IMG/VR virus record: IMGVR_UViG_3300029535_000005
Location: 1 to 59,997 of that record
Direction: 5' to 3' (one strand)
From: a virus
Length of the DNA stretch: 59,997 nucleotides
A program made the translations under genes and the position numbers. How positions within the stretch are numbered: the stretch's first letter is position 1; the number at the start of each line of letters is the position of its first letter. Under the pieces are notes generated by a model that did no database searches, was not told where the DNA came from, and saw only the letters and a program-made list of their open reading frames with translations. This document shows, piece after piece, positions 1 to 59,997 of this stretch.

Positions 1-1
1 G

Positions 2-574
2 GCAACCGGAGACAAGGGAGCATCCTCGGCAACCGGAGACTATGGAGCATCCTCGGCAACCGGATACTGTGGAGCATCCTCGGCAACCGGAGACTATGGA
101 GCATCCTCGGCAACCGGAGACAAGGGAGCATCCTCGGCAACCGGCACCTATGGAGCATCCTCGGCAACCGGAGACTATGGAGCATCCTCGGCAACCGGAG
201 ACTATGGAGCATCCTCGGCAACCGGATACTGTGGAGCATCCTCGGCAACCGGATACTATGGAGCATCCTCGGCAACCGGCACCTGTGGAGCATCCTCGGC
301 AACCGGATACTGTGGAGCATCCTCGGCAGAAGACAAGGATGCAGTAGCTGTTGCTTGGGGTTACAAATCAAAAGCCAAGGGCGTTCTTGGGGCATTTCTT
401 GTTTTTGCAGACTGGGAATACACTGGTTCAGAAGATGATACAGAATATGACAGAAATAACCAGAGTGCATGGGTTCTTAACGGTGCAAAAATGGTGCAGG
501 TTGATGGGGAAAATATCAAGCCGAATACTTGGTATACGATTGAAAATGGAGAGATTGCGGAGGTATCAGAATGA
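2..574 (+). CDS. Repeat protein, C-terminal part. The gene wraps the window junction; its N-terminal part is 59432..59997.
   Basis: Frame 2 is open from base 2 to TGA at 572-574. It is in phase with ATG 59432 once the 72-nt terminal overlap is removed. It translates as GASSATG[D/T/Y][Y/K/C] repeats followed by ...AVAVAWGYKSKAKG...NTWYTIENGEIAEVSE. The stop overlaps the next start (ATGA). Confidence 0.8.
   Translation, partial: ATGDKGASSATGDYGASSATGYCGASSATGDYGASSATGDKGASSATGTYGASSATGDYGASSATGDYGASSATGYCGASSATGYYGASSATGTCGASSATGYCGASSAEDKDAVAVAWGYKSKAKGVLGAFLVFADWEYTGSEDDTEYDRNNQSAWVLNGAKMVQVDGENIKPNTWYTIENGEIAEVSE
17..340 (+). repeat. 27-bp in-frame tandem repeat, 12 units (the last is degenerate). 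It continues the array at 59780..59997.
   Basis: GGAGCATCCTCGGCAACCGG recurs every 27 nt at 17, 44, 71 ... 314. Only the last two codons of each unit vary. Confidence 0.95.
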
Positions 575-1305
575 ATTACATAAAAGCAAAATATCCAAAC
601 CAGAGCCGGTCATATATATTTGCTACATCAGACGATGTAAAAGCCGGAGACATGGTTTTAAATGCCAAGGGCGCAAAGCTGACGGTTACGGATGAATCGG
701 TGGATATGAAGTGGGTGGCAACCTACGGTGCTGATAAGCTGGAGGTTGTGAAGAAATATGAAGATCCGGAAAAACGCTACATCATCGAGCGTGAGTTTGA
801 ACATGCAGGCTACAAATGTGTTGTCATATTTGGAAATGTCGGGCACAGATGCGGTTATGTCGGTATTCCAAAGAATCATCCGTTATACGGAAAAGATTAC
901 GGCGATCACCTTGAAATCAAGAAATCTGATGTTGTAGACAGAGCGGTAAGTGGAATTTTCCCTTTGCTCGGTGCTTGTCTTGACGAGGACGAGAGAATCC
1001 GCATCGAAGCATATTTTTCGTGCCACGGCGGTATTACTTACGCAGGAGGCGGGGATCATTCCGATTATCCGATTGAAAGTGATTTATGGTGGTTTGGATT
1101 TGACTGTGCGCACTATGGAGACGCGGATGATTTGGACCGTGCAATAGATTTGTTTCCAAGTAAAAAGGACATGTATTTGTTAAAGAAAAGGGTAACGAGT
1201 AGATATCCGATTGATGAGGCTGTCATTCGCACGGATGAATATGTCACGGATGAATGCAAGAAGTTAGCGGAACAGTTAAAAGAATTTGAAGAAAGCGAGG
1301 AATAG
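571..1305 (+). CDS. Hypothetical protein with conserved His/Cys/Asp motifs (HRCGYVGIP, CHGGITY, WWFGFDCAHYGD)
   Basis: 244-aa ORF. The ATG overlaps the upstream stop. The motif pattern suggests a metal-binding enzyme, but no family was recognised. Confidence 0.7.
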   Translation: MNYIKAKYPNQSRSYIFATSDDVKAGDMVLNAKGAKLTVTDESVDMKWVATYGADKLEVVKKYEDPEKRYIIEREFEHAGYKCVVIFGNVGHRCGYVGIPKNHPLYGKDYGDHLEIKKSDVVDRAVSGIFPLLGACLDEDERIRIEAYFSCHGGITYAGGGDHSDYPIESDLWWFGFDCAHYGDADDLDRAIDLFPSKKDMYLLKKRVTSRYPIDEAVIRTDEYVTDECKKLAEQLKEFEESEE

Positions 1306-1307
1306 AT

Positions 1308-1463
1308 ATGGTTATCAAAACAAAGAGATTTTATGTAAATAGTAAGTCATGCAAGGTAGAACTTAAGAAAGAGGGTGTTGATTACCTTGTGATAGTTGAC
1401 GGCAATGTGTATGCAAAGACTCCAAACGAGTTGTATGCGGTGCAGAAATTTAACGAGATTTAA
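1308..1463 (+). CDS. Small hypothetical protein (51 aa)
   Basis: The ATG lies 3 nt after the upstream stop, and the ORF fills the gap to the next gene. It is too short for the ORF track. Confidence 0.4.
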   Translation: MVIKTKRFYVNSKSCKVELKKEGVDYLVIVDGNVYAKTPNELYAVQKFNEI

Positions 1464-1484
1464 GGAAAGGACAGGTGAGTAATT

Positions 1485-2600
1485 ATGGCAGAAAACACAG
1501 CAGTAGCAAAGGCAGAGGAAAAGACAGAAATGAATACGCAGCTTTCCTACTATGCAAACCAGTACACAGGGCTTATGGAGCGTGACTTCGAAGAGCATGG
1601 ACTTGTGTTTGATGATTATTCCAAGCAGTGCGCTATGGCATCTATGAGCGCGATTTACAACCTTGTTACATCCAACAAAGCCACTATGAGCAACTTGAAT
1701 GGTTCTAATTTGAGACAGGTTATCGGGCAGGTATCAAGCCTTAAACTTAACGCCAATGCTGTACCAAGAGAGTGTTATTTCCAATTGAGAAGCAAGCAGG
1801 ACGCAAACGGAAACTGGTACAAGGAAGTAGAAATGGGAATCGAAGGAGACGGAAACGATGCGCTTCTTCGCAACTTTGGTGTTGATGTTAAAAAAGTATA
1901 TCCGGTATGGCTTGTGAAAGAAGGGGATGAGTTTACATATCCGAAGCACAGAGGCGTTGAAGTTACGCCGCCGGAGTGGGAAGAAAAAGGATTGTCACAG
2001 AAAGTAATCCGTGTTGTTTATCCTGTTGAAATGAATGATGGAAAAATCGAGTACATGATTGCAGAGCGTGAAAGCGTAAAAGGAAATCTTTTCGCTCATG
2101 TCCGTAATAATCTTTTGAATGAAACTTTCGGTTTACTTGGAACAAAAAAAGATAAGAGTGGAAAGGTTGTACCCAGAACGAGATATGATGCTACGGATGA
2201 AGAAAAGAAAGCTATCGCAGAAAAGAAAAATGAAATTCTGAAAGCACTTTTAGGCTGTAAGACTATTGAAGATATGCTCGCCTGTGAAGTTGCGAAACCA
2301 TATATGAGTGCTGCATGGCTTGATACATCGGAATCCATGATTGTTCGTAAGATGCGTAACAATGCAATCAAAAAGCATCCAAAAGACCTTAATGCTATTG
2401 CAAAACAGTCTCTTATGCAGATGGATGAAACTTATCAGCAGACACAGGAAGAAATTGCGGAAAATGCCAATACAGAGGATTTTCCTGTTGAGCCGGAAGT
2501 TGCAGAAACTGTGGAAGACCCAAAGATGGCAGATAAACCGGAAAAGGTAGAGACGGAAGTTGTTGAGAATGACAACGATTTGCCGGACTTCATGAAGTAG
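1485..2600 (+). CDS. Putative single-strand annealing protein (RecT-like), with an acidic C-terminal tail
   Basis: 371 aa with RBS GGACAGGTGAG upstream. The central region (VPRECYF...GIEGDGNDALL...VWLVKEGDEFTY) has RecT-like layout. It sits in a module with an MBL hydrolase, SSB and a nuclease. Confidence 0.5.
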   Translation: MAENTAVAKAEEKTEMNTQLSYYANQYTGLMERDFEEHGLVFDDYSKQCAMASMSAIYNLVTSNKATMSNLNGSNLRQVIGQVSSLKLNANAVPRECYFQLRSKQDANGNWYKEVEMGIEGDGNDALLRNFGVDVKKVYPVWLVKEGDEFTYPKHRGVEVTPPEWEEKGLSQKVIRVVYPVEMNDGKIEYMIAERESVKGNLFAHVRNNLLNETFGLLGTKKDKSGKVVPRTRYDATDEEKKAIAEKKNEILKALLGCKTIEDMLACEVAKPYMSAAWLDTSESMIVRKMRNNAIKKHPKDLNAIAKQSLMQMDETYQQTQEEIAENANTEDFPVEPEVAETVEDPKMADKPEKVETEVVENDNDLPDFMK

Positions 2601-2609
2601 GGGGATAGA

Positions 2610-3200
2610 ATGAACTTTCCAAAATCTGAATTGAGTAAGCAGGATGCATTGCACCTATGGATTACTTGCCGTTCGGAGTATGCCAAGGAGCAAATGATTC
2701 TTTGCAACTATGGGATTGTTTTTTCGGTTATGAAGAATTTAAGCATTCCTTTGACTGACGAAGATATGTTTCAGACGGGAATCATCGGACTGTTAAAGGC
2801 GATAAATACTTTTGATGCTTCTAAGGGATATTCATTTTCAACCTATGCATTTCCGATTGTGAGAAATGAACTACTCTTGGTATTTCGTAAAAGCAAAAGG
2901 TCAGTAAAGGTAGCATTCTCACTGGATGATAACGTGGACACCGGAAATTGTGAGAGCGTTCCCTATGCGGAAATGATTCCAGACGGCAAAGATTATGAGG
3001 AAAATGTAGTGAATCTTATGCTTGCTCAGCAGATTTTTGAAAGGTTGGGTTCAAGGGAAAAACATATTTTTACCATGTTCTTTATCGAGAATAGAACGCA
3101 ATCTGAAATATCCGAAGCACTTGGAATTTCACAATCCTATATTTCAAGGATTATTAAAGGAATAGGAAAAATAAAAAAGAAAGGAAGAAAAGCCAAATGA
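2610..3200 (+). CDS. RNA polymerase sigma factor, sigma-70 family (group 3, SigF/G-like)
   Basis: Region 2 motif GIIGLLKAINTFDASKGYSFSTYAFPIVRNEL. Region 4 HTH motif RTQSEISEALGISQSYISRIIKG. Confidence 0.85.
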   Translation: MNFPKSELSKQDALHLWITCRSEYAKEQMILCNYGIVFSVMKNLSIPLTDEDMFQTGIIGLLKAINTFDASKGYSFSTYAFPIVRNELLLVFRKSKRSVKVAFSLDDNVDTGNCESVPYAEMIPDGKDYEENVVNLMLAQQIFERLGSREKHIFTMFFIENRTQSEISEALGISQSYISRIIKGIGKIKKKGRKAK

Positions 3201-3484
3201 GAGTTATTAGCCAGGACGGCACGATTGATTTGCCGTATGAACAGGTAATTATTACGAGACACGATAAAAGCATTTACTTAATGGAACATCTTACTGAGGA
3301 CGTTGAAATTGCTAAATATTCCACGGAAGAAAAAGCAAAAGAAGCCATGGAAGAATTAAGAATGGCTTATATGTGCCATAATCTTGTAAAGATGGGGCAG
3401 ACACCGCCAGATGGAATTGACGAAAAACTTACTATGGGTTTGAGTGGAGTATTTGAGTTTCCGGCGGATGAAGGATTGGAGTAG
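3197..3484 (+). CDS. Hypothetical protein
   Basis: 95-aa ORF, translationally coupled to the upstream gene (ATGA overlap). Confidence 0.6.
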   Translation: MRVISQDGTIDLPYEQVIITRHDKSIYLMEHLTEDVEIAKYSTEEKAKEAMEELRMAYMCHNLVKMGQTPPDGIDEKLTMGLSGVFEFPADEGLE

Positions 3485-3487
3485 CAT

Positions 3488-3886
3488 ATGGAAGTTATAT
3501 CATTTTTAGAATCCGTACAGAAAGGAATGGAAGATAACATTTACAACTTTTGCAGAGATGGGAAATGTAGCCAATGCGGTAACTGCTGTTCCAATCTTTT
3601 ACCAATGAGCAGAAAGGAAGTAGATGCAATTCACAGATATATCCGTAAGAACCATATCAAAGAGTGTAGGCACCTGCTTCCTACTGTGAATCGACCATAT
3701 GATATGACATGCCCTTTTCTTGATACGGACAAGAGTTGTGAGAAATGCAGAATCTATCCGGTACGACCGGAAATCTGCAAACAGTTCATTTGCGACAATG
3801 AGCAGAGAGCAAAGCACAATAGGACATTGTTGGGACAGACGAGACAGATTATTGATGTGAGGAGTGAGTTCTTTAATGAGACTTAA
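3488..3886 (+). CDS. YkgJ-type cysteine-cluster (CxxCxxCC) zinc/iron-chelating domain protein
   Basis: CSQCGNCCSN ... CPFLD ... CRIYPVRPEICKQF pattern. Confidence 0.8.
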   Translation: MEVISFLESVQKGMEDNIYNFCRDGKCSQCGNCCSNLLPMSRKEVDAIHRYIRKNHIKECRHLLPTVNRPYDMTCPFLDTDKSCEKCRIYPVRPEICKQFICDNEQRAKHNRTLLGQTRQIIDVRSEFFNET

Positions 3887-4601
3887 AGTTTTAGGTTCTG
3901 GTTCATCCGGTAATTGCTACATGCTGGAGAATGACAAGGAAGCTTTGATAATCGAAGCCGGGTTGCCTTTTATGGAAGTCAAGAAAGCACTGGATTTCAA
4001 TGTGATGAAAATTAAGGCTGTGATTACTACCCATTTCCATACTGACCATAGTCTTTATAGCTTACAATATGTGCAAGCTGGCATTCCTGTTTTTGAACCA
4101 TGCAGACCGCCGATAAAAGATTCTGAAATGCGTTTTAGAAAAGGAAATTTTGACATAAGAGCATTTGAAAATCGTGATAAATCTGGAAGATGGCTACATA
4201 ACAACGGAGACGGTTCAGAGTGTCCGTGCGTTGGGTTTTACATTACGCATCCAGAGATGGGAAGTCTTGTGTATGCAACAGACACGGAATACGTCAGATG
4301 GCGATTTAATGGTGTTAATCACATCATGGTGGAAGCCAACTACGATATGCAGTTTGTGAACCGAGAAGAACCAAATTACGAGCACAGATTAAGAGGTCAT
4401 ATGAGTTTACTAACGGCACTTGACTTTATTTCTACTAACGATAATCCGGCATTGCGAAATGTCGTTCTAATTCACTTATCAGATAAAAGCGGAGATCCCG
4501 CACTATTCAAACAAAAGACAGAAGAAACAGTTAAATATGGATCAGATGTTTACGTGGCGGAACGTGGATTAGAGGTTGATATGAACCTTTACCCGTTTTA
4601 A
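3876..4601 (+). CDS. MBL-fold metallo-hydrolase
   Basis: MRLKVLGSGSSGNCY N-terminus and the HxHxDH motif (HFHTDH). ATG 3876 lies 11 nt after AGGAG; the track's GTG 3864 is less likely. Confidence 0.85.
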   Translation: MRLKVLGSGSSGNCYMLENDKEALIIEAGLPFMEVKKALDFNVMKIKAVITTHFHTDHSLYSLQYVQAGIPVFEPCRPPIKDSEMRFRKGNFDIRAFENRDKSGRWLHNNGDGSECPCVGFYITHPEMGSLVYATDTEYVRWRFNGVNHIMVEANYDMQFVNREEPNYEHRLRGHMSLLTALDFISTNDNPALRNVVLIHLSDKSGDPALFKQKTEETVKYGSDVYVAERGLEVDMNLYPF

Positions 4602-4620
4602 GGAAGCGAGGAATAAGTGA

Positions 4621-5043
4621 ATGAATAAAGTGATTTTAATGGGAAGATGCACCAAAGACCCGGAAGTAAGATGGTCGCAGGGCGAGAAGTCAACAGCTAT
4701 CGGTAGAATTACTCTGGCGGTTGACCGAAAATTTAAGCAGGATGGACAGCCAACGGCAGATTATATCTATTGCCTTGCGTTTGGTAAAAGAGCAGAGTTC
4801 CTTGAAAAATATTGCAAAAAGGGAACAAAGCTTGTAATTGAAGGAAGCTGGCAGACCGGAAGTTACACCAACAAAGACGGTAATAAGGTGTACACCAATG
4901 AGTGTTTGATCGAAAGCTGTGAATTTGCAGAGAGCAAACAGGCTTCGCAGGACAACGGAAGTTACAAACCGCAGCCTATGACAGATTCGGATGGTTTTAT
5001 GGATATTCCGGATGGAATTGAGGAAGAGTTGCCTTTTACTTAA
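4621..5043 (+). CDS. ssb: Single-stranded DNA-binding protein
   Basis: OB-fold N-terminus MNKVILMGRCTKDPEVR and an acidic tail ending in DGIEEELPFT. Confidence 0.9.
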   Translation: MNKVILMGRCTKDPEVRWSQGEKSTAIGRITLAVDRKFKQDGQPTADYIYCLAFGKRAEFLEKYCKKGTKLVIEGSWQTGSYTNKDGNKVYTNECLIESCEFAESKQASQDNGSYKPQPMTDSDGFMDIPDGIEEELPFT

Positions 5044-5079
5044 TAATGACTCGGATAAATCAATGGAAGGGAGATATGT

Positions 5080-5673
5080 ATGTTATTGATCGAGGACAAA
5101 GGCCAGAAAGAGGGTCAGCACATACTTAAGAATCGCTATTTTGATCGTAATGACATAGAGGTGCTACGAGCACCTCTTCCAGTTGGAGATTATGTTATCG
5201 CGGAAGAAACCGTTCTTGACGTTATAAGACGAAAGTCAGCAAGAAAGATGGAAGTTAAGAAGATGGACTTTATTGGAAGCTACAAGGTTGCCGTAGATAC
5301 TAAGAAGGACATGCAGGAGATTACGGGAAACGTCTGCGGAAAACAGCATCCAAGGTTCCGAGACGAGTGTATTTTGGCGCAGAACAACAATATAGCACTG
5401 TATGTTTTGGTTGAGAACATGGATGGAATAAAAACTATTGAAGACGTTTTTCATTGGCACAATCCAAGGCTTGAGAGATACAACAAGATAAAGTACATGC
5501 ACGGCATTGGAAAGTGGTTGAATGTACCGCTTCCAAAGGCACCGCCAACAAGCGGGGAAGTCCTTGGAAAAGCAATGCTGACAATGCAGATTAAGTACGG
5601 CGTGGAATTTGTTTTTTGCAGACCGGAAGATGCAGGATCGCGTGTCATTGAGCTTTTGGAAGTAGAAAAGTGA
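5080..5673 (+). CDS. Putative ERCC4-type nuclease or junction resolvase
   Basis: GDY ... VAVDTKKD ... layout resembles the ERCC4 GDxn-ERKxxxD core. Recombination-module context. Confidence 0.5.
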   Translation: MLLIEDKGQKEGQHILKNRYFDRNDIEVLRAPLPVGDYVIAEETVLDVIRRKSARKMEVKKMDFIGSYKVAVDTKKDMQEITGNVCGKQHPRFRDECILAQNNNIALYVLVENMDGIKTIEDVFHWHNPRLERYNKIKYMHGIGKWLNVPLPKAPPTSGEVLGKAMLTMQIKYGVEFVFCRPEDAGSRVIELLEVEK

Positions 5674-5701
5674 TAATTTTTTGGAACTTGAAGGAGATAT
5701 T

Positions 5702-6403
5702 ATGGCAAGTAAGCGGATGTTTCGTATAGATTTAGTGACGTCAGATGCTTTTCTTGACATGCCGCTCACAGCGCAGGGGTTGTTTTTTCATTTATGCATA
5801 CGGGCAGATGACGACGGTTTTGTTGACTGCGCCAATAAAACAGTAAGAGAGTGCCAGGCTTCAAAGGAAGACTTGCAAATTCTCATTGACAAACATTATG
5901 TTCTTACTTTTCCAGGATCTAATGTTATTGTCATAAAACATTGGAAATTACATAACTGCATTCAAAAAGACCGTTATAAGCCAACCAATTATGCAGAAGA
6001 AAAATCAATGCTTTATACGAAAAGAAATGGCGCATACACATTCGATGCTTCAAAAAATTTTTCTGGAGTGAATGCAATAAGGAGCGCAGGAAGCTCGCCG
6101 GGGAAAGAAGTGGAAGCGTGCATACCGTCATTGGCGGAAGTGGCTGATTATTGCCGTAAGAGGAAGAATGGTGTTAGCGCAGAATCATTTATTGATTACT
6201 ACAAATCAATAGGTTGGAAACGTAATGGAGAAATAATAACCGACTGGAAAGCCGCATTAAGGAGTTGGGAGAAGCAGGAAAAAGAGAGTAACCCAAGATC
6301 AAAAAACAAATTTAATAACTTTCATCAGAGATCTTATGACTATGATGAATTAGAAAAAACTTTGGTGGAGACAAATGTTAGGGAAGGGCGTGATAAGAAA
6401 TGA
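5702..6403 (+). CDS. Phage replisome organizer (N-terminal replisome-organizer domain plus a DnaD-like C-terminal region)
   Basis: MASKRMFRIDLVTSDAFLDMPLTAQGLFFHLCIRADDDGFV is typical of this family. ATG 5702 follows GAAGGAG. Confidence 0.75.
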   Translation: MASKRMFRIDLVTSDAFLDMPLTAQGLFFHLCIRADDDGFVDCANKTVRECQASKEDLQILIDKHYVLTFPGSNVIVIKHWKLHNCIQKDRYKPTNYAEEKSMLYTKRNGAYTFDASKNFSGVNAIRSAGSSPGKEVEACIPSLAEVADYCRKRKNGVSAESFIDYYKSIGWKRNGEIITDWKAALRSWEKQEKESNPRSKNKFNNFHQRSYDYDELEKTLVETNVREGRDKK

Positions 6404-6711
6404 TGGAAATGGGCGAATACGAAATTTGCAACAGGTACCGACATGCAAAGCATAAAGGTGAACAGTTGGAGATTCTTGCGGAACTAAACGACGTCCCAAG
6501 GCACAAAATTATTGGAATTTTATTGGAAAACGGAGAAAATGTAAAACTTCCAATAAGAACAAGGGGAAGAAAACGCAATACGGATTTTACAGAAAAAGAA
6601 TACCAGAAAGCATTACTTAATAGGCTCGATGAATTGGATGGTCAAATTTCTGATCGTGAAAATGAATTCAAAGATATATGCACAGTTCTTTTTGGAACTC
6701 GATTCGATTGA
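6400..6711 (+). CDS. Hypothetical protein
   Basis: 103-aa ORF overlapping the upstream stop (ATGA). Confidence 0.55.
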   Translation: MMEMGEYEICNRYRHAKHKGEQLEILAELNDVPRHKIIGILLENGENVKLPIRTRGRKRNTDFTEKEYQKALLNRLDELDGQISDRENEFKDICTVLFGTRFD

Positions 6712-6736
6712 GATGAAAAGAAAGGAGAACTGATTC

Positions 6737-7132
6737 ATGAGAAATAAAGATGAAGAACTTAGGCGAGAGGGAATGGCATATGCTCTGCGAATTGCAAAGG
6801 AGAATGGAATTGACTCTCTGGAAGAAGAGTGCCGATTTCGCGGAGCAACAAAATTACCACTTGCGCTACCAAAGAATGCAATAGATGAATGCGTCAGCAA
6901 GATTAAATTAAATACCATAGACACGGTAACGATTTTGTCTGCAATGGTTTTGCACGATGAGTTTGACTTTGGTAAAAGCCGCATACAGAGATTTGTTGAT
7001 CGCTTCAATAAAAAGGCAGAATGCATCATGGATGATTATGCTACATGGGAAGATCAGATACAGATCTTGAAAGAAGAGTGTGGGTTGGATTTTAAAATTC
7101 GCAGAAATGACACTGATGTGAAAGTGAGATAA
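6737..7132 (+). CDS. Hypothetical protein
   Basis: 131-aa ORF with RBS AAAGGAGAA upstream. Confidence 0.6.
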   Translation: MRNKDEELRREGMAYALRIAKENGIDSLEEECRFRGATKLPLALPKNAIDECVSKIKLNTIDTVTILSAMVLHDEFDFGKSRIQRFVDRFNKKAECIMDDYATWEDQIQILKEECGLDFKIRRNDTDVKVR

Positions 7133-7228
7133 AGGTATGAAAGAAAAAATGCGCAACGATAGCGTCGACGCGCTTAAGAGATTCAGAGAGGTGCCGTATC
7201 AGTTGCGGTACGGGAAGGAGCAGGGGAA

Positions 7229-7690
7229 ATGATTGAATGCATGAGAACGGATGCAAAGAAGCCGGAGCCTGAGGAGTGGATTTTGAAGGAATATTTATTC
7301 CGCGGGGAGCGGAGAGATGACAGGGAATGGGTGGAAGGATTTTTGTTTGTGGTAAATGATGTCCCATACATCTTGCCACATCACAACACAGGGCAACCAA
7401 TACACGCAGATAACTTGCTGAAAACAGCTGTCGAAGTGCTGAAAGATACCGTTTGCCGATGTACAGGGCAATACGATAAGAACGGAAAACTGATTTGGGA
7501 GGACGATATTGTTAAGTGCGGGAACACAACAGAGCTTGTTGGTTGGGATCAAAATTTTGCAAGCTGGCGTCTGCCCAAAAGAGGATGGTTCTACCGCCAT
7601 ATTTACGGGGATGCTTACAGTTCAGAGGATTGTGAGGTTATCGGAAACATATTTGACAATCTTGATCGTTTGGATGACGACGATGAATGA
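7229..7690 (+). CDS. YopX family protein
   Basis: EYLFRGERRDDREWVEGFL ... CTGQYDKNGKLIWEDDIV ... EVIGNIFDN. Confidence 0.8.
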   Translation: MIECMRTDAKKPEPEEWILKEYLFRGERRDDREWVEGFLFVVNDVPYILPHHNTGQPIHADNLLKTAVEVLKDTVCRCTGQYDKNGKLIWEDDIVKCGNTTELVGWDQNFASWRLPKRGWFYRHIYGDAYSSEDCEVIGNIFDNLDRLDDDDE

Positions 7691-7704
7691 TTTCCTGAAA
7701 TTTT

Positions 7705-7875
7705 TTGATTTTATACGGGAATTTTACGCTTCCGGACATCGGCAGATATGAAGTTGATAAGGACGGGAACGGTGCATTTTATCCTGGAGATGAGGATAGA
7801 AGTTGTGCGTCATTCGAGTTATTTGTGAACGCGTGGATGCCGCTGCCGAAACCATACAGAGAAAGCGAGGCATGA
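7705..7875 (+). CDS. Possible small protein (TTG start), C-terminus ...CASFELFVNAWMPLPKPYRESEA
   Basis: Frame 1 is open from 7699 to TGA at 7873-7875, ending 1 nt before the next ATG. The start codon is uncertain. Confidence 0.3.
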   Translation: MILYGNFTLPDIGRYEVDKDGNGAFYPGDEDRSCASFELFVNAWMPLPKPYRESEA

Positions 7876-7876
7876 T

Positions 7877-8083
7877 ATGAAAGAAGAAACGAAGATGGAG
7901 ATAAGCGCGGCACTAACGCTATTAAAAAACACACTGATAAAAAATGGTGTAAGCATTGCACTTGCCGGAAGTGAAGATGCTGGGAAAGATGATGGTCGCA
8001 TTCTGTTTTTTGATACGGATGAATATTACAGAACCGGGAAAATGGATGGAGTATCAGTAAAAACCGTGGATTTAGTGAGGTAG
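7877..8083 (+). CDS. Hypothetical protein
   Basis: 68-aa ORF, tightly packed with its neighbours. Confidence 0.5.
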   Translation: MKEETKMEISAALTLLKNTLIKNGVSIALAGSEDAGKDDGRILFFDTDEYYRTGKMDGVSVKTVDLVR

Positions 8084-8087
8084 AAAT

Positions 8088-8501
8088 ATGATGGAGTGTA
8101 TGAAAAGCATGGCGAAGAAACCAAAGGACGAACGTATTAAGGTTTCAGACTTAGAAATTATCGTAACAATGATGAATAAAGATCCGTATTATGAAATCAA
8201 GTACAAGGAAATCGGAGAGGATTATTATCATGTTGGCTACAGTTCCTATAAGCTAGAAAATGTTTTAGCTTGGAAGGATGAGTGCTTTGAGATTGTGAAA
8301 GAATGCAGACCGCAGACCAATGCAGACCGGATCCGGAGCATGACGGACGAGGAGTTGGCAGAGTTTTTGCCAATAGCTTCCAACTTTATCTGTCAGCCTA
8401 CGGAAGAATGTATAAGAAATACCGTTACGAATCATTGCGGAGAGTGTGAAAGAACGGAAGAATGCGCAATGAAGTGGCTTAAGGCGGAGAGTGAGGAATA
8501 G
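8088..8501 (+). CDS. Hypothetical protein
   Basis: 137-aa ORF. Confidence 0.6.
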   Translation: MMECMKSMAKKPKDERIKVSDLEIIVTMMNKDPYYEIKYKEIGEDYYHVGYSSYKLENVLAWKDECFEIVKECRPQTNADRIRSMTDEELAEFLPIASNFICQPTEECIRNTVTNHCGECERTEECAMKWLKAESEE

Positions 8502-8502
8502 C

Positions 8503-8877
8503 ATGGAGAATAGATATTTATCCCGTGGAAAGCGGATTGATAATGGCGAATGGGTGGAAGGATGTTATGTGCTCATAGACAACCACTGCTACATATATAC
8601 AGGTTCTTTGTGTAATGGCGGTTTATATGTTGTTGCCGAAAGATTTGAAATCCAGATTGATACATTATGCCAGTGTACCGGATATGAGGGAATCTATGAG
8701 AATGATATCTTCCGGTATGAAGATGAAGATTTCGTTATCAAATGGTCAGATGATTCATTGAGTTGGGAAGCCGTATCCATATTTACTGCTGAAAGCGTTT
8801 CCTTGGCAGAGTTCAATCCGGATTATATAGATGTCATTGGAAATGAGATTGACAATCCGGAACTGTTGGAGGTGTAG
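8503..8877 (+). CDS. YopX family protein (second paralogue)
   Basis: RYLSRGKRIDNGEWVEGCYV ... CTGYEGIYENDIF ... VIGNEIDNPELL. ATG 8503 is preferred over GTG 8491. Confidence 0.75.
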   Translation: MENRYLSRGKRIDNGEWVEGCYVLIDNHCYIYTGSLCNGGLYVVAERFEIQIDTLCQCTGYEGIYENDIFRYEDEDFVIKWSDDSLSWEAVSIFTAESVSLAEFNPDYIDVIGNEIDNPELLEV

Positions 8878-8879
8878 GG

Positions 8880-9248
8880 ATGACAGAAAATATAGCAATT
8901 TACTGTTTAAAAGCGGCAAGTGAATTAAATCCGGAAATGTGTGAGGAATGCCCTTTGTATGGTCAAACAGGCGCAGACCATTGTTGTGAAGACGCTCTTC
9001 AGGTGGCGATCAAGGCATTGGAGGAATTACAACAGTACCGCACAATCGGCACAGTGGAAGAATGCCGGGCGGCAGTGGAGAAGCAGACAGTGAAGAAAGT
9101 GAAATCAATATCCCAGGTAAAAGACGGAGACAGCTATGGCGGTCTTATAGGGAGATGTCCTTGCTGTGGAGACATATTGGAAGAGGATACCGTATATTGT
9201 GATTGCGGTCAGAGATTAGATTGGGGGACGAGCGATGAGACTGATTGA
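8880..9248 (+). CDS. Hypothetical Cys-rich protein
   Basis: 122-aa ORF with CPCCGD...CDCG motifs. Confidence 0.6.
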   Translation: MTENIAIYCLKAASELNPEMCEECPLYGQTGADHCCEDALQVAIKALEELQQYRTIGTVEECRAAVEKQTVKKVKSISQVKDGDSYGGLIGRCPCCGDILEEDTVYCDCGQRLDWGTSDETD

Positions 9249-9546
9249 TGCGGATAAATTAAAAGCGGATTTAGAAAAAGCAATTTCAAAGAACGAAGAT
9301 ATGGATTGCTTAGACTTTTTACGCGTTGCTTCTTTTATTGATGCGCAGCCGACCGCCTACGACCCGGACAAGGTTGTGGAGCAGTTGGAAGAACGCACAG
9401 CATTCCTGAAAGACTGTACGAAGTATGGAAATAAAACAGCAGATCAGCAGTCAAAATCCTACGACACTATGATGATGTACGAGGTCATGGATTTGGTAGA
9501 TGATTTGTTAGAGATTGTAAAGGCAGGTGTATCAGATGGCAATTAA
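9235..9546 (+). CDS. Hypothetical protein
   Basis: 103-aa ORF overlapping both neighbours. Confidence 0.6.
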   Translation: MRLIDADKLKADLEKAISKNEDMDCLDFLRVASFIDAQPTAYDPDKVVEQLEERTAFLKDCTKYGNKTADQQSKSYDTMMMYEVMDLVDDLLEIVKAGVSDGN

Positions 9547-10186
9547 ACCGATTTTATTCAATACCGAAATGGTTCGGGCAATTTTGGACGGACGGAAGAC
9601 CTGTACCCGTCGATTGATAAAGCCACAGCCGGATAAAAAGCATATATATCCACTTGGTTTTGTTACCGACAGTACAGAAAAGAAAGAGGTAGGATGCTTT
9701 GGATTTGCCGCTAATGAATATGGTGGCTCTATTCAATACGTTAAGCCGCCGTATAGGTATGCACCGGGAGATATCCTGTATGTTCGGGAGACATGGAAAA
9801 AGGCGCCGAACGGATACTATTACTACGAAGATTGGCAAAGAAATGACATTGCCGATGTTACAAAGTGGAAACCATCCATCCACATGCCGAAAGAAGCGGC
9901 GCGTATCTGGCTTAAGGTTACGAATGTGATGGTGGAGCGGTTGCAGGAGATAACACCAAAGGGGGCAGAAAGCGAAGGTGTTGGAAACCTTTTCTATGAT
10001 GATATCGGATACGGTGAAAAAAATTATGGAACAGAAGTAGACCCAGAGTACGGGATTGCAAAGGAGCAATTTGCTTGGCTGTGGGAATCAACCATCAAGA
10101 AATCCGACATTGACCGCTACGGTTGGGATGCATCACCGTGGGTTTGGGTAATCGAATTTGAAAGGTGCGAGAAACCGGAAGCATGA
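9536..10186 (+). CDS. Putative ASCH/PUA-like domain protein
   Basis: The N-terminus MAIKPILFNTEMVRAILDGRKTCTRR is typical of phage ASCH-like proteins. Confidence 0.5.
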   Translation: MAIKPILFNTEMVRAILDGRKTCTRRLIKPQPDKKHIYPLGFVTDSTEKKEVGCFGFAANEYGGSIQYVKPPYRYAPGDILYVRETWKKAPNGYYYYEDWQRNDIADVTKWKPSIHMPKEAARIWLKVTNVMVERLQEITPKGAESEGVGNLFYDDIGYGEKNYGTEVDPEYGIAKEQFAWLWESTIKKSDIDRYGWDASPWVWVIEFERCEKPEA

Positions 10187-10204
10187 TGATTTAGGAGGTG
10201 CAGG

Positions 10205-10405
10205 GTGAAATTATATCAAGGAAATGCAAAGGAACTTGTAGGCAAGAAGATTGATTGTTACAAAAGACGTTTCGGTTATTATCCAATGGAAGTTATTGAG
10301 ATAAACGGAGTGCCATATGTAAAAGATGCAGTTGGAGTATGTATGCCGATTCCAGAAAAAGAAACGGACTTTAACTGCACTGATTTTGATTTTGTCATTG
10401 AGTAA
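10205..10405 (+). CDS. Hypothetical protein
   Basis: 66 aa, GTG start after TAGGAGGTG. Confidence 0.5.
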   Translation: MKLYQGNAKELVGKKIDCYKRRFGYYPMEVIEINGVPYVKDAVGVCMPIPEKETDFNCTDFDFVIE

Positions 10406-10420
10406 ATTTGGAGGTGGAAG

Positions 10421-10693
10421 ATGGCTAAAGCAGTATTGGTTATGGATATGCCGGAACAGGTATGCCAGAAATGCACATTGTGCTATGAGACAGAGAATGA
10501 TGACGAATATCTATGCTGTGCGACAGGGAAACTTGTACCAGACGGAGCAAAGCCGGACTGGTGCCCACTCCGGGAACTGCCAGAGAGATCAGATCATCCA
10601 GATCATTGTGACAATGGAAGGTTCGATGCAGGGTGGAACGGATGCTTAGATGCCATAGAGGGAGGCGTGCATGGGAAAGAGCAGAGCGAGTAA
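10421..10693 (+). CDS. Hypothetical Cys-rich protein
   Basis: 90 aa with RBS GGAGGTGGAAG upstream. Confidence 0.55.
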   Translation: MAKAVLVMDMPEQVCQKCTLCYETENDDEYLCCATGKLVPDGAKPDWCPLRELPERSDHPDHCDNGRFDAGWNGCLDAIEGGVHGKEQSE

Positions 10694-10892
10694 GCTGAAC
10701 GGCTACCGGAGTGCGGTAAGCTGGAAGAGAAACGATGTGTATAAGTTCAAGACTAAGAGCGGTAAGAAAAAATAGTGTAAAACGCGATTGCGGATGAGAA
10801 ACAAATCTGTACCGAAAAAAATTTTTAGGGGCTTCTGACATATTAAAAGTGGATGCATTCAAAACATGTCACTTTTACGGGAGGGAAAAGAT

Positions 10893-10991
10893 ATGATGAA
10901 AGCCTTAATTATTAGCGTAGTTACAGATTTGGCACGAGAACTTGTATGTGATCTGATTTTAAATTACATATCGGAAAAATTAAAGAAATAG
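10893..10991 (+). CDS. Possible 32-aa hydrophobic peptide
   Basis: GGGAGGG lies 7 nt upstream of the ATG. Sequence MMKALIISVVTDLARELVCDLILNYISEKLKK. Confidence 0.3.
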   Translation: MMKALIISVVTDLARELVCDLILNYISEKLKK

Positions 10992-11051
10992 TTTAGGGAA
11001 AGGAGCCGAGACTCTGGCCAGAGTGATGCATATGCGGTCTCCTTTTGAAAA

Positions 11052-13565
11052 ATGACATACAAAGAATTTTTAGAATCCAAGATTGAACTTGCAACAGAAA
11101 GCGGGTTCGTTGTGGATCCAGAAAAAGTAAATAAGGTATTAAAGCCACATCAGAGGGATGCGGTGGTGTGGGCACTGAAAGGCGGCAGGCGTGCATTGTT
11201 TGAGAGTTTCGGACTCGGAAAGACCGTGCAGGAGATTGAGTTTTGCCACTTAGCGGCGGAACACAGCGACGGCCGTGCGTTGATCGTGTTGCCGCTTGGA
11301 GTAAAGCAGGAGTTCACGCATGATGCGGTGGAAGTGCTTGGATATGGAAAGCCGGAGTATTGCCGGACAATGGAAGAAGTGGAGAAAAGCACAAGCCAGA
11401 TCGTATTGACGAATTATGAACGTGTCCGGGATGGAGATATCCGGCCAGACTACTTTACAGCAACATCACTCGATGAAGCCAGTGTTTTAAGGAGTTTTGG
11501 CAGCAAGACTTATCAGACATTCTTGGATAAATTCAAGAATGTTCCGTATAAGCTGGTAGCCACGGCAACACCATCGCCGAACAAATACAAAGAGCTGATC
11601 CATTACGCCGGATATCTGGAAGTGATGGATACAGGGCAGGCGTTGACACGGTTCTTCCAACGCGACAGCACAAAAGCGAACAATCTCACATTGTACCCAA
11701 ACATGGAAGATGAGTTTTGGATGTGGGTAAGCAGCTGGGCGCTTTTTATCACGAAACCTTCAGATCTCAATCCAGTATATTCCGATGCGGGATATGATCT
11801 ACCGCCACTTGATGTAAGATGGCATGAATTGCCGGTGCATTATGGCGATACAGCGGATAAGGACGGACAGATTCAGCTGTTTCAGGAAGCCGCCGAGGGA
11901 TTGAAAGAAGCCGCGGCAGTCAAGAGAGAAAGTATTGACCGCCGTGTAGCAGAAATGAAACGGATTGTGGAAGAATCGCCGGATGATCATTTCTTGTTAT
12001 GGCATGATCTGGAGAATGAACGGCATGCAATCAAGAAAGCACTGCCGGAAGTGGTGGATATCTACGGCTCGATGGACTATGACCTGCGTGAGCAGAGAGT
12101 AATTGATTTCTCGAATGGACGGACAAAGTTATTTGCCACAAAGAAATCATTATCCGGATCCGGATGTAATTTTCAGAGATATTGCCACCGCGAAATATTT
12201 CTTGGAATTGATTATGAGTTCAACGATTTTATTCAGGCGGTACACCGGTGTTATCGATTTTTACAGAAAGAACCGGTTGTGATCGACATTATCTACATGG
12301 AGAACGAGCGGCAGATCAAGGAAGCTTTGCTTGAAAAATGGAAGAATCACAATCACATGGTCGCGAAAATGATCGAGATTGTAAAAAAGTATGGTCTTAA
12401 TTCGGAGAATAAGGCGCAGCGGTTAGAAAGGAAGATGGGCGTGGAAGGTAGCAGAGAAGAAAGAACAGTAAGAGGAAACCATTATGAAGCGGTATATGGG
12501 GATTGTGTGGAGGAAACTCGAGCAATGGAAACGAACAGCATTGATCTGATACATACCTCGATTCCATTCGGCAACCATTACGAGTACAGCGCAAATTATA
12601 ACGATTTCGGACACAACCAGAACACGGACCGGTTCTTTGAACAGATGGACTTCCTCACGCCGGAATTGCTCCGGGTGTTAAAACCGGGGCGTGTGGCTGC
12701 AATCCATGTCAAGGATCGTGTGCTTTTTGGAAATGCAACAGGAACCGGAATGCCAACCATTGAACCATTTCACGCGCTTTGCATTGCGCATTATATGAAG
12801 CATGGTTTCCAGTATTTCGGAATGATTACTGTCGTGACTGATGTGGTCCGTGAGAATAACCAGACGTACCGGTTAGGGTGGACGGAGCAGTGCAAGGACG
12901 GATCCAAGATGGGCGTAGGATGCCCGGAATATATTCTGCTGTTCCGGAAACTGCCGACCGACAGATCCACTGCATACGCGGATGAACCGGTCAAGAAATC
13001 CAAAGAGGGTTACACGCGTGCGCAGTGGCAGATTGATGCGCATGGATACTGGAGATCCTCCGGCAATCGGTTAATCAGTAAAGAAGAATTGAAAGAGTTC
13101 CCGGTGGACAGCTTACAGCAGGTGTACAGGGAGTACAGCCGCGGCAGCGTATACAACTATGGGGATCATGTGAAACTTGCGGAAGATCTGGACAAGGACG
13201 GGAAACTACCGGCAACATTTATGGTCGTTGCTCCGGGATCGTGGAACCAGTTGGAAGTGTGGGACGACATCAACCGGATGCGAACCCTTAACACTACGCA
13301 GAGCCGCAGACGTGCCCAGATGCACGTATGCCCGTTACAGTTGGATATCGTGGAGAGAATCATCAACAGATATAGCAATGAGGGCGATACGGTCTATGAT
13401 CCGTTTGGTGGACTTATGACAGTACCAATGACAGCGGTCAAGATGCATCGGAACGGCAAAGGATGCGAACTGAATCAGGATTACTTCCGGGATGGCGTTG
13501 GATATCTGCAGGCTGCGGAGAATGAAGTGGACGAGCCGACATTGTTTGATTTTATGAAAGAATAG
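11052..13565 (+). CDS. SNF2/DEAD-like helicase domain fused to a DNA methyltransferase (N6-A or N4-C, beta-type motif order)
   Basis: Helicase motif I FGLGKT and motif II LDEAS. Methyltransferase motif IV-like TSIPF precedes motif I DPFGGLMT. Confidence 0.85.
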   Translation: MTYKEFLESKIELATESGFVVDPEKVNKVLKPHQRDAVVWALKGGRRALFESFGLGKTVQEIEFCHLAAEHSDGRALIVLPLGVKQEFTHDAVEVLGYGKPEYCRTMEEVEKSTSQIVLTNYERVRDGDIRPDYFTATSLDEASVLRSFGSKTYQTFLDKFKNVPYKLVATATPSPNKYKELIHYAGYLEVMDTGQALTRFFQRDSTKANNLTLYPNMEDEFWMWVSSWALFITKPSDLNPVYSDAGYDLPPLDVRWHELPVHYGDTADKDGQIQLFQEAAEGLKEAAAVKRESIDRRVAEMKRIVEESPDDHFLLWHDLENERHAIKKALPEVVDIYGSMDYDLREQRVIDFSNGRTKLFATKKSLSGSGCNFQRYCHREIFLGIDYEFNDFIQAVHRCYRFLQKEPVVIDIIYMENERQIKEALLEKWKNHNHMVAKMIEIVKKYGLNSENKAQRLERKMGVEGSREERTVRGNHYEAVYGDCVEETRAMETNSIDLIHTSIPFGNHYEYSANYNDFGHNQNTDRFFEQMDFLTPELLRVLKPGRVAAIHVKDRVLFGNATGTGMPTIEPFHALCIAHYMKHGFQYFGMITVVTDVVRENNQTYRLGWTEQCKDGSKMGVGCPEYILLFRKLPTDRSTAYADEPVKKSKEGYTRAQWQIDAHGYWRSSGNRLISKEELKEFPVDSLQQVYREYSRGSVYNYGDHVKLAEDLDKDGKLPATFMVVAPGSWNQLEVWDDINRMRTLNTTQSRRRAQMHVCPLQLDIVERIINRYSNEGDTVYDPFGGLMTVPMTAVKMHRNGKGCELNQDYFRDGVGYLQAAENEVDEPTLFDFMKE

Positions 13566-13573
13566 GTGCGTCC

Positions 13574-13933
13574 ATGAAAGCAAAATCAGTAGGGGATAAA
13601 GTAAGTGAGTGTTGCCAGAACATCCGACAGGAGATAGAGCACTGGAAAGATATCAATCAGAACGGGTGCAGTGATCCGTTCTGGCCGGATGGATGCAATA
13701 TGAATCTGACACGGAACCATATCATTTATTATCAGCGACAGCTCCGGAAAATCTGCACAAAGAATCGGTTACCGCTGCCGGATGAATATTATTTCTCCGC
13801 GCCACCTGAGGTCGATAATCAGTATATGGCAAATCTGAAGCAGAAAGACCGGGTTGAGAGAATATTTTTCCAGAGGAAGATACCCGCAAAACAAAAATAT
13901 AAGTACGATGAGCGGCAAATGAGTTTGTTTTAG
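13574..13933 (+). CDS. Hypothetical protein
   Basis: 119-aa ORF. Confidence 0.6.
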   Translation: MKAKSVGDKVSECCQNIRQEIEHWKDINQNGCSDPFWPDGCNMNLTRNHIIYYQRQLRKICTKNRLPLPDEYYFSAPPEVDNQYMANLKQKDRVERIFFQRKIPAKQKYKYDERQMSLF

Positions 13934-13964
13934 CAGATTTAGTAAAGAAAGAGAGGTAATTAAC

Positions 13965-14267
13965 ATGATTCATGCGATATGTGACTTTTGTGGAAAAGAT
14001 TGTGATAGAACTGCAACATTATTATCGATGACACCGTTTCAGAATTTTGCGCGGTATCATACCGATAATACGCCGTATGGATTTGAAGCGAAGACGAGAA
14101 GTTTTGTGATATGCGGCGAATGCTGTAAAAAGCATGATTTACCGAATCCGTATGAGACATACACTGGAATCACAAACCAGAAAGCGACATACGAAAAATG
14201 TCTTGATAATTATACGGATACTGACCTTATCGAAGACGAAAAGTACGATAGAAGATTTGGTTTATAA
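13965..14267 (+). CDS. Hypothetical Cys-rich protein
   Basis: 100-aa ORF with CDFCGKDC ... CGECC motifs. Confidence 0.6.
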   Translation: MIHAICDFCGKDCDRTATLLSMTPFQNFARYHTDNTPYGFEAKTRSFVICGECCKKHDLPNPYETYTGITNQKATYEKCLDNYTDTDLIEDEKYDRRFGL

Positions 14268-14321
14268 AGCGGATGGGATAAAAATTGAGATAGATTGATA
14301 TTAAGGAGAGAAAAGCAAGCC

Positions 14322-14564
14322 ATGAAAAAGAAACTTATAGCAGCAATATTGACGGTAACACTCTTAATCGCCGGATGCGAGAGTGTGAATGTTGACGCAG
14401 AGCAGGATAATACGATGGTATTGGTAGAAGGTTGGCGGGATTACGGTATCTATGCGGACAAAGACACAGGCGTCATGTATCTGGTGTATCAGCGGAATGG
14501 TACCGGATGTACCGTTATGCTCAATGCAGACGGGACACCGAAGATCTGGCAGGGAGAAGAATAA
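14322..14564 (+). CDS. Small lipoprotein
   Basis: Signal peptide MKKKLIAAILTVTLLIAGC with a lipobox. AAGGAGAG RBS upstream of ATG 14322. Confidence 0.7.
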   Translation: MKKKLIAAILTVTLLIAGCESVNVDAEQDNTMVLVEGWRDYGIYADKDTGVMYLVYQRNGTGCTVMLNADGTPKIWQGEE

Positions 14565-14585
14565 AATATTGGAGGATATTGGCTT

Positions 14586-14810
14586 ATGAAGTTTTCAAAA
14601 CTGACTAAGCCAGAGCTTGAAGTAATTATTGAAAACGCCAATTTTACGGAGCAGGAAGAGGAAATATTTTCTCTTCTTGCCCGTGGATTTATACCAAAAG
14701 AAATATCAATGAAAATTTGTATTCCGCTAAGAACAGTAGAAAGGCGTATCTTTGATATAAAGCAAAAAGTCAAGAGATTGGAAGGTGATTTAAACGGAAA
14801 ATCTTTCTAA
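14586..14810 (+). CDS. Small sigma-70 region-4/LuxR-type HTH protein directly upstream of the integrase
   Basis: EEEIFSLLARGFIPKEISMKICIPLRTVERRIFDIKQKV. Confidence 0.65.
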   Translation: MKFSKLTKPELEVIIENANFTEQEEEIFSLLARGFIPKEISMKICIPLRTVERRIFDIKQKVKRLEGDLNGKSF

Positions 14811-14817
14811 GAGTGAA

Positions 14818-16020
14818 TTGTTGAATTTTGCCATTGAAAATGGTATTATCGACATAGACACCATTCAGAAAAAAATTGAGATGAACGAAAGGAAGAAATT
14901 TATTGAAAAACACAATTATAGCATTTGGGAAGGAAAAGACGGTAAGTTTTACACATATTTGCCCGATGAAGAAAGCCAGAGAGGGAAAAAACTTGTAAAA
15001 AGAACATCTGAAAAGGCGATAGAAGACGAGATAGTGAAGTTTTATAAAGCCATGGAAGATGAACCGACAATCAGCCAAGTATATTCTAGCTGGATTTCTG
15101 AAAAATTGGAATATGGTGAAATAACAAGGCAGACAAAAGACAAGTACGAGACAAATTTTAAAAGATTTTTTGAAAATAAGTATTTGCCGATTGCAAATAG
15201 AAAAATCCGGTATATTGACGAAGAAATATTGGAATCATTCATAAAAACAGCTATTTCAAAGCTGGAACTTACGCAGAAAGCGTACTCCGATATGCGGATA
15301 TTGATTAACGGAATTTTCAAATATGCAAAGAAAAAACATTATACCAGCTTAAGCATAACCAGTTTCATGGGTGATTTGGAAATTTCGGAAAAGTCATTTA
15401 AAAGGAATCATAAGTCTGACAACGAATTAGTTTTTTCTAAGGATGAAGAGCTTTTGATTGAACAATTCATAATGGAAAACCAGCCTACATTGATTGAACT
15501 TGGAATTATTTTGGCATTTAAAACCGGACTAAGGGTTGGAGAAATATCCACGCTTTCATGGTCAGATATTGAAGAAAATAAGATACATATATCAAAGACA
15601 GAAATACGATACCGAGATGATGGTGGCAAATATGTGTTTGATGTTCAGAATTTTCCAAAGAGCGATGCCGGATTTAGAGATGTTATAATTACCGAAGATA
15701 CCAATGAACTTATGAGAAAAATAAAAATGCTTAACCCTTTTGGAGAATATATTTTTATGAAAAACGGTAAAAGGATAAAAGGACAAGCATTTACAAGACG
15801 TTTATATGTGATATGCGATAAGGTGGGAATTGGTGAGCGATCGATTCATAAGGCGAGAAAGACATATGCTACAAAGCTTATAGATGGAAATGTTCCAGAA
15901 TCTGTAATAAAAACGCAAATGGGTCATACTGATATTAGAACAACGCTTGACCATTATTATTTTAATAATAAAACAGAGAGTGAGATGCAAGAATACATTG
16001 CGAAAGCACTATCGATGTAA
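14818..16020 (+). CDS. int: Tyrosine recombinase (phage integrase)
   Basis: GLRVGEISTLSWSDI, HKARKTYATKLI and MGHTDIRTTLDHYY give the R..HxxR..Y catalytic pattern. TTG start; the N-terminal boundary is uncertain. Confidence 0.9.
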   Translation: MLNFAIENGIIDIDTIQKKIEMNERKKFIEKHNYSIWEGKDGKFYTYLPDEESQRGKKLVKRTSEKAIEDEIVKFYKAMEDEPTISQVYSSWISEKLEYGEITRQTKDKYETNFKRFFENKYLPIANRKIRYIDEEILESFIKTAISKLELTQKAYSDMRILINGIFKYAKKKHYTSLSITSFMGDLEISEKSFKRNHKSDNELVFSKDEELLIEQFIMENQPTLIELGIILAFKTGLRVGEISTLSWSDIEENKIHISKTEIRYRDDGGKYVFDVQNFPKSDAGFRDVIITEDTNELMRKIKMLNPFGEYIFMKNGKRIKGQAFTRRLYVICDKVGIGERSIHKARKTYATKLIDGNVPESVIKTQMGHTDIRTTLDHYYFNNKTESEMQEYIAKALSM

Positions 16021-16022
16021 AA

Positions 16023-16228
16023 GGTAACACGAGGTAACACCTTTAGGTGTAAAGAAACCTAGTATTTATGCGGGTTTGCGGGGTTTGATACCGAGTTCAA
16101 ATCTCCCTTCCGCTACTATTTTTTTAAAATTGAAAACCTTGTGAAGCCTTGATTTTACTGGAAGAAAGGAGATTCTGAATGGTGTCTTTTCTGAAAGTAA
16201 AAATCAAAGGTAACACCAAAGGTAACAC
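16023..16228 (+). mobile_element. Candidate attP. Two pairs of GGTAACAC arm-type repeats flank a tRNA-3'-end-like core.
   Basis: GGTAACAC occurs at 16023, 16033, 16209 and 16221. The core GAGTTCAAATCTCCCTTCCGCTA (16093-16115) resembles T-loop, T-stem, acceptor 3' strand and discriminator. It lies immediately downstream of int. Confidence 0.5.
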
Positions 16229-16240
16229 GAACAAATGTAT

Positions 16241-16264
16241 GGACGCTTGATGCGTTCTTTTTTA
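16241..16264 (+). terminator. Intrinsic terminator
   Basis: GGACGC-TTGAT-GCGTTC followed by TTTTTTATT. Confidence 0.6.
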
Positions 16265-16306
16265 TTGCAATTTTGGCGGTAATGCGGCGGGAAACAGGCG
16301 TTATTT

Positions 16307-16341
16307 AGACGGTATTCTGGCGGTTTTACCGTCTTTTTTTA
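16307..16341 (+). terminator. Intrinsic terminator
   Basis: AGACGGTA ... TACCGTCT followed by TTTTTTT. Confidence 0.7.
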
Positions 16342-16493
16342 TGCCACAATATAAGCAAAGGGAGGGATGATAATGTTTTCTGACGATGTTCTTGAGAAAA
16401 TTTTTGCCAGAAAAGAATTGCAATCATTAGATTTGTCAACGCAGTCATCTATCATTCACGCAATCGAGGATGTTTTAGAGGAGGTTGAAGAAA

Positions 16494-17021
16494 ATGAACA
16501 TGAACGGAGTTTATCCGGCACCGGGCTATAGTCAGCAAATTCCTTATCAGGCATCATATGGGTATAATCCATATGGTAATCAGCAAAGAATTGAACAGCC
16601 GCAAAATTATTTTCAACCGGCGCAAACACAGCAAATTCAGCAGCCACAAATGACGCCTATTGGAATAAATGGAAAAATTGTGCCTTCTGTTGAAAATATT
16701 ACTGCAAACGATGTGCCGATGGATGGAAGCGTGGCGTTTTTCCCAAAGCAGGATATGACAGAAATATATGCTAAAAGTTGGAATGCAGATGGTACAATCC
16801 GCACAATCGTTTTTAATCCGGTTTTAAATGATATGACTAACAATTTATCGCATGAGCCGGGAAAAATGAAATTTGACCTATCAGACGAGTGCACAGGGGC
16901 ATTTATGGGAAAGTTTGATGAACTGTTTGGGAAAATTGAACAGTTAGAGGAACGTATCGGTAAAATTCCGGTTCCACAGAAAAAAACTTCTCAAATTAAA
17001 AAGGAGAGTGAATCCGAATGA
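16494..17021 (+). CDS. Hypothetical protein with a Gln/Pro/Tyr-rich N-terminus
   Basis: ATG lies 9 nt after GAGGAGG. Sequence MNMNGVYPAPGYSQQIPYQASYGYNPYGNQQRIEQPQNYFQPAQTQQIQQPQ... followed by a globular part. Confidence 0.6.
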   Translation: MNMNGVYPAPGYSQQIPYQASYGYNPYGNQQRIEQPQNYFQPAQTQQIQQPQMTPIGINGKIVPSVENITANDVPMDGSVAFFPKQDMTEIYAKSWNADGTIRTIVFNPVLNDMTNNLSHEPGKMKFDLSDECTGAFMGKFDELFGKIEQLEERIGKIPVPQKKTSQIKKESESE

Positions 17022-17218
17022 ATCCGATGCAAATGATTTTGAATCAAATGATAAATTCTCCGCAGATACAAAACAATCCAATGGCTAAAAATGCCATGCA
17101 GATGTATCAAAGCGGAGATACGGTCGGACTTAAGACAATGGCGGAGAATCTCTGCAAAGAAAGAGGAATTACAGTAGATGAAGCAAAGCAAAAGGTTATG
17201 AGTATGTTTAATCATTAG
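17018..17218 (+). CDS. Hypothetical small protein (Met/Gln/Asn-rich)
   Basis: 66 aa, overlapping the upstream stop (ATGA). Confidence 0.55.
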   Translation: MNPMQMILNQMINSPQIQNNPMAKNAMQMYQSGDTVGLKTMAENLCKERGITVDEAKQKVMSMFNH

Positions 17219-17287
17219 TACATTTTGGGTTGCGCGCATAATAACCGGTTATCCCATTTGTAAATAAATCAGATGGAGGTAAACAAA

Positions 17288-18079
17288 ATGTTTAATGGAA
17301 ACGCATCTCCTAGTCTTGCTGATATTGCAGCAGTGACAGGAAACGGAAGAAACAATGATGGCATGTGGGGCGGCGATGGCTGGTGGGCTATCATTATCTT
17401 CGCTATGATTTTTGGCTGGGGCGGCTTTGGCGGCAATGGCTGGGGAGGAAACGGAGGCATGGGAGCGACAGCATCTGCATACACCGACTCTGCAATTCAG
17501 CGTGGATTTGACACGCAGGCTATCATCGGGAAGTTAGATGGTATCACAAGTGGTCTATGTGATGGATTTTACGCACAGAATACCGCCGTTATGAACGGTT
17601 TCCATGGTGTAGACAATGCAATCTGCAACCTTGGATATCAGACGCAGCAGGGATTTAATACCACAAACGTAACACTTATGCAGGCACAGAATGCTTTGCA
17701 GTCCCAGATGGCTAATTGCTGCTGTGAGACCAGAGAAGCTATCCAGGGCGTGAACTACAATATGGCTCAGAACACCTGTGCACTGCAGAACACCATGAAC
17801 AGCAACACAAGAGACATTATTGACAGCCAGCAGGCAGGAACAAGGGCAATCCTTGATTACCTGTGTCAGGAAAAGATCTCTTCCTTACAGGCAGAAAATA
17901 ATGACTTAAGAATAGCTGCTTCACAGGATCGCCAGTCTGCATTGCTTACAACAGCAATGAGTGCACAGACACAGCAGATTATCAATGCCGTTAATCCGGC
18001 AGCTATCCCGGCTTACGTTGTTCCAAATCCAAACGCTTATGCTTACGGATGCGGATGCAACACAAGTTGCGGATGTTAA
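17288..18079 (+). CDS. Hypothetical membrane-associated protein: Gly/Trp-rich hydrophobic N-terminus, Gln/Asn-rich middle, Cys-rich C-terminus
   Basis: GGAGGT lies 7 nt upstream of the ATG. Motifs DGWWAIIIFAMIFGWGGFGGNGWGGNGG ... MANCCCETRE ... YAYGCGCNTSCGC. Confidence 0.65.
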   Translation: MFNGNASPSLADIAAVTGNGRNNDGMWGGDGWWAIIIFAMIFGWGGFGGNGWGGNGGMGATASAYTDSAIQRGFDTQAIIGKLDGITSGLCDGFYAQNTAVMNGFHGVDNAICNLGYQTQQGFNTTNVTLMQAQNALQSQMANCCCETREAIQGVNYNMAQNTCALQNTMNSNTRDIIDSQQAGTRAILDYLCQEKISSLQAENNDLRIAASQDRQSALLTTAMSAQTQQIINAVNPAAIPAYVVPNPNAYAYGCGCNTSCGC

Positions 18080-18134
18080 AGGCACTAAATTACAGACAGA
18101 TAACTAAAATTTAATATAAAATAACTTAATCAAT

Positions 18135-18182
18135 TTGAGTTCTTTTTGAGTTCCTTTTGAGTTCCTCTTGATTTGAACTCAA
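18135..18182 (+). promoter_or_regulatory. Phased repeat cluster: TTGAGTTC three times at 11-bp spacing, plus one inverted copy
   Basis: TTGAGTTC occurs at 18135, 18146 and 18157. GAACTCAA occurs at 18175-18182. Confidence 0.7.
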
Positions 18183-18234
18183 AACACACTCGAAAGAATG
18201 TGATTATGTCTGCTTTGCAGAATTATGAACACAA

Positions 18235-18261
18235 GGGCAGGCTATAAGACCTGCCCTTTTT
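18235..18261 (+). terminator. Intrinsic terminator or attenuator just upstream of the next RBS
   Basis: GGGCAGG-CTATAAGA-CCTGCCC followed by TTTTT. Confidence 0.7.
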
Positions 18262-18281
18262 ATGATTGGAGGTAAAACATT

Positions 18282-18704
18282 ATGGCAGAATTTACAGGAA
18301 TTGCAATTCAAACTGTCGCGCAGGGAGAAGATGTGGCATTTACAGAAACTCCGGTATGCGCAACAAAATGCATTGTTCATAGACAGGGAAGTGGCATTGT
18401 TAAATTAAGAGGACTTACAAATCAGTGCCGGGCAAGATTTTTAGTATCTTATTCCGGAAACATTCAAATTCCTACCGGTGGCACAGTTGAAGCTATTTCA
18501 CTGTCTATTGCAATTGACGGAGAACCGTTGCAGTCAACTCGAATGATTGTTACACCGGCGGCAGTTGAAAACTTCTTTAACGTTTCGGCGCAGGCATATG
18601 TGGACGTTCCTCGCGGTTGCTGTGTTACGGTAGCGGTACAGAATACGTCTACGCAGGCAATCGAAGTTCAGAACAGCAATTTAATTGCAGTCCGGGAAGC
18701 GTAA
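18282..18704 (+). CDS. Hypothetical beta-rich protein, possibly a C1q/TNF-like jelly-roll as in the BclA C-terminal domain
   Basis: 140 aa with RBS GGAGGT. The alternating beta pattern ...FLVSYSGNIQIPTGG...ISLSIAIDGEPL...CCVTVAVQNTS...IEVQNSNLIAVREA suggests this fold. The fold call is inference only. Confidence 0.6.
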   Translation: MAEFTGIAIQTVAQGEDVAFTETPVCATKCIVHRQGSGIVKLRGLTNQCRARFLVSYSGNIQIPTGGTVEAISLSIAIDGEPLQSTRMIVTPAAVENFFNVSAQAYVDVPRGCCVTVAVQNTSTQAIEVQNSNLIAVREA

Positions 18705-18717
18705 GGAGGGCGGTTTT

Positions 18718-19365
18718 ATGGATATTATGAGAATGCACGACATGATTGAAAAACTGTCTGAAAGCGCAGAGTGTGAGTTTGCAAAAGGTATCGAATGTGT
18801 AGATACAGAAGAGATGGGAAAAGTCACGGACATGCTTAAAGACCTTGCGGAAGCTATGTATTATCGGACACTTACAAAATCAATGGACGAATCAGACCCA
18901 GAGCAGGTTCTTGATATGTTTGAGCGTTACGGAGATGGCAGACGGTATTATGACCGTTACCGGTATGCAGACGGCAGATTTGCGCCAAAGGGAAGAGGAA
19001 CGCGGAGAGGATATGACGAGCCGCCTTACTGGCACATGACACCGGAAATGTATCACGATATGGAGCATGACCGCGACATTGATCGACCACATGGGCGAAT
19101 GTATTACACAGAGCCTACAATTGCGGCAGATGGCGGTATGCGTGACCGCAGAGAGGGTAAAAGCGGAATGAGCCGCAGAAGCTACATGGAAAGCAAAGAG
19201 CTTCACAAAGGCAATACGCCGGAGGATAAGGACGCAAAGATGCATGACCTTGAAAAATACATGAAAGAGCTTTCGGAGGATATGGCGGAACTTATCTCCG
19301 ACATGACGCCGGAAGAGCGCACAATGACAAAAAGCAAGCTTTCGACGCTTGTTTCCAAAATGTAA
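18718..19365 (+). CDS. Hypothetical highly charged protein (Arg/Asp/Tyr/Met-rich)
   Basis: ATG follows AAGGAGGG; 215 aa. Confidence 0.65.
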   Translation: MDIMRMHDMIEKLSESAECEFAKGIECVDTEEMGKVTDMLKDLAEAMYYRTLTKSMDESDPEQVLDMFERYGDGRRYYDRYRYADGRFAPKGRGTRRGYDEPPYWHMTPEMYHDMEHDRDIDRPHGRMYYTEPTIAADGGMRDRREGKSGMSRRSYMESKELHKGNTPEDKDAKMHDLEKYMKELSEDMAELISDMTPEERTMTKSKLSTLVSKM

Positions 19366-19367
19366 TG

Positions 19368-19396
19368 ACAGGGGCAGAAATGCCCCTGTTTGTTTG
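19368..19396 (+). terminator. Intrinsic terminator closing the cargo block
   Basis: ACAGGGGCA-GAAA-TGCCCCTGT followed by TTGTTTG. Confidence 0.75.
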
Positions 19397-19493
19397 AACA
19401 TTGACAACTGAATATCAGCTAGTGATTTGTGGATTTGAATGTACTGATTCCCAAATAGGGGTGCTGATTTCTTGAAAATTTTCAAAAAATGTA

Positions 19494-19546
19494 TTGACAA
19501 TTATTGCAAGGGCATATATTATAAAAACATAAATATTGCAAGGGCA
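19494..19546 (+). promoter_or_regulatory. Sigma-A-type promoter with two ATTGCAAGGGCA direct repeats
   Basis: TTGACA (19494-19499), 17 nt spacer, TATTAT (19517-19522). Repeats at 19503-19514 and 19535-19546. Confidence 0.55.
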
Positions 19547-19550
19547 ATAA

Positions 19551-19754
19551 TTGAAAGGAGTGATTTTTATTAGTCCTGCAGGAAGACCACACAAAGAAAA
19601 TCCTAGGAATGTTAATCTTAACATCAGAATAAAAAAAGATGAAGCTAATCGCATTCAAAAATGTGCTGATGAGCTGGAATTAACAAGAACGGATACCATT
19701 ATGAAAGGTATAGGGCTAGTGGAAAAAGAACTAGCAGATAACAAAAAAGAGTAG
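19551..19754 (+). CDS. Putative ribbon-helix-helix (CopG/MobC-like) DNA-binding protein
   Basis: AGRPHKENPRNVNLNIRIKKDEANRIQKCADELELTRTDTIMKGI. The start codon is uncertain (TTG, GTG or ATT). Confidence 0.5.
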   Translation: MKGVIFISPAGRPHKENPRNVNLNIRIKKDEANRIQKCADELELTRTDTIMKGIGLVEKELADNKKE

Positions 19755-19878
19755 CCACTACAAGTTTTGACCGACTTGTGACTACTCTGACACCAATCCG
19801 AAATGAATTGATAAATCAATTATATCACTTTCTTTCGGAGGAATCAAACATTTTTTGAAAGAAAGGCGGTGCAAGATA

Positions 19879-20121
19879 ATGAACAAATTTTTAGAAATAG
19901 TATACGCAAGTCAAATTGCAGATGAAGAACAGGGCGGGAAATGGCGTGAATTTTTTGAGCCGCTCATGGAGAGACTTAAGGGAATTGTGAGCGAAAGCGT
20001 TTATGATGAATTGCTCGAACTTCTTATTGACTGTACTACTGACAGCAACCGATTCTATGCCGTAGAGGGCATGAAACTTGCTATCGGCATTATGGACGGA
20101 ACTTATGTTCCGAAAGTATAA
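19879..20121 (+). CDS. Hypothetical protein
   Basis: 80 aa from ATG 19879. Confidence 0.55.
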   Translation: MNKFLEIVYASQIADEEQGGKWREFFEPLMERLKGIVSESVYDELLELLIDCTTDSNRFYAVEGMKLAIGIMDGTYVPKV

Positions 20122-20138
20122 GAGAGGGGGATTTGCTG

Positions 20139-20772
20139 ATGAATGATATTCAGATGAAGCAATTAGAACAAACTCTAACCAGTATGGAAGTCGCGGAAAT
20201 GGTTGGAAAGACACACGCCAATTTATTAAAAGATATCCGGGCGATACTGTAAGCAATTAGGAGAAGTAAATATTGACTTTTCCGATTTCTTCATAGAAAG
20301 CACATATTGTACAGAGCAGAAAAAAAGTTTTCCATGCTACGACATTACCAAGAAAGGTTGCGAATTTATCGCCCACAAGCTGACCGGAGCAAAGGGAACG
20401 GCTTTCACAGCTCAATACATCAATCGCTTTCACGACATGGAACAGGCTCTGAAAAATCCGCAGGCTGAAATTCCGGAGAAAGACCCGTTTGAGCACTGGG
20501 AGATTCGATGGAAACATGAAATGGAAACATGGTTTTCAAAGAACAACTGGAAGTTAAGTATAATCCTAGAACGGTTTGGTTGGACTCGAAAATTTTTATA
20601 TCACAAGATTCTCGTGGAATTATCGGATCTGCATAACTTACGCGCAATCGAAAAGGCATATTACGCCAGTTATGGATATCCACCGGAATACGCTCTTGAT
20701 CTGCTTGATTTTAATAGAGACCTCAACGATACGGCGACAAGATACATCAATTACCTACTTATTGAAGAATAA
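20139..20772 (+). pseudogene. Rha-family phage regulatory protein interrupted by a +1 frameshift near 20235-20243
   Basis: Frame A reads MNDIQMKQLEQTLTSMEVAEMVGKTHANLLKDIRAIL*. The next frame continues RYCKQLGEVNIDFSDFFIESTY...KKGCEFIAHKLTGAKGTAFTAQYINRFHDME to 20772. One extra G in ATCCGGGCG explains the break. Confidence 0.65.
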
Positions 20773-20845
20773 AAGGTAAAATAAGCATGAATTTAGAAAC
20801 CACTAGCTGATATTTGGCTGGTGGTTTCTTTTTTGGAGGTAAAAT

Positions 20846-21166
20846 ATGTTTTTAATAAATGGTATTGAATGGAAAATAAAATTTGTTCACGGCGCAAGTA
20901 ATAAATTGATGCGCTCTGATGGCTCTACCAGCCTTGCTGTGACCGATTGGAACGACAGGTCTATATATGTTTCAGATAAACCGAAAAATGGTTATTTGCG
21001 CAAAATACTGGCTCATGAGCTTTGCCATTGCTTTTGTTTTTCCTATAACATTCATATGCCGATTGAGCAGGAAGAGTATCTTGCGGACTGGATAAGCCTG
21101 TATGGGGAAGATTTGATTTATTTGCTGGATGATTTGATGTCAAACATTGATTGGAGGGCGGCATAG
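20846..21166 (+). CDS. HExxH zinc-metallopeptidase-like protein (ImmA/IrrE M78-like or SprT-like)
   Basis: LRKILAHELCHCFCFSY motif; 106 aa. Confidence 0.55.
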   Translation: MFLINGIEWKIKFVHGASNKLMRSDGSTSLAVTDWNDRSIYVSDKPKNGYLRKILAHELCHCFCFSYNIHMPIEQEEYLADWISLYGEDLIYLLDDLMSNIDWRAA

Positions 21167-21318
21167 TGGACAAAATAGACGATTTACTTCATTACGTTCA
21201 GAAGACAAACCCTGGGATGACAAGAGAGAAATTGATAGATGAATTAAACAAAAGCGATTATACCGCAAAAGCTTTGCTTTTTACTTCGGAAAACTTTCGG
21301 AAAAATTTTCGATCCCCC

Positions 21319-21522
21319 CTACCTTAAAATTCGGAAAAGGATTTTTGGTTTTGGATTTTTAAAAATTTTTTGAAATTTTCGCCCAGATATTCGAAAAAAA
21401 TTTGATACCCCCCTAGGGTCAGATTTCGGCACGAAAAACCGTTTTTGAGATTTTGAGAATTTTGTCCAGATTTTTGCAAAATTTTTTTGAAACTTTTTTG
21501 CAAGTGAAAGTTCAGATTTCAC
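21319..21522 (-). CDS. Questionable ORF: a 67-aa, extremely basic Lys/Phe-rich low-complexity protein
   Basis: GTG start with a weak RBS. It lies about 170 nt downstream of a consensus minus-strand promoter. It may instead be non-coding A/T-tract DNA. Confidence 0.25.
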   Translation of the reverse strand: MKSELSLAKKFQKNFAKIWTKFSKSQKRFFVPKSDPRGVSNFFRISGRKFQKIFKNPKPKILFRILR

Positions 21523-21691
21523 TCATCCATGCTCTGGTCGTACTTGATCTTGCTATGTTCTTTCGCCCCTTTGGAAGCGCTGAAATAATGTAGGCGCGGA
21601 AACCTCCGCACAAATGCGCAAAATGAGTACAACAAATAAAGAAAATGTATACGTGACATTGCAATTATAGGCGCGCACATGCCTATAAGCC

Positions 21692-21721
21692 ATTATATGC
21701 ACAAGACATCCAAAATGTCAA
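21692..21721 (-). promoter_or_regulatory. Near-consensus sigma-A promoter on the minus strand
   Basis: The minus strand reads TTGACA-18 nt-TATAAT. On the plus strand these are tgtcaa 21716-21721 and attata 21692-21697. Confidence 0.55.
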
Positions 21722-21925
21722 CGCGCAATGCATATGCTTTGTGTCAACAAGTATAAACAAAAAAGAGCACAGATCGCCAGACAATACCCAAGTGAGATAA
21801 TGACGATATGCATATTGCGTGCATTTTATCTCTTTGTACGCTTTTTTGCGCGCTGTACTCCACGGTATATGGATAAAAGCAAGCCGGGAAAATTGCCCCC
21901 GGAACATTGCACCGCCTGCACTTGC

Positions 21926-22102
21926 TTAAATGATAACACCCAATCGCATACAATCCATTTTCCGATCACAAAGGGCGCGCCACTTTTCGGGATCCCCTTT
22001 GATGTTTTCGGCAGTTCTGGTTTCCGCCCATTCGTTCCGCGCTTTAATGTATGCGCTTTTTGCGTCGTCTTTTTTTGTTTGTAAGTTTCCCATAAATCCC
22101 AT
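21926..22102 (-). CDS. Hypothetical 58-aa protein (third cassette gene)
   Basis: AAGGATGG RBS followed by ATG. Sequence MGFMGNLQTKKDDAKSAYIKARNEWAETRTAENIKGDPEKWRALCDRKMDCMRLGVII. Preferred over the overlapping track ORF 21826..22113. Confidence 0.6.
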   Translation of the reverse strand: MGFMGNLQTKKDDAKSAYIKARNEWAETRTAENIKGDPEKWRALCDRKMDCMRLGVII

Positions 22103-22131
22103 AATTTAACCATCCTTTCATTGTGCGCCCT

Positions 22132-22189
22132 GTCTCATCGGTGCAGGTGGGGCAGTTCCTGCAGACGGTGGACACTCCACCGTTTCGAC
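22132..22189 (-). ncRNA. Hammerhead-ribozyme-like motif C (type II permutation; core variant CCGAUGA)
   Basis: The minus strand reads GTC-GAA-A[CGGTGGA-GTG-TCCACCG]T-C / [TGCAGG-AACTGCCCCA-CCTGCA]-CCGATGA-GAC. Confidence 0.6.
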
Positions 22190-22416
22190 TATTTTTCGCC
22201 GTATAGTTTGGTTGATTTTCTAAAGGTCTTAATCACTCCGCCCGGCGTCCCGTCTTTCTTTGTCCTCCAGTGTGCCGGAAAGCTCGAAAAGTCAGAGCAG
22301 AGACGAACCGTTATTGTTTTTTCCGTCTCCCTTACGATTTCTGCCACATCAAAAAGAAAACCGTCTGATTCTGCTAACTTTGTGCCCACTTTTATTTCGC
22401 TTGCTTTGATAATCAT
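22189..22416 (-). CDS. Hypothetical 75-aa protein (second cassette gene)
   Basis: RBS AAAGGAGG upstream of the ATG. The TAG stop abuts the GAAAC of motif C. Confidence 0.65.
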   Translation of the reverse strand: MIIKASEIKVGTKLAESDGFLFDVAEIVRETEKTITVRLCSDFSSFPAHWRTKKDGTPGGVIKTFRKSTKLYGEK

Positions 22417-22441
22417 GTGTAAACCTCCTTTATGAGTGCTT

Positions 22442-22499
22442 GTCTCATCAGTGGCAAGGTTGCAACCCTACACCAGACCGCCGCTCGGGCGGTTTCGAC
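22442..22499 (-). ncRNA. Hammerhead-ribozyme-like motif B (type II permutation; canonical CUGAUGA and GAAA cores)
   Basis: The minus strand reads GTC-GAA-A[CCGCC-CGAGC-GGCGG]T-C / [TGGTG..GGT-TGCA-ACC..GCCA]-CTGATGA-GAC. Confidence 0.75.
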
Positions 22500-22885
22500 T
22501 ATTCGCAAATTTTTCGAAAGATGTCTATTGTAAGATTTGCAGCGGCTCTTTTTTTATCCGAAACGTAGCCGCGGCGCTTGCTTTTCAAGGCTTTTTCTGC
22601 CTGCTTAATATTTCCAATTCCCCAGTTTCCGGCTTTTTCAAGTTTTTCCCATTCTTCCGGCGAAACCTTTATAGCTTTAAGCGTTTTCGGGTTAATGCTA
22701 AAGCAGTTACTGTCTTCTGGGTGCAAAAGCTGACACAGTGGAATATATTCATGTGTTCCCATGTTATCGCCGATATTCCAGACAAAAAATCCTTTCGGAA
22801 TTTTTGTGACAATCTCAAAAACATCTGTTTTACCAATTGATGTAGTGGTATAAATTTTATTGTTTTCAATTCTTAAATTTTCCAT
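22499..22885 (-). CDS. Hypothetical 128-aa protein (first cassette gene)
   Basis: ATG preceded by AGAAAGGGAT. The TAG stop abuts the GAAAC of motif B. Confidence 0.7.
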   Translation of the reverse strand: MENLRIENNKIYTTTSIGKTDVFEIVTKIPKGFFVWNIGDNMGTHEYIPLCQLLHPEDSNCFSINPKTLKAIKVSPEEWEKLEKAGNWGIGNIKQAEKALKSKRRGYVSDKKRAAANLTIDIFRKICE

Positions 22886-22903
22886 AGAATCCCTTTCTGG
22901 TCT

Positions 22904-22962
22904 GCCATCATCAGAGCCGGGAGACCATCCCGCGGCTTACGGTCATTTCTGACCGTTTCGGC
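22904..22962 (-). ncRNA. Hammerhead-ribozyme-like motif A (type II permutation; GUA cleavage triplet; extra U before stem II)
   Basis: The minus strand reads GCC-GAA-A[CGGTCA-GAAA-TGACCG]T-A / [AGCCGCGGGA-TGGTC-TCCCGGCT]-CTGATGA-T-GGC. It lies in the 5' leader of the cassette. Confidence 0.65.
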
Positions 22963-23036
22963 TTTTTTATCTATGTTCGATATAAAAACGCTTTCTTGTC
23001 CTCCTGGAATAATATTTTTGTTTTCCTGTTGGTATT

Positions 23037-23127
23037 ATAATATCACTTTTTTTAGTTATAGTCAATATGAAATATCACTTTTTTAAGAAATATTTTTCTT
23101 GACTTTTCCAACGTGTAAATATATGAT
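23037..23127. promoter_or_regulatory. Divergent promoter region with two ATATCACTTTTTT repeats
   Basis: Minus strand: TTGACT (23060-23065), 17 nt, TATTAT (23037-23042). Plus strand: TTGACT (23099-23104), 17 nt, TATGAT (23122-23127). Repeats at 23040-23052 and 23072-23084. Confidence 0.55.
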
Positions 23128-23164
23128 CTATTTATAAAGGCAATTAGGAAAGGAGAGGATTGCA

Positions 23165-23404
23165 ATGCTAAAATATAGGTTTGACGTTGGGGATGCTTTG
23201 GAGCGTATCGGCTTTAACTCTTACAAGGCAAAAACTAGCGGTTTGTTAAGCCAAGACACGTTAAAAAAGATTAAGAATGAGGATACAAACATAAACGCCA
23301 AAAGTATAAACAATCTTTGCTTGCTTTTGGATATGCAGCCGAAAGACCTATTTATCTATGTAGAGAGCCCGGAAGATTTGGAGCTAAAAAAGAAATTACA
23401 ATAA
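23165..23404 (+). CDS. XRE-family helix-turn-helix transcriptional regulator
   Basis: 79 aa. LSQDTLKKIKNEDTNINAKSINNLCLLLDMQPKDLF is an HTH_3-like pattern. Confidence 0.75.
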   Translation: MLKYRFDVGDALERIGFNSYKAKTSGLLSQDTLKKIKNEDTNINAKSINNLCLLLDMQPKDLFIYVESPEDLELKKKLQ

Positions 23405-23412
23405 TTTTTAAA

Positions 23413-23448
23413 ATATCACTTGCAAAAGTGACAAAAGTATGCTATTAT
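23413..23448 (+). promoter_or_regulatory. Promoter overlapped by the palindrome TCACTT-GCAA-AAGTGA, which shares the ATATCACTT motif
   Basis: TTGCAA (23420-23425), 17 nt, TATTAT (23443-23448). Palindrome at 23416-23431. Confidence 0.45.
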
Positions 23449-23491
23449 AATATTGTCGAAAGGCAATAGGCGAAAGCCAGAAAGGGGAATC

Positions 23492-23635
23492 ATGGGCGAA
23501 ATGAACATGCAGGAAAACGCAAGGCTTGTACTGGGGCTTAGATCAGCAGGATGGAGTGAGAAAAAGATAAACGATTTTTTGCTTTACATCGAGACCGGAG
23601 ATGAGAAATATAAGCCAACACCGGACAAGAAGTAA
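23492..23635 (+). CDS. Hypothetical 47-aa protein
   Basis: ATG follows AGAAAGGGGAATC. Confidence 0.5.
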   Translation: MGEMNMQENARLVLGLRSAGWSEKKINDFLLYIETGDEKYKPTPDKK

Positions 23636-23702
23636 AATAACAAAGGGCGGCGCAAAAGCCGCCCAGTAACCAATAAAAAAGATAAAAAAAGGAGAATGAA
23701 CT

Positions 23703-23948
23703 ATGACGGACGTAGAAATCTTAATGAAAGACGGATGCACAAAAAGAGAAGCAGAAAAGCACTTGAATGCCGGATCAACGATTTTCACAGACTTTGAAGA
23801 GAATTTCACGCAATATATGGATGAATGGGGAGTTGATGAGGAAGAACGGGAAGAATACAAGCAGATGATAGAAGGAAAGAAGATTCTCCCTGATTGGGGA
23901 ATAGTAAAAGATGCTGGGAAAGTTTACTATATCGCATACTGCTTATAA
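23703..23948 (+). CDS. Hypothetical protein
   Basis: 81 aa with RBS AAAGGAGAA. Confidence 0.6.
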   Translation: MTDVEILMKDGCTKREAEKHLNAGSTIFTDFEENFTQYMDEWGVDEEEREEYKQMIEGKKILPDWGIVKDAGKVYYIAYCL

Positions 23949-23957
23949 AAGATAGAG

Positions 23958-23987
23958 AAAGAGAGGTTTTTTACCTCTCTTTTTTTG
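23958..23987 (+). terminator. Intrinsic terminator
   Basis: GAGAGGT-TTTTT-ACCTCTC followed by TTTTTTTG. Confidence 0.8.
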
Positions 23988-24390
23988 ATGTATTCAAACA
24001 CTCACACTTTAAAGCTGTAAATTTTGTATACAGAATGGATACGAAATGGAAACGTAGATAAGATTAGTATATTCTTTTAAATACATTGTATTTTTAATCA
24101 AGGAGTAAATAATATATAATATATATCAACAGTAAAAAAATCATAAACTATATATTGTAACACGCGCGGATATAATCTATATATGCGACATATCCAGTAG
24201 TTTAAATTTATACTTGACAAAGGACATCCACAAATGATATTGTTATCGTAAATTAAAAAGCATCCGGGCAACAGAGAGCGCACAGGACCCGGAGGATGGA
24301 AACGGAAGTCATGCAGCCGGTACAGTTAAGATCTTGATGATCTTGATTGTATCGGTTTATTTTTTTACGATCCAGAAAGGAGGTATATAT

Positions 24391-25056
24391 ATGCCAGATG
24401 CACAGAGAACAGAAAGAGTAGATATAGACGAGATATACAAAGATGACATCGATAAATATATCCACCTCTGGATGGACGATAGAAATATAACAGATATGTG
24501 CAAGGTATCACAGAATAGATGGTATAACTGTTGTCAGTATGTATATGACAATGTTTTTAAGATCAACCCTGTATACCTTAAAGATGACAACCATATTAGC
24601 AATCAATATGATATTGACAAGGTCAATAAAGTCTTAGATATATATATAAGGCTTTGCAATGATTACGAGAAAGTAATAAATATAGTTGGGTTTACTTTTT
24701 TTACTGGCATACATAGAGATACACTTAACGGCTGGGTAAATGGCGAAAGGCTAGGCTCCACGGCTTCCGACATTTGCAAAAAGATTGACCAAATGAGGGA
24801 AGAAAGCCTTGTAGGATTGCAGATCTCCGGAAAAAACAATCCCATGTGCTACATGCCGTCGCTCAACAAGTACTGCGGTTTTAATATGCCGGGCGTAAGA
24901 GACCAGGGATCCAGAGCAAGAGCGTTGACAGCTTCGGAGCTCCCCAAACTGGGAGGCGGGAATTGTGCGAGATTGCCGGACAACTTTGACAATTCAAGCC
25001 CAGATAATGGTGAAATCGTGATAGACAATTCAAACAATTTAAACCCCAGTATTTAA
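24391..25056 (+). CDS. Possible terminase small subunit or DNA-binding packaging protein
   Basis: ATG follows AGAAAGGAGG. GFTFFTGIHRDTLNGWVNG (HTH-like) and GKNNPMCYMPSLNKYCGF resemble TerS families. It lies 5.4 kb upstream of terL. Confidence 0.4.
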   Translation: MPDAQRTERVDIDEIYKDDIDKYIHLWMDDRNITDMCKVSQNRWYNCCQYVYDNVFKINPVYLKDDNHISNQYDIDKVNKVLDIYIRLCNDYEKVINIVGFTFFTGIHRDTLNGWVNGERLGSTASDICKKIDQMREESLVGLQISGKNNPMCYMPSLNKYCGFNMPGVRDQGSRARALTASELPKLGGGNCARLPDNFDNSSPDNGEIVIDNSNNLNPSI

Positions 25057-25571
25057 GCGCCTTACGCCGCATGATTTCGTTTAAACAGTTTAAGAAACTT
25101 AGGTTTAACGAATAGTTAGAACGCAAACAGAGAATTGCACGAACAATTAGAATAATTTAAAGAAAAGGCAAACGCCGGAAGAAGCAGCCAGCAGGAGGGG
25201 GAGGGGGTTGCAAAAGCCCAGAAGGAGCTGCCTACTAAGTCACTCAAATATCCCCAAAAACAAAAAGGCCTGTCTATCGTGGAGGGACTATATAAGACCA
25301 CTTAAAATCACGGCACCAATAGAATCGGATTCTGAAATTAGCTTCCGGGATATGGTCAATAGGAAAATAGAATGATTGACCGAAGTACATTCGGAAGTTG
25401 TAGGCATAAAGTACGGGGTACAAAAGATCGCGGATATAACACATGGTATAGTGCGATAATACTTTATCGATAATCACATCAAAGACAATCAAATCAAATT
25501 CACATCAGATAAATTTCAAAAATTACACTCGATAATAAAATTCAAAAAGATTCCAAAAGGCAGCAAATAAA

Positions 25572-25718
25572 ATGTTAGAAATGTGTTTTAATTGCGATTA
25601 TTGTGAAGAGCAGAATGGAGATTACTTTTGCACAAACAATGAGAGCGAATATGTCGGAGATTATGTAGAAAAAGAGTTTTCTTGTCCGGACTGGGACGGA
25701 TCGGAGGAAGATGAATGA
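25572..25718 (+). CDS. Small Cys-rich acidic protein (48 aa)
   Basis: MLEMCFNCDYCEEQNGDYFC... The stop overlaps the next ATG. Confidence 0.45.
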   Translation: MLEMCFNCDYCEEQNGDYFCTNNESEYVGDYVEKEFSCPDWDGSEEDE

Positions 25719-26044
25719 GGGTTGTGTCACAGAAAAAAGATGCTTCATATGATTTTGACCGGACCGAATTTAGAACAAGCTATGAATGCATAAGCGCTAC
25801 TTTTGATGGAAGAACTTTTGTCATTGGGAAATATGCTACACCAGAACGAGCAGCAGAAGTATTTATGGACATGCATAAAGCATATGCGCCTGTACAGGTA
25901 GTTTGCACAAATATGGACGAGAAACAAGTTTCTGCATTAGTTGCAGCATCACAAAATGCACCGATTAGATGCGTCAAGATGGATGATCCAAGGATGGCAG
26001 TAACAGTATTTGATAACCTTGTTTACTATATGCCGGAGAAATAG
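25715..26044 (+). CDS. Hypothetical protein
   Basis: 109-aa ORF. Confidence 0.6.
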   Translation: MRVVSQKKDASYDFDRTEFRTSYECISATFDGRTFVIGKYATPERAAEVFMDMHKAYAPVQVVCTNMDEKQVSALVAASQNAPIRCVKMDDPRMAVTVFDNLVYYMPEK

Positions 26045-26055
26045 ATTGTTTGCAT

Positions 26056-26127
26056 TGCTCGTTTGCCAAATGGTAAGGCACTGGGTTTTGATCCCAGCAT
26101 TTATCGGTTCGAGTCCGGTACGGGCAG
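26056..26127 (+). tRNA. tRNA-Gln (anticodon TTG)
   Basis: Hand-folded cloverleaf: TGCTCGT/ACGGGCA acceptor, GCC..GGC D-stem, CTGGG-TTTTGAT-CCCAG anticodon arm, ATCGG-TTCGAGT-CCGGT T-arm, discriminator G. No encoded CCA. Confidence 0.85.
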
Positions 26128-26148
26128 TTTTGAAAATGGAGGTAAATC

Positions 26149-26307
26149 ATGTTGATTTTAAAAACAGTCATAACAACATTTGATGCCCTTGCGATTTTGA
26201 CGTTTTTCTTGCTTGGAAGAGATGGCAGCAACGAAAAGGACGCTGTGGCAGTCTGGGGATCACTTATTGCATTGTTTCTTATCAATATATTTGCAATGTG
26301 GAGATGA
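26149..26307 (+). CDS. Small two-TM membrane protein (52 aa)
   Basis: GGAGGT RBS 6 nt upstream of the ATG, with hydrophobic segments. Confidence 0.5.
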   Translation: MLILKTVITTFDALAILTFFLLGRDGSNEKDAVAVWGSLIALFLINIFAMWR

Positions 26308-26605
26308 TGATATGGTTTTGTATGACCCGATATTTGGTATTCGCTTCCTGCCGGAAATTTTAACTACGGTCGGAAGAATACATATAAGCAGAAAAAAACA
26401 TACGGGAGAAACCGACGTTCTGGATCTTGACAGTGACGCTGAGCACCAGTCTGAGAAGTCGGAGCATCCAGTATAGCTTAAGTCCACTGGCATTCGGTTT
26501 TTGCAAGAAAAAACTCGGCGTAAGCAATTATTCGGTGTTAGTGGACGTCGGCAAAATAAAAAGATCAAAAATACTATCATAAACGGCGCGCTATGCGCGC
26601 TGTGA

Positions 26606-26694
26606 CGGAACGTAGTTCAGAGGAAAGAACAATCTTTTTATTCTTCCATGCTCTAGTGAATTGATAGCCGCAGGTTCAAGTCCTGCCGTTCCGA
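26606..26694 (+). ncRNA. Non-canonical tRNA-like element. Acceptor, D-arm and T-arm are present, but there is no foldable anticodon arm.
   Basis: CGGAACG/CGTTCCG acceptor, GTTC-AGAGGAAA-GAAC D-arm, GCAGG-TTCAAGT-CCTGC T-arm. The 39-nt middle segment does not form a 5-bp stem with a 7-nt loop. Confidence 0.4.
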
Positions 26695-27351
26695 TTGAGA
26701 AATAGGTTTAAAGCTTATCTCGGAATACGAAAAGTTCGTATTTCTCCTTTCGCTACTAGGAAGTTTCTGTTAAGGACGGTGCGAGACCGTCCGGTGGCGT
26801 TTGCCGCGGAGTGCGGCAAGGCGGAAGACCGCTTGGTGTTGGATAATGGTTGTCCCGTAATTTGCTGACGAGCAATACAGGCGGATTCCTATTGATAGTT
26901 CGGGTGCCTATCCCACGGTGCCTGAGCTGTCAAAAATACAATTAGGCTGTGGCGGAAAAAGGTAGACGCTTAAGCATAAGACAACCACGCTTTGGTTAGG
27001 AACAAGTCATTGAATTAACAAGGCAATGAAGGAACCTGTTAAGGGTGTTACCCGTTGTGGAAAGTCGTTGTTATGTGAGGTGCAAATCCTCACCAGCCTA
27101 TTTCCCGTGATATCGCACAGGATAGTGCAACGCATGGCACGAAAAATATGATTGCTAACCGTCTGATGGCGGTTCTCGTGGATGGCAAGAAAGGTATTTG
27201 CCGGAGTAAGACGCTTCGTGAAACTGATAGTCGAAAGGTTTCAAGTGCAAGGTTCAAGTCCTTGCTCCACGATGGTGCCGAGCTGATTTGATACTGTATG
27301 CGTAGCGCGCGGTCGCGTACAGAGATATGGAGTGAGGTGTCCGCGCATTTT
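26695..27351 (+). ncRNA. Candidate large structured ncRNA region containing two further tRNA-like modules (26944-27099 and 27176-27272)
   Basis: No credible ORF on either strand. Many GC-rich hairpins: GGACGG/CCGTCC 26774-26791, TTGCCGC/GCGGCAA 26801-26819, TTGCT-GACG-AGCAA 26862-26875, CTGTATGCG/CGCGTACAG 27293-27321. T-arm-like GTGAGG-TGCAAAT-CCTCAC and GCAAGG-TTCAAGT-CCTTGC. Confidence 0.45.
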
Positions 27352-27441
27352 GGGGAAGCGGCAACGATTGGAGGTGTTGCGGCTGACTGTAAATCAGTTC
27401 CCAAGTGGTAAACAATAGAGGTTCGATTCCTCTCTTCCCTA
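27352..27441 (+). tRNA. tRNA-Tyr (anticodon GTA), class II with a long variable arm
   Basis: GGGGAAG/CTTCCCT acceptor, GCTGA-CTGTAAA-TCAGT anticodon arm, AGAGG-TTCGATT-CCTCT T-arm, discriminator A. Confidence 0.75.
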
Positions 27442-27531
27442 TTTCACTCAACTCCCTAAAAACACTGTTTGGCAGGTGCGTGGTAGACAGTTGTAATGGA
27501 TGGGTTGTTTAAGAAATCGCACCATCAAGAT

Positions 27532-27616
27532 GCAGTGTTCCCATAATGGAATTGGAGCCGGTTGCTATCCGGTCGGGCGTTTATTCGCCTTGTAGGTTCG
27601 AGTCCTACACACTGCG
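27532..27616 (+). tRNA. tRNA-Ser (anticodon GCT), class II
   Basis: GCAGTGT/ACACTGC acceptor, GCCGG-TTGCTAT-CCGGT anticodon arm, GGCG..CGCC variable stem, GTAGG-TTCGAGT-CCTAC T-arm, discriminator G. Confidence 0.75.
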
Positions 27617-27731
27617 CTAACTTACGACAGGGATGAACCTTGCCGTAAGCGGTAGAAAGTCCGTGTGAAATTGTACAAAGTGGTGGCAAAAGCAATTTCG
27701 GATATAGCAGTTCCACCACACTGCTATATTT

Positions 27732-27815
27732 GCCGTATGTCCGGGTGGTGAGGGGGGGCGGTCTTGAAAACCGTTGGCTGTAAAAGGCTTGCAGGTTCAA
27801 ATCCTGTGTACGGCG
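27732..27815 (+). tRNA. tRNA-Ser (anticodon TGA), class II
   Basis: GCCGTAT/GTACGGC acceptor, GCGGT-CTTGAAA-ACCGT anticodon arm, GCAGG-TTCAAAT-CCTGT T-arm, discriminator G. The D-arm pairing is weak. Confidence 0.65.
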
Positions 27816-27925
27816 TTTGATTGAAAAAAAATCGAGCGTTAATGTGTGACGGAAAATGAACCGGAAATGATAGAAGTAACAACTTTGGAAGATTGTGAAC
27901 CTAGGTTTATGAGGAAGTGATTGAA

Positions 27926-28141
27926 ATGTGTGAATTTTGCAAGGATTACGATAACGGCAGAATATTCGGCGCTAATATTCCCATTCAGAAGTGTGCAAAT
28001 GAAACGAATTTGACAAATGCACAGATTATGATGAATGAAGGGGACGAAGTCCCAGGAATTGTGATTTATTCAAACTACTGTATGGCGAAAGGATACTTTG
28101 ATATTGCATTTTGCCCGATGTGCGGCAGAAAGTTGGTGTAA
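27926..28141 (+). CDS. Zinc-ribbon protein (CxxC ... CPMC)
   Basis: MCEFCKDYDNG ... FCPMCGRKLV. ATG 27926 follows GAGGAAGTG. Confidence 0.65.
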   Translation: MCEFCKDYDNGRIFGANIPIQKCANETNLTNAQIMMNEGDEVPGIVIYSNYCMAKGYFDIAFCPMCGRKLV

Positions 28142-28142
28142 G

Positions 28143-28352
28143 ATGATTAAAGAAGCGTTGCTTGCCTGTTCAAATAAGGGAACTATAACGCTATCACTTG
28201 ATGGAAAAATGGTAAAGGGAGTAGTAGGCATTGATAACATATCAGGTATCTACTCAAAAGACACAGCAAAGGAAATTACAATAAGAGTAATTGCGAACGA
28301 AGTTAAAGTTAAACTGCCAAATGGAGAAATAAAGGATATATCAGAAATGTAG
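28143..28352 (+). CDS. Hypothetical small protein
   Basis: 69 aa with an ATG adjacent to the upstream stop. Confidence 0.6.
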   Translation: MIKEALLACSNKGTITLSLDGKMVKGVVGIDNISGIYSKDTAKEITIRVIANEVKVKLPNGEIKDISEM

Positions 28353-28367
28353 AAAGCTGGTGTAGAG

Positions 28368-28547
28368 GTGGATCTTGCAGAAGCAAAAGAAAAGTTTTAT
28401 CCAGAATACAAATACGCACTTGTTAGTGTCAAAAGCAACAAACCGCATTCACTTTATGTTGATAGAAAAACAGCCGAAGAAGAAAGATGTGATTTATGGA
28501 AATGTTATGGTTCTGTGTTAATTGTTATTGATTTGTCAGAGGTGTAA
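28368..28547 (+). CDS. Possible small protein (GTG start)
   Basis: 59-aa ORF that fills a gap. Weak RBS. Confidence 0.35.
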   Translation: MDLAEAKEKFYPEYKYALVSVKSNKPHSLYVDRKTAEEERCDLWKCYGSVLIVIDLSEV

Positions 28548-28549
28548 GA

Positions 28550-28714
28550 ATGAAACATCAAAAAGAATGGCGCACTTGCGACAGGTGCGGAAAAGAAATA
28601 AAAGTAGGACTATTGGCTACAAACTCAATTACGAGAAATGGCATATTGAATACAACCTACGATTTATGCAATGAGTGCATGGAAGATTTTAAGGAGTTTA
28701 TGAGAAATGAGTAA
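28550..28714 (+). CDS. Small zinc-ribbon protein (54 aa)
   Basis: CDRCGKE ... CNEC motifs. Confidence 0.5.
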   Translation: MKHQKEWRTCDRCGKEIKVGLLATNSITRNGILNTTYDLCNECMEDFKEFMRNE

Positions 28715-28883
28715 TGTAAAAGATTGTTCAACTTGCAAATATTGTGATGAGGATTTTATTTTTGACGAAGAGACAGGGGAAGAATATCCGTTTTATAAAT
28801 GCCAAAAAGGGAATGACACATCACTTGACTATGAGTGCAAAGATTTTGAAAGGTTTATGAAAAATGATTGTAAATATCAATAA
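28707..28883 (+). CDS. Small Cys-rich protein (58 aa)
   Basis: CSTCKYCDED ... YKCQ ... ECKDF. Confidence 0.45.
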   Translation: MSNVKDCSTCKYCDEDFIFDEETGEEYPFYKCQKGNDTSLDYECKDFERFMKNDCKYQ

Positions 28884-29079
28884 CAGCACATACGAGATGA
28901 ACAGCAAACAGTATAAAGCAGTCCTTGATACGGCGAGCAAAGCTGTTACCTGCGGCATATACGCTGTGGAAAAGAACAAGGTAGCAATCATGCTTCGAGA
29001 GGAATATAAAAGCAAGGAAGAACTGAAACAGGCAGTTGGTAATTATACGGCGAAAGGGTTTAAGGTGCATTGGAAATGA
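28864..29079 (+). CDS. Hypothetical protein
   Basis: 71-aa ORF. Confidence 0.55.
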   Translation: MIVNINNSTYEMNSKQYKAVLDTASKAVTCGIYAVEKNKVAIMLREEYKSKEELKQAVGNYTAKGFKVHWK

Positions 29080-29324
29080 AAAAAACACGTTCAAAAATTA
29101 TAATCAAAACTAGAAAAGGCGGTTACACAAAGATTTATGCTAACGGAAAATGGCAAAAGGGAGTGTATAATATTGATTTCCATGCTGACTGCACGCCATT
29201 GAGATATCCGTACATAAAAGTTTCATGCGAATTTGACAAAAATAAGACTGATAAAAACGGTTCGGTTATTTACGACCCGGAAAAAGAAGAAATTGCAAAA
29301 GAACACGTAGTTGCAAGAATTTAG
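29076..29324 (+). CDS. Hypothetical protein
   Basis: ATGA overlap with the upstream stop; 82 aa. Confidence 0.6.
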   Translation: MKKTRSKIIIKTRKGGYTKIYANGKWQKGVYNIDFHADCTPLRYPYIKVSCEFDKNKTDKNGSVIYDPEKEEIAKEHVVARI

Positions 29325-29508
29325 AAGGAGATTTTATGAAGAAGCTATTTGTAAGCGTGCCAATGAAACGGATTTAACAGATGCGCAGATTATGAAGAAT
29401 ACCGGCGATAAAGTGCCAGGTATCATAATTTATAAAGGATGTAAGGCAGCAGGCTACTTTGATATTGTATTTTGTCCGATGTGCGGCAGAAAGTTGGCGG
29501 AAGAATGA
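29311..29508 (+). pseudogene. Degenerate paralogue of the 27926..28141 zinc-ribbon gene. The N-terminal CxxC is lost, and the strong RBS+ATG at 29336 is out of frame.
   Basis: 29355-29497 is a diverged copy of 27991-28136 (ANETDLTDAQIM...GYFDIVFCPMCGRKL). The ATG 29336 frame stops after 13 codons. Confidence 0.45.
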
Positions 29509-29810
29509 CGTGTTATGATTGTGCTTACCTTGGATTTGATAGAAACGAAGTTGTAGGGATGGCTGAAATGTGCAACCATCCGGGAAAATGGATTCCTGGT
29601 GCTGGATTTGCTGACAGTGAACATGAATGTGAATTTTTCAAAAAGAAATCTGGAGTTTCTAAATGGGATTCATATTCCGAAGATGAAAAAGAAAAGGCCA
29701 GGGAATATTTCCAAGAATACTATGTTCAAAATCCTGTTGGCGATTTAACATGCGAACAGGCTTGGGCACAGTTCGTTGAATATTTAAAAACTACTGATTC
29801 AAATGCATGA
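29506..29810 (+). CDS. Hypothetical Cys-containing protein
   Basis: 101 aa from ATG 29506. Confidence 0.6.
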
Positions 29811-29830
29811 TTTGATAGGAGTATTGAAGA

Positions 29831-30430
29831 ATGAGCATGGCAGAAGTAATTGAATCAATAGAGCGTGAAGCACTTAGAGAAGCACAATCGCGCGAAATAG
29901 GCGGTAGAAACGGCGAGCCTATAGATTGTTCCAATTTAGAAGATGAACTTGTTATTGTGGCAAATAACGAGGCAGACAGGCAAAAACTTTATGAATGTTT
30001 TTATAAACAAGAGCCTATCGAACCTAATAATAAAAAATGCAACCTGACCTTTTGCCGATATAACACAGACAGAGAATGCACTAATGACGAAAAGAGAAAA
30101 GAATGTGTCGAAGTGGCTGAAAAGGTTTTATGCGTAGATAAGGAGAAATTTATGGATGAAATAAGAGAAGCTGACGAGAAGCAAGCAGGAAGGTGTTGTG
30201 TGAGAATGGAAATGATTATTGATTTTATAAAATCGTGGTTTTACTATCCGAAGATGAAAAAGTATTTGAAAGACAGATGTTGCATTTACTATTCGCAATC
30301 AAGGCTTAATTATGCGTTGTGGCATTGTAAATTCTCAAAGAAAATAGAAAAAGCAAAACAAAATATCGACAACAACGATATTTCAGAGTGGACTTGTCAA
30401 TATCAGCAAGAACCAATAATAAGAAAATAA
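29831..30430 (+). CDS. Hypothetical protein
   Basis: 199-aa ORF. Confidence 0.6.
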   Translation: MSMAEVIESIEREALREAQSREIGGRNGEPIDCSNLEDELVIVANNEADRQKLYECFYKQEPIEPNNKKCNLTFCRYNTDRECTNDEKRKECVEVAEKVLCVDKEKFMDEIREADEKQAGRCCVRMEMIIDFIKSWFYYPKMKKYLKDRCCIYYSQSRLNYALWHCKFSKKIEKAKQNIDNNDISEWTCQYQQEPIIRK

Positions 30431-30496
30431 AATAATATTACCGGCTAACAAATGGAGTTAGTCGCTACCCTAAAACAGTTATAGGCAGAGGTCAAG

Positions 30497-30529
30497 GCAC
30501 TTCTGCTTTTGCGGAGGTGCTTTTCTTTT
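30497..30529 (+). terminator. Strong terminator-type hairpin whose 3' arm contains the terL RBS
   Basis: GCACTTCTGC-TTTT-GCGGAGGTGC followed by TTTTCTTTT. The TTG start of terL (30528) lies in the U-tract. Confidence 0.7.
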
Positions 30530-32261
30530 GGCAAGTTCAAGCCTAATTTCCACAGTAAATGGATATGAAAATTACATACAGGTGCATGGCGTTGATGAAC
30601 AGGTAATAGATGCCATGGAAGAAGCGGCAAGGGTAGCCATTCTGACGGAAAAGGATGTTGAGTATGGATTAAAGGTTTCTGCCAGAGCGAAAGAACTGAC
30701 GGAGCAGTTTATATTTCAATCTACAGGTGGCACACCATGGGATTTAGAGAAATATTCATTCCAAAACAAGGTATCTTATGAAATTCTGGACAAATACTAC
30801 GGAATTTTGCTTTTAGAAGCGCAAAACAAAGTTGTGGATAGTGCTTTCCAGTATTTGGAGAAGAAGAGAGAGCCTAAAGAGCGGTTTTACATGCCAAGAA
30901 AAAAGAAATTCTTAAAAATCGGACTCATAGATGCGCTGCAAGGCATGATTGATGATAGATATGACATCCTGTGCGTATCACTTGTCCCGGGTGCAGGAAA
31001 AACAACGGTTGAAAAAATGTTTCACGCTCTTGTTGCCGGATGGTTTCCGAGAGATTTCAGCCTCTTTTATTCACACAGCGGTGATATTACCAGAATGTAC
31101 TATGACGGTGTGTACGATATCGTTACAAATACGGAAGAATATACATGGAATGAAATTTTCCCGGATCTTTCAGTGACAAGCACAAATGCAAAGATGGAGC
31201 AGTTTAATGTCGGGAAGTACAAATCGTTTCAATCCGTACAATGTACGTCTGTTGGTAGTAAGAATGCCGGTAAGGTTCGTGCGTCTAAGTTTCTTCTGGT
31301 AGATGATATGATTGGCGGCATTGAAGAAGCTATGAATCCGGCAATACTTGATAAATTGTGGGATAAATACGCTGTAGATGCCCGCCAGAGAAAGATACAG
31401 GACACCGACGGTAAGAACTGCAAGGAAATACATATAGCCACCAGATGGAGCGTACACGACGTTATAGGGCGCATACAGAATATGTATGAGGGAAACCCGC
31501 GGGTAAAGGTAATAGCTGTGCCGGATGTAGATCCAAAAACCGGAGAGAGCAATTTTGATTATGAATTTTCTGGGTTTACGAAAGAATTTTTTGAGGATCA
31601 GCAATTGTTGATGGATGATATTTCGTATCGTTGCCTTTACAAGCAGGAACCAATCGAACGTGAAGGGCTTTTATTCCCGGAAGATAAAATTCGCCGTTAT
31701 CTTAATTTGCCGCACGGAGAGCCGGAGATTGTTACGGGACAATGCGATACAAAGGGAAAAGGAACAGACTATTTTGTATTGCCGGTATTACAGAAATACG
31801 GAGAAGATTACTATTGCATTGATTGTGTTTGTGACAATACGGCTGATTATGAGATGCAATATGAGAATGCAGCAAATGTGTTGGCAAACAACAAAGTGCA
31901 GGAATGTGAATTTGAGAGAAACGCCGGCGGAGACCGTGTCGCAATGGAAGTAAACAAGCGTGTCGAAAAAAAAGGATGGATATGTAACATTACTGACACA
32001 CCGACGGAGACAAACAAGGAAGCAAGGATTTTCCAGTGTTCAAACTGGATATTGCAGCACGTTATATTTAAAGACCCGTCATTATATAAGCCAAATGAGC
32101 CATATGGAGTAATGATGTCTCTTATCAAGAGATATTCAGTGTCCGGTAAAAAGCAGTTGGATGATGTGCCGGATGTATTTTCAAACTTTGCGCTTAGAGT
32201 GACAAATGGAAATAATGTAGCCAAAGTAGAAGCAGCAGTAAATCCGTTTAGGAGGTATTGA
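30528..32261 (+). CDS. terL: Terminase large subunit
   Basis: Walker A LVPGAGKTT, Walker B FLLVDDM, and a C-terminal nuclease-like region. The N-terminal boundary is uncertain (TTG 30528, or a downstream GTG or ATG). Confidence 0.9.
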   Translation: MASSSLISTVNGYENYIQVHGVDEQVIDAMEEAARVAILTEKDVEYGLKVSARAKELTEQFIFQSTGGTPWDLEKYSFQNKVSYEILDKYYGILLLEAQNKVVDSAFQYLEKKREPKERFYMPRKKKFLKIGLIDALQGMIDDRYDILCVSLVPGAGKTTVEKMFHALVAGWFPRDFSLFYSHSGDITRMYYDGVYDIVTNTEEYTWNEIFPDLSVTSTNAKMEQFNVGKYKSFQSVQCTSVGSKNAGKVRASKFLLVDDMIGGIEEAMNPAILDKLWDKYAVDARQRKIQDTDGKNCKEIHIATRWSVHDVIGRIQNMYEGNPRVKVIAVPDVDPKTGESNFDYEFSGFTKEFFEDQQLLMDDISYRCLYKQEPIEREGLLFPEDKIRRYLNLPHGEPEIVTGQCDTKGKGTDYFVLPVLQKYGEDYYCIDCVCDNTADYEMQYENAANVLANNKVQECEFERNAGGDRVAMEVNKRVEKKGWICNITDTPTETNKEARIFQCSNWILQHVIFKDPSLYKPNEPYGVMMSLIKRYSVSGKKQLDDVPDVFSNFALRVTNGNNVAKVEAAVNPFRRY

Positions 32262-32262
32262 T

Positions 32263-32685
32263 ATGACAACAAAGGACTATCTAAACCAGATAAGCAGGCT
32301 TAACCGGATGATAAATAATAAGCTAATAGAGCTTGCACAACTTAAAGAGCTAGCATGCAGCATATCGTCAATTACAAATGAAGAAAGAGTAATGACAACA
32401 CCAAATTTTGACAGGATAGGCGCGAAGCAGGCAAAGATTGATGAAATGGAAAGGAAGATCGATGCACTGGTTGATGATTATATCATTAAAAGAGATCAGA
32501 TTGTCAGTCAGATAGACAGCATGGAAGATGAGAATGTCTATAATGTGTTGTTTTCAAAGTACATAGAAAAAAAGACATTTGAGGTTATTGCAACCGAAAT
32601 GAATTACTCTTGGAGACAAACAATAAGGCTTCATGGAATTGCATTAAAAAAATTTGAGCAAAAATATGGAGCAACTTATTTGTAA
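32263..32685 (+). CDS. Sigma-70 region-4-like HTH protein (possible late-gene activator)
   Basis: Coiled N-terminus and a C-terminal VLFSKYIEKKTFEVIATEMNYSWRQTIRLHGIALKKF. Confidence 0.65.
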   Translation: MTTKDYLNQISRLNRMINNKLIELAQLKELACSISSITNEERVMTTPNFDRIGAKQAKIDEMERKIDALVDDYIIKRDQIVSQIDSMEDENVYNVLFSKYIEKKTFEVIATEMNYSWRQTIRLHGIALKKFEQKYGATYL

Positions 32686-32776
32686 AATGTCATAGAATGT
32701 CATATTGAAAAAATGATATAGTTATAATCGAAGAAAACAACAAAAGTTGAATACTTCACCTCCCCCAATTTAGAAA

Positions 32777-32811
32777 AGCATCGTAGAGAAATCTCCGGTG
32801 CTTTTTCTTTT
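32777..32811 (+). terminator. Intrinsic terminator
   Basis: AGCATCG ... CGGTGCT followed by TTTTTCTTTT. Its tail resembles that of the 30497 hairpin. Confidence 0.65.
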
Positions 32812-32830
32812 GAAAAGAAAAGAGGATTTT

Positions 32831-33028
32831 ATGGGATATAAACCAAAAACAATATATTGCCCGCGGTGTGGAAGAAAAGTCGCCACGTACGATGGGCGTT
32901 CAACAATGAACATTTCTGTGGAATGTAGGAAATGCCACAAGAAAGTTGTTTTTTATCCGGAGAATGGGAAGACGGAATTAAAATCTCTTCCAATCCGGTC
33001 AACATCCAGTGGGATGACGTTTATTTAG
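32831..33028 (+). CDS. Zinc-ribbon protein
   Basis: CPRCGRK ... CRKCHKK; 65 aa. Confidence 0.6.
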   Translation: MGYKPKTIYCPRCGRKVATYDGRSTMNISVECRKCHKKVVFYPENGKTELKSLPIRSTSSGMTFI

Positions 33029-33037
33029 GAGCTAATT

Positions 33038-34444
33038 ATGAATAATAAATCTCTCCAAGATCTTGTTAAAGGCTGTTATGGGCGAAAAATTTTATATACT
33101 GATGTTGAAACCATCACAGCAGAAAATATTGTCAAGGTGGTTGGAGACTGCATCGGAAATTATTATTACAACAAAACCATCATAGAATACCTATGGCGGT
33201 ATTACAAAGGAGATCAGCCGATTTTATACCGATTAAAGGTACAAAATGCTGATATTACAAACAAAATAGTAGAAAATCATGCGTATGAGATTGTTCAGTT
33301 CAAAGTAGGTCAGACATACGGTGAACCAATCCAGTTTATTAGTCGAAAAGATGACGATGTGATCAATAAGGCAGTGGATGAGCTGAATGACTATCTTGTA
33401 GACGCAAATAAGCAGGAAAAGGACATTAAAGCTGGTGAATGGCAGTCAGCAACCGGAACATCTTTCAAGGCGGTGAGATTTGCAAATGGAGATATACCAT
33501 TTCAGATTGTTGCCCCTACTCCGATGAATACTTGTGTTATTTATAATCGGAGCACGGAAGAACCGGTTCTTGCAGTACAAGAACTTAAGGACGAGGATGG
33601 AAGATGGTACAAACTGTGCTATACAGACAGTCATTCGTGCAAAATTCAAAATGGAGTAGCTTCTGAATGGAAATTGCATGCGTTTGGAAGCATTCCTATT
33701 GTTGAGTTCCCAAACAATCACGAAAGAATATCAGACATTGAGCTTGTCATAGGTCTTCTGGATGCCATCAACAACATGCAGTCAAACAGAATGGATGGAA
33801 TTGAGCAGTTTGTTCAGTATTGGGTAAAATTTGTAAACTGTGAGATTGACCAAAAAACGTTTGAAGAGATGAAAATGAGCCATGCTTTGACTGTAAAGTC
33901 TAACAATAAGGATAACAAAGCCGATGTTGAAATCATGACGCAGGAACTTAACCAGAGTCAGTGTCAGGTGGCAAAGGATGATTTGATTGATAATTTACAA
34001 GCAATACTAGCAATACCAAACAGAGAGTCTCAAAACTCTGGAGGAGATACACAGGGTGCCGTATCCTTAAGAGCTGGGTGGGATTTCTCAAAGACTAGGG
34101 CAAAACAAAAAGACCCTATTATCAAGTCAGCAGAGAAAAGACTGGCAATAATAATATTAAATATTTTAAGGGTAACTGGAAATGACTTGAAAATATCCCC
34201 AAGAGACTTTGATGTTCAAATTAACCATAGCCCATTAGATAACCTTTACACAAAAACACAGGCGCTTGCACAAATGCTGCAATCTGGAATAAATCCAAGA
34301 ATAGCAGTTGAAACTTGTGGATTATGGGGAGATGCCGAAAAGGTATCTTTACAATCACAGCCATATTTTGATGCTTTATATAAAACAATAGATATGGTAA
34401 ATGAAGAAAAGAAAAATATAAAAAATCAAGAGCCGACAGTTTAG
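33038..34444 (+). CDS. Portal protein (SPP1 Gp6-like)
   Basis: 468 aa. The position after terL and motifs such as YYKGDQPIL fit the family. Confidence 0.9.
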   Translation: MNNKSLQDLVKGCYGRKILYTDVETITAENIVKVVGDCIGNYYYNKTIIEYLWRYYKGDQPILYRLKVQNADITNKIVENHAYEIVQFKVGQTYGEPIQFISRKDDDVINKAVDELNDYLVDANKQEKDIKAGEWQSATGTSFKAVRFANGDIPFQIVAPTPMNTCVIYNRSTEEPVLAVQELKDEDGRWYKLCYTDSHSCKIQNGVASEWKLHAFGSIPIVEFPNNHERISDIELVIGLLDAINNMQSNRMDGIEQFVQYWVKFVNCEIDQKTFEEMKMSHALTVKSNNKDNKADVEIMTQELNQSQCQVAKDDLIDNLQAILAIPNRESQNSGGDTQGAVSLRAGWDFSKTRAKQKDPIIKSAEKRLAIIILNILRVTGNDLKISPRDFDVQINHSPLDNLYTKTQALAQMLQSGINPRIAVETCGLWGDAEKVSLQSQPYFDALYKTIDMVNEEKKNIKNQEPTV

Positions 34445-34608
34445 TTTTTGTTTGCTCTTGATTTCACATAATCATTTAAAATGCTTACCATAAGGTTATT
34501 AAGAGAACGCATATCTTCTTTTGCAATAAGTTCAAGAGAGGATTTGAGTTCCTTCTCCATAACAATGGTAGTTTTAACCTTATTTTTAGAAATTTGTCCT
34601 TGAGACAT
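34441..34608 (-). CDS. Ribbon-helix-helix (Arc/CopG-like) protein, 55 aa
   Basis: Minus strand: GTGAGGTGATAAT then ATG. Sequence MSQGQISKNKVKTTIVMEKELKSSLELIAKEDMRSLNNLMVSILNDYV. Confidence 0.6.
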   Translation of the reverse strand: MSQGQISKNKVKTTIVMEKELKSSLELIAKEDMRSLNNLMVSILNDYVKSRANKN

Positions 34609-34713
34609 ATTATCACCTCACTTTTATACATTATAAATTGCTGCAAGATAATTGTCAAGTTGCTTGCAAGTTGCTAGTGACTATGATATAATAAAAACAA
34701 AGGAGATGATAAT

Positions 34714-35361
34714 ATGCCAGATAAAATAAAAGGGAAGAATTATACTCATGGATTAACAGGTACAAGAGTATATAAAACTTGGGAAAGCATGAAAGCAAGG
34801 TGTTATAACAAAAATGATAACAAATATGAAAAGTATGGAGGAAGAGGTATTAAAGTATGCGATGAATGGCTAGGGAAAAATGGTGTAAAGAGTTTTGCTG
34901 AATGGGCATATGCCAATGGATTTGACGAAAATAAACACCAAAAAGAACAGAGCATTGACAGAATAAATGTTGATGGCGACTATGAACCAAATAATTGTAG
35001 ATTTGTAAACGCAAAGGTTCAAGCAAATAATAAAACAAATACAGTTTTTCTTGAATATCAAGGGAAAAGAAAAAGTTTACAAGAATGGTCGGATGAATTA
35101 GGAATTGCAGAATCGACTATTCGATGGAGAATAAGCAAAGGGTATTCAGCAGAAAAAGCGTTGACTACCAAAGTTAGAAAAACATTAAATACAGGGAAAA
35201 AGTATTTAACATACAAAGGAGATACAAAGACAATTTCAGAATGGGCAAGATATTTAAAAATTGACCCTAAAATATTATATTCAAGATTGGGAAGAGGGTG
35301 GACAATAGAAAAAACAATAGAAACACCCGTAGGTGCTGATAAGTGGCACAAAACAAAATAA
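34714..35361 (+). CDS. DNA-binding or homing-endonuclease-like protein (a family often annotated as HNH/AP2-like)
   Basis: GLTGTRVYKTWESMKARCYNKNDNKYEKYGGRGIKVCDEW ... IDRINVDGDYEPNNCRF. Own promoter: TTGCAA-17-TATAAT upstream. Confidence 0.55.
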   Translation: MPDKIKGKNYTHGLTGTRVYKTWESMKARCYNKNDNKYEKYGGRGIKVCDEWLGKNGVKSFAEWAYANGFDENKHQKEQSIDRINVDGDYEPNNCRFVNAKVQANNKTNTVFLEYQGKRKSLQEWSDELGIAESTIRWRISKGYSAEKALTTKVRKTLNTGKKYLTYKGDTKTISEWARYLKIDPKILYSRLGRGWTIEKTIETPVGADKWHKTK

Positions 35362-35378
35362 TAACTATTGAAAATAAG

Positions 35379-35409
35379 ACAGCTACCGAGTAATCGGCGG
35401 CTGTTTTTA
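35379..35409 (+). terminator. Intrinsic terminator
   Basis: ACAGCTACCGA-GTAA-TCGGCGGCTGT followed by TTTTTATTTT. Confidence 0.6.
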
Positions 35410-35507
35410 TTTTATAAAAATTCGCAAAGTTGTGAGCGTAAAAAACAACAGTGTCATTCGGTGTCGTTGCACCGCAAAAATTCGTAAAGACATATCGGAG
35501 GTAATCA

Positions 35508-36056
35508 ATGAAAAGAGAAGAGTTAATTGCAATGGGTATCAGTGAGGAAAATGTTGAAAAAATCATTGCTGATTACGGCAGTGCCGTACAGAGAGAACAG
35601 GCAAAAGCAGCAGAGCTTAAGGCAAAGGCAGACAGCGCAGATGAGTTGCAGAAAAAGCTGGATGAAATGGAAGCAGGAAACCTCACGGAACTTGAAAAAG
35701 CAAACAAGGCGTTAGAGACAGCAAATCAGCAGATTGCAGATATGCAAAAGAAAAACGCCATCAGAGACCAGCGAGAAGCATTGATGGAAAAGTTAAAAAT
35801 CAATGCAGAACAGGCAAAAACGGTCGTCAAAGATGATGGAAGCCTTGATTATGACGCTCTTGGAAAGATTACATCCGAAAAGGAAACCGCAGCAGCGCAG
35901 GCAAAGGAACAGGAGATTGCAAATAATTCTGCAAATCCGGGCGGCGGTACTGCAGGTGGAGAGAATAAAAAAACGGCAGATGTTGAAAATGCCGAAAGTA
36001 TCAGCTTTGGCGAACCGGCAAAAAATGCAGAAGCCAAAGACCATTATGTTTTATAG
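35508..36056 (+). CDS. Scaffolding protein
   Basis: Ala/Glu/Lys-rich coiled coil located between the portal and capsid genes. Confidence 0.7.
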   Translation: MKREELIAMGISEENVEKIIADYGSAVQREQAKAAELKAKADSADELQKKLDEMEAGNLTELEKANKALETANQQIADMQKKNAIRDQREALMEKLKINAEQAKTVVKDDGSLDYDALGKITSEKETAAAQAKEQEIANNSANPGGGTAGGENKKTADVENAESISFGEPAKNAEAKDHYVL

Positions 36057-36066
36057 GAGGTAAATT

Positions 36067-36396
36067 ATGGGAAAACCGATTGAAAGAGACTTTACACAGA
36101 GTAAAGGAATTTTAAAATTCTTTCCTTATGAGGGTGCGGCGTGCATCGTTCCGCAGACAATGGTAACAAGTGCAGATGCTAACGGAAAGAAAATTGCAAA
36201 GGCAGGAACACCATTTCCTAGCAATGATGCATCTTGCAAAGGATATCTTCTGGAAGATGTTGACGTAACAATGGGAGATGCGCCGGGAACTTATGTATAT
36301 CAGGGTTCTATTGACAGCGCAAAGGTAACAGCGAACGGAGTGACCGTGGAAGAAACTGCAAAAGCAGCAACACCGCGTGTCACTTTTTTTGATTAA
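36067..36396 (+). CDS. Possible head decoration or minor head protein
   Basis: 109 aa, lying between the scaffold and major capsid genes. Confidence 0.5.
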   Translation: MGKPIERDFTQSKGILKFFPYEGAACIVPQTMVTSADANGKKIAKAGTPFPSNDASCKGYLLEDVDVTMGDAPGTYVYQGSIDSAKVTANGVTVEETAKAATPRVTFFD

Positions 36397-36415
36397 GAAA
36401 TGGAGGTATTAGAGA

Positions 36416-37510
36416 ATGGCATTACCATTAGCAGAAGCATTTACCGCAAGAAGCCTTGGGGTTATGTGGAATAATTATGAAAAAACGCTTGGTTCTGCGC
36501 CTTACTTAGGTAGACAGAAATTTGGAACCAGAAAACAGGACAGCCTTGAGCTTAGATTTATCAAAGGGAAAAACGGTCTTCCAGTATCCTTAAAGGCATC
36601 CAATTTTGATGCGCAGGCAGAGTTAAGAGACGTTGGTGGATTTTCGGACATTCAGAACGAGATGCCTTTCTACCGTGAATCTTACATGGTAACAGAGCGT
36701 GAAGAGCAGGAGTATGCAAATTACCAGTCGGCAGAAAATTCCAACATGGCAAACCAGGTGCTTAGAGAAATCAGCAAAAAACCGATGATGCTTATTGAGG
36801 GGGCAAGAGTGGTGCCGGAACGCCAGATTTGGCAGTTATTAGCACCATCTGATGGTATTCCAAGAGTACAGGTAACAATTGGCGGAAAGAGCTACTATGT
36901 GGATTATACTTCGGACAATGGAGTGGCGCACAAGAGAGATCATTACAAGGATATATCCGGAAGCGATACCGATAAATGGTCTGCATCCGAAACAGCAACG
37001 CCACTTGATGACCTTATCGAGATTAAACGTGAGTTTGCAAAGAAAACCGGATATTCCCTTGCACGCTTTAGCATGAATACAGAAACATGGGAAATGGTCC
37101 TTAAAGCGGAAGATACAAAGAAACAGGTGCTTGGAATTACTGCTTACAATGGCGGCATTCGCTTACAGCAGGGGCAGGTTACAGAGTATCTTAGAGGATA
37201 CGGCATCGAGATTGAAGTTTACGACAAACTTTACATCGACCCTGCAGACGGTGCCACCAAATATTTTATTCCTACAGGAGTTATTTCAGCGCAGGCATCC
37301 GGCGTGTACCTTGGAGATTATGTCTTTGGAAAGACACCGGAAGAGAGAAGCGGAAGTTTGACAGACGGAAACCTTTCTATTGTAGAAACAGGTATTTCGG
37401 TATATACATACGCAACAAATCATCCGATCAACACTCATTGCGTTGTGTCAATGATCGGATTGCCTACTTTTGAGGGAATGGACAGCGTTGTTGTCATGAA
37501 AGTTGCGTAG
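36416..37510 (+). CDS. Major capsid protein (protein E-like family)
   Basis: 364 aa. The position and the N-terminal pattern ...WNNYEKTLGSAPYLGRQKFGTRKQDSLELRFIKG fit. Confidence 0.85.
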   Translation: MALPLAEAFTARSLGVMWNNYEKTLGSAPYLGRQKFGTRKQDSLELRFIKGKNGLPVSLKASNFDAQAELRDVGGFSDIQNEMPFYRESYMVTEREEQEYANYQSAENSNMANQVLREISKKPMMLIEGARVVPERQIWQLLAPSDGIPRVQVTIGGKSYYVDYTSDNGVAHKRDHYKDISGSDTDKWSASETATPLDDLIEIKREFAKKTGYSLARFSMNTETWEMVLKAEDTKKQVLGITAYNGGIRLQQGQVTEYLRGYGIEIEVYDKLYIDPADGATKYFIPTGVISAQASGVYLGDYVFGKTPEERSGSLTDGNLSIVETGISVYTYATNHPINTHCVVSMIGLPTFEGMDSVVVMKVA

Positions 37511-37520
37511 GAGGTGCGGT

Positions 37521-37751
37521 ATGATTGCTGAATACACGGTAAAACGCAATGGAAGATGGTATAAAGCAGGAGATGAAATCCCGGACATTGTTCCGGGAGA
37601 GAAATCTTCCGGCGGGTACACCAAGACAGAGATTAACAGAATGAGCACTGCTGATTTACAGGCACTTGCCGCTGAACATGGGATAGAGGGTGCAGAAGAA
37701 ATCAGTGGAGCGGAACTGAAACGCATTTTGATCGAGCAGTTCGGATTATAG
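37521..37751 (+). CDS. Small protein with a SAP/Rho-N-like C-terminal motif
   Basis: TAGGAGGTG RBS. Sequence ...TADLQALAAEHGIEGAEEISGAELKRILIEQFGL. Confidence 0.5.
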   Translation: MIAEYTVKRNGRWYKAGDEIPDIVPGEKSSGGYTKTEINRMSTADLQALAAEHGIEGAEEISGAELKRILIEQFGL

Positions 37752-37761
37752 GTGGGGAAGA

Positions 37762-38142
37762 ATGAGCGAATACACAACATTAGAGCAGGTCAAAATCAGA
37801 CTGAAACAATTTCATATTGAAACCGTTACGGATGAAGATGGTGTTATTTCTGATGTTGTCGTGTTCGACCAGAAAGAAGATAATCCTTACATTGAACAGC
37901 TTATCAAACAGGCAAGAAATGAAGTGGTAAGCAAGCGGAATTACCCGGAAAGCTACACGGATGAAAAAATATCCGAAGACTTGAAACAGTTTGAGGATGT
38001 AATCGTCAATTTATCCGTGTACGACCATTCACAGGCAGGAGAAGCCTATATGGCAAGTTATTCAGAAAACGGCGTAAGCCGTAGCTGGAAAGACAGGGAA
38101 AGCTTATTTGTTGGAGTATTTCCGTTTGTAAAAGCAATTTAA
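37762..38142 (+). CDS. Head-tail connector (gp6-like) protein
   Basis: Called from size and position downstream of the capsid gene. Confidence 0.55.
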   Translation: MSEYTTLEQVKIRLKQFHIETVTDEDGVISDVVVFDQKEDNPYIEQLIKQARNEVVSKRNYPESYTDEKISEDLKQFEDVIVNLSVYDHSQAGEAYMASYSENGVSRSWKDRESLFVGVFPFVKAI

Positions 38143-38239
38143 CATCGCCTATAGGGCATTAATAAAAGAAGATTGTGCGTTACGTTTTGCCGATGTTGGA
38201 AAAACGTAGCAGGCGGCACACATTGAGCGGTGGTGGGCG

Positions 38240-38587
38240 GTGTGCCAATTACAAAGAAAGGCGGTATATGATTTGACGATTGAAATATCAACAGCAATCA
38301 TTATAAGCGTGTTATCACTCGGTTTTTCCGTCTATATGGGATTAAAGAATAACAAGCGAACAGACACAAAGGATGTTGAGGAACGCGTGAAAGAAAATAC
38401 ACGCATCAATATGAAACTGGATGCCATCTCAAACAACACGACGGATATTAAGAATGAAGTCTCGGAGATGAGAAAAGAAATCAACTCACATGACAACCGG
38501 ATTATTAAAGTTGAGGAAAGTGTGAAATCGGCTCATCACAGAATTGACGGAATAGAAACCCGTCTTAATGATGACAAGGAGGTTTAA
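38240..38587 (+). CDS. Membrane-anchored coiled-coil protein (possible holin accessory, XhlA-like)
   Basis: N-terminal TM IEISTAIIISVLSLGFSVYMGL followed by a coiled coil. The start is uncertain (GTG 38240 or TTG 38273). Confidence 0.5.
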   Translation: MCQLQRKAVYDLTIEISTAIIISVLSLGFSVYMGLKNNKRTDTKDVEERVKENTRINMKLDAISNNTTDIKNEVSEMRKEINSHDNRIIKVEESVKSAHHRIDGIETRLNDDKEV

Positions 38588-38589
38588 TC

Positions 38590-38916
38590 ATGGATATTAT
38601 ACAGGCGGTAATTGCTAACATGACAATTATTCTGGCCATTATTGGTGCTCTGGCATTTGTTGTGTCTGTGGTAACACAGGTAATCAAAGGTGTAGGCGTA
38701 TTTTCTAAGGTTCCGACGGACATCTTGGTATTTGCCCTTTCCATCGGTATCACGGTCGCTGCGTTTGTGGCATACATGCAGTACATACAGACAACAATTT
38801 TATGGTATATGATCTTGGCGGCTATTATTGCAGGATTTATTGTTGCGTTTGTCGCGATGTATGGATGGGAAAAGCTTTCTGAGCTGTGGAAGCGGTTCGG
38901 CAAGGATGTGAAGTGA
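38590..38916 (+). CDS. Putative holin (multi-TM small membrane protein with a charged C-terminus)
   Basis: Three to four hydrophobic helices and a C-terminal EKLSELWKRFGKDVK. Confidence 0.55.
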   Translation: MDIIQAVIANMTIILAIIGALAFVVSVVTQVIKGVGVFSKVPTDILVFALSIGITVAAFVAYMQYIQTTILWYMILAAIIAGFIVAFVAMYGWEKLSELWKRFGKDVK

Positions 38917-38917
38917 A

Positions 38918-39388
38918 ATGCTTGAGATCAATAAGCAAAAAATGAGTTATTCGCTACAGAGCGGAAAGGTTCCGGTGTATGTGACGGACGAGGATGGAAA
39001 CATCGAATATTCTTCATATACTGATTCAGATGGAAATGTAATTTATTACCTCGATGAAGATGGAAACAAAATACCGAAAACAACCGGAGAGTATACCACA
39101 GGTTATGAGAAGCCTGTGGTTTTTTATTCTTCAATCAGCAATAAGTTGAGTGAAGCACTTATAAAAGAGTTTGGCGTTGACAATTCAACAAACTTTGTTC
39201 AGATTGTCGAGGACAAAGGGAAACTTCCATTGAGCGTCGGCTCTTTGGTATGGAAAAGGTCAGATGTAAGGTACAAAGATGAAGAGAATACAATCGTTGA
39301 CGAAAATTCGGCTGATTACATCGTAAAAGGTGTTGCAGACGAGGGATTGACGGTTGATTTGTTCTTATTGCAAAAAAATGTGAAGTAG
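38918..39388 (+). CDS. Hypothetical structural protein
   Basis: 156-aa ORF in the head-tail joining region. Confidence 0.5.
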   Translation: MLEINKQKMSYSLQSGKVPVYVTDEDGNIEYSSYTDSDGNVIYYLDEDGNKIPKTTGEYTTGYEKPVVFYSSISNKLSEALIKEFGVDNSTNFVQIVEDKGKLPLSVGSLVWKRSDVRYKDEENTIVDENSADYIVKGVADEGLTVDLFLLQKNVK

Positions 39389-39395
39389 GTGCGGC

Positions 39396-39923
39396 ATGGG
39401 GAAGAAAGTAATCACAATGAGCCTGTCTGAAAAGTCTATTCAGAACGCCGTACGAGAGCTTAGAGCCTATCAAAACAGCTTGACATATAAATGCCAGCTG
39501 TTGGCAGAAAAACTCGCGGAAAAGGGCGTAGAGATTGCCAGAGTGCAAATTGCTGACCTTGACGCAATATTTACATCGGAACTGATTTCAAGTGTTCACG
39601 CGGAATATAAAGGAAGCACTAAGGGCGGCGGGATATGGGCGGTAATAGCCGGTACAGACCATGCCGCATTTGTTGAGTTTGGAACCGGAATTGTGGGACA
39701 GCAAAGTCCTTATCCTGGGAAACTTCCGGAGGGTGTTTCGTGGCAGTACGCAAGTGGAAAAACTATCCATCAGATTTCAGATGGAAGATATGGATGGTTT
39801 TATCAGGACGACAATGGCGATTGGTGGTTTACAGAGGGAATGCCAAGCCGACCATTTATGTATCTGACCGCAAATGAGTTGCGGCAGATTGTAACACAGA
39901 CAGCGAAGGAGGTGTTTGGATAA
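39396..39923 (+). CDS. HK97 gp10-family tail-completion protein
   Basis: HAAFVEFGTGIVG motif. Confidence 0.7.
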   Translation: MGKKVITMSLSEKSIQNAVRELRAYQNSLTYKCQLLAEKLAEKGVEIARVQIADLDAIFTSELISSVHAEYKGSTKGGGIWAVIAGTDHAAFVEFGTGIVGQQSPYPGKLPEGVSWQYASGKTIHQISDGRYGWFYQDDNGDWWFTEGMPSRPFMYLTANELRQIVTQTAKEVFG

Positions 39924-40354
39924 TGGCAGGCAACCAGTGGGTATTTGACCTTGAAACAAACATTTTTTCCAATGTGGTAACGATTGCCAAACCAAAACTC
40001 CAGAAGAAATACAAAAGCATAAATTTTGACACTGCATTTACAACGGTTGAAAAGAACCTGGATAAAGACCCTGTTTTCCCGACCATTTACATTCACGAGA
40101 TGCCTGGGCTTGAACGTGGGGCAGATTTAGAGGGCACATCCGTAAATGCGGTGCAGGAAACAATACAGGTTGACGTCATTACAAACACAAAGCAGAGCGA
40201 TGCAAAAGGGATTATGGCTATTTTAGCTGATGCCTTTAAGCAGATGCGATTTCAAATTACAGCAATTCCGGAGTTTAAAAATGACAGTGAGAAAAAATTT
40301 AGAAGTGTTGCAAGGTTCCGTCGGATAATCGGAGCCAACGACAGGTTGATGTAA
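39923..40354 (+). CDS. Hypothetical tail-terminator-region protein
   Basis: 143 aa with an ATGA-type overlap. Confidence 0.5.
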   Translation: MAGNQWVFDLETNIFSNVVTIAKPKLQKKYKSINFDTAFTTVEKNLDKDPVFPTIYIHEMPGLERGADLEGTSVNAVQETIQVDVITNTKQSDAKGIMAILADAFKQMRFQITAIPEFKNDSEKKFRSVARFRRIIGANDRLM

Positions 40355-40443
40355 AAGAGCCGAAATGCTCTATTTTTTATGCACCGGGTGCAAAAAGATG
40401 TGCCCGATAACCGCATTATTTGGCGGTAGAAAGAGAGGCAAAA

Positions 40444-40920
40444 ATGGCAGCAGCAGGATTGTCTACGTTAGGAATTACGTTTGGCTATGGCACAGAAGCG
40501 ACAGCCGGAACAAAGCCTACATCGTTTAAACAACTCACAAGAATTAACTCGATTGGCGGTATTAACATTGAGCCAGAACAGATCGAAGCATCCGCTTTAG
40601 AGGATGTAATTACCAGATATGTAAAGGGGCGCGCAGATACAGGCGGTTCATTCCCTATCACGGTAAACCTTACAGACGCCACAAAAGAAGAGTGGGAAGC
40701 ACTTATCACGGCGTACAAAGCGCTTACCGATGGGAAAAGAATGTGGTTTGAAACCATTATTCCTGGATTCGCAGATGCGTTTTTTGTGGTTGCGCAGCCA
40801 CCGGAACAGATACCGCAGCCGGAGATTGGTCAGAATGAGCTTTTAACGGTTGAAATGAACCTTACCATTGAGGAATACAAGGAAATGGACACGGCCGTGG
40901 CGTTTACACCGGGGGAATAA
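40444..40920 (+). CDS. Major tail protein
   Basis: MAAAGLSTLGITFGYGTEATAGTKPTSFKQLTRINSIGG... pattern. Located upstream of the chaperone and tape measure genes. Confidence 0.7.
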   Translation: MAAAGLSTLGITFGYGTEATAGTKPTSFKQLTRINSIGGINIEPEQIEASALEDVITRYVKGRADTGGSFPITVNLTDATKEEWEALITAYKALTDGKRMWFETIIPGFADAFFVVAQPPEQIPQPEIGQNELLTVEMNLTIEEYKEMDTAVAFTPGE

Positions 40921-41056
40921 CACGTCAGTCGAATAGTTCGGTTGAATCGGCTGACGATAATCAGACAACCGAATCGGAACTTGAGGGAACAGTTTAAAAG
41001 AATAGGGCGGTCTTCGGACTGCCCTTTCCCTATAAAAAGGGAGAAAGGGAAAGAAT

Positions 41057-41455
41057 ATGACAAAATTAAAGCTTGGAGAGAAAGAGTTACAGATCAAATT
41101 CGGATATGAAGCAACCGTGAAAAGCGGAATTATCAAGAAAGTAGCAAAATTAGACCAGATGAAAAATATTGAAGCGGTTGACGAAATCCTTTTATTCATT
41201 CCGGAGTTAATCCTTGTAGGCGCGCAGAAGTTTCACAAAGAGGAGCTTGGATACAACTTGGAAACTGAAGAAGAAAAGGAACAGCAGCTTGGAAAAGTAT
41301 ATGCCATGCTGGATGACTACTTTGACGGAGAAGATGCAGATGTTCATGCACTTTACAATGCACTTTTAGCAGAGTTACTTGAAAACGGTTTTTTATCAAA
41401 ACTGCTCAAAGCAGAGCAGAAAGAAGTGGAGAAGAAAACTACCAGGAAAAAGTAG
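41057..41455 (+). CDS. Tail assembly chaperone (gpG-like)
   Basis: 132 aa in the usual position. Confidence 0.65.
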   Translation: MTKLKLGEKELQIKFGYEATVKSGIIKKVAKLDQMKNIEAVDEILLFIPELILVGAQKFHKEELGYNLETEEEKEQQLGKVYAMLDDYFDGEDADVHALYNALLAELLENGFLSKLLKAEQKEVEKKTTRKK

Positions 41456-41880
41456 AAGAACAGAGAGAGCTTACATGGGAAACGTATTGCACGGAAATCC
41501 GCCCGTTTTGGCTTTTAGTTACAAAGGGGTACGGATTTACTGTGCATGACATAGACACGTCTTGTCCGGCCGATTTAAAGCCATATGCAGACGTTTACAA
41601 CTTAGAGAAAAAGCAAAAAGACAATGATATGTGGATGTGGTTTGGAACATATGGATTGTCTGCAGTATCGGTGGCAGTAGAACATTGTCTTGCGGGTAAA
41701 AAAGCTAAATCAAAGTATGTGGACAAGCCTATCACAGAGCATAGCTTGTTAAACGATTCTGAAATGACAGAAGAGGAAATTCAGAAACAAAGAGAATTAT
41801 TTGTGGCAAAACTCAAAATTATGCAATCAAATTATGAGTTGAGCCACCCAAAGAAAGAAGAGGTGCCACATGAAAATTAA
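41389..41880 (+). CDS. Predicted -1 frameshift extension (gpGT-like) of the tail assembly chaperone
   Basis: Slippery T TTT TTA at 41389-41395. The -1 frame is open from 41383 to 41880. An alternative slip site is GGAAAAAG at 41445-41452. Confidence 0.5.
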   Translation, partial: FFIKTAQSRAERSGEENYQEKVEEQRELTWETYCTEIRPFWLLVTKGYGFTVHDIDTSCPADLKPYADVYNLEKKQKDNDMWMWFGTYGLSAVSVAVEHCLAGKKAKSKYVDKPITEHSLLNDSEMTEEEIQKQRELFVAKLKIMQSNYELSHPKKEEVPHEN

Positions 41881-42880
41881 AGGTATTGATGTTTCCGGGT
41901 ACAATGGAAATATTAACTGGTCAAAAGCAGCAGAAAACGGCGTTGAATTTGCCATTTTGAAAGTAATCCGAAAAGATTTGCAGCCGGACAAGTATTTTGA
42001 AGCAAACTGGACAGGATCAACAGAAGCTGGCGTTCCGGTGCAGGGCGTATATAATTACAGCTACGCAACCAACGCAGAAAAAGCGCAGACCGATGCGCAA
42101 AGAGTGATCGAAGTTCTTGCCGGAAGAAATGTGATGGTGTGGCTGGATGTAGAGGATAAGTGCCAGCAGAATATTGGCGATAAGATTGTCTCTATTATCA
42201 ATGAATATCAGAAGATCATTGAAGCCGCAGGGTGCAAATTTGGTGTATACACAGGTCTGTCTTTTTACAACAGCTATATCAAGCCATATCTTGAGCATAT
42301 TGATTGCCCGTTTTGGGTCGCAAAATACCCGTCCAGTACGCCTATGATGATTACGGCAGACGCACCAGAAGACAAGAAGCCTGATATTCTTCATGAACTT
42401 TACGGATGGCAGTACAGTTCAAAGGGATTTGTAGCCGGTGTTTCCGGATGCGTCGATCTGAATGAACTGTATGTAGCGGTAGACACGGTAAATGTAATGC
42501 CAGAGCCAGAGAACACGCTTCATAAGGTTGGAGAGGAAATCACGGTTTCTTCTTACTACAAATCTTCCACGGCTGGTATTGGAGATGCGATCATCAAGTA
42601 TGCTTCCGGAACGATTACACGAATCAAGGCGGGTACGCATAATCCATATTGCTTTTCAAAAAATGGAGTTGCAGTAGGTTGGTGCAACGATGGAGATATT
42701 CGATCAACGGATGCTTCTGTGCAGTCTACAGATAAAAAGACAACGTATACGGTACGACGCGGCGATACACTTTCAAAGATCGCAAAAGAAAACAATGTAA
42801 CGGTTGCAAAATTGCAGAAAGACAACGGGATCAAGAACCCAAACAAAATTTATGTAGGGCAGAAAATTTTGATTCAGTAA
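41870..42880 (+). CDS. Endolysin: GH25 muramidase with a C-terminal LysM domain
   Basis: MKIKGIDVSGYNGNINWSKAAENGVEFAILK (GH25). YTVRRGDTLSKIAKENNVTVAKLQKDNGIKNPNKIYVGQKILI (LysM). Confidence 0.9.
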   Translation: MKIKGIDVSGYNGNINWSKAAENGVEFAILKVIRKDLQPDKYFEANWTGSTEAGVPVQGVYNYSYATNAEKAQTDAQRVIEVLAGRNVMVWLDVEDKCQQNIGDKIVSIINEYQKIIEAAGCKFGVYTGLSFYNSYIKPYLEHIDCPFWVAKYPSSTPMMITADAPEDKKPDILHELYGWQYSSKGFVAGVSGCVDLNELYVAVDTVNVMPEPENTLHKVGEEITVSSYYKSSTAGIGDAIIKYASGTITRIKAGTHNPYCFSKNGVAVGWCNDGDIRSTDASVQSTDKKTTYTVRRGDTLSKIAKENNVTVAKLQKDNGIKNPNKIYVGQKILIQ

Positions 42881-42888
42881 AAAATCAA

Positions 42889-42921
42889 GGACGGTAAGGT
42901 GTCACAGCCTACCGTCTTTTT
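42889..42921 (+). terminator. Intrinsic terminator after the endolysin gene
   Basis: GGACGGTAAGG ... CCTACCGTC followed by TTTTT. Confidence 0.7.
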
Positions 42922-42947
42922 ATTATGCGTAGAAAGTTGGTGCGGTC

Positions 42948-45900
42948 ATGGCAGATATTGATGAATTACAGATAAAAATTAAGGCTGATTCTGCAAAAGC
43001 GAGCGATTCCATTGATAAACTTGCATCAAGTTTGGATAGTCTTGGAAAAAGTCTATCATTTGATACCAGTAAACTTTCAAACATAGCATCTGGAATTAGA
43101 AGCATGTCTGACGCGGCAACAGGGTTTAAGGGTGCAAAATCAAAAGAGATTACATCACTTGCCACCGCATTAAGCAAATTCTCAAATGTAGACACATCAT
43201 CTTTCTATGGTATATCTGCGGCAATGAAAAATCTTGCGGCAGGAATGAAAGATACAAAAACGATTGATGCAAGTGGAATTATGAATACGGCGGCGGCACT
43301 GTCTAAAATGGGCGGAACGTTGGCTACTGTAGGAACAAGCAATCTAGTTAAAATTAAGGATGACCTTGCTTACTTTGTCAAAGGAATGAACAGCGTAGGG
43401 GCACTTAACTTTGATACAACAGGTTTGACCAATCTGATAGGAAGTATCAGCAGACTTGGTGGTAAAATTTCTACACAGGCGACAGCCAATTTGCCGCAAA
43501 TATCAGCGCAACTACAGAATTTTGTGCGCCAGATGAATAAAATCGGCGAACTGAAATTTGATATGACAAACATGAGTAGTCTTGTGACGTCTATATCAAG
43601 GTTAGGAAGCGTTGCGAGCGGCAGGGCAGTAAACAACATACCTTTGCTTGCAGATAATCTTAAATACCTGTTTGAGACTATTTCAAAAGCGCCTAACGTA
43701 AGCGCAAACATCATCCGGATGACAGAAGCACTTGCAAATTTGGCAAAAACAGGCGCATCATCCGGTAGAGCAGCAACATCTCTCGGAAAAAGTTTGAACA
43801 TTTTTAGTGGATCTGCGAACAAGGCGAAGAGTAGCAGCTTTAGTCTTGCGTCAGCATTTGGAAAACTATATGCATCATACTGGCTGTTATTCCGTGCTTT
43901 TTCAAAGATTAAGGATGCAATCGACATTTCATCTTCTTTGACAGAGGTTGAGAACGTTGTACGTACCACATTCGGCAATTATGAGAAGCTGATACAGGAC
44001 TTTTCAAAAACATCCATACAGGATTTTGGCATGTCAGAGTTGACCGCTAAACAGGTGGCAAGCCGATTCCAAGCTATGGGTACAGCCATGGGATTTTCAC
44101 AAGGAAAGATGGCTGACATGTCGCTACAGCTTACAAAGCTGACCGCGGATATGGCTTCTTTCTATGATATGGAGCAGTCTGACGTTGCTAGAAACTTGCA
44201 GGCAGTATTTACCGGAGAGACAGAGCCTTTAAGAAAATATGGTCTTGACCTCACACAGGCTACCCTTAAAGAGTGGGCTATGAAGCAGGGATTGGATGCT
44301 GACATTTCGTCTATGACGCAGGCAGAAAAGACCATGCTCCGGTATCAGTATGTTATGGCTAATACAGCCGCGGCGCAAGGAGACTTTGCGAGAACATCAG
44401 ACACATGGGCAAACCAGATAAGAATCCTTAAGCAGTCATTTGAACAGCTTGCGGCTATTATCGGTGGCGCATTAATTAACGCTTTTAAACCGTTTGTGCG
44501 AACTCTTAATGCAGTCATGCAGAAAGTTATTGCTTTTGCAACGACAGTAACCAATGCGTTAGGATCAATCTTCGGATGGAAATTTGAGATTTCTGCAGGT
44601 GGTTTTGCAGATGATTGGTCTGATGCAGCAGGTAGCGCGGCTGATATAGCAGACAGCACTGGACAGGCAGCGAAGAACGTTGAAAAGATGAATAAGGGCT
44701 TAAGAGCCTTTGACGAACTGAATCTGATTACCACTCCGGATAATTCAAGCGGATCTGGTTCTGGTGGTTCCGGCGGTGGTGGTGCATCCGGCGGTGGTGC
44801 GTCTGGTGGGCTGGTACAGGTAGATACCATTTTCAAAGACTATGAAAGCCAGATCAGAAGTTTGCGTGAACTTGGGGCATATATCAGCGATGCGCTATCA
44901 GATGCCATGGAATCTATTGACTGGGATAGAATTTATTCCAAGGCTAGAAATTTTGGAAAAGGGCTGGCAGATTTCCTTAATGGGCTTATTACACCAAGAT
45001 TGTTCGGAGATGTCGGCATGACGATTGCAAGTGCGCTTAACACAGCAATTTATTCAGCCTTGTCATTTGGAGAAGAATTTGACTGGACAAATCTTGGAGA
45101 TTCTATTGCCGCAGGAGTGAATCGCTTCTTTGAAACGTTTGATTTTTCGGCACTTGGTAGAACAATCAATACATGGGTTCATGGAATATATGACACTATT
45201 ACAACAGCAATTGGAAATATCAAGTGGTCAGAAGTATGGGATGGTGTAACGGATTTTTTGAGTGAAATTGATCTTGAGACAATATCTCTTATTATTGGAG
45301 CATTTGCACTTAAGTATGCAGGTAAAATTCTTACAGGTAAAATTCTTAAGGAAACGATAGGAAAACTGATTAGTGAGAAGTTTGTGGCGGCGTTTGGACA
45401 AGAGTCAGTAAAGTCAATTCTTTCTTATGTAGTTCCGATTTCACTTTCCGTTGCAGTTGGGGCGTTAACTTTTACTATTGGAAAAGACAGTATAAAAAAA
45501 GATGCAGAAAATCTAGTAAAAGCATATAAGGATGGTGGATTTTTACAATATTTGCAAGAAAGCTTAAAGCAGCTTATAAATCCGTTTGAGTGGATAAATG
45601 CATATGGTGGGGGCATTTTAAGTCAAAAAGGAATACTTGAGAGTTATTCAGACGGAGTTGACTTAAACATTAAGATGCCGAAAAAAGAAGATTATGCATC
45701 TTTAGATGAATACCAAAAGGCGCTAAACGATTTCAATAATAATGTTCCAGACAGCCTAAAAGTTCCAAGTAGCTTTGATTTAAAAGCATGGATAGATGAG
45801 TGGAAACAAATAAATGGTCTAGATAATGTGGACTTAAGAGCAGAAGTTGTTCTTCCAAACTTGAGAGAAAAAATATCTGGGTTTAAAGACGACGTAAAAG

Positions 45901-46880
45901 AATGGTGGGGATTATATGTTGAACTACCCGTTCGCAATAAATTAACAACAACTTTAGAGGATGTTTCTTCATGGTGGGAAGATGTAAAGGAATATTGGGG
46001 AGAAAAAAAGCTCTCAATACAGACAGAAATAGGAGAAATAAAAGGTAAAATAGAAGAAAAGTGGAATGAAGCATCTGAATACATTCAAGAAAATATTTTG
46101 CCTTGGTTTACTAAAGATCATTGGCTTGAAATAGGAAACGGAATAAAAGAAGGTCTTTCCACTAAATGGGAGGAATTCTCTACATGGTGGAGTGACACAG
46201 GTATAGCCGTTTGGTGGAACGAAAAAGTTTCTCCATGGTTTACAGTAAATACATGGAAAAGCCTTGGAGAAAATATAAGAAAAGGTCTATCTAAAAAGTG
46301 GGAGGAATTTACTGGATGGTGGGAAAACACCGGATTCTATAAGTGGTGGAATCAAGATGTTGCTCCAAAGTTTACAACAGACAAGTGGACATTTAGTGGT
46401 ATTTCAGATGGATTAAAAAATGCATGGAATAATGCTATAGCCGCTGTAAAGCACATATGGAACGGATTTGCAAACTGGATGAACTCAAAGCTTTCTTTTT
46501 CGTGGGACGCTGTAAACATTGCTGGAAAGCAGATTGTTGGAGCCGGAAGTATAAATCTTGGGAAAATTCCTACTTTTGCCGCCGGAGGATTTCCGAGCCA
46601 GTACAGTATGTTTATGGCGGGAGAAAATGGACGGGCAGAAATGCTGGGGACTGTTGGAGGGAAAACAGCGGTTGCCGGTGGACAGGAAATTACAGGTATT
46701 CGAGATGCAGTGTACAGTACGGCGCAACAGGAAATGGAATTGCTAAGACAGCAAAATCAGTTGCTTCAAGGAATTTTGGAAAAAGAATTTGGGATTACAT
46801 CCGAGCAGATCGGAAAAAGCGCTCGCAATTATGCAAAAGATTACTTTAACAGAACTGGAAGAGAAGCATATATTTTCTAA
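42948..46880 (+). CDS. Tape measure protein
   Basis: 1310 aa, helical and repetitive, with an internal Gly/Ser tract SGSGSGGSGGGGASGGGASGG. Confidence 0.9.
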   Translation: MADIDELQIKIKADSAKASDSIDKLASSLDSLGKSLSFDTSKLSNIASGIRSMSDAATGFKGAKSKEITSLATALSKFSNVDTSSFYGISAAMKNLAAGMKDTKTIDASGIMNTAAALSKMGGTLATVGTSNLVKIKDDLAYFVKGMNSVGALNFDTTGLTNLIGSISRLGGKISTQATANLPQISAQLQNFVRQMNKIGELKFDMTNMSSLVTSISRLGSVASGRAVNNIPLLADNLKYLFETISKAPNVSANIIRMTEALANLAKTGASSGRAATSLGKSLNIFSGSANKAKSSSFSLASAFGKLYASYWLLFRAFSKIKDAIDISSSLTEVENVVRTTFGNYEKLIQDFSKTSIQDFGMSELTAKQVASRFQAMGTAMGFSQGKMADMSLQLTKLTADMASFYDMEQSDVARNLQAVFTGETEPLRKYGLDLTQATLKEWAMKQGLDADISSMTQAEKTMLRYQYVMANTAAAQGDFARTSDTWANQIRILKQSFEQLAAIIGGALINAFKPFVRTLNAVMQKVIAFATTVTNALGSIFGWKFEISAGGFADDWSDAAGSAADIADSTGQAAKNVEKMNKGLRAFDELNLITTPDNSSGSGSGGSGGGGASGGGASGGLVQVDTIFKDYESQIRSLRELGAYISDALSDAMESIDWDRIYSKARNFGKGLADFLNGLITPRLFGDVGMTIASALNTAIYSALSFGEEFDWTNLGDSIAAGVNRFFETFDFSALGRTINTWVHGIYDTITTAIGNIKWSEVWDGVTDFLSEIDLETISLIIGAFALKYAGKILTGKILKETIGKLISEKFVAAFGQESVKSILSYVVPISLSVAVGALTFTIGKDSIKKDAENLVKAYKDGGFLQYLQESLKQLINPFEWINAYGGGILSQKGILESYSDGVDLNIKMPKKEDYASLDEYQKALNDFNNNVPDSLKVPSSFDLKAWIDEWKQINGLDNVDLRAEVVLPNLREKISGFKDDVKEWWGLYVELPVRNKLTTTLEDVSSWWEDVKEYWGEKKLSIQTEIGEIKGKIEEKWNEASEYIQENILPWFTKDHWLEIGNGIKEGLSTKWEEFSTWWSDTGIAVWWNEKVSPWFTVNTWKSLGENIRKGLSKKWEEFTGWWENTGFYKWWNQDVAPKFTTDKWTFSGISDGLKNAWNNAIAAVKHIWNGFANWMNSKLSFSWDAVNIAGKQIVGAGSINLGKIPTFAAGGFPSQYSMFMAGENGRAEMLGTVGGKTAVAGGQEITGIRDAVYSTAQQEMELLRQQNQLLQGILEKEFGITSEQIGKSARNYAKDYFNRTGREAYIF

Positions 46881-46939
46881 TGACAAATACCGCCACTTGT
46901 GGTAGAATCATTTTATTACAAGTGGCGGGAGGGTAACAC

Positions 46940-47443
46940 ATGGCGTTGATTAAATGTCCTGAATGTGGAAAAGAAATTTCAGACAAAGCAGAAATGTGTA
47001 TCAATTGCGGATTTCCGTTGAAACAACACGAAAACAATGAAATGTCTGCGGGGAAAAGTGAATTTTATAAATCATACGAACAAGAAAACGAAAATGATAG
47101 AGGGTGGGAACGCCCAAAAGAGCCAGAGATTACAGGTGTTGGAAAATTATTCTTAAGAAATTCTGTTGAAAGATTTCAAAACACGGGATTTAATGGTATA
47201 TATAAATATACTTTATTCGGAGAAAAAAAAGAGGTTTACTGTCCAAGATGTGGGAGCGAAAATTGTTCTCATTATACGGAGCAGAAATTTGTACCAGGAA
47301 AAACAAAGACAAGATACACTGCAAATCTAAATCCATTTAAACCGTTTACTTTAGTAAATAAAAAGGAAAAGATTTTGAGAAAAGATCAAACATATGAAAT
47401 AAATAAAATTATATGTAATGATTGTGGCTACACTTTCATATAA
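46940..47443 (+). CDS. Zinc-ribbon domain protein
   Basis: MALIKCPECGKEISDKAEMCINCGFPL, with CPRCGSENC and CNDCG further on. Confidence 0.65.
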   Translation: MALIKCPECGKEISDKAEMCINCGFPLKQHENNEMSAGKSEFYKSYEQENENDRGWERPKEPEITGVGKLFLRNSVERFQNTGFNGIYKYTLFGEKKEVYCPRCGSENCSHYTEQKFVPGKTKTRYTANLNPFKPFTLVNKKEKILRKDQTYEINKIICNDCGYTFI

Positions 47444-47471
47444 ATTTGGATTTAATATGTGGAGAATTACG

Positions 47472-47939
47472 ATGGAGAATAGGGAGTCTGAATCAGAACT
47501 AAATGAGTGCAAAAAGAAGTTGAATAAAGCACATCAAACGATAGAAGAATTGAAAATTAAGATGACGCAAGATAAAAAGAATTACAAATGGGAAATAAGA
47601 GAGTTAAATAAAGAAAAAGATGCATTAAAGGCGCACAATACTGATCTTTTTAATCGGGAGTCAAACGCGCTTATTCGTGCGGACGATTTGGAAAAAGAGA
47701 ATATTGCATTGAAAAAAGAGAAAAAGAAATTGGAAATAAAAATAGAAAAACTGGAAAAAGAGAACGAAAACTTATTGAAGAAAAAGGATGAATGTACTAG
47801 GGATGCAGATTGGGAAAGGCTGGGGAAACGGGTATATAAGAGGGAGCGCAGAGATGCGCTTCTTTTCATTTTTAAATTCAATAGGAGGTATATATGGAAA
47901 AACAGGAAATCAAGATTACATATGGGAACACGGAAGTAA
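47472..47939 (+). CDS. Lys/Glu-rich coiled-coil protein
   Basis: GGAGAA RBS. The C-terminal about 15 aa may be read-through into the next small ORF. Confidence 0.5.
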   Translation: MENRESESELNECKKKLNKAHQTIEELKIKMTQDKKNYKWEIRELNKEKDALKAHNTDLFNRESNALIRADDLEKENIALKKEKKKLEIKIEKLEKENENLLKKKDECTRDADWERLGKRVYKRERRDALLFIFKFNRRYIWKNRKSRLHMGTRK

Positions 47940-47998
47940 CTCACACGTCGGAGAAAATTTTGATTAAAGCGCCCAATATTGAAGTAATCACAAAATAG
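47894..47998 (+). CDS. Possible 34-aa protein
   Basis: Strong RBS ATAGGAGGTATAT directly upstream of the ATG. Confidence 0.3.
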   Translation: MEKQEIKITYGNTEVTHTSEKILIKAPNIEVITK

Positions 47999-48072
47999 AT
48001 AAAGAAAGAAAAGCAGCATCTATCAAATTGGTGGTAGGTGCTATTTTTATACTCATTTTTAGGAGAATAGTC

Positions 48073-48243
48073 ATGAAAAAATATAAACCAATAGACTGGA
48101 GCAAGTGCCCGGAAAGTCGCACACCAATAGGAAATCCGAATAATTGCGTCGTGGCGGATATTCTGCCGGACGGAAAAACTGAAATCTTATTTTTAAGTGA
48201 TAATAACGGTGCTCATATTTGCAAAACTGAAAAGAAAACTTGA
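48073..48243 (+). CDS. Small hypothetical protein (56 aa)
   Basis: TAGGAGAATAGTC precedes the ATG. Confidence 0.45.
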   Translation: MKKYKPIDWSKCPESRTPIGNPNNCVVADILPDGKTEILFLSDNNGAHICKTEKKT

Positions 48244-48258
48244 TTGGAGGTGTTCGGC

Positions 48259-48675
48259 ATGGCGTACAGCGGTTGGTTGTTAAAGATTGGAAATTATACA
48301 GTTCCAATGTCTTTTATGAAACCAGAGACATATAGCCCATATGTGAATATGCAGGACTTGGACGATTATACGGATGCCAACGGATATCTACATAGAAATG
48401 CCGTGGAATTAAAGGCGTTAAAAGTTGAGTTTGAAACACGGGCTATGCTTACAAACACGGAATTTAATGCCATTATAAGTAAAATCCGCCAGCAGTTTAC
48501 TAATGCAACCGGAAGAGCCTGCTATATTACGGCGTACATACCGGAGTATGACGATTATGTAACACAGTATGGTTACATGGCAGATTTTCAGCCTACGATA
48601 TACGGAACGTATGGCGGTCAAATCCATTACAACTCTGTAAGACTTGCATTTATAGGGGGTGTATACGATGGTTAA
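48259..48675 (+). CDS. Small tail protein (distal-tail position)
   Basis: GGAGGTG RBS. It lies in the usual position between the tape measure and the tail-tip protein. Confidence 0.6.
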   Translation: MAYSGWLLKIGNYTVPMSFMKPETYSPYVNMQDLDDYTDANGYLHRNAVELKALKVEFETRAMLTNTEFNAIISKIRQQFTNATGRACYITAYIPEYDDYVTQYGYMADFQPTIYGTYGGQIHYNSVRLAFIGGVYDG

Positions 48676-50830
48676 TTACCAATATTCAAGCCTGTTTTTA
48701 AAGGACAGCGTAGACAAACAGTTAAACATCGTATCTGATGATGGGAAAATCAATATCACAAACACCGAACTACACCAAGAAAAATTTGAATTGACAGAAA
48801 GCTTGTGTTCGGAATCTGAATTAACATTCGGGGCATGTGAAGCCGGTATGATTAAATTCACGGTGTCCAATGTATTCTTGCCAATGAAAGGAAAGTGGTT
48901 GACTGCAAAGATGACTCTTGATGGTCACGAAGATAAACCATTCCAAATAGGAAGATACAAGGTTTATTCTGACACACCTACGGCAGATCGGACGTGCCGG
49001 GATGTGGTAGCTTACGATGTTTTGTATGATATTTTATCATCTGATGTTACTGATTGGTACAATCAGATACTTCCACAAAAAGATAGCAAGGTAACTCTCA
49101 AACAATTCAGAGATAGCTTTTTTAATCATTTTGGAGTGGAACAGGAAGAAGTATCTCTTGTAAATGATGAAATGATTATTGAAAAAACTGTAGAAGTGAA
49201 AGCATCAAGTAGCGGAAGTTCAGATACCGCAGAGACAAACACGATAGGCGAAGCCATAAGCGGAAAAGAGGTTTTGTCTTGTATACTTGAAATTAACGGT
49301 TGTATGGGAAATATCGGGCGCGTTGGAAAGTTTCGCTATGTGTACTTAACGCAAGAGATGCAGGGGCTTTATCCGGCGAATGATCTTTACCCGGCGGATG
49401 ATCTTTATCCTAGAAATCCAAAGAGCACCAGCATAAGTAAAAGTCAGTACATTTCAGCACAATATGAAGATTATATTGTCAGAACGATTGACAAATTGCA
49501 AATTCGTGAAAAAGAGAATGATATAGGAGTGATTGTAGGTGATGGCAAAAACACTTATGTGATCGAGGGAAATTTCCTTGTTTATGGGAAAGGGACAAAG
49601 GAATTAAACGAAATTGGAGAAAAAACGTTATCAAAGATAAAAGGAATTATATACAGACCATTTAGTGCTGACTGCAAAGGAAATCCATGCTTTGAGGTTG
49701 GAGATGCGGTGCGGCTGCAGACCCGGTATGAATTGATCGAATCGTACATCTTAAAGCACACGCTGAAAGGTATACAGGCACTAAGGGACAGTCTGGAAGC
49801 TGACGGGGAAGAGTATAGGACAAGCAAAGTCAACGGCGTTCAGAGAAGTATCCTGCAGCTTAAGGGGAAGAGCAATACTCTCGAACGGTCGATTGAGGAA
49901 ACGAAGTCAACGATTGTTGATGTGGAAAAAGGTTTGCAGTCACAGATTACACAGACTGCATCAGAAATCCGGGCAGAGGTAAAAAATACCACAGATGGGT
50001 TATCATCACGGATTACCCAGAATGCGAGTAGCATTACTGCAGAGGTCAACCGGGCAACGAGCGCCGAGGGTACGCTATCCAGTAAGATCAGCCAGACGGC
50101 AGAGAGCATTACTGCAGAGGTCAACCGGGCAACGGAAAAAGAAGGACAGCTTGCGGCGGCAATACAGGTCAATGCAGAGGGGATCACAAGCAAAGTTTCC
50201 CGGGACAGTGTCGTTTCGGAAATTAACCAGTCAGCAGAGGGAATAAAGATTAGAGCTGATTTACTGGAACTCAGGGGATCTGTGGAGATGACCGGTGGGT
50301 ATGTGCATATTGACGCGACAGAGAGTACGGACAACTTGGTTGAACTGAAACGGGAAGGAACTCTCGTGCAGATAGGAACGGATGGTTTGAAGTCAGCAGC
50401 AGATACGAGAGAACTCACGGCAAGTTACTCTGCTGTGGCGGTGCGTGACACGTCGGCAAACACCATAGCGCAAATGCTCTCAAGTGGAAAAGGAATCTCG
50501 TCCTACGGCTGGGAATCCTATTCGGACAAGCGTCTAAAACACGGTATAGAATCCCTTGACCGGGAGAAGAGCGCAGTGCTTATACAGTCCTTGCGCCCTT
50601 GCAGATTTGTTTATAACTACGACCGGGACGGTCATTACCGGCATGGTCTGATTGCGCAGGAAGTGCTGGCGGCGATTGGAGATGAAGACTGGGCGATCTG
50701 CTCCGAAAATCCAGATCCAGACGGCAATATCTATTATGCGCTTGACAAAACAGAACTAATCGCTGATCTGATTGCTACAGTGCAGCTATTACAAGAAAAT
50801 CTGGAAGAAGTAAAAAAGAGAGTAGGGTAA
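48668..50830 (+). CDS. Tail-tip or tail-fiber protein with a C-terminal S74-type intramolecular chaperone domain
   Basis: The C-terminal YSDKRLKHGIESLDREKSAVLIQSLRPCRFVYNYD...GLIAQEV pattern. Internal I-x-Q-x-A-x-x-I-x-A-E-V repeats. Confidence 0.8.
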   Translation: MVNYQYSSLFLKDSVDKQLNIVSDDGKINITNTELHQEKFELTESLCSESELTFGACEAGMIKFTVSNVFLPMKGKWLTAKMTLDGHEDKPFQIGRYKVYSDTPTADRTCRDVVAYDVLYDILSSDVTDWYNQILPQKDSKVTLKQFRDSFFNHFGVEQEEVSLVNDEMIIEKTVEVKASSSGSSDTAETNTIGEAISGKEVLSCILEINGCMGNIGRVGKFRYVYLTQEMQGLYPANDLYPADDLYPRNPKSTSISKSQYISAQYEDYIVRTIDKLQIREKENDIGVIVGDGKNTYVIEGNFLVYGKGTKELNEIGEKTLSKIKGIIYRPFSADCKGNPCFEVGDAVRLQTRYELIESYILKHTLKGIQALRDSLEADGEEYRTSKVNGVQRSILQLKGKSNTLERSIEETKSTIVDVEKGLQSQITQTASEIRAEVKNTTDGLSSRITQNASSITAEVNRATSAEGTLSSKISQTAESITAEVNRATEKEGQLAAAIQVNAEGITSKVSRDSVVSEINQSAEGIKIRADLLELRGSVEMTGGYVHIDATESTDNLVELKREGTLVQIGTDGLKSAADTRELTASYSAVAVRDTSANTIAQMLSSGKGISSYGWESYSDKRLKHGIESLDREKSAVLIQSLRPCRFVYNYDRDGHYRHGLIAQEVLAAIGDEDWAICSENPDPDGNIYYALDKTELIADLIATVQLLQENLEEVKKRVG

Positions 50831-50834
50831 GAAT

Positions 50835-51035
50835 ATGGTCAATGCCAAAATTCGTGAATTTGAAAATGATATTATAAATTACATCAATGCGAATAGTGAT
50901 ATTCCAATAGAAGTTAAACATCTGGTGATTAAGGATATTTTACACCAGGTAGAAGCGGAAGCAAACCGGCACGTTATCGCCGAGCGGGAGCAGATGCAGG
51001 AAAATCTTAAAAAGGAGAGCGAGGATCATGAATAA
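50835..51035 (+). CDS. Hypothetical protein
   Basis: 66-aa ORF. Confidence 0.55.
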   Translation: MVNAKIREFENDIINYINANSDIPIEVKHLVIKDILHQVEAEANRHVIAEREQMQENLKKESEDHE

Positions 51036-52794
51036 AGCATATAACCGTATCAACTGGGAGAATTACCCAAGCGATGCTACGCCTTTGAATGAAGCGAATC
51101 TCAACAGTTTGGACAGTGCCACAGATACCATTGACGACCGTGTGATTACGCTTGACACAACCAAGGCAACAAAAACAGAGGTTGCTACACTTGTATCAGA
51201 TGTGACATTTGAGGAATCTACAGGAATTATTACCATTACGAAGAAAAATGGCTCTAGGGTTACCATTGACACACAGATGGAGAAAATTGCTGTCAACTTT
51301 ACTTATAACCCGACTACACAGCAGATTATACTGACTCTGATCGATGGCACGAAGCAGTACATAGATTTATCGGCGCTGATTACGCAGTATGAATTTTTAG
51401 ACACGGATACAGTAGCATTTATCATCGATACAGACGGCAAGGTGTCAGCTATCGTAAAAGAGGGAAGCATCAAAGAAGAACATCTGGAACCAAACTATCT
51501 GGCAAAGGTCAAAGTAGAGGTTGCAAAGGCGCAAACAAGCGCAAGCAATGCTGCAACATCCGAGGATAATGCAAGAAGTGCGGCAACAGAGGCGCAGGAT
51601 AGTGCGACAGCGGCGGCAACATCCAAAAGCAATGCACAGACAAGTGCGGCGGCAGCGGCACAATCAGAATCTAATGCAAAGGCATCTGAGAATGTGGCAA
51701 AATCAAGCAGAGATTCAGCTGTTGAATCAGCACAGACCGCGACAGCGGCGGCAACATCCGCCAGTGAATCAGCAATTACAGCTAGTGAGAAAGCCGATAT
51801 TGCCACACGAAAAGCAACAGAAATTATCGGAAAAGCAGAATCTGCAGCAGATAGTGCAACCAAAGCACAGAGTTATGCCGTTGGCGGTACCGGCAGCCGG
51901 GAGGGAGAGGACTCTGATAATGCTAAATATTATTATCAGCAGGCAAAAGACGTATCAGAGGGACTAAAAGGTGGATTGCAGCCGCATGGCACGGTGGCTT
52001 TTGCAGATCTTCCGGCGCTTCCGGATGTCAATGCAGGATGGATGTACAATATTTCGGATGAATTTACGACCACGGACGATTTTAAAGAGGGCTCCGGCAA
52101 TGCAGTTCCCGCCGGCGCGAATATCTACAAAACGTCAGACGGAAAGTGGGATGTTCTGGCCGGTACCCCGGTGACGGGGGTCAAGGGTGCAAAAGAAACA
52201 TCCTATCGGCGAGGAAATGTCAATCTCACCCCAGAAAACATTGGGGCAGTAGCGACAGGTGGAGACACAGCGAGCAATGTCACATCATTTACAAGTAGTG
52301 ATGTGGCAGATGGATCAGCGCCATCGTGGACAAACGTTGCTACACTGACAAGTGGCGAAACGCATACTTCTCTTTTTGCGAAGGTATCGCAGATGTTTAA
52401 AAACGTGCGGTACTTGTATAAGATGTTCGGTACTACCGACATATCCTCTATTGGTGGCGGAACGGTAACGGGGGCTATCTCGTCGCAAAACAAAGCTTTA
52501 GCGCAAACTGTATTTTACGTTAATTCAAATAAAGAGCATACACCGGCATCTATAGTGGCCATATCTCGTCCTATAGCTTATACTAACGGAGTAGCAGAAC
52601 TTGACATATCGAGTTTTAAAATAACACCTATAATAGTGTTGTCTGTCAACGTTTTAGGATCGGAGATTACTCATGGTGCTCTTGCAAAAACGATTAACAA
52701 TGGGACTGCTCTTCGTTCTGTGCTGAATAACACGGAGTACAATGGCACGCTGATCACAGTTTTTACGGTAATGTGTTCTATGCCAGACGTATAG
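51028..52794 (+). CDS. Tail fiber or receptor-binding protein
   Basis: 588 aa. Ala/Ser/Thr-rich coiled segment (AKAQTSASNAATSEDNARSAATEAQDSATAAATS...) followed by globular C-terminal domains. Confidence 0.7.
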   Translation: MNKAYNRINWENYPSDATPLNEANLNSLDSATDTIDDRVITLDTTKATKTEVATLVSDVTFEESTGIITITKKNGSRVTIDTQMEKIAVNFTYNPTTQQIILTLIDGTKQYIDLSALITQYEFLDTDTVAFIIDTDGKVSAIVKEGSIKEEHLEPNYLAKVKVEVAKAQTSASNAATSEDNARSAATEAQDSATAAATSKSNAQTSAAAAAQSESNAKASENVAKSSRDSAVESAQTATAAATSASESAITASEKADIATRKATEIIGKAESAADSATKAQSYAVGGTGSREGEDSDNAKYYYQQAKDVSEGLKGGLQPHGTVAFADLPALPDVNAGWMYNISDEFTTTDDFKEGSGNAVPAGANIYKTSDGKWDVLAGTPVTGVKGAKETSYRRGNVNLTPENIGAVATGGDTASNVTSFTSSDVADGSAPSWTNVATLTSGETHTSLFAKVSQMFKNVRYLYKMFGTTDISSIGGGTVTGAISSQNKALAQTVFYVNSNKEHTPASIVAISRPIAYTNGVAELDISSFKITPIIVLSVNVLGSEITHGALAKTINNGTALRSVLNNTEYNGTLITVFTVMCSMPDV

Positions 52795-53233
52795 CCATCA
52801 TTCTCGCCCATCCAATTTCTACGTTGCTATCAGCTGCATAATGCTTGATCGTTGCGCTGACGGTTGCTGTATCGCTTGTTACATTGATAGTGTAAGTTTG
52901 CAAAAAATTAGCCCATATGCCCGTATCTGTATGAGGAGTACACAAATACGCCATTGATCCATATAAATCACCATCACTCTTTTTTAGCCCTAAATTGTAC
53001 GCAAAAGGTGTATGTGCGTTCAATTCGCCGCTTGATACTACTAACCACTTCCCTTTTGCTAATAGTAAAGTGTTTAGCTCGTATTCTATATTAGCGGACA
53101 ATTTACTGCTAATTAACAGCGTATCGGTTTGTTTATAATTACCTATGTTATTTAACTGTGCTAAAGCTTTGTTTGACGCACGAAATAGATGCATGTTAAA
53201 ATATGACGTAAAAAACGTTATATTTTTTCGCAA
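52778..53233 (-). CDS. Hypothetical protein, convergent with the tail fiber gene and overlapping it by 17 nt
   Basis: 151-aa ORF with no convincing RBS for either candidate start. It lies beside the repressor gene, where lysogeny-expressed genes often sit. Confidence 0.4.
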   Translation of the reverse strand: MRKNITFFTSYFNMHLFRASNKALAQLNNIGNYKQTDTLLISSKLSANIEYELNTLLLAKGKWLVVSSGELNAHTPFAYNLGLKKSDGDLYGSMAYLCTPHTDTGIWANFLQTYTINVTSDTATVSATIKHYAADSNVEIGWARMMAIRLA

Positions 53234-53439
53234 TTTAAACGTTTTTGTTGACCTAAAGTGACAAATCAGACGATTTGTGTCGAAACTTGCGACCGAAATG
53301 ATTTGAATAATGCTGGCAAAATTTGTAAAATAAAATTGTCCGATAAGGGCACTTCAAGTTCTGGAGAGGGGGCGATGTTTGGCGATTCATTGCCCTCTCA
53401 AATGTTACTGGTAAATAATGGTAATTTTTTTGTGTGGGG

Positions 53440-53468
53440 TTGACTGCAAAGAACGTACGTTCTATAAT
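53440..53468 (+). promoter_or_regulatory. Consensus sigma-A promoter with a GAAC-N4-GTTC (LexA/Cheo-type) palindrome in its spacer
   Basis: TTGACT 53440-53445, GAACGTACGTTC 53451-53462, TATAAT 53463-53468 (17-nt spacing). Confidence 0.65.
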
Positions 53469-53509
53469 GACATTAACATTATCGGTTGCAGAGATTGGAG
53501 GAGAATAAA

Positions 53510-53650
53510 ATGGGGGAAAATGAGTGCAATAAGGAAACAGCGTTTTACAAGGAAAAAATAACTGAAATGGTCGTTAAGTGCGACAACGAGCGATTTTTGA
53601 AATTTTTATATAACACAATACTTTCATTCAAAAAAAAGTGGGGCATTTAG
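53510..53650 (+). CDS. 46-aa protein under the LexA-box promoter (candidate antirepressor)
   Basis: TTGGAGGAGAATAAA RBS before the ATG. Sequence MGENECNKETAFYKEKITEMVVKCDNERFLKFLYNTILSFKKKWGI. Confidence 0.5.
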   Translation: MGENECNKETAFYKEKITEMVVKCDNERFLKFLYNTILSFKKKWGI

Positions 53651-53663
53651 TGCCCCTCTTTTT
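53630..53663. terminator. Bidirectional intrinsic terminator shared by the convergent genes
   Basis: An A-run, GGGGCA-TTTAG-TGCCCC, then a T-run. It overlaps both stop codons. Confidence 0.65.
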
Positions 53664-53997
53664 CATGCCAATAGGTTATATTGTCAAATATAGTCTGTCT
53701 ATGTTCTTTGCTAAGTTTCATTAGCATTTTTAAGTTATCGAGCAATTCACTATCTGACATAAGGTCTGGAAGAATATCTTGTGCGTTTTCTAAATTATCT
53801 TCCCAACCCATTAAATAAGATGGAGAAACTTCAAGAACTTTCCCAATAATTTCTATTTTATCACTTGGAATATTAGTAATAATGTTGTTTTCATATTTAT
53901 ATAGTGTTTGCTTTGAAACTTTTATTTTCTCTGCAAGCTCTACTTGTGAAATACCTAAAAGCTCTCTCTGCTTTTTTATCTTATCTCCGATTGTCAT
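53647..53997 (-). CDS. cI-like repressor: XRE HTH with no S24 peptidase domain
   Basis: MTIGDKIKKQRELLGISQVELAEKIKVSKQTLYKYENN...SPSYLMGW. Only 116 aa. Confidence 0.85.
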   Translation of the reverse strand: MTIGDKIKKQRELLGISQVELAEKIKVSKQTLYKYENNIITNIPSDKIEIIGKVLEVSPSYLMGWEDNLENAQDILPDLMSDSELLDNLKMLMKLSKEHRQTIFDNITYWHEKEGH

Positions 53998-54021
53998 TTG
54001 AGTTTTCCTCCTTTCCTATTG

Positions 54022-54118
54022 GTAACTTTATTATAACACAAAAAAGTTACTCGTCAAGAAAAAAATAACTTGACAAGTTACCAAAATGGAATATAATAAA
54101 AGTAACTTCAAAAGTTAC
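54022..54118. promoter_or_regulatory. Lysogeny switch: divergent promoters with GTAACTT-N3-AAGTTAC operators
   Basis: Plus strand: TTGACA 54070-54075, 16 nt, TATAAT 54092-54097. Minus strand: TTGACG (54052-54057), 16 nt, TATAAT (54030-54035). Operators at 54065-54081 and 54102-54118, with half-sites at 54022 and 54044. Confidence 0.7.
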
Positions 54119-54140
54119 GAAGTTAGAAAGGAGTAGTCAT

Positions 54141-54347
54141 ATGGTTGATACAAACAAACTTCGCGGCGTTATTGCTGAAAATGGCAAAACACAGGCTGAT
54201 GTTGCGGAAATGATTGGAGTTACGCCAAAAACATTTTATATGAGAATGAGTAAGGGCGTTTTTGGAAGCGACGAAATTCAGGTTATGATTGATAACCTTC
54301 ACATCCAAAATCCAATGGATATTTTTTTTGCAAAGAAAGTAACTTAA
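54141..54347 (+). CDS. Cro-like HTH regulator
   Basis: 68 aa, divergent from the repressor. Sequence KLRGVIAENGKTQADVAEMIGVTPKTFYMRMSKG. Confidence 0.7.
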   Translation: MVDTNKLRGVIAENGKTQADVAEMIGVTPKTFYMRMSKGVFGSDEIQVMIDNLHIQNPMDIFFAKKVT

Positions 54348-54377
54348 AAAGTTACTAGAAAGGAGATGTAAAAAACA

Positions 54378-54632
54378 TTGGAAAAATCAAGATATTCTGT
54401 TTTGGATTCATCTGGAAAAGCAACGATTGTTGAGCGTAAAGACGGAAGATATATTGACATTGAAGAAATGGCGCAGCATGTCGCATTTAATGTTTTGGAC
54501 GATTACAGCAAAATTCTTAATGGCGAAAAGAAAATTGATGAGACAAACATTAGATTGTCTATCAATGTTCTCAACGCCGTTGCTCCGTTAGCAAAATATT
54601 TTAGAACGGGCTGTGCCTACGGAAAGGATTAG
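54378..54632 (+). CDS. Hypothetical protein (TTG start)
   Basis: 84-aa ORF that overlaps a convergent small ORF. Confidence 0.4.
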   Translation: MEKSRYSVLDSSGKATIVERKDGRYIDIEEMAQHVAFNVLDDYSKILNGEKKIDETNIRLSINVLNAVAPLAKYFRTGCAYGKD

Positions 54633-54789
54633 CAGATGCAGATACTTTTGCTAAAGTTGGTTTTTCTTCCGAAATTTCTTCATTGATTTCTTCGCAGTAT
54701 TGGTCGTACTTGATTTTGAAATCATTGAAAGAACCGTTATATCCACAGATTTTAGCAATAGCGTAGGCAGATACATATTCATCGTTCAA
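54601..54789 (-). CDS. Hypothetical 62-aa protein on the minus strand
   Basis: GGGAGGTG RBS 5 nt upstream of a TTG start. Confidence 0.45.
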   Translation of the reverse strand: MNDEYVSAYAIAKICGYNGSFNDFKIKYDQYCEEINEEISEEKPTLAKVSASANPFRRHSPF

Positions 54790-54839
54790 AATTACACCTC
54801 CCTTATTTAATGATAAGGGAATTATAACACAGAAAGGGG

Positions 54840-55580
54840 TTGGAGAAAACGGACGAGTTAGTGAAAGTCAATTTTGATACACAGACAGTATCGGCAAGAG
54901 AACTGCACGATCAGTTACATATTGGAACAAGATTTAACGATTGGTTCCCACGTATGACAGAATATGGATTTGTAGAGGGAACAGACTTTTACTCAAAAAT
55001 GAGTAAAACCGATAATGGTGGCAGACCATCAACAGATTACGAAATTTCTGTAGACATGGCAAAGCAGATTTGCATGATTCAGAGAACACCAGAGGGTAAA
55101 GCAGTCCGCCAGTACCTCATCGACTTGGAAAAGGCGTGGAACACACCAGAGCAGGTATTTGCCAGAGCGTTAAAGATGGCTGACGAGAAAATCAACAGCC
55201 TTAAGGAAAACAACACAAGGCTGATTGCGGAAAATCAGCGTATGAGACCGAAGGAAATTTTTGCAGATGCGGTGTCGGCAAGCCACACATCAATTCTTAT
55301 CGGAGATTTGGCAAAGCTGATTTGCCAGAACGGCTATCAGATAGGACAGAAGCGGTTGTTTGAGTGGTTGCGTGAGAATAACTTCCTTATTAAATGTGGT
55401 TCATCGAAGAATATGCCACAGCAGAGATATGTTGAACAGGGGTTATTCGAGGTAAAGGAAAGCAACGTGCAGAATCCGGATGGATCAGTAAGGATCACTC
55501 GGACAACTAAGGTAACTGGAAAAGGACAGATATATTTTGTCAACAAATTCTTGAACAGAGGTTATTTTTATGAAAAATAG
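54840..55580 (+). CDS. Phage antirepressor (AntA-like N-terminal and KilAC C-terminal domains)
   Basis: VSARELHDQLHIGTRFNDWFPRMTEYGFVEGTDFY and IFADAVSASHTSILIGDLAKLICQNGYQIGQKRLFEWLRENNFLIK. Confidence 0.8.
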   Translation: MEKTDELVKVNFDTQTVSARELHDQLHIGTRFNDWFPRMTEYGFVEGTDFYSKMSKTDNGGRPSTDYEISVDMAKQICMIQRTPEGKAVRQYLIDLEKAWNTPEQVFARALKMADEKINSLKENNTRLIAENQRMRPKEIFADAVSASHTSILIGDLAKLICQNGYQIGQKRLFEWLRENNFLIKCGSSKNMPQQRYVEQGLFEVKESNVQNPDGSVRITRTTKVTGKGQIYFVNKFLNRGYFYEK

Positions 55581-55642
55581 AAAGGAAAACTGGTAGATTC
55601 CAATAACTCATATGGAATTGGAAAGATTAACAGGAGGAATTC

Positions 55643-56029
55643 ATGGATAAACAAACGAACATTGCTTTAAGAAAAACGTTAGATCAGATCGGCGCAAGCC
55701 ATTCGCTCAAAGGATACACATACACAATTAGAGCGATAGAGAAATGTCTGGACGACAGGGATGCGCTTAGATGTGTTATGAAGGAAATTTATGCAAAAAT
55801 CGCAGAAGAGAACGGAACTACCGCATCCAAAGTAGAAAGAAACATCCGGAACTTAATAGAGGTCACATGGATAAATGGCAATGTGAATGCGATCAATGAG
55901 ATTTTTGGCTATACGGTTTCGCCGAAAAAGGGGAAGCCAACCAATTCAGAATTTATTGCGGTAATAACAGATTTTGTGTCCTTGCACGGGCAGGAAATTG
56001 AAAGTGATTCTTATAAGTGGCGGGAGTGA
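55643..56029 (+). CDS. Spo0A C-terminal (DNA-binding) domain protein without a receiver domain
   Basis: KGYTYTIRAIEKC...IYAKIAEENGTTASKVERNIRNLIEVTW...INEIFGYTVSPKKGKPTNSEFIAVI closely parallels the Spo0A effector domain. Confidence 0.85.
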   Translation: MDKQTNIALRKTLDQIGASHSLKGYTYTIRAIEKCLDDRDALRCVMKEIYAKIAEENGTTASKVERNIRNLIEVTWINGNVNAINEIFGYTVSPKKGKPTNSEFIAVITDFVSLHGQEIESDSYKWRE

Positions 56030-56037
56030 AGTTCGTA

Positions 56038-56312
56038 TGAAGAAGTTGGCAAGGGTGATTGAATTTGTAGGCGCGGCGATCTTTTTTCTTTGTATGTGTG
56101 CGGATGCAACGGAAAATCCTATTGTAGCGGTACCGACCATAATCAGCTTACTCTTATTGTATGCCGGATCAAGAATTGAAGGAGGATGGCAGGATGCGGA
56201 AGAGATTGTCGAAGATCATTATTATTATGTTGATGGTGATGACACTGACGATGGTATTACCTACATTACATACGACAGCAACGGAACCGAGCGATACATG
56301 GATTTCAAATGA
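56038..56312 (+). CDS. Possible small membrane protein
   Basis: MKKLARVIEFVGAAIFFLCMC... It overlaps the next gene by about 120 nt, so it is doubtful. Confidence 0.3.
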
Positions 56313-56724
56313 GTATCTTCCTTATATAAAGGAGATTTCAAACGAATATCATATTTGCCCGGAAATGGTAATGGCGATCATCGAGCATGAAAGCAGTGGA
56401 CAAGCCGATGTGGAGAATGGTGGATGCAAAGGTCTCATGCAAATTTATGAAAAATATCACAGAGACCGGATGGAAAGTCTTGGAGTAGAAGATCTCTATG
56501 ATCCGTATGGGAATATTCTCGTTGGATGCGATTATTTGGCGGAGTTGTTTGAAAAATATGATGGAGACATGAGCACAGTCCTTATGATCTATAGCGGAAA
56601 ATCAGATGCGTTGACCAGAACATACGAGAATCGCACTGAATATGCCAAAAGCATAATGAACAGGACGGTTGAACTTGAAAGACTTCATGAAGAAACGGAA
56701 TCAGACTTTGGAGAGGGTCTATAA
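56194..56724 (+). CDS. Lytic transglycosylase (SLT domain) with an N-terminal signal or TM segment
   Basis: GAAGGAGGA RBS. MRKRLSKIIIIMLMVMTLTMVL. The catalytic region is IIEHESSGQADVENGGCKGLMQI. Confidence 0.8.
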   Translation: MRKRLSKIIIIMLMVMTLTMVLPTLHTTATEPSDTWISNEYLPYIKEISNEYHICPEMVMAIIEHESSGQADVENGGCKGLMQIYEKYHRDRMESLGVEDLYDPYGNILVGCDYLAELFEKYDGDMSTVLMIYSGKSDALTRTYENRTEYAKSIMNRTVELERLHEETESDFGEGL

Positions 56725-56760
56725 ACACTACTACATTATAATACGAGGAGAATTTCAAAT

Positions 56761-57411
56761 ATGAATAAAGAAACAATGGAAAACAACAAAGTGGAACTGG
56801 CAGGCGTGATTATTTCAGAGCCGGAGTTTATGTATGAATCATACGGAGAAAAATTTTACAAAATGTCTCTTGGAATAAAAAGAAAGAGCGGCGCCGTAGA
56901 CGAGATCCCATTAACCATTTCAGAAAGACTGTTTGATATTGAGGACAGATATTCGGGAATGGAGGTAATGGTTTCTGGAAGTTATCGCTCATTCAACAAA
57001 CAGGAGGGCACTAGACGCCGGTTGATCTTATCGGTGTTCGTTCGTGAAATCGAGGCGATTGATTCAAAAGATGCGGATATTGATAAGAATTGCATTACGA
57101 TCAATGGATATGTTTGCAAAGAACCAAATTACAGAGAGACGCCACTTGGTCGCGAGATCACAGACATGCTGATTGCAGTAAACAGAGATTATGGGAAATC
57201 TGATTACATTCCGTGCATTGCCTGGGGGAGAAATGCAAGATTTGCAGGCGGATTTAAAATCGGTACCCGTGTTAAGTTGATTGGAAGAATCCAGAGCCGA
57301 GAATACGACAAGAAGATTTCTGACACGGAGTTTGAGAAGAAAGTGGCTTATGAGGTTTCCGTAAGCAAATGTGATGTGATTGAGGAGGGGAAAAATGAAA
57401 ATAACAATTAA
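56761..57411 (+). CDS. Putative double-OB-fold ssDNA-binding protein
   Basis: Two repeats of an SSB-like pattern (VELAGVIISEPEF..., ITINGYVCKEPNYRETPLGREI...IPCIAWGRNARF). Confidence 0.5.
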   Translation: MNKETMENNKVELAGVIISEPEFMYESYGEKFYKMSLGIKRKSGAVDEIPLTISERLFDIEDRYSGMEVMVSGSYRSFNKQEGTRRRLILSVFVREIEAIDSKDADIDKNCITINGYVCKEPNYRETPLGREITDMLIAVNRDYGKSDYIPCIAWGRNARFAGGFKIGTRVKLIGRIQSREYDKKISDTEFEKKVAYEVSVSKCDVIEEGKNENNN

Positions 57412-59431
57412 GAGTATTCACATCGAGAATTTCAAGGGCATCAATATGCTTGACGTGAATTTCTCTGTGAAAACGAAGATCAGCGGGCAGAATGCCGTAG
57501 GAAAGACAACGATCTTTGATGCGTTTACATGGCTGCTTTTCAACAAGAACAGTTCCGGAGAGGAAAAGTTTAATGTCCGCCCTTTAAATAAGGAAGGAAC
57601 ACGTATTGATAACGTGGAAATAAAGGTTGTAGCAATTATGGACGTTGATGGCAAAGAAGTAGAGCTTTCCAAGGTTCAGAAGCAGAATTGGGTCAAGAAG
57701 CGTGGCACAAATACAGTGTCATTGCAGGGAAATCCAAATTCATACGAGATTGACGGCTATCCAAAAAGTGAAGCTGAATTTAAGGAGTATGTATCTGGTA
57801 TTGCGCAGAGTGAGGAAATGTTCAAAATGCTGACTAATCCGCAGTATTTTTCTTCTTTGAAATGGAAAGACCAGAGAGATATTTTGATGAAACTTGTTTC
57901 AGATGTTTCAGATGTAGAGCTGGCACAGACGGACGCGAAGTATGCACCATTGCTTTCAGAATTGGAGAAAGCACCGTCTACGGATGATATTAGAGCAAAA
58001 TTCTCCAAAGCATTGAACGAGTGGAAGAAGAAACAGGCAGAGATTCCAGTCCGAATTGACGAAGCCATGAAATCCAAGGTTGACATCGATGTTGCAGAAC
58101 AGGAACTTGCGAAAACAGACTTGGAAACCAAAATTGCAGATATTGATGCGAAGATCAAAGATTCTGACGGAGTAATGATGGAGTTAGAACGTGAAGAAAT
58201 GCAGCTGCAGTTTGATATGTCTGGGATTATGCAGACTATGAATCGCGATCTGACAAACAGGAGAAGCGAGATCCAAGCAGAATTACGCGATTTGCAAAAC
58301 GAGATGAAGCGATTTGCAGATACGATTGCTTTGAAAGAGAGACGGGTTTCAGAAAATGAGACGGTTATTTCCAATGCTGATTCAGAGCGGAAAAGGATTG
58401 GAGAGGAGTACATCGCAGAAACAGCAAAGGCTTTTGATGAATTCCCATATCTGTTTGATGAATCCAAGTGGGTATTTGATGAAAACAGCACCGTTTGCTC
58501 ATTGTGTGGTCAGAAGTTGCCGGAAGATAAAATTGAGCAGTTAAAGGCTGATTTTGAAAGCAGAAAGCGAAAAGCCAAGGCAGATGCAGAAGAAAAGTTA
58601 AAATCAGAAAAGATCAGATTTGACACAGAAAAGAGAACAGCACTGAACAGATTAGTTGATATTGGCACAGAGAGAAAAAATCTTATCACAAAATTAAGGG
58701 ATGAAAATGCCAAAGTAAAGGAAGAAATAAAGTCCTTAAAGGAACAGGAGCAGGAAGATATTGCAAAAAAAGAAAAGCTCTGCCAGCAGTTATCATTGAT
58801 TCCGGAAATTGCCGATTATTTGCAGAATGAAGAGTACATGGAGTTGAAAGCAAGGTATGACGAAGTTCTGGAAGAAATTGAAAAGATGAACGCCAATGGA
58901 GAGGATGCAGCAGTTGAATCCTTAAAATCTGAAAAAGAAGAGCTTCAGGCGCGTCTTGATGATGTAAACAAAATCATTGCAAAAGCATCTATGAATGTTG
59001 AGATTGATGAGCGTATCTGGCAGTTGCAGGAAGAACAGAAAGAAATCGGGCAGAAGGTTGCGGATCAGGAACAGATTCTTTACCTGTTGGAAGAGTTCAT
59101 TCGTTTCAAACTCAACAAGGTTTCTGAATCCATCAACAGCCATTTTAAGACAGTTAATTTCAAACTCTTTGAAATGCAGTTAAATGGCGGTATGAAAGAT
59201 TGCTGTGAGTGCACCGTAAATGGAGTGCCGTATTCGACTTTGAATAGCGGTCATAGAATTGTAGCCGGACTTGATATTATCCGTTCTCTTAGCGAGTTAT
59301 ATGGCGTTATCGTGCCGATTTTTGTGGATAACGCAGAGAGCTTAAATGATTTCAATGTGCCGGATATGGATGCACAGTTAATCCTTTTGAGTGTATCAGC
59401 GGACAAGCAGTTGAAAGTGGAGGGTGTTTAA
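57395..59431 (+). CDS. SMC/Rad50/RecN-like AAA ATPase with a long coiled coil
   Basis: Walker A GQNAVGKTT at the N-terminus, a central coiled coil with CSLCGQ (zinc-hook-like), and C-terminal Walker B IFVDNAESL. Confidence 0.8.
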   Translation: MKITIKSIHIENFKGINMLDVNFSVKTKISGQNAVGKTTIFDAFTWLLFNKNSSGEEKFNVRPLNKEGTRIDNVEIKVVAIMDVDGKEVELSKVQKQNWVKKRGTNTVSLQGNPNSYEIDGYPKSEAEFKEYVSGIAQSEEMFKMLTNPQYFSSLKWKDQRDILMKLVSDVSDVELAQTDAKYAPLLSELEKAPSTDDIRAKFSKALNEWKKKQAEIPVRIDEAMKSKVDIDVAEQELAKTDLETKIADIDAKIKDSDGVMMELEREEMQLQFDMSGIMQTMNRDLTNRRSEIQAELRDLQNEMKRFADTIALKERRVSENETVISNADSERKRIGEEYIAETAKAFDEFPYLFDESKWVFDENSTVCSLCGQKLPEDKIEQLKADFESRKRKAKADAEEKLKSEKIRFDTEKRTALNRLVDIGTERKNLITKLRDENAKVKEEIKSLKEQEQEDIAKKEKLCQQLSLIPEIADYLQNEEYMELKARYDEVLEEIEKMNANGEDAAVESLKSEKEELQARLDDVNKIIAKASMNVEIDERIWQLQEEQKEIGQKVADQEQILYLLEEFIRFKLNKVSESINSHFKTVNFKLFEMQLNGGMKDCCECTVNGVPYSTLNSGHRIVAGLDIIRSLSELYGVIVPIFVDNAESLNDFNVPDMDAQLILLSVSADKQLKVEGV

Positions 59432-59997
59432 ATGGGAGAAGTTATCAAATCTTACAAAGGATTTAACAAAAATATGACTTGTCGTGGCTTTCAGTACGAA
59501 GAAGGAAAAGAGTATGAGGAAGAAATCGTAGAAGTTTGCGATCATGGATTTCACGCTTGCGAGTATCCGCTTGATTGCTTGAATTATTATTATCCAAATG
59601 AAAGCGTATACCACGAGGTAGAGCAGAGCGGAGAAATCCAGAAACATAATGATGATACTAAGGTAGAATCTACAAAAATTAAGATCGGAGCAGAAATTAG
59701 CATTGCGGGTCTTGTTAAAGCTGCAATCGAATATACAGTAAAACGTGTAAAAAAGGACGCTGAAAGCGATGAAAAGCATGGAGCATCCTCGGCAACCGGA
59801 TACAAGGGAGCATCCTCGGCAACCGGCACCTATGGAGCATCCTCGGCAACCGGCACCTATGGAGCATCCTCGGCAACCGGATACTATGGAGCATCCTCGG
59901 CAACCGGATACTATGGAGCATCCTCGGCAACCGGAGACAAGGGAGCATCCTCGGCAACCGGAGACTATGGAGCATCCTCGGCAACCGGATACTGTGG
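59432..59997 (+). CDS. Repeat protein, N-terminal part (continues at 2..574): Cys/His N-domain (DUF7666-like by recollection) followed by GASSATGxx repeats
   Basis: ATG 59432 overlaps the upstream stop (TAAATG). Sequence MGEVIKSYKGFNKNMTCRGFQYEEGKEYEEEIVEVCDHGFHACEYPLDCLNYY... The frame is open to the window end. Confidence 0.8.
   Translation, partial: MGEVIKSYKGFNKNMTCRGFQYEEGKEYEEEIVEVCDHGFHACEYPLDCLNYYYPNESVYHEVEQSGEIQKHNDDTKVESTKIKIGAEISIAGLVKAAIEYTVKRVKKDAESDEKHGASSATGYKGASSATGTYGASSATGTYGASSATGYYGASSATGYYGASSATGDKGASSATGDYGASSATGYC
59780..59997 (+). repeat. 27-bp tandem repeat, 8 units; the last two are duplicated at the window start
   Basis: Units start at 59780, 59807 ... 59969. 59926-59997 equals 1-72 exactly. 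Confidence 0.95.

Follow-up and report, generated by a model that had tools for sequence, protein, structure and literature searches.

How could a temperate phage respond to DNA damage in its host when its repressor lacks an autopeptidase domain? This question is raised by the immunity region of the window, the whole stretch of 59,997 nucleotides that was analysed here, in which a gene of only 46 codons converges on the gene for a short CI-like repressor. We judge it probable, at roughly 60%, that the small gene encodes a LexA-controlled small antirepressor of the neighbouring phage repressor. Both the binding of LexA and the antirepression are what we infer from the features set out below. 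Prophage induction is poorly understood in the dominant butyrate-producing Firmicutes of the gut, and to our knowledge almost none of the phages of these bacteria are amenable to study in culture.

The phage and its immunity region

The window represents a nearly complete, ~60-kb temperate siphovirus-like phage of human-gut Lachnospiraceae. Its gene content includes a tyrosine integrase (14818-16020), a GH25/LysM endolysin, and five tRNAs. The early operon encodes an AntA/ANT protein, a protein with the C-terminal domain of Spo0A, and an SLT-domain protein, which are followed by SSB in close relatives. Relatives in genome bins belong to Roseburia, Acetatifactor, and unclassified Lachnospiraceae, with a single case in unclassified Eubacteriales. 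The phage is common in human gut metagenomes, where it is sometimes carried on contigs of several hundred kb. INPHARED contains no annotated close relative of the switch, and only the Ant gene and the terminase gene found matches there. A second scan of viral contigs, made with a different lead sequence, added little extra diversity to the collection of loci.

The genes of the immunity region are ordered as the small gene, the repressor gene on the opposite strand, divergent promoters, and a cro-like gene. Upstream of the small gene are a tail-fibre gene (51028-52794), a 151-aa ORF on the minus strand that matches no Pfam or PHROG family, and non-coding DNA. The minus-strand gene at this location is variable among related loci. 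Just upstream of the small-gene promoter, positions 53336-53432 hold a conserved structured RNA that is a candidate small RNA, and no Rfam family matched anywhere in 52700-54400. A conserved upstream sequence, CTTCAAGTTCTGG, was considered as the crossover site of an invertible tail-fibre segment. This candidate was rejected, as no inverted copy exists and a match with one mismatch at 14610 lies inside a coding ORF.

A near-consensus promoter with a candidate LexA box in its spacer

The promoter of the small gene spans 53440-53468 on the plus strand and consists of a -35 element TTGACT (53440-53445), a 17-nt spacer, and a -10 element TATAAT (53463-53468). It scores 11 out of 12 in the promoter scan, and only the cro-side promoter of the region scores higher. 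In an alignment of diverged relatives, TTGAC and TATAAT are both invariant. Inside the spacer, at 53451-53462, is a GAAC-N4-GTTC core with the sequence GAACGTACGTTC. Together with the flanking A and T it forms AGAACGTACGTTCT (53450-53463), a perfect 14-bp palindrome and candidate LexA box of the Cheo type of SOS box, whose final T is also the first base of the -10 element. The candidate box fills the spacer and has this one base in common with the -10 element, an arrangement that fits the predicted block of RNA polymerase by LexA. The preliminary description of this DNA had reported a near-perfect promoter whose spacer holds a perfect GAAC-N4-GTTC palindrome abutting the -10 element, and each of these features can be read at the positions given here. 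The 12-nt core also agrees with CGAAC-RNRY-GTTYC, the consensus for B. subtilis.

The documented LexA box of Clostridia is GAAC-N4-GTT[CT] (PMC4234289). For gut Firmicutes the Gram-positive LexA motif is reported to be well defined. With its help LexA sites were mapped across human gut metagenome data, and for three of them the binding of B. subtilis LexA was demonstrated (PMC3998124).

GAAC-N4-GTTC is found twice in the 60-kb window, where 0.54 matches are expected, so the box is weak evidence when judged from the window alone. The other copy, GAACTTATGTTC at 20099, was considered as a second LexA box and is treated as a chance match because it lies within a coding region and has no promoter. 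Control of the small-gene promoter by CI was likewise rejected, given that the operator search found GTAACTT-N3-AAGTTAC only at 54065, 54102, and 54339, and not in this promoter.

Conservation of the box among diverged lineages

The doubt about chance is removed when diverged relatives are compared. Of 15 diverged lineages, 9 have GAAC-N4-GTT[CT] in the 130 nt that precede the homologous small ORF, against an expectation of 0.009 per upstream interval searched and a background of 7.2e-5 per nt (binomial P = 2.5e-15). The box is not a product of chance. All background matches to this motif in the window and the related loci checked are situated in coding DNA.

Six diverged lineages carry the box at the same spacer position with a variable N4, which reads GTAC, ATAC, ATAA, ATAT, AGAT, or ATTT, and GTTT in L172. 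Even the close relatives fall into three promoter backgrounds whose flanks cannot be aligned, and all three run from TTGAC through GAAC-N4-GTTC to TATAAT. Their N4 is GTAC or ATAC in one background, ATAA in another, and ATAT in the third, and the box by type is GAACGTACGTTC in the window type, GAACATAAGTTC in type B, and GAACATATGTTC in L009. The box is in the same place in L172, L181/183/185, and L178, whose repressors are about 70% identical to that of the window. The L172 box, AAACGTTTGTTC (AAAC-GTTT-GTTC), has AAAC as its left half-site, and its opposite strand reads GAACAAACGTTT, which is the commonest form in Clostridioides difficile. The boxes of L181/183/185 and L178 are GAACAGATGTTC and GAACATTTGTTC, respectively.

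The remaining boxes have other locations. That of L187/188, GAACGTGCGTTT, lies between the -10 element and the RBS, and two GAAC-N4-GTTT boxes in L014 and the box CGAACAAAAGTTCG in L018 are found elsewhere in the promoter region. In L178, a same-strand ORF of 120 aa extends into the small-gene promoter, and therefore read-through transcription might also reach the small gene of this lineage.

The conservation of half-sites with drifting N4 and flanks is the pattern that would be expected of a Cheo-type LexA site. The palindrome had been assigned to the Gram-positive LexA (Cheo) motif type from the window sequence, and this assignment gains weight from the retention of the half-sites in at least six mutually diverged promoter backgrounds that differ in N4 and flanks.

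No canonical box was found in the 130 nt searched upstream of the small ORF in 6 of the 15 lineages, namely L013, L015/L099, L016, L017, the L093 group, and L184. These lineages have other palindromes, for instance ACAAAACAGTCTGTTTTGT of the L093 group, or else the small ORF is preceded by an additional small HTH gene, such as the 63-aa HTH gene of L184. LexA control is therefore no defining trait of the family. The related phages without a box appear to have the same small gene wired to other inputs.

The small gene

An RBS with the sequence GGAGGAG is read at 53498-53504 on the plus strand, 5 nt before the ATG, and its GGAGGA is conserved in the alignment of diverged relatives. The 46-aa gene, our candidate antirepressor, extends on the same strand from the ATG at 53510 to a TAG at 53648-53650 and encodes the protein MGENECNKETAFYKEKITEMVVKCDNERFLKFLYNTILSFKKKWGI. 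Relatives of this protein form 25 clusters that are 62-100% identical to it, and a further 42 representatives are more remote (E down to 1e-7). The family has diverged to ~40% identity and has the consensus YKxKIIEMVxxIxNxxFLxFLYNxxxSFKKKWGI. In several contigs, the small gene is uncalled or has been called with a wrong start.

Among 22 distinct coding sequences of the small gene, third codon positions are the most variable. The ratio pN/pS is 0.44 for the body of the gene and 0.054 for the part encoding the tail SFKKKWGI, where pS is 0.61. The combination of a low ratio and a high pS in the tail indicates that it is conserved as protein, and not merely through its overlap with the terminator. 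The small ORF, which had initially been described as well translated from a strong RBS, is a real gene under purifying selection.

AlphaFold2 models the small protein as a helical hairpin whose two helices span residues 4-23 and 27-44 (pLDDT 83.6). The ORF had been put forward as a candidate for an unrelated analogue of known antirepressors, and our searches bear this out: there was no match in Pfam, PHROG, or PADLOC, no sequence match in the PDB at E <= 10, and no Foldseek match. A profile-profile comparison of the small-protein and repressor families with hhalign gave a probability of 0.1, with no detectable similarity to the repressor's C-terminal domain, and on these grounds we rejected SinI-like mimicry by homology. 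A secreted signalling peptide of the RRNPP/arbitrium type was also considered and, on inspection of the sequences, rejected. The N-terminus of the small protein is highly charged and lacks a signal peptide, and the repressor is too short to contain a TPR receptor domain.

A terminator shared by two convergent genes

The small gene and the repressor gene end in a shared bidirectional intrinsic terminator at 53630-53664, which is composed of A8, a hairpin at 53640-53656, and a T-rich tail. The hairpin, GGGGCA-TTTAG-TGCCCC, is flanked by A8 and TCTTTTTC and is scored as a terminator on both strands, with z values of -4.1 and -3.4 relative to shuffled sequence. Within it, the TAG of the small gene (53648-53650, plus strand) overlaps the TAA of the repressor gene (53649-53647, minus strand), and the gene ends have 4 nt in common. 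Both stop codons lie within the hairpin loop, as they do in every locus examined. The preliminary description had placed the overlapping stops inside a bidirectional terminator hairpin, and both the sequence and the scores for the two strands uphold this.

The shared terminator is conserved in all lineages, and its two halves also encode the ends of the two proteins. The A-tract and left hairpin arm encode the KKKWGI of the small protein, and the right hairpin arm and T-tract encode the EKEGH of the repressor. In L181/L183/L185, the top pair of the hairpin has undergone a compensatory change from A-T to G-C (GGGGCG...CGCCCC), with the last residue of the small protein changing from I to V and that of the repressor from H to R. 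This compensatory change indicates that the hairpin itself is under selection.

The repressor and its operators

The CI-like repressor is a protein of 116 aa encoded on the minus strand at 53647-53997, with an HTH_3 domain followed by a helical C-terminal domain. Its matches in Pfam are to HTH families only (HTH_3, E 1.8e-14), and this search detected no S24 peptidase domain, in keeping with the original view that the protein has no autopeptidase domain. Its family is large and numbers 1638 proteins at E <= 1e-5. In the AF2 model (pLDDT 85), the HTH domain is followed by helices at residues 65-81, 83-93, and 97-113.

The best PDB match of the repressor by sequence is SinR (1b0n_A, E 3.6e-9). 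The same chain, which is SinR in the SinR/SinI complex, is the best Foldseek match, with E about 3e-5 (3.2e-5) over 113 columns that take in its whole length. The repressor of phage phi106 in its complex with AimX (9sf2_A) is matched by sequence at E 8e-7 to 1e-4, for the most part in the generic HTH (positions 4-75 and 4-91 of the profile), and by fold in a weak full-length match (E 7e-3). The AimC structure 9iaq is a weaker Foldseek match. On the strength of the model, the predicted plan of the repressor is SinR/AimC-like, with an HTH and a small helical C-terminal domain.

The repressor promoter (54057-54030, minus strand; TTGACG-16-TATAAT) scores 11 of 12 in the scan, and the cro-side promoter (54070-54097, plus strand; TTGACA-16-TATAAT) scores 12 of 12. 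Operators of the form GTAACTT-N3-AAGTTAC are located at 54065-54081, 54102-54118, and 54339-54355, the third of these after the cro-like gene, which amounts to three matches against 0.13 expected. The cro-like gene (54141-54347, plus strand) encodes 68 aa, is the first gene of the early lytic operon, and has weak matches to HTH_3 and to PHROG repressors. The equivalent position is occupied by a gene for 68-69 aa in most related loci and by one for 85 aa in the L010 class.

Pairing of the small gene with its repressor

The small ORF had been described as convergent with the cI-like gene, and the two are indeed tied together. All loci examined have the small gene pointing towards a gene for an HTH repressor of ~117 aa that ends in ...YW[YH]EKEG[HR], and the two genes share the terminator. 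A variant of the small gene with a distinct helix 2 is also convergent and has the shared terminator, but its partner belongs to another repressor family.

This variant, found in L010-L012, represents a natural domain swap. Up to codon ~27, promoter and box included, the sequence is nearly the same as in the common type, after which the ORF continues with a different helix 2, EEWLKLIYIYVKRLLE. Replaced together with helix 2 are the repressor, which here has 124 aa and an unrelated C-terminal domain, and the cro-like gene. The recombination breakpoint at codon ~27 corresponds to the loop between the two predicted helices. A joint exchange of helix 2 and repressor is what would be expected if it is helix 2 that makes the small protein specific for its cognate repressor. 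Joint inheritance of the two could also be explained by physical linkage alone.

A model for induction and its alternatives

We propose that the 46-aa gene is kept silent in a lysogen by host LexA, which would be bound to the GAAC-N4-GTTC box within the near-consensus sigma-A promoter's spacer. The identity of the motif, its position, and its conservation all point to this silencing step. Upon DNA damage, RecA would be activated, LexA would cleave itself, and the small-gene promoter would fire. The resulting short mRNA would end at the shared terminator, so that its overlap with the repressor mRNA would be limited to the hairpin. The 46-aa helical hairpin would then bind the helical C-terminal oligomerisation domain of the 116-aa repressor, with contacts made mainly by helix 2 and the conserved tail SFKKKWGI. 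Repressor oligomers would be broken, the GTAACTT-N3-AAGTTAC operators would be freed, and the operon that begins with the cro-like gene would be switched on. The antirepression step draws on the constant synteny, the joint exchange of helix 2 and repressor, and the analogy to AimX-AimC and SinI-SinR. The net effect would be to couple a repressor that is not cleavable via RecA to the SOS response.

Other explanations must be weighed against this one. LexA might control the promoter while the effector is transcription or the RNA itself, such that collision or antisense pairing lowers repressor synthesis. Convergent genes whose ends overlap by 4 nt invite this interpretation, which was also the initial proposal for aimX and aimC (10.1101/2025.11.23.689978). 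In phi106, however, recoding of the overlap or a stop to translation revealed that the protein, and not the RNA, is the effector (10.1101/2025.11.23.689978). At the locus studied here, the strong bidirectional terminator is placed exactly between the genes and is conserved with compensatory changes among lineages, which would limit any overlap to the hairpin, and the ORF has a strong RBS and is under clear purifying selection at the protein level. We consider an RNA effector very unlikely. Equally improbable, in our estimation, is that a regulator other than host LexA, encoded by the phage or elsewhere, uses the palindrome as its operator, and that the promoter answers a different signal. Some phages encode LexA-like proteins (PMC6182141). 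Moreover, the relatives without a box have other palindromes (ACAAAACAGTCTGTTTTGT in the L093 group) or the extra 63-aa HTH gene (L184). Yet only the GAAC/GTT[CT] half-sites of the box are conserved, and N4, flanks, strand, and promoter position vary between lineages, as expected for the repeated recruitment of one ubiquitous host factor. The phage's own operators have a different sequence, and the 12-nt core fits CGAAC-RNRY-GTTYC, the B. subtilis consensus.

Alternatively, the small protein may be induced as part of the SOS response but have a different target, such as LexA or RecA, other host functions in SOS, or competing phages. It has no homology to any characterised antirepressor, and small phage proteins that act on LexA exist (PMC4551915). 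Against such a role, the small gene stays linked to the repressor gene's 3' end throughout a family whose members are as little as ~40% identical, and helix 2 has been swapped along with the repressor type. A LexA co-repressor like gp7 of phage GIL01 would be senseless if its own gene were under LexA repression. The SOS division inhibitors of Gram-positive bacteria (YneA-type) are anchored in the membrane by a hydrophobic stretch, whereas the small protein is highly charged and has no such stretch. On balance, a target other than the repressor seems unlikely to us, and a LexA-controlled antirepressor is the reading that we prefer.

Implications for prophage induction in the gut

If the small gene is indeed a LexA-controlled antirepressor, then the module would explain how widespread Lachnospiraceae prophages with non-cleavable repressors sense DNA damage, such as that caused by antibiotics, colibactin, or chemotherapy. 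It would also mean that the break-up of repressor oligomers by a small helical protein, in the manner of AimX or SinI, extends well beyond Bacillus and arbitrium. The family is large and unannotated, and it resides in ecologically important gut bacteria. The combination of a LexA box, a small ORF, a shared terminator, and a short HTH repressor provides a search signature for thousands of metagenomic phages. The gene, of 36-50 aa in such phages, had in several cases been missed or given a wrong start. Additional leads are offered by the rewiring of the promoter from lineage to lineage and by the neighbouring structured RNA.

A broader and more speculative reading can be built on the antirepressor, although we regard it as rather doubtful. 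Lachnospiraceae phage switches of a very large family could have in the small gene a general input port that can be rewired, with 53336-53432 representing a new lysis-lysogeny regulatory RNA. One helical-hairpin antirepressor could then answer to LexA in certain lineages and to different regulators elsewhere. Specificity could reside in the swappable helix 2 and in the tails KKKWGI and EKEGH, for which the two arms of a single terminator hairpin provide the coding sequence. As to the size of this family, the repressor has 1638 relatives, and the small proteins fall into at least 42 clusters at 50% identity.

Comparison with known systems

The best reading of the LexA-antirepressor module, by analogy, is as an arbitrium-less counterpart of the AimX-AimC-AimL system of phi106, with which it shares no sequence homology. 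In phi106, a 29-aa AimX ORF is located just downstream of a LexA site and overlaps convergently with the 3' end of aimC (Kabel et al., 10.1101/2025.11.23.689978). AimX binds the C-terminal domain of AimC as a heterodimer, and this blocks oligomerisation and DNA binding (10.1101/2025.11.23.689978). AimC is itself a short, peptidase-less, non-cleavable repressor (10.1101/2025.11.23.689978; PDB 9sf2, 9iaq).

The two arrangements have much in common. In both, a small ORF (29-80 aa in AimX-AimC-AimL systems, 46 aa here) is convergent with a short HTH repressor gene (80-140 aa there) and overlaps its 3' end, the repressor lacks an autocleavage domain, and a cro-like gene is divergent from it. The repressors are built from an HTH and a small helical C-terminal oligomerisation domain, and the small proteins are mostly helical and co-vary with the repressor. 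The LexA site of phi106 just upstream of the small ORF has its counterpart in the candidate site here. There are also clear differences. The phage studied here has no aimR or aimP, and instead a tail-fibre gene, a variable minus-strand gene, and a candidate small RNA are found upstream. LexA would be the sole input, the consensus promoter under its control requires no activator, and the stop codons of both genes are held in one terminator loop. The host belongs to the Lachnospiraceae (Clostridia) and not to Bacillus. Furthermore, a PDB search that included 9sf2 found no sequence or fold match between the small protein and AimX. Because the small protein has no detectable similarity to the repressor's C-terminal domain or to any PDB chain, the analogy is architectural only.

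The authors of the phi106 study likened AimX-AimC to SinI-SinR (10.1101/2025.11.23.689978), and this second comparison applies here as well. The repressor is similar in size to SinR (116 versus 111 aa), which is its best PDB match by sequence and fold, and in both cases there is a small helical antagonist, predicted here to target the C-terminal multimerisation domain. SinI has homology with the C-terminal domain of SinR, whereas no such similarity was detected here (hhalign probability 0.1). The gene sinI is upstream of sinR on the same strand and is controlled by Spo0A rather than LexA (PMC3163267). In addition, SinR-SinI is a chromosomal biofilm switch and not a phage switch. By analogy, the module would work like AimX-AimC and SinI-SinR while being a member of neither family, and with AimC and SinR the repressor shares only the generic HTH and the two-domain plan.

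The preliminary description had looked to Tum of coliphage 186 and to GIL01 as models. Of these, Tum is apt with regard to the logic that leads from LexA to an antirepressor, whereas GIL01 is not, since gp7 acts on LexA itself. Tum has about 146 aa, and its gene is distant from that of the 186 repressor. Like the Gifsy antirepressors and Sar, it serves phages whose repressors are not RecA-cleavable and whose induction proceeds through a small antirepressor controlled by an SOS box, and in each case repressor and antirepressor form specific pairs. The proteins and their target repressors are unrelated to those described here, and among LexA-controlled antirepressors the small gene of this phage differs in abutting the repressor gene. 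Sar of SPbeta/phi3T, a LexA-controlled small antirepressor, has a repressor with an integrase fold as its target (10.1101/2025.11.27.690993). GIL01 gp7 binds LexA and strengthens repression, with LexA serving as the repressor of the phage at P1 (PMC4551915). The GIL01 system resembles ours in its very small protein, its LexA-dependent control, and its occurrence in a temperate phage of Gram-positive bacteria. In contrast, the phage studied here has a dedicated CI-like repressor, and its small gene is the proposed target of LexA rather than encoding a partner for it.

Closer comparisons than Tum are available in AimX/AimC, SinI/SinR, and Sar. The principle of a small antirepressor under LexA control is known and has recently been proven in Bacillus phages, and the proteins encoded at this locus are unrelated to those and represent a large unannotated family.

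A candidate RNA and short motifs at the small-gene promoter

A candidate small structured RNA occupies positions 53303-53432 (plus strand) of the window, directly 5' of the promoter for the small gene, which encodes a 46-aa candidate antirepressor. The element begins with a promoter-like sequence, TTGAAT-17-TAAAAT (53303-53331, plus strand), and proceeds on the same strand through a short hairpin termed P1 (53337-53351), the invariant sequence CTTCAAGTTCTGG (53352-53364), a GC-rich hairpin termed P2 (53366-53399), and, last, a third hairpin with a run of seven uridines on its 3' side (53404-53432). When eight lineages are compared, compensatory changes are found at 10 of the 13 base pairs of P2. 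The region is predicted to fold with an energy of -31.2 kcal/mol on the plus strand (z -3.2), versus -13.6 kcal/mol on the minus strand (z -0.5). A search of Rfam returned no family matching the candidate RNA.

Across lineages, the candidate RNA co-occurs with the LexA box of the promoter spacer, the candidate GAAC-N4-GTTC site that lies between the -35 and -10 elements of the small-gene promoter. In the related locus L178, the RNA instead stands 5' of an ORF for a 120-aa lipoprotein-like product.

Two shorter motifs flank these elements. The conserved sequence TGTCGAAACTTGCGA, which may be a regulator binding site, lies at 53278-53292, 5' of the promoter of the candidate RNA, and is also present in L020, L181, L183, and L185. 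In L181 and L183 it is preceded by a partial direct repeat, TTGTCGAATA(C/T)TGTCGAAAC. The leader of the small gene carries a second motif, (T)ATCGCTAC or GTAGCTAC, located 10-20 nt 3' of the -10 element in several lineages that are otherwise diverged. Its form in the window is ATTATCGGTTGC (approximately 53478-53490), and the equivalent 5' UTRs of L020, L009, L172, L181, and L187 also include it.

Lineages with possibly altered control or exchanged cassettes

One lineage, represented by L093-L098, L100, L108, and L133, has no LexA box in the promoter region of the small gene. About 70 nt 5' of the small ORF, these phages instead have a 19-bp palindrome, ACAAAACAG-T-CTGTTTTGT, that adjoins a TTGACG element. 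This arrangement of sequences suggests that the small gene is under another regulator here.

Three additional loci (L010:6001-6544, L011, and L012) form a recombinant class in which a single cassette, comprising the cro-like gene, the repressor gene, and the part of the small gene that encodes helix 2, has been exchanged. Within the small ORF, the breakpoint falls in the inter-helix loop, and the repressor of this class is a 124-aa protein of a different family.

Other features of the window

A 151-aa ORF (52778-53233, minus strand) that overlaps the end of the tail-fibre gene matched nothing in searches of Pfam, PHROG, and PADLOC. Very different genes occupy the same slot in related phages; their products are 105, 108, or 138 aa in length or, alternatively, a 262-aa HTH_26 protein. 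The slot, which separates the tail genes from the switch, looks like a position for variable cargo.

More distant from the switch, an SNF2-related helicase domain and an N6/N4 DNA methylase domain are fused in a single 837-aa protein (11052-13565, plus strand). Five tRNA genes are clustered at 26055-27816 (plus strand), one each for Gln, Lys, and Tyr and two for Ser; the one called as Lys has its anticodon at position 29 and, at 89 nt, is unusually long.

Among the products of the early operon is a 128-aa protein (55643-56029, plus strand) composed of the Spo0A C-terminal DNA-binding domain alone (PF08769, E 1.7e-34). This protein, which lacks a receiver domain and is kept in relatives, could permit the phage to interfere with host sporulation control.

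The same operon includes an AntA/ANT-type “antirepressor” gene of the classical kind (54840-55580, plus strand). Because this gene resides 3' of the cro-like gene, it would be held off by the phage repressor, and therefore is unlikely to serve as the induction trigger. The targets of its protein product may be other prophages.

Follow-up and report, generated by a model that had tools for sequence, protein, structure and literature searches.

What would a temperate phage do with the DNA-binding effector domain of the sporulation regulator Spo0A when the domain comes without its receiver, and on whose DNA would such a protein act? The window analysed here, the whole 59,997-nt stretch of the IMG/VR record, is a ~60-kb temperate siphovirus genome encoding terminase, portal, major head protein, tape measure, tail fibres, endolysin and integrase, plus an attP. 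The gene that raises the question and its translation signal are:

55632..55637, + strand: AGGAGG ribosome-binding site, 5 nt 5' of the Spo0A_C ATG (sequence).
55643..56029, + strand: stand-alone Spo0A effector-domain gene, 128 aa, ATG start (profile, alignment, predicted structure and dN/dS).

The earlier note had read this product by eye as Spo0A's C-terminal effector domain, with its recognition-helix region and C-terminal signature and without a receiver domain, and database and structural comparisons bear this reading out. The Pfam profile Spo0A_C (PF08769) matches the product with E=1.7e-34 and 118 bits, well over the cutoff of 25, aligning product residues 11-110 to model positions 3-102 of 104. 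The profile for full-length Spo0A, TIGR02875 (spore_0_A), is matched at positions 148-257 of 262 only and at 111 bits falls below its cutoff of 200, so that only the effector half is present in the ORF. Aligned without gaps to residues 154-262 of B. subtilis Spo0A, the product is identical at 48 of 109 positions (44%), including the motifs TTAS.VER.IR..IEV.W and GYTVS..K.KPTNSEFIA, and it begins at about Spo0A effector residue 149. The AlphaFold model (pLDDT 89.6) is predicted to adopt the six-helix Spo0A effector fold, and its sole significant PDB matches are the Spo0A effector structures 1LQ1 and 1FC3 (TM 0.79-0.90, rmsd 1.5-2.6 Å overall and 1.5-1.8 Å for 1LQ1). The fold occupies residues ~5-114 and is followed by a C-terminal tail from 116 to 128; the last 14 residues are unlike Spo0A and are kept within the phage clade (G116.EI...SYKW.E). 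The Spo0A receiver-domain HMM gave no match when run over the window in all six frames, and Spo0A_C occurs there as a single copy.

Across 120 phage and 61 cellular sequences, the recognition-helix residues V212, E213, R214, I216, R217, E221 and W224 are invariant, as is the stretch G245-A254 with its GKPTNSEFIA signature. E213, R214 and R217 reportedly make the base contacts. In helix E and the C-terminal part, the product agrees with cellular Spo0A at all the cell-invariant residues (G227, F236-T239, G245-A254 and D258); helix E has a role in sigma-A activation, as the B. subtilis literature from the Moran and Youngman laboratories describes. At other cell-invariant positions the phage clade has switched residues (R177I, R226N, A168H and A223T) and has lost P167 and P199, and a 126-aa phage subgroup carries D/V/W at positions 207/209/210. 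In PHROGs this protein family is annotated as 'unknown function'.

Spo0A orthologues are recognised by a receiver with a phospho-acceptor Asp and by their own 0A-box autoregulated chromosomal promoter, and the phage gene has neither: it is read from the phage early operon after the antirepressor gene ant, and the spo0A-type promoter 2.3 kb upstream drives another, small gene. Effector-only spo0A genes have already been published in gut phages (Schwartz et al. 2023, mBio, PMC10294663), which makes the present gene a further example of a reported type, and its family is very probably among the 29 virome sequences of that study. A genome-collection scan for Spo0A_C returned only full-length host spo0A genes (~51% identity) and no prophages. 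Matches to GenBank 'Bacteriophage sp.' entries were dropped as further phage cases after five of the seven examined proved to code for a full-length Spo0A, receiver domain included; such entries are probably bacterial fragments.

A search of the phage genome for 0A boxes, which the earlier note had proposed as a check, gave a divided answer. There is no genome-wide enrichment, TGTCGAA occurring 6 times against 7.5±2.8 expected and TGNCGAA 39 times against 35±5.7, and there is one positionally conserved box, at 53278, which is singled out by this conservation alone and is kept in 88 of 90 relatives. Another box, at 56207, was rejected as a conserved site, being kept in near-identical relatives only and lying inside coding sequence. 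The conserved box opens the following arrangement, named P0A here:

53278..53298, + strand: invariant 21-mer TGTCGAAACTTGCGACCGAAA, comprising a perfect 0A box (53278-53284), a host-shared 14-mer and a second 0A-like box.
53278-53291, + strand: the 14-mer TGTCGAAACTTGCG, common to phage and host spo0A promoters.
53291-53297, + strand: second 0A-like box, GANCGAA, varying only at the consensus N position.
53303..53331, + strand: P0A core promoter, -35 TTGAAT, 17-nt spacer, -10 TAAAAT, 9 of 12 positions to consensus.
53332..53399, + strand: P0A transcript leader, invariant to 53364 including CUUCAAGUUCUGG, then a hairpin at 53365-53399.

Common variation in the 21-mer is confined to the N of TGNCGAA. 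In 700 kb of Lachnospiraceae DNA, all 26 occurrences of the 14-mer fall in spo0A promoter zones and none elsewhere, and the chance expectation for its presence in the window is ~4e-4. We defined a host spo0A-type promoter by the 14-mer, a 25-nt offset from box start to -35 start, and a 17-18 nt spacer, and all three are found in the phage: the offset is 25 nt in P0A (box 53278, -35 53303, -10 53326) as in 26/26 host spo0A promoters, and the -35 and -10 stand at fixed offsets from the box in 87/87 relatives. Counted from the predicted transcription start at ~53338, box 1 spans -60..-54 and box 2 spans -47..-41. At the level of sequence, then, P0A is a look-alike of the Lachnospiraceae chromosomal spo0A promoter, and it is new relative to the published gene census.

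P0A lies 5' of a LexA-box promoter, a 46-aa ORF and a convergent repressor gene, beyond which the early promoters begin:

53440..53468, + strand: second promoter, P2, TTGACT-17-TATAAT (11/12), with a LexA box in its spacer.
53451-53462, + strand: Gram-positive LexA (Cheo) box GAACGTACGTTC, of the GAAC-N4-GTTC type, within the P2 spacer.
53510..53650, + strand: 46-aa ORF, candidate small antirepressor, with ribosome-binding site GGAGGAG (53497-53503).
53640..53656, either strand: intrinsic terminator acting in both directions, which separates the small ORF from the repressor gene convergent with it.
53647..53997, - strand: CI-like repressor, 116 aa, with HTH_3 and a short C-terminal domain and without an S24 peptidase domain.
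54030..54097, both strands: divergent promoters of the switch, one P_RM-like (- strand, 54057->54030, 11/12, TG-extended) and one P_R-like (+ strand, 54070-54097, 12/12), with operator-like GTAACT/AGTTAC repeats.

Two LexA boxes occur in the window against 0.54 expected, and the one in P2 is kept in 87/87 relatives; a LexA box is also present in cassette types T2 (24/27) and T3 (16/16). Lacking the S24 peptidase domain, the repressor should be non-self-cleaving; its five alleles, of 112-124 aa, have the HTH_3 domain alone. The locus thus has two marks of a LexA-controlled antirepressor module, a LexA box over the promoter of a small gene and a repressor without S24. Five alleles of the small ORF co-vary one-to-one with the five repressor alleles over 14 loci, a pattern that adjacency alone could give, and from this context we infer that the 46-aa protein may act as antirepressor of the adjoining repressor. 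No Pfam or NCBIfam family matches the 46-aa ORF, nor does Pfam SinI match the small ORFs. Small-ORF allele B can be aligned over its whole length with the tails of repressors B, D and E (z 4.5-5.4), unlike alleles A, D and E, and hhalign of the small ORF against the repressor C-terminus yields a weak match (P=0.0017, probability 15.7%); the likeness of the small ORF to repressor C-termini is only suggestive.

The leader between the two promoters has no Rfam match. Its hairpin has a z of -4.1 and shows compensatory double changes in 13 pairs, all from just two lineages. The invariant leader CUUCAA is predicted to pair with the ribosome-binding site of the small ORF, and P0A transcripts may therefore mask that site, which would reverse the expected output. 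Reading of P0A antisense through the repressor gene was also considered and is weakened by the bidirectional terminator.

We also considered whether the conserved leader could be the attachment site, which was ruled out because the leader is unbroken in a 1.22-Mb contig (L047) and the real attP adjoins the integrase:

14818..16020, + strand: tyrosine integrase, supporting a temperate lifestyle.
16085..16117, + strand: probable attP core, a tRNA 3'-end-like sequence between AGGTAACAC arm-type repeats.

Many related contigs end at this probable core, and the tRNA attB core sequence is ACCGAGTTCAAATCTCCCTTCCGCTAC. One relative is located at 654-675 kb of contig JAKSHG010002168.1 (GCA_027494395.1). 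Exact matches to the integrase were confined to 1-kb contigs. Two candidate sources of host flank were discarded: a 105-kb IMG/VR contig proved to be a concatemer, and the sole locus that diverges past the integrase (L226) was seen to contain further phage genes and a group II intron instead of host DNA. A single organism label turned up, that of a MAG, 'Ruminococcus sp.'.

The Spo0A_C gene itself is placed in the first early operon, just after the antirepressor, as had been proposed from the letters alone, with these neighbours:

54141..54347, + strand: Cro-like HTH protein, 68 aa, early operon gene 1 (profile and context).
54378..54632, + strand: early ORF, 84 aa, no family match in profile searches.
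54840..55580, + strand: antirepressor Ant (AntA and KilAC domains), directly 5' of Spo0A_C in all relatives examined.
56037..56312, + strand: small hydrophobic ORF, 91 aa, a conserved neighbour 3' of Spo0A_C that is retained even where Spo0A_C is replaced.

The gene order is thus divergent CI-like repressor, Cro-like HTH, the 84-aa ORF, Ant and Spo0A_C, and no + strand terminator is predicted between the P_R-like promoter and Spo0A_C.

Comparison across relatives shows that the Spo0A_C gene and the P0A cassette can be separated. P0A-type cassettes without any Spo0A_C occur at 22/38 evaluable loci (the gene is carried by 0/14 in T2 and 7/16 in T1), and in one relative (L115) Spo0A_C is found beside another immunity module, without P0A, so an obligate pairing of the two is ruled out. 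Cassette-bearing phages have the gene in its full form in T1 and in a shortened form in T3, where 7/8 loci carry, in the equivalent slot, a 100-aa version (Pfam E=7e-11) that covers only the helix-turn-helix part, two-thirds of the domain (model positions 1-67 of 104), without helix E and the C-terminal signature. Since the cassette is also present in related phages that lack Spo0A_C, it would primarily read host Spo0A~P, to which the phage protein, on this comparison, probably adds a phosphorelay-independent input.

Taken together, these findings mean that the phage probably senses, and is able to override, the sporulation decision of its host. The best explanation, which we hold with about as much belief as doubt, is that the receiver-less Spo0A domain acts both on the phage's own P0A cassette and on host 0A-box promoters, overriding the sporulation signal. 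The only conserved 0A box sits in the phage immunity region, which makes the phage switch a likely target alongside host genes. In a lysogen, the cassette would pass two host signals to the immunity module, DNA damage via LexA and sporulation entry via Spo0A~P, the latter through P0A as a single dedicated Spo0A site at a weak promoter copying the box and geometry of the autoregulated host spo0A promoter. Spo0A_C would be made only once the early (P_R) operon fires, upon infection or prophage derepression, and would bind TGTCGAA-type 0A boxes without phosphorelay input. With the early operon on, the phage domain would fill the P0A box whatever the host's phosphorylation state, as well as 0A-box promoters of the host, among them its spo0A promoter with the same extended site, and the host sporulation signal would be replaced or overridden.

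Binding of the phage protein to its own 0A box is deduced here from residues and sites; isolated Spo0A DNA-binding domains are known to bind genuine 0A-box targets unphosphorylated (PMC3485338). The proposal in the earlier note that an unregulated effector domain could switch 0A-box genes on or block them fits this published biochemistry, and forced sporulation, its other suggestion, is hard to reconcile with co-expression of Spo0A_C beside lytic replication genes. As to the sign of regulation at P0A, we lean slightly towards activation, because the boxes at -60 and -41 lie upstream of a weak core and the cell-invariant helix-E residues are retained. In B. subtilis, the effect of the 0A boxes at the spo0A gene is complex and for the most part repressive (PMC12090719).

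One alternative is that the protein is directed at the host only, blocking or mistiming sporulation through host 0A-box genes so that the cell stays a phage factory, with the P0A cassette an unrelated sensor of Spo0A~P. The separability of gene and cassette and the identity of the DNA-contact motif to that of cellular Spo0A both agree with it, and it is the reading of the earlier note and of the published interpretation, which adds that ectopic phage homologues of sporulation sigma factors lower spore yield (PMC10294663). However, where both are present, a protein whose recognition helix is unchanged cannot escape its own genome's perfect and conserved 0A box, and two independent forms of Spo0A_C, full in T1 and short in T3, occur in cassette phages, although these phages are related and shared ancestry may account for it. 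We regard this alternative as unlikely.

An equally unlikely one holds that the domain binds 0A boxes without activating, keeping Spo0A~P off host promoters, with no sporulation as a result, and off P0A, with the lytic programme insulated. The T3 form without helix E and C-terminal signature suggests that binding without canonical activation is sufficient in those phages, the phage clade has its switches at cell-invariant residues and its own tail, and the φ29 family provides a case of repression by Spo0A sitting on phage DNA (PMC2731898). The protein in the window nevertheless retains every cell-invariant helix-E and C-terminal residue, and its boxes at -60 and -41 are clear of the core promoter, whereas occlusion usually involves overlap.

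The fold might instead recognise some other, phage-specific site unrelated to 0A boxes, for instance at middle or late genes in concert with a sigma factor of the phage. Such a factor is encoded in the same genome:

2610..3200, + strand: Sigma-70-family factor resembling SigB/F/G, below all cutoffs and present in some relatives only.

The gene had been described as SigF/G-like. A real sigma factor it is, but its scores stay under every sporulation-sigma cutoff of NCBIfam (SigB/F/G subfamily 103 bits against 234, SigF 90.5 against 321, SigG 90.3 against 372). An obligate pairing with Spo0A_C is ruled out by relatives that keep Spo0A_C yet replace the sigma gene, and these relatives and the sub-cutoff scores make the link between the two weak. 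The PHROGs label, the divergence of some backbone-region residues and the D/V/W of the 126-aa subgroup would all suit such re-targeting, which we consider very improbable given that E213, R214 and R217 and the entire recognition-helix core are invariant, that the sigma factor is missing from many relatives with Spo0A_C, and that a perfect conserved 0A box is present in the genome.

The Spo0A_C gene is under purifying selection, with dN/dS of 0.17-0.18 in two subgroups; relatives with an intact frame and fixed position occur in >200 viral IMG/VR contigs, and the only ~51% identity to the nearest cellular Spo0A points to an old, maintained phage lineage. That this shortened version of a cellular gene is a decaying, functionless fragment of a captured host spo0A is effectively refuted by that selection analysis, together with the gene's fixed position, age and own conserved tail, and can be dismissed.

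Returning to a domain that acts on both P0A and host promoters, several known systems offer comparisons. The phage spo0A genes of Schwartz et al. 2023 (PMC10294663) are likewise effector-only, belong to gut phages of spore-formers and were proposed to act independently of the phosphorelay; the study is a gene census with alignment, a term search of its text finds 0A boxes, binding sites and genomic context all unmentioned, and relative to that text the conserved spo0A-promoter look-alike and the LexA-box cassette in the phage are new. With the Spo0A DNA-binding domains of B. subtilis and C. difficile (1LQ1, 1FC3) the phage protein shares the fold (TM up to 0.90), the recognition-helix residues and GKPTNSEFIA, at an identity of 44%; unlike them, it is naturally stand-alone, carries R177I, R226N, A168H and A223T, and has a 14-residue clade tail extending helix F.

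The DNA of φ29 and Nf (Meijer 2005; Castilla-Llorente 2009, PMC2731898) likewise has host Spo0A sites that couple phage development to sporulation. φ29, however, is virulent, with multiple, repressive boxes over early promoters and origins and no Spo0A homologue (PMC2731898), whereas the present phage is temperate, has one promoter-upstream site copying the host spo0A promoter in its immunity region, and encodes its own Spo0A domain. A host master developmental regulator is similarly exploited through phage-promoter sites by Alphaproteobacteria phages that carry CtrA sites and homologues of cell-cycle regulators (Mascolo et al. 2022, PMC9437464); there, the regulator family, host phylum and proposed outcome differ (lytic deferment, in virulent-like phages).

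The LexA-controlled antirepressor modules of 186 (Tum), Gifsy and GIL01 (PMC9437464) also combine a non-cleavable repressor with a small gene under a LexA-box promoter, and the phage cassette differs in its extra upstream Spo0A-box promoter, a would-be second host input, and in that the antirepressor role of its 46-aa protein is a putative one. The SinI/SinR pair of B. subtilis (Lewis et al. 1998, cited in PMC3917956; PMC3163267) similarly joins a ~110-aa XRE-type HTH repressor to a small protein, and sinI is under Spo0A control and SinI has the C-terminal interaction helices of SinR. The phage small ORF, in contrast, lacks a Pfam SinI match, its gene is convergent with that of the repressor and not in tandem, and its homology to the repressor tail is only suggestive.

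A broader view, which we put forward tentatively and think somewhat doubtful, is that abundant gut-Clostridia prophages share a two-input induction module, in which the gene of a SinI-like antirepressor, convergent with that of a non-cleavable XRE repressor, would be driven by a LexA-repressed promoter and, upstream of this, a copy of the spo0A promoter, some members adding, through a receiver-less Spo0A in the early operon, a phosphorelay-independent feedback that would fix the decision and also reshape the Spo0A regulon of the host. Prophage fate would then be set upon host DNA damage or commitment to sporulation. If true, this would give a reason for a phage to carry an always-on Spo0A domain and would constitute a phage counterpart of the SinI/SinR circuit. 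The effector-only spo0A of gut phages, so far a census entry with a speculative role, gains a concrete target in a 60-bp promoter that does not vary over hundreds of phage contigs and mirrors the host spo0A promoter. Sporulation governs the transmission and persistence of Lachnospiraceae-like gut bacteria, and if the cassette works as proposed, their temperate phages would be reading entry into sporulation, besides DNA damage, as a signal from the host.

The ORF at 55643-56029 encodes a protein that belongs to the Spo0A_C domain family. The HMM search proposed in the earlier note returned a significant match (Pfam Spo0A_C, E=1.7e-34, model positions 3-102 of 104), both solved Spo0A effector domains matched the product without gaps (E~1e-25), and 48 of 109 positions are identical to B. 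subtilis Spo0A residues 154-262. The AlphaFold model (pLDDT 89.6) has 1LQ1 and 1FC3 as its only PDB matches (TM 0.79-0.90, rmsd 1.5-2.6 Å). The reading of the whole product as a Spo0A effector domain needs amending at its end, where the final 14 residues bear no likeness to Spo0A; this stretch lengthens helix F and is conserved within the phage clade. The accompanying statement that the gene encodes the effector domain only was borne out: the full-length Spo0A model TIGR02875 aligned only at model positions 148-257 (111 bits vs a cutoff of 200), and no frame of the window matched an HMM of Spo0A receiver domains; the window holds a single Spo0A_C copy. Lacking the receiver and scoring below the equivalog cutoff, the phage gene is not a Spo0A orthologue.

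A comparison of 120 phage-clade sequences with 61 Spo0A effector domains of cellular origin showed both sets to be invariant at the recognition-helix core (V212, E213, R214, I216, R217, I220, E221, W224), at F236-T239, at the G245-A254 signature and at D258. The phage clade has switched, or tolerates variation at, several positions that are near-invariant in cells: A168H, R177I, A223T, R226N, P167, T194, P199, A215, H218 and A219. In B. subtilis Spo0A, E213, R214 and R217 are the base-contacting residues and helix E is the sigma-A-activating region. Phosphorylation is not needed for isolated DNA-binding domains of Spo0A to bind authentic 0A-box targets (PMC3485338).

A protein-collection search retrieved 479 proteins at E≤1e-5, the best 120 of which are all 114-132 aa long with Spo0A_C as sole domain; at least 202 IMG/VR contigs carry relatives of the gene, and one variant is present on at least 1000 contigs. 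The nearest cellular proteins, full-length Lachnospiraceae Spo0A, are only ~51% identical, and the gene is under purifying selection (median dN/dS 0.18 and 0.17 in two subgroups), which together make it an old, maintained phage lineage rather than a recent capture. The gene is already known in kind, as it belongs to the truncated spo0A genes that have been published from phages: Schwartz et al. 2023 reported 29 virome spo0A homologues that have the effector domain and lack the receiver domain, and proposed that they act without host signals; neither 0A boxes nor binding sites came up in a term search of that paper (PMC10294663). Elsewhere in the family, 30 of the 150 best cluster representatives (proteins P0121-P0178) carry 2-4 tandem Spo0A_C domains per polypeptide, such as P0122 (454 aa, 4 domains) and P0178 (1003 aa, 3 domains), and another 59 of the 150 have only a short N-terminal extension in place of the receiver domain. 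We know of no description of the tandem architecture. Five 'UNVERIFIED Bacteriophage sp.' GenBank records (MT835504, MT835737, MT835718, MT835781 and MT835715; L141-L145) were rejected as phage carriers, as they encode full-length Spo0A (255-286 aa, with receiver domain) beside ordinary-looking genes; they are probably bacterial fragments within a phage collection.

The window is one temperate siphovirus genome (~60 kb, 40.9% G+C). The immunity and early genes run, in order, CI-like repressor (-), Cro-like HTH, ORF84, antirepressor (Ant), Spo0A_C and a small hydrophobic ORF, and further on SLT transglycosylase, SSB-like protein and SbcC-like ATPase. Recombination and replication genes comprise a RecT-like gene, a sigma-70-family protein, MBL hydrolase, ERCC4, DnaD-like loader, helicase/methylase and tyrosine integrase; after the integrase group come five tRNAs, then terminase, portal, major head protein, endolysin, tape measure and tail fibres. 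The features discussed below are:

16022-16231, probable attP, with a tRNA-3'-end-like core ACCGAGTTCAAATCTCCCTTCCGCTAC (~16085-16117) between two pairs of arm-type repeats AGGTAACAC
53278-53331, predicted promoter P0A, resembling host spo0A promoters
53440-53468, promoter P2, with LexA box
53510-53650, 46-aa ORF
53647-53997 (-), CI-like repressor gene, convergent
54070-54097, consensus P_R-like promoter
55643-56029 (+), Spo0A_C gene, 128 aa, ATG start, AGGAGG 5 bases before the start

No + strand terminator was predicted from the P_R-like promoter to Spo0A_C, which places the gene, by prediction, in the early operon; it lies directly 3' of Ant in every relative examined, in agreement with the position first proposed for it. 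The sigma factor that had been described as SigF/G-like is a sigma-70-family protein, but it scores below every sporulation-sigma cutoff, and it occurs in only some relatives, an 86-88-aa ORF filling the slot in others.

Several other elements of the genome deserve mention. The probable attP lies just 3' of the integrase, and many related contigs stop 98-127 nt past the integrase stop; one family member (L226, 11894-13213) has a group II intron reverse transcriptase/maturase inserted just 3' of integrase/attP. An intergenic type II hammerhead ribozyme (Rfam RF02276, 56.4 bits vs a gathering score of 37, E=5e-9) is found at 22896-22963 (-), within the small-ORF region. The endolysin gene (41870-42880) is upstream of the tape-measure gene and not at the late-region end, and the N-terminus of the distal tail-fibre protein (51028-52794) matches phrog_17196, a PHROG annotated 'kinase' (E=7e-41). 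At 59778-59997, just 3' of the SbcC-like gene, at least 8 tandem copies of a 27-bp unit ATGGAGCATCCTCGGCAACCGGATACT (91% matches) extend past the window end; many related contigs end nearby, ~4.2-4.4 kb after the Spo0A_C start, and the array could represent replication-origin iterons or simply an assembly breakpoint.

The suggestion in the earlier note that the phage genome be searched for 0A boxes gave a divided answer: TGTCGAA is not enriched there (6 vs 7.5±2.8 expected), but one box, at 53278, is positionally conserved. Of 90 evaluable relatives, 88 have a perfect box here, even those with a Spo0A_C of only ~69% identity; it lies within an invariant 21-mer TGTCGAAACTTGCGACCGAAA. The -35 (TTGAAT) begins 25 nt from the box start and is followed by a 17-nt spacer and the -10 TAAAAT, with offsets fixed in 87/87 relatives. 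The sole common variation in the 21-mer, GA[C/T/A]CGAAA, falls on the N of the TGNCGAA consensus and suggests a second, weaker 0A box abutting the -35. We surveyed 700 kb around spo0A genes from 43 Lachnospiraceae species and found the 14-mer TGTCGAAACTTGCG 26 times, each time immediately 5' of spo0A and on its strand, in unconserved flanking sequence, and with TTGCAx at 25 nt from the start of the box, followed after 17-18 nt by TATAAT (26/26). As the phage window contains exactly one copy, vs ~4e-4 by chance, P0A is a look-alike of the autoregulated spo0A promoter of the host, or was captured from it. With a predicted start at ~53338, the boxes would sit at -60 to -54 and -47 to -41 upstream of a weak core promoter (9/12), a geometry that suggests activation. 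At B. subtilis spo0A, however, 0A boxes act in a complex and mostly repressive way (PMC12090719), so that regulation of P0A could be of either sign. In four Lachnospiraceae genomes (L009, L016, L025, L042) a second same-strand copy of the relaxed motif TGTCGAANNTTGCG lies ~3.7-4.1 kb 5' of the segment of host spo0A that codes for Spo0A_C and may mark another Spo0A-controlled promoter.

Downstream of P0A follow a fully invariant leader segment, a hairpin, P2, a strong RBS, the 46-aa ORF, a bidirectional terminator and the convergent repressor gene. The leader segment is more conserved than the adjacent coding sequence, and the hairpin shows compensatory changes. P2 is a near-consensus promoter with a Gram-positive LexA box, GAACGTACGTTC, inside its spacer; LexA boxes number 2 in the window vs 0.54 expected, and that of P2 is kept in 87/87 relatives. 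The only other one, GAACTTATGTTC at 20099-20110, is in the - strand small-ORF region. The repressor consists of an HTH domain with no peptidase domain, and therefore cannot self-cleave. Across 14 loci, the five alleles of the small ORF and the five of the repressor co-vary 1:1, whatever the Spo0A_C subtype. One small-ORF allele can be aligned from end to end with each of three repressor tails (z 4.5-5.4). Profile-profile comparison of the small ORF with the repressor C-terminal helices gave P=0.0017 at a probability of 16%, and Pfam SinI did not match the small ORF. In the predicted consensus fold, an invariant CUUCAA pairs with the RBS UUGGAG, both sides being invariant and so without covariation; through this pairing P0A transcripts might be translationally masked and P2 transcripts not.

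An IMG/VR scan for the 14-mer returned at least 120 loci, of which ~40 of 120 look, by rough estimate, like the chance matches that a 14-mer would give in so large a collection. Among the loci listed, three cassette types recur (T1, that of the window, T2 and T3), sharing, in one order, the 0A box, a -35 at the same offset, a -10, a leader beginning TTGTCCGA...CTTCAAGTT, and then LexA-box promoter, small ORF, terminator and convergent XRE repressor. T3 has canonical tandem boxes, TGTCGAA-TGT-TGTCGAA.

Spo0A_C content by cassette type (sensitive HMM search, loci with at least 4.5 kb downstream)
T1: full Spo0A_C 9, short Spo0A_C 0, none 7
T2: full Spo0A_C 0, short Spo0A_C 0, none 14
T3: full Spo0A_C 0, short Spo0A_C 7, none 1

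In the two T1 loci without Spo0A_C that we inspected (L239, L326), an unrelated ~230-aa ORF of no confident family (3262-3969 relative to the 0A box) lies between Ant and the small hydrophobic ORF. The T3 short form (T3 loci L244, L247, L249, L274, L277, L324, L330, L338) is in the same early-operon slot (2456-2758 relative to the 0A box at L330). Its 100 aa comprise no more of Spo0A_C than the HTH two-thirds (model positions 1-67/104, Pfam E=7e-11; hhalign 93.5%); it keeps E-R-x-I-R and lacks helix E and the GKPTNSEF signature. Conversely, L115 has Spo0A_C with a different immunity module and no P0A. Given the cassettes without Spo0A_C and L115 without P0A, the cassette must primarily be a predicted sensor of host Spo0A~P, and the phage domain must also target sites outside it; by the same comparison the domain is an accessory that phages with the cassette can do without, and two forms of it arose.

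The phage thus has a stand-alone Spo0A effector domain, under selection and in an early operon. It also has a small gene beside a non-cleavable repressor, and to this gene are connected a LexA site and a dedicated, conserved, host-type predicted Spo0A site. We give an even chance to a composite arrangement in which LexA and host Spo0A~P would control the small gene in the lysogen and, after derepression or infection, the phage domain would bind the same box, as well as host 0A boxes including the spo0A promoter, without phosphorylation, thereby fixing or overriding the sporulation input. A purely host-directed role of the domain seems to us improbable. We are equally doubtful that it acts as a non-activating blocker, a role favoured by the T3 short form and opposed by the retention of helix E in the window's protein. 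We consider it least likely that the phage forces sporulation, since lytic replication functions are expressed together with this gene.

The cassette shares phage-borne 0A boxes with φ29-type phages (PMC2731898) and its layout with LexA-controlled antirepressor modules, to which it adds a Spo0A input (PMC9437464). SinI/SinR, in which SinI resembles the SinR C-terminal helices (PMC3163267; Lewis 1998, cited in PMC3917956), and CtrA-sensing phages (PMC9437464) are also among the systems whose features it combines, and no description of all four together was found in the literature searched. Beyond the known class, the analysis contributes one specific proposed cis target and a circuit that can be tested.
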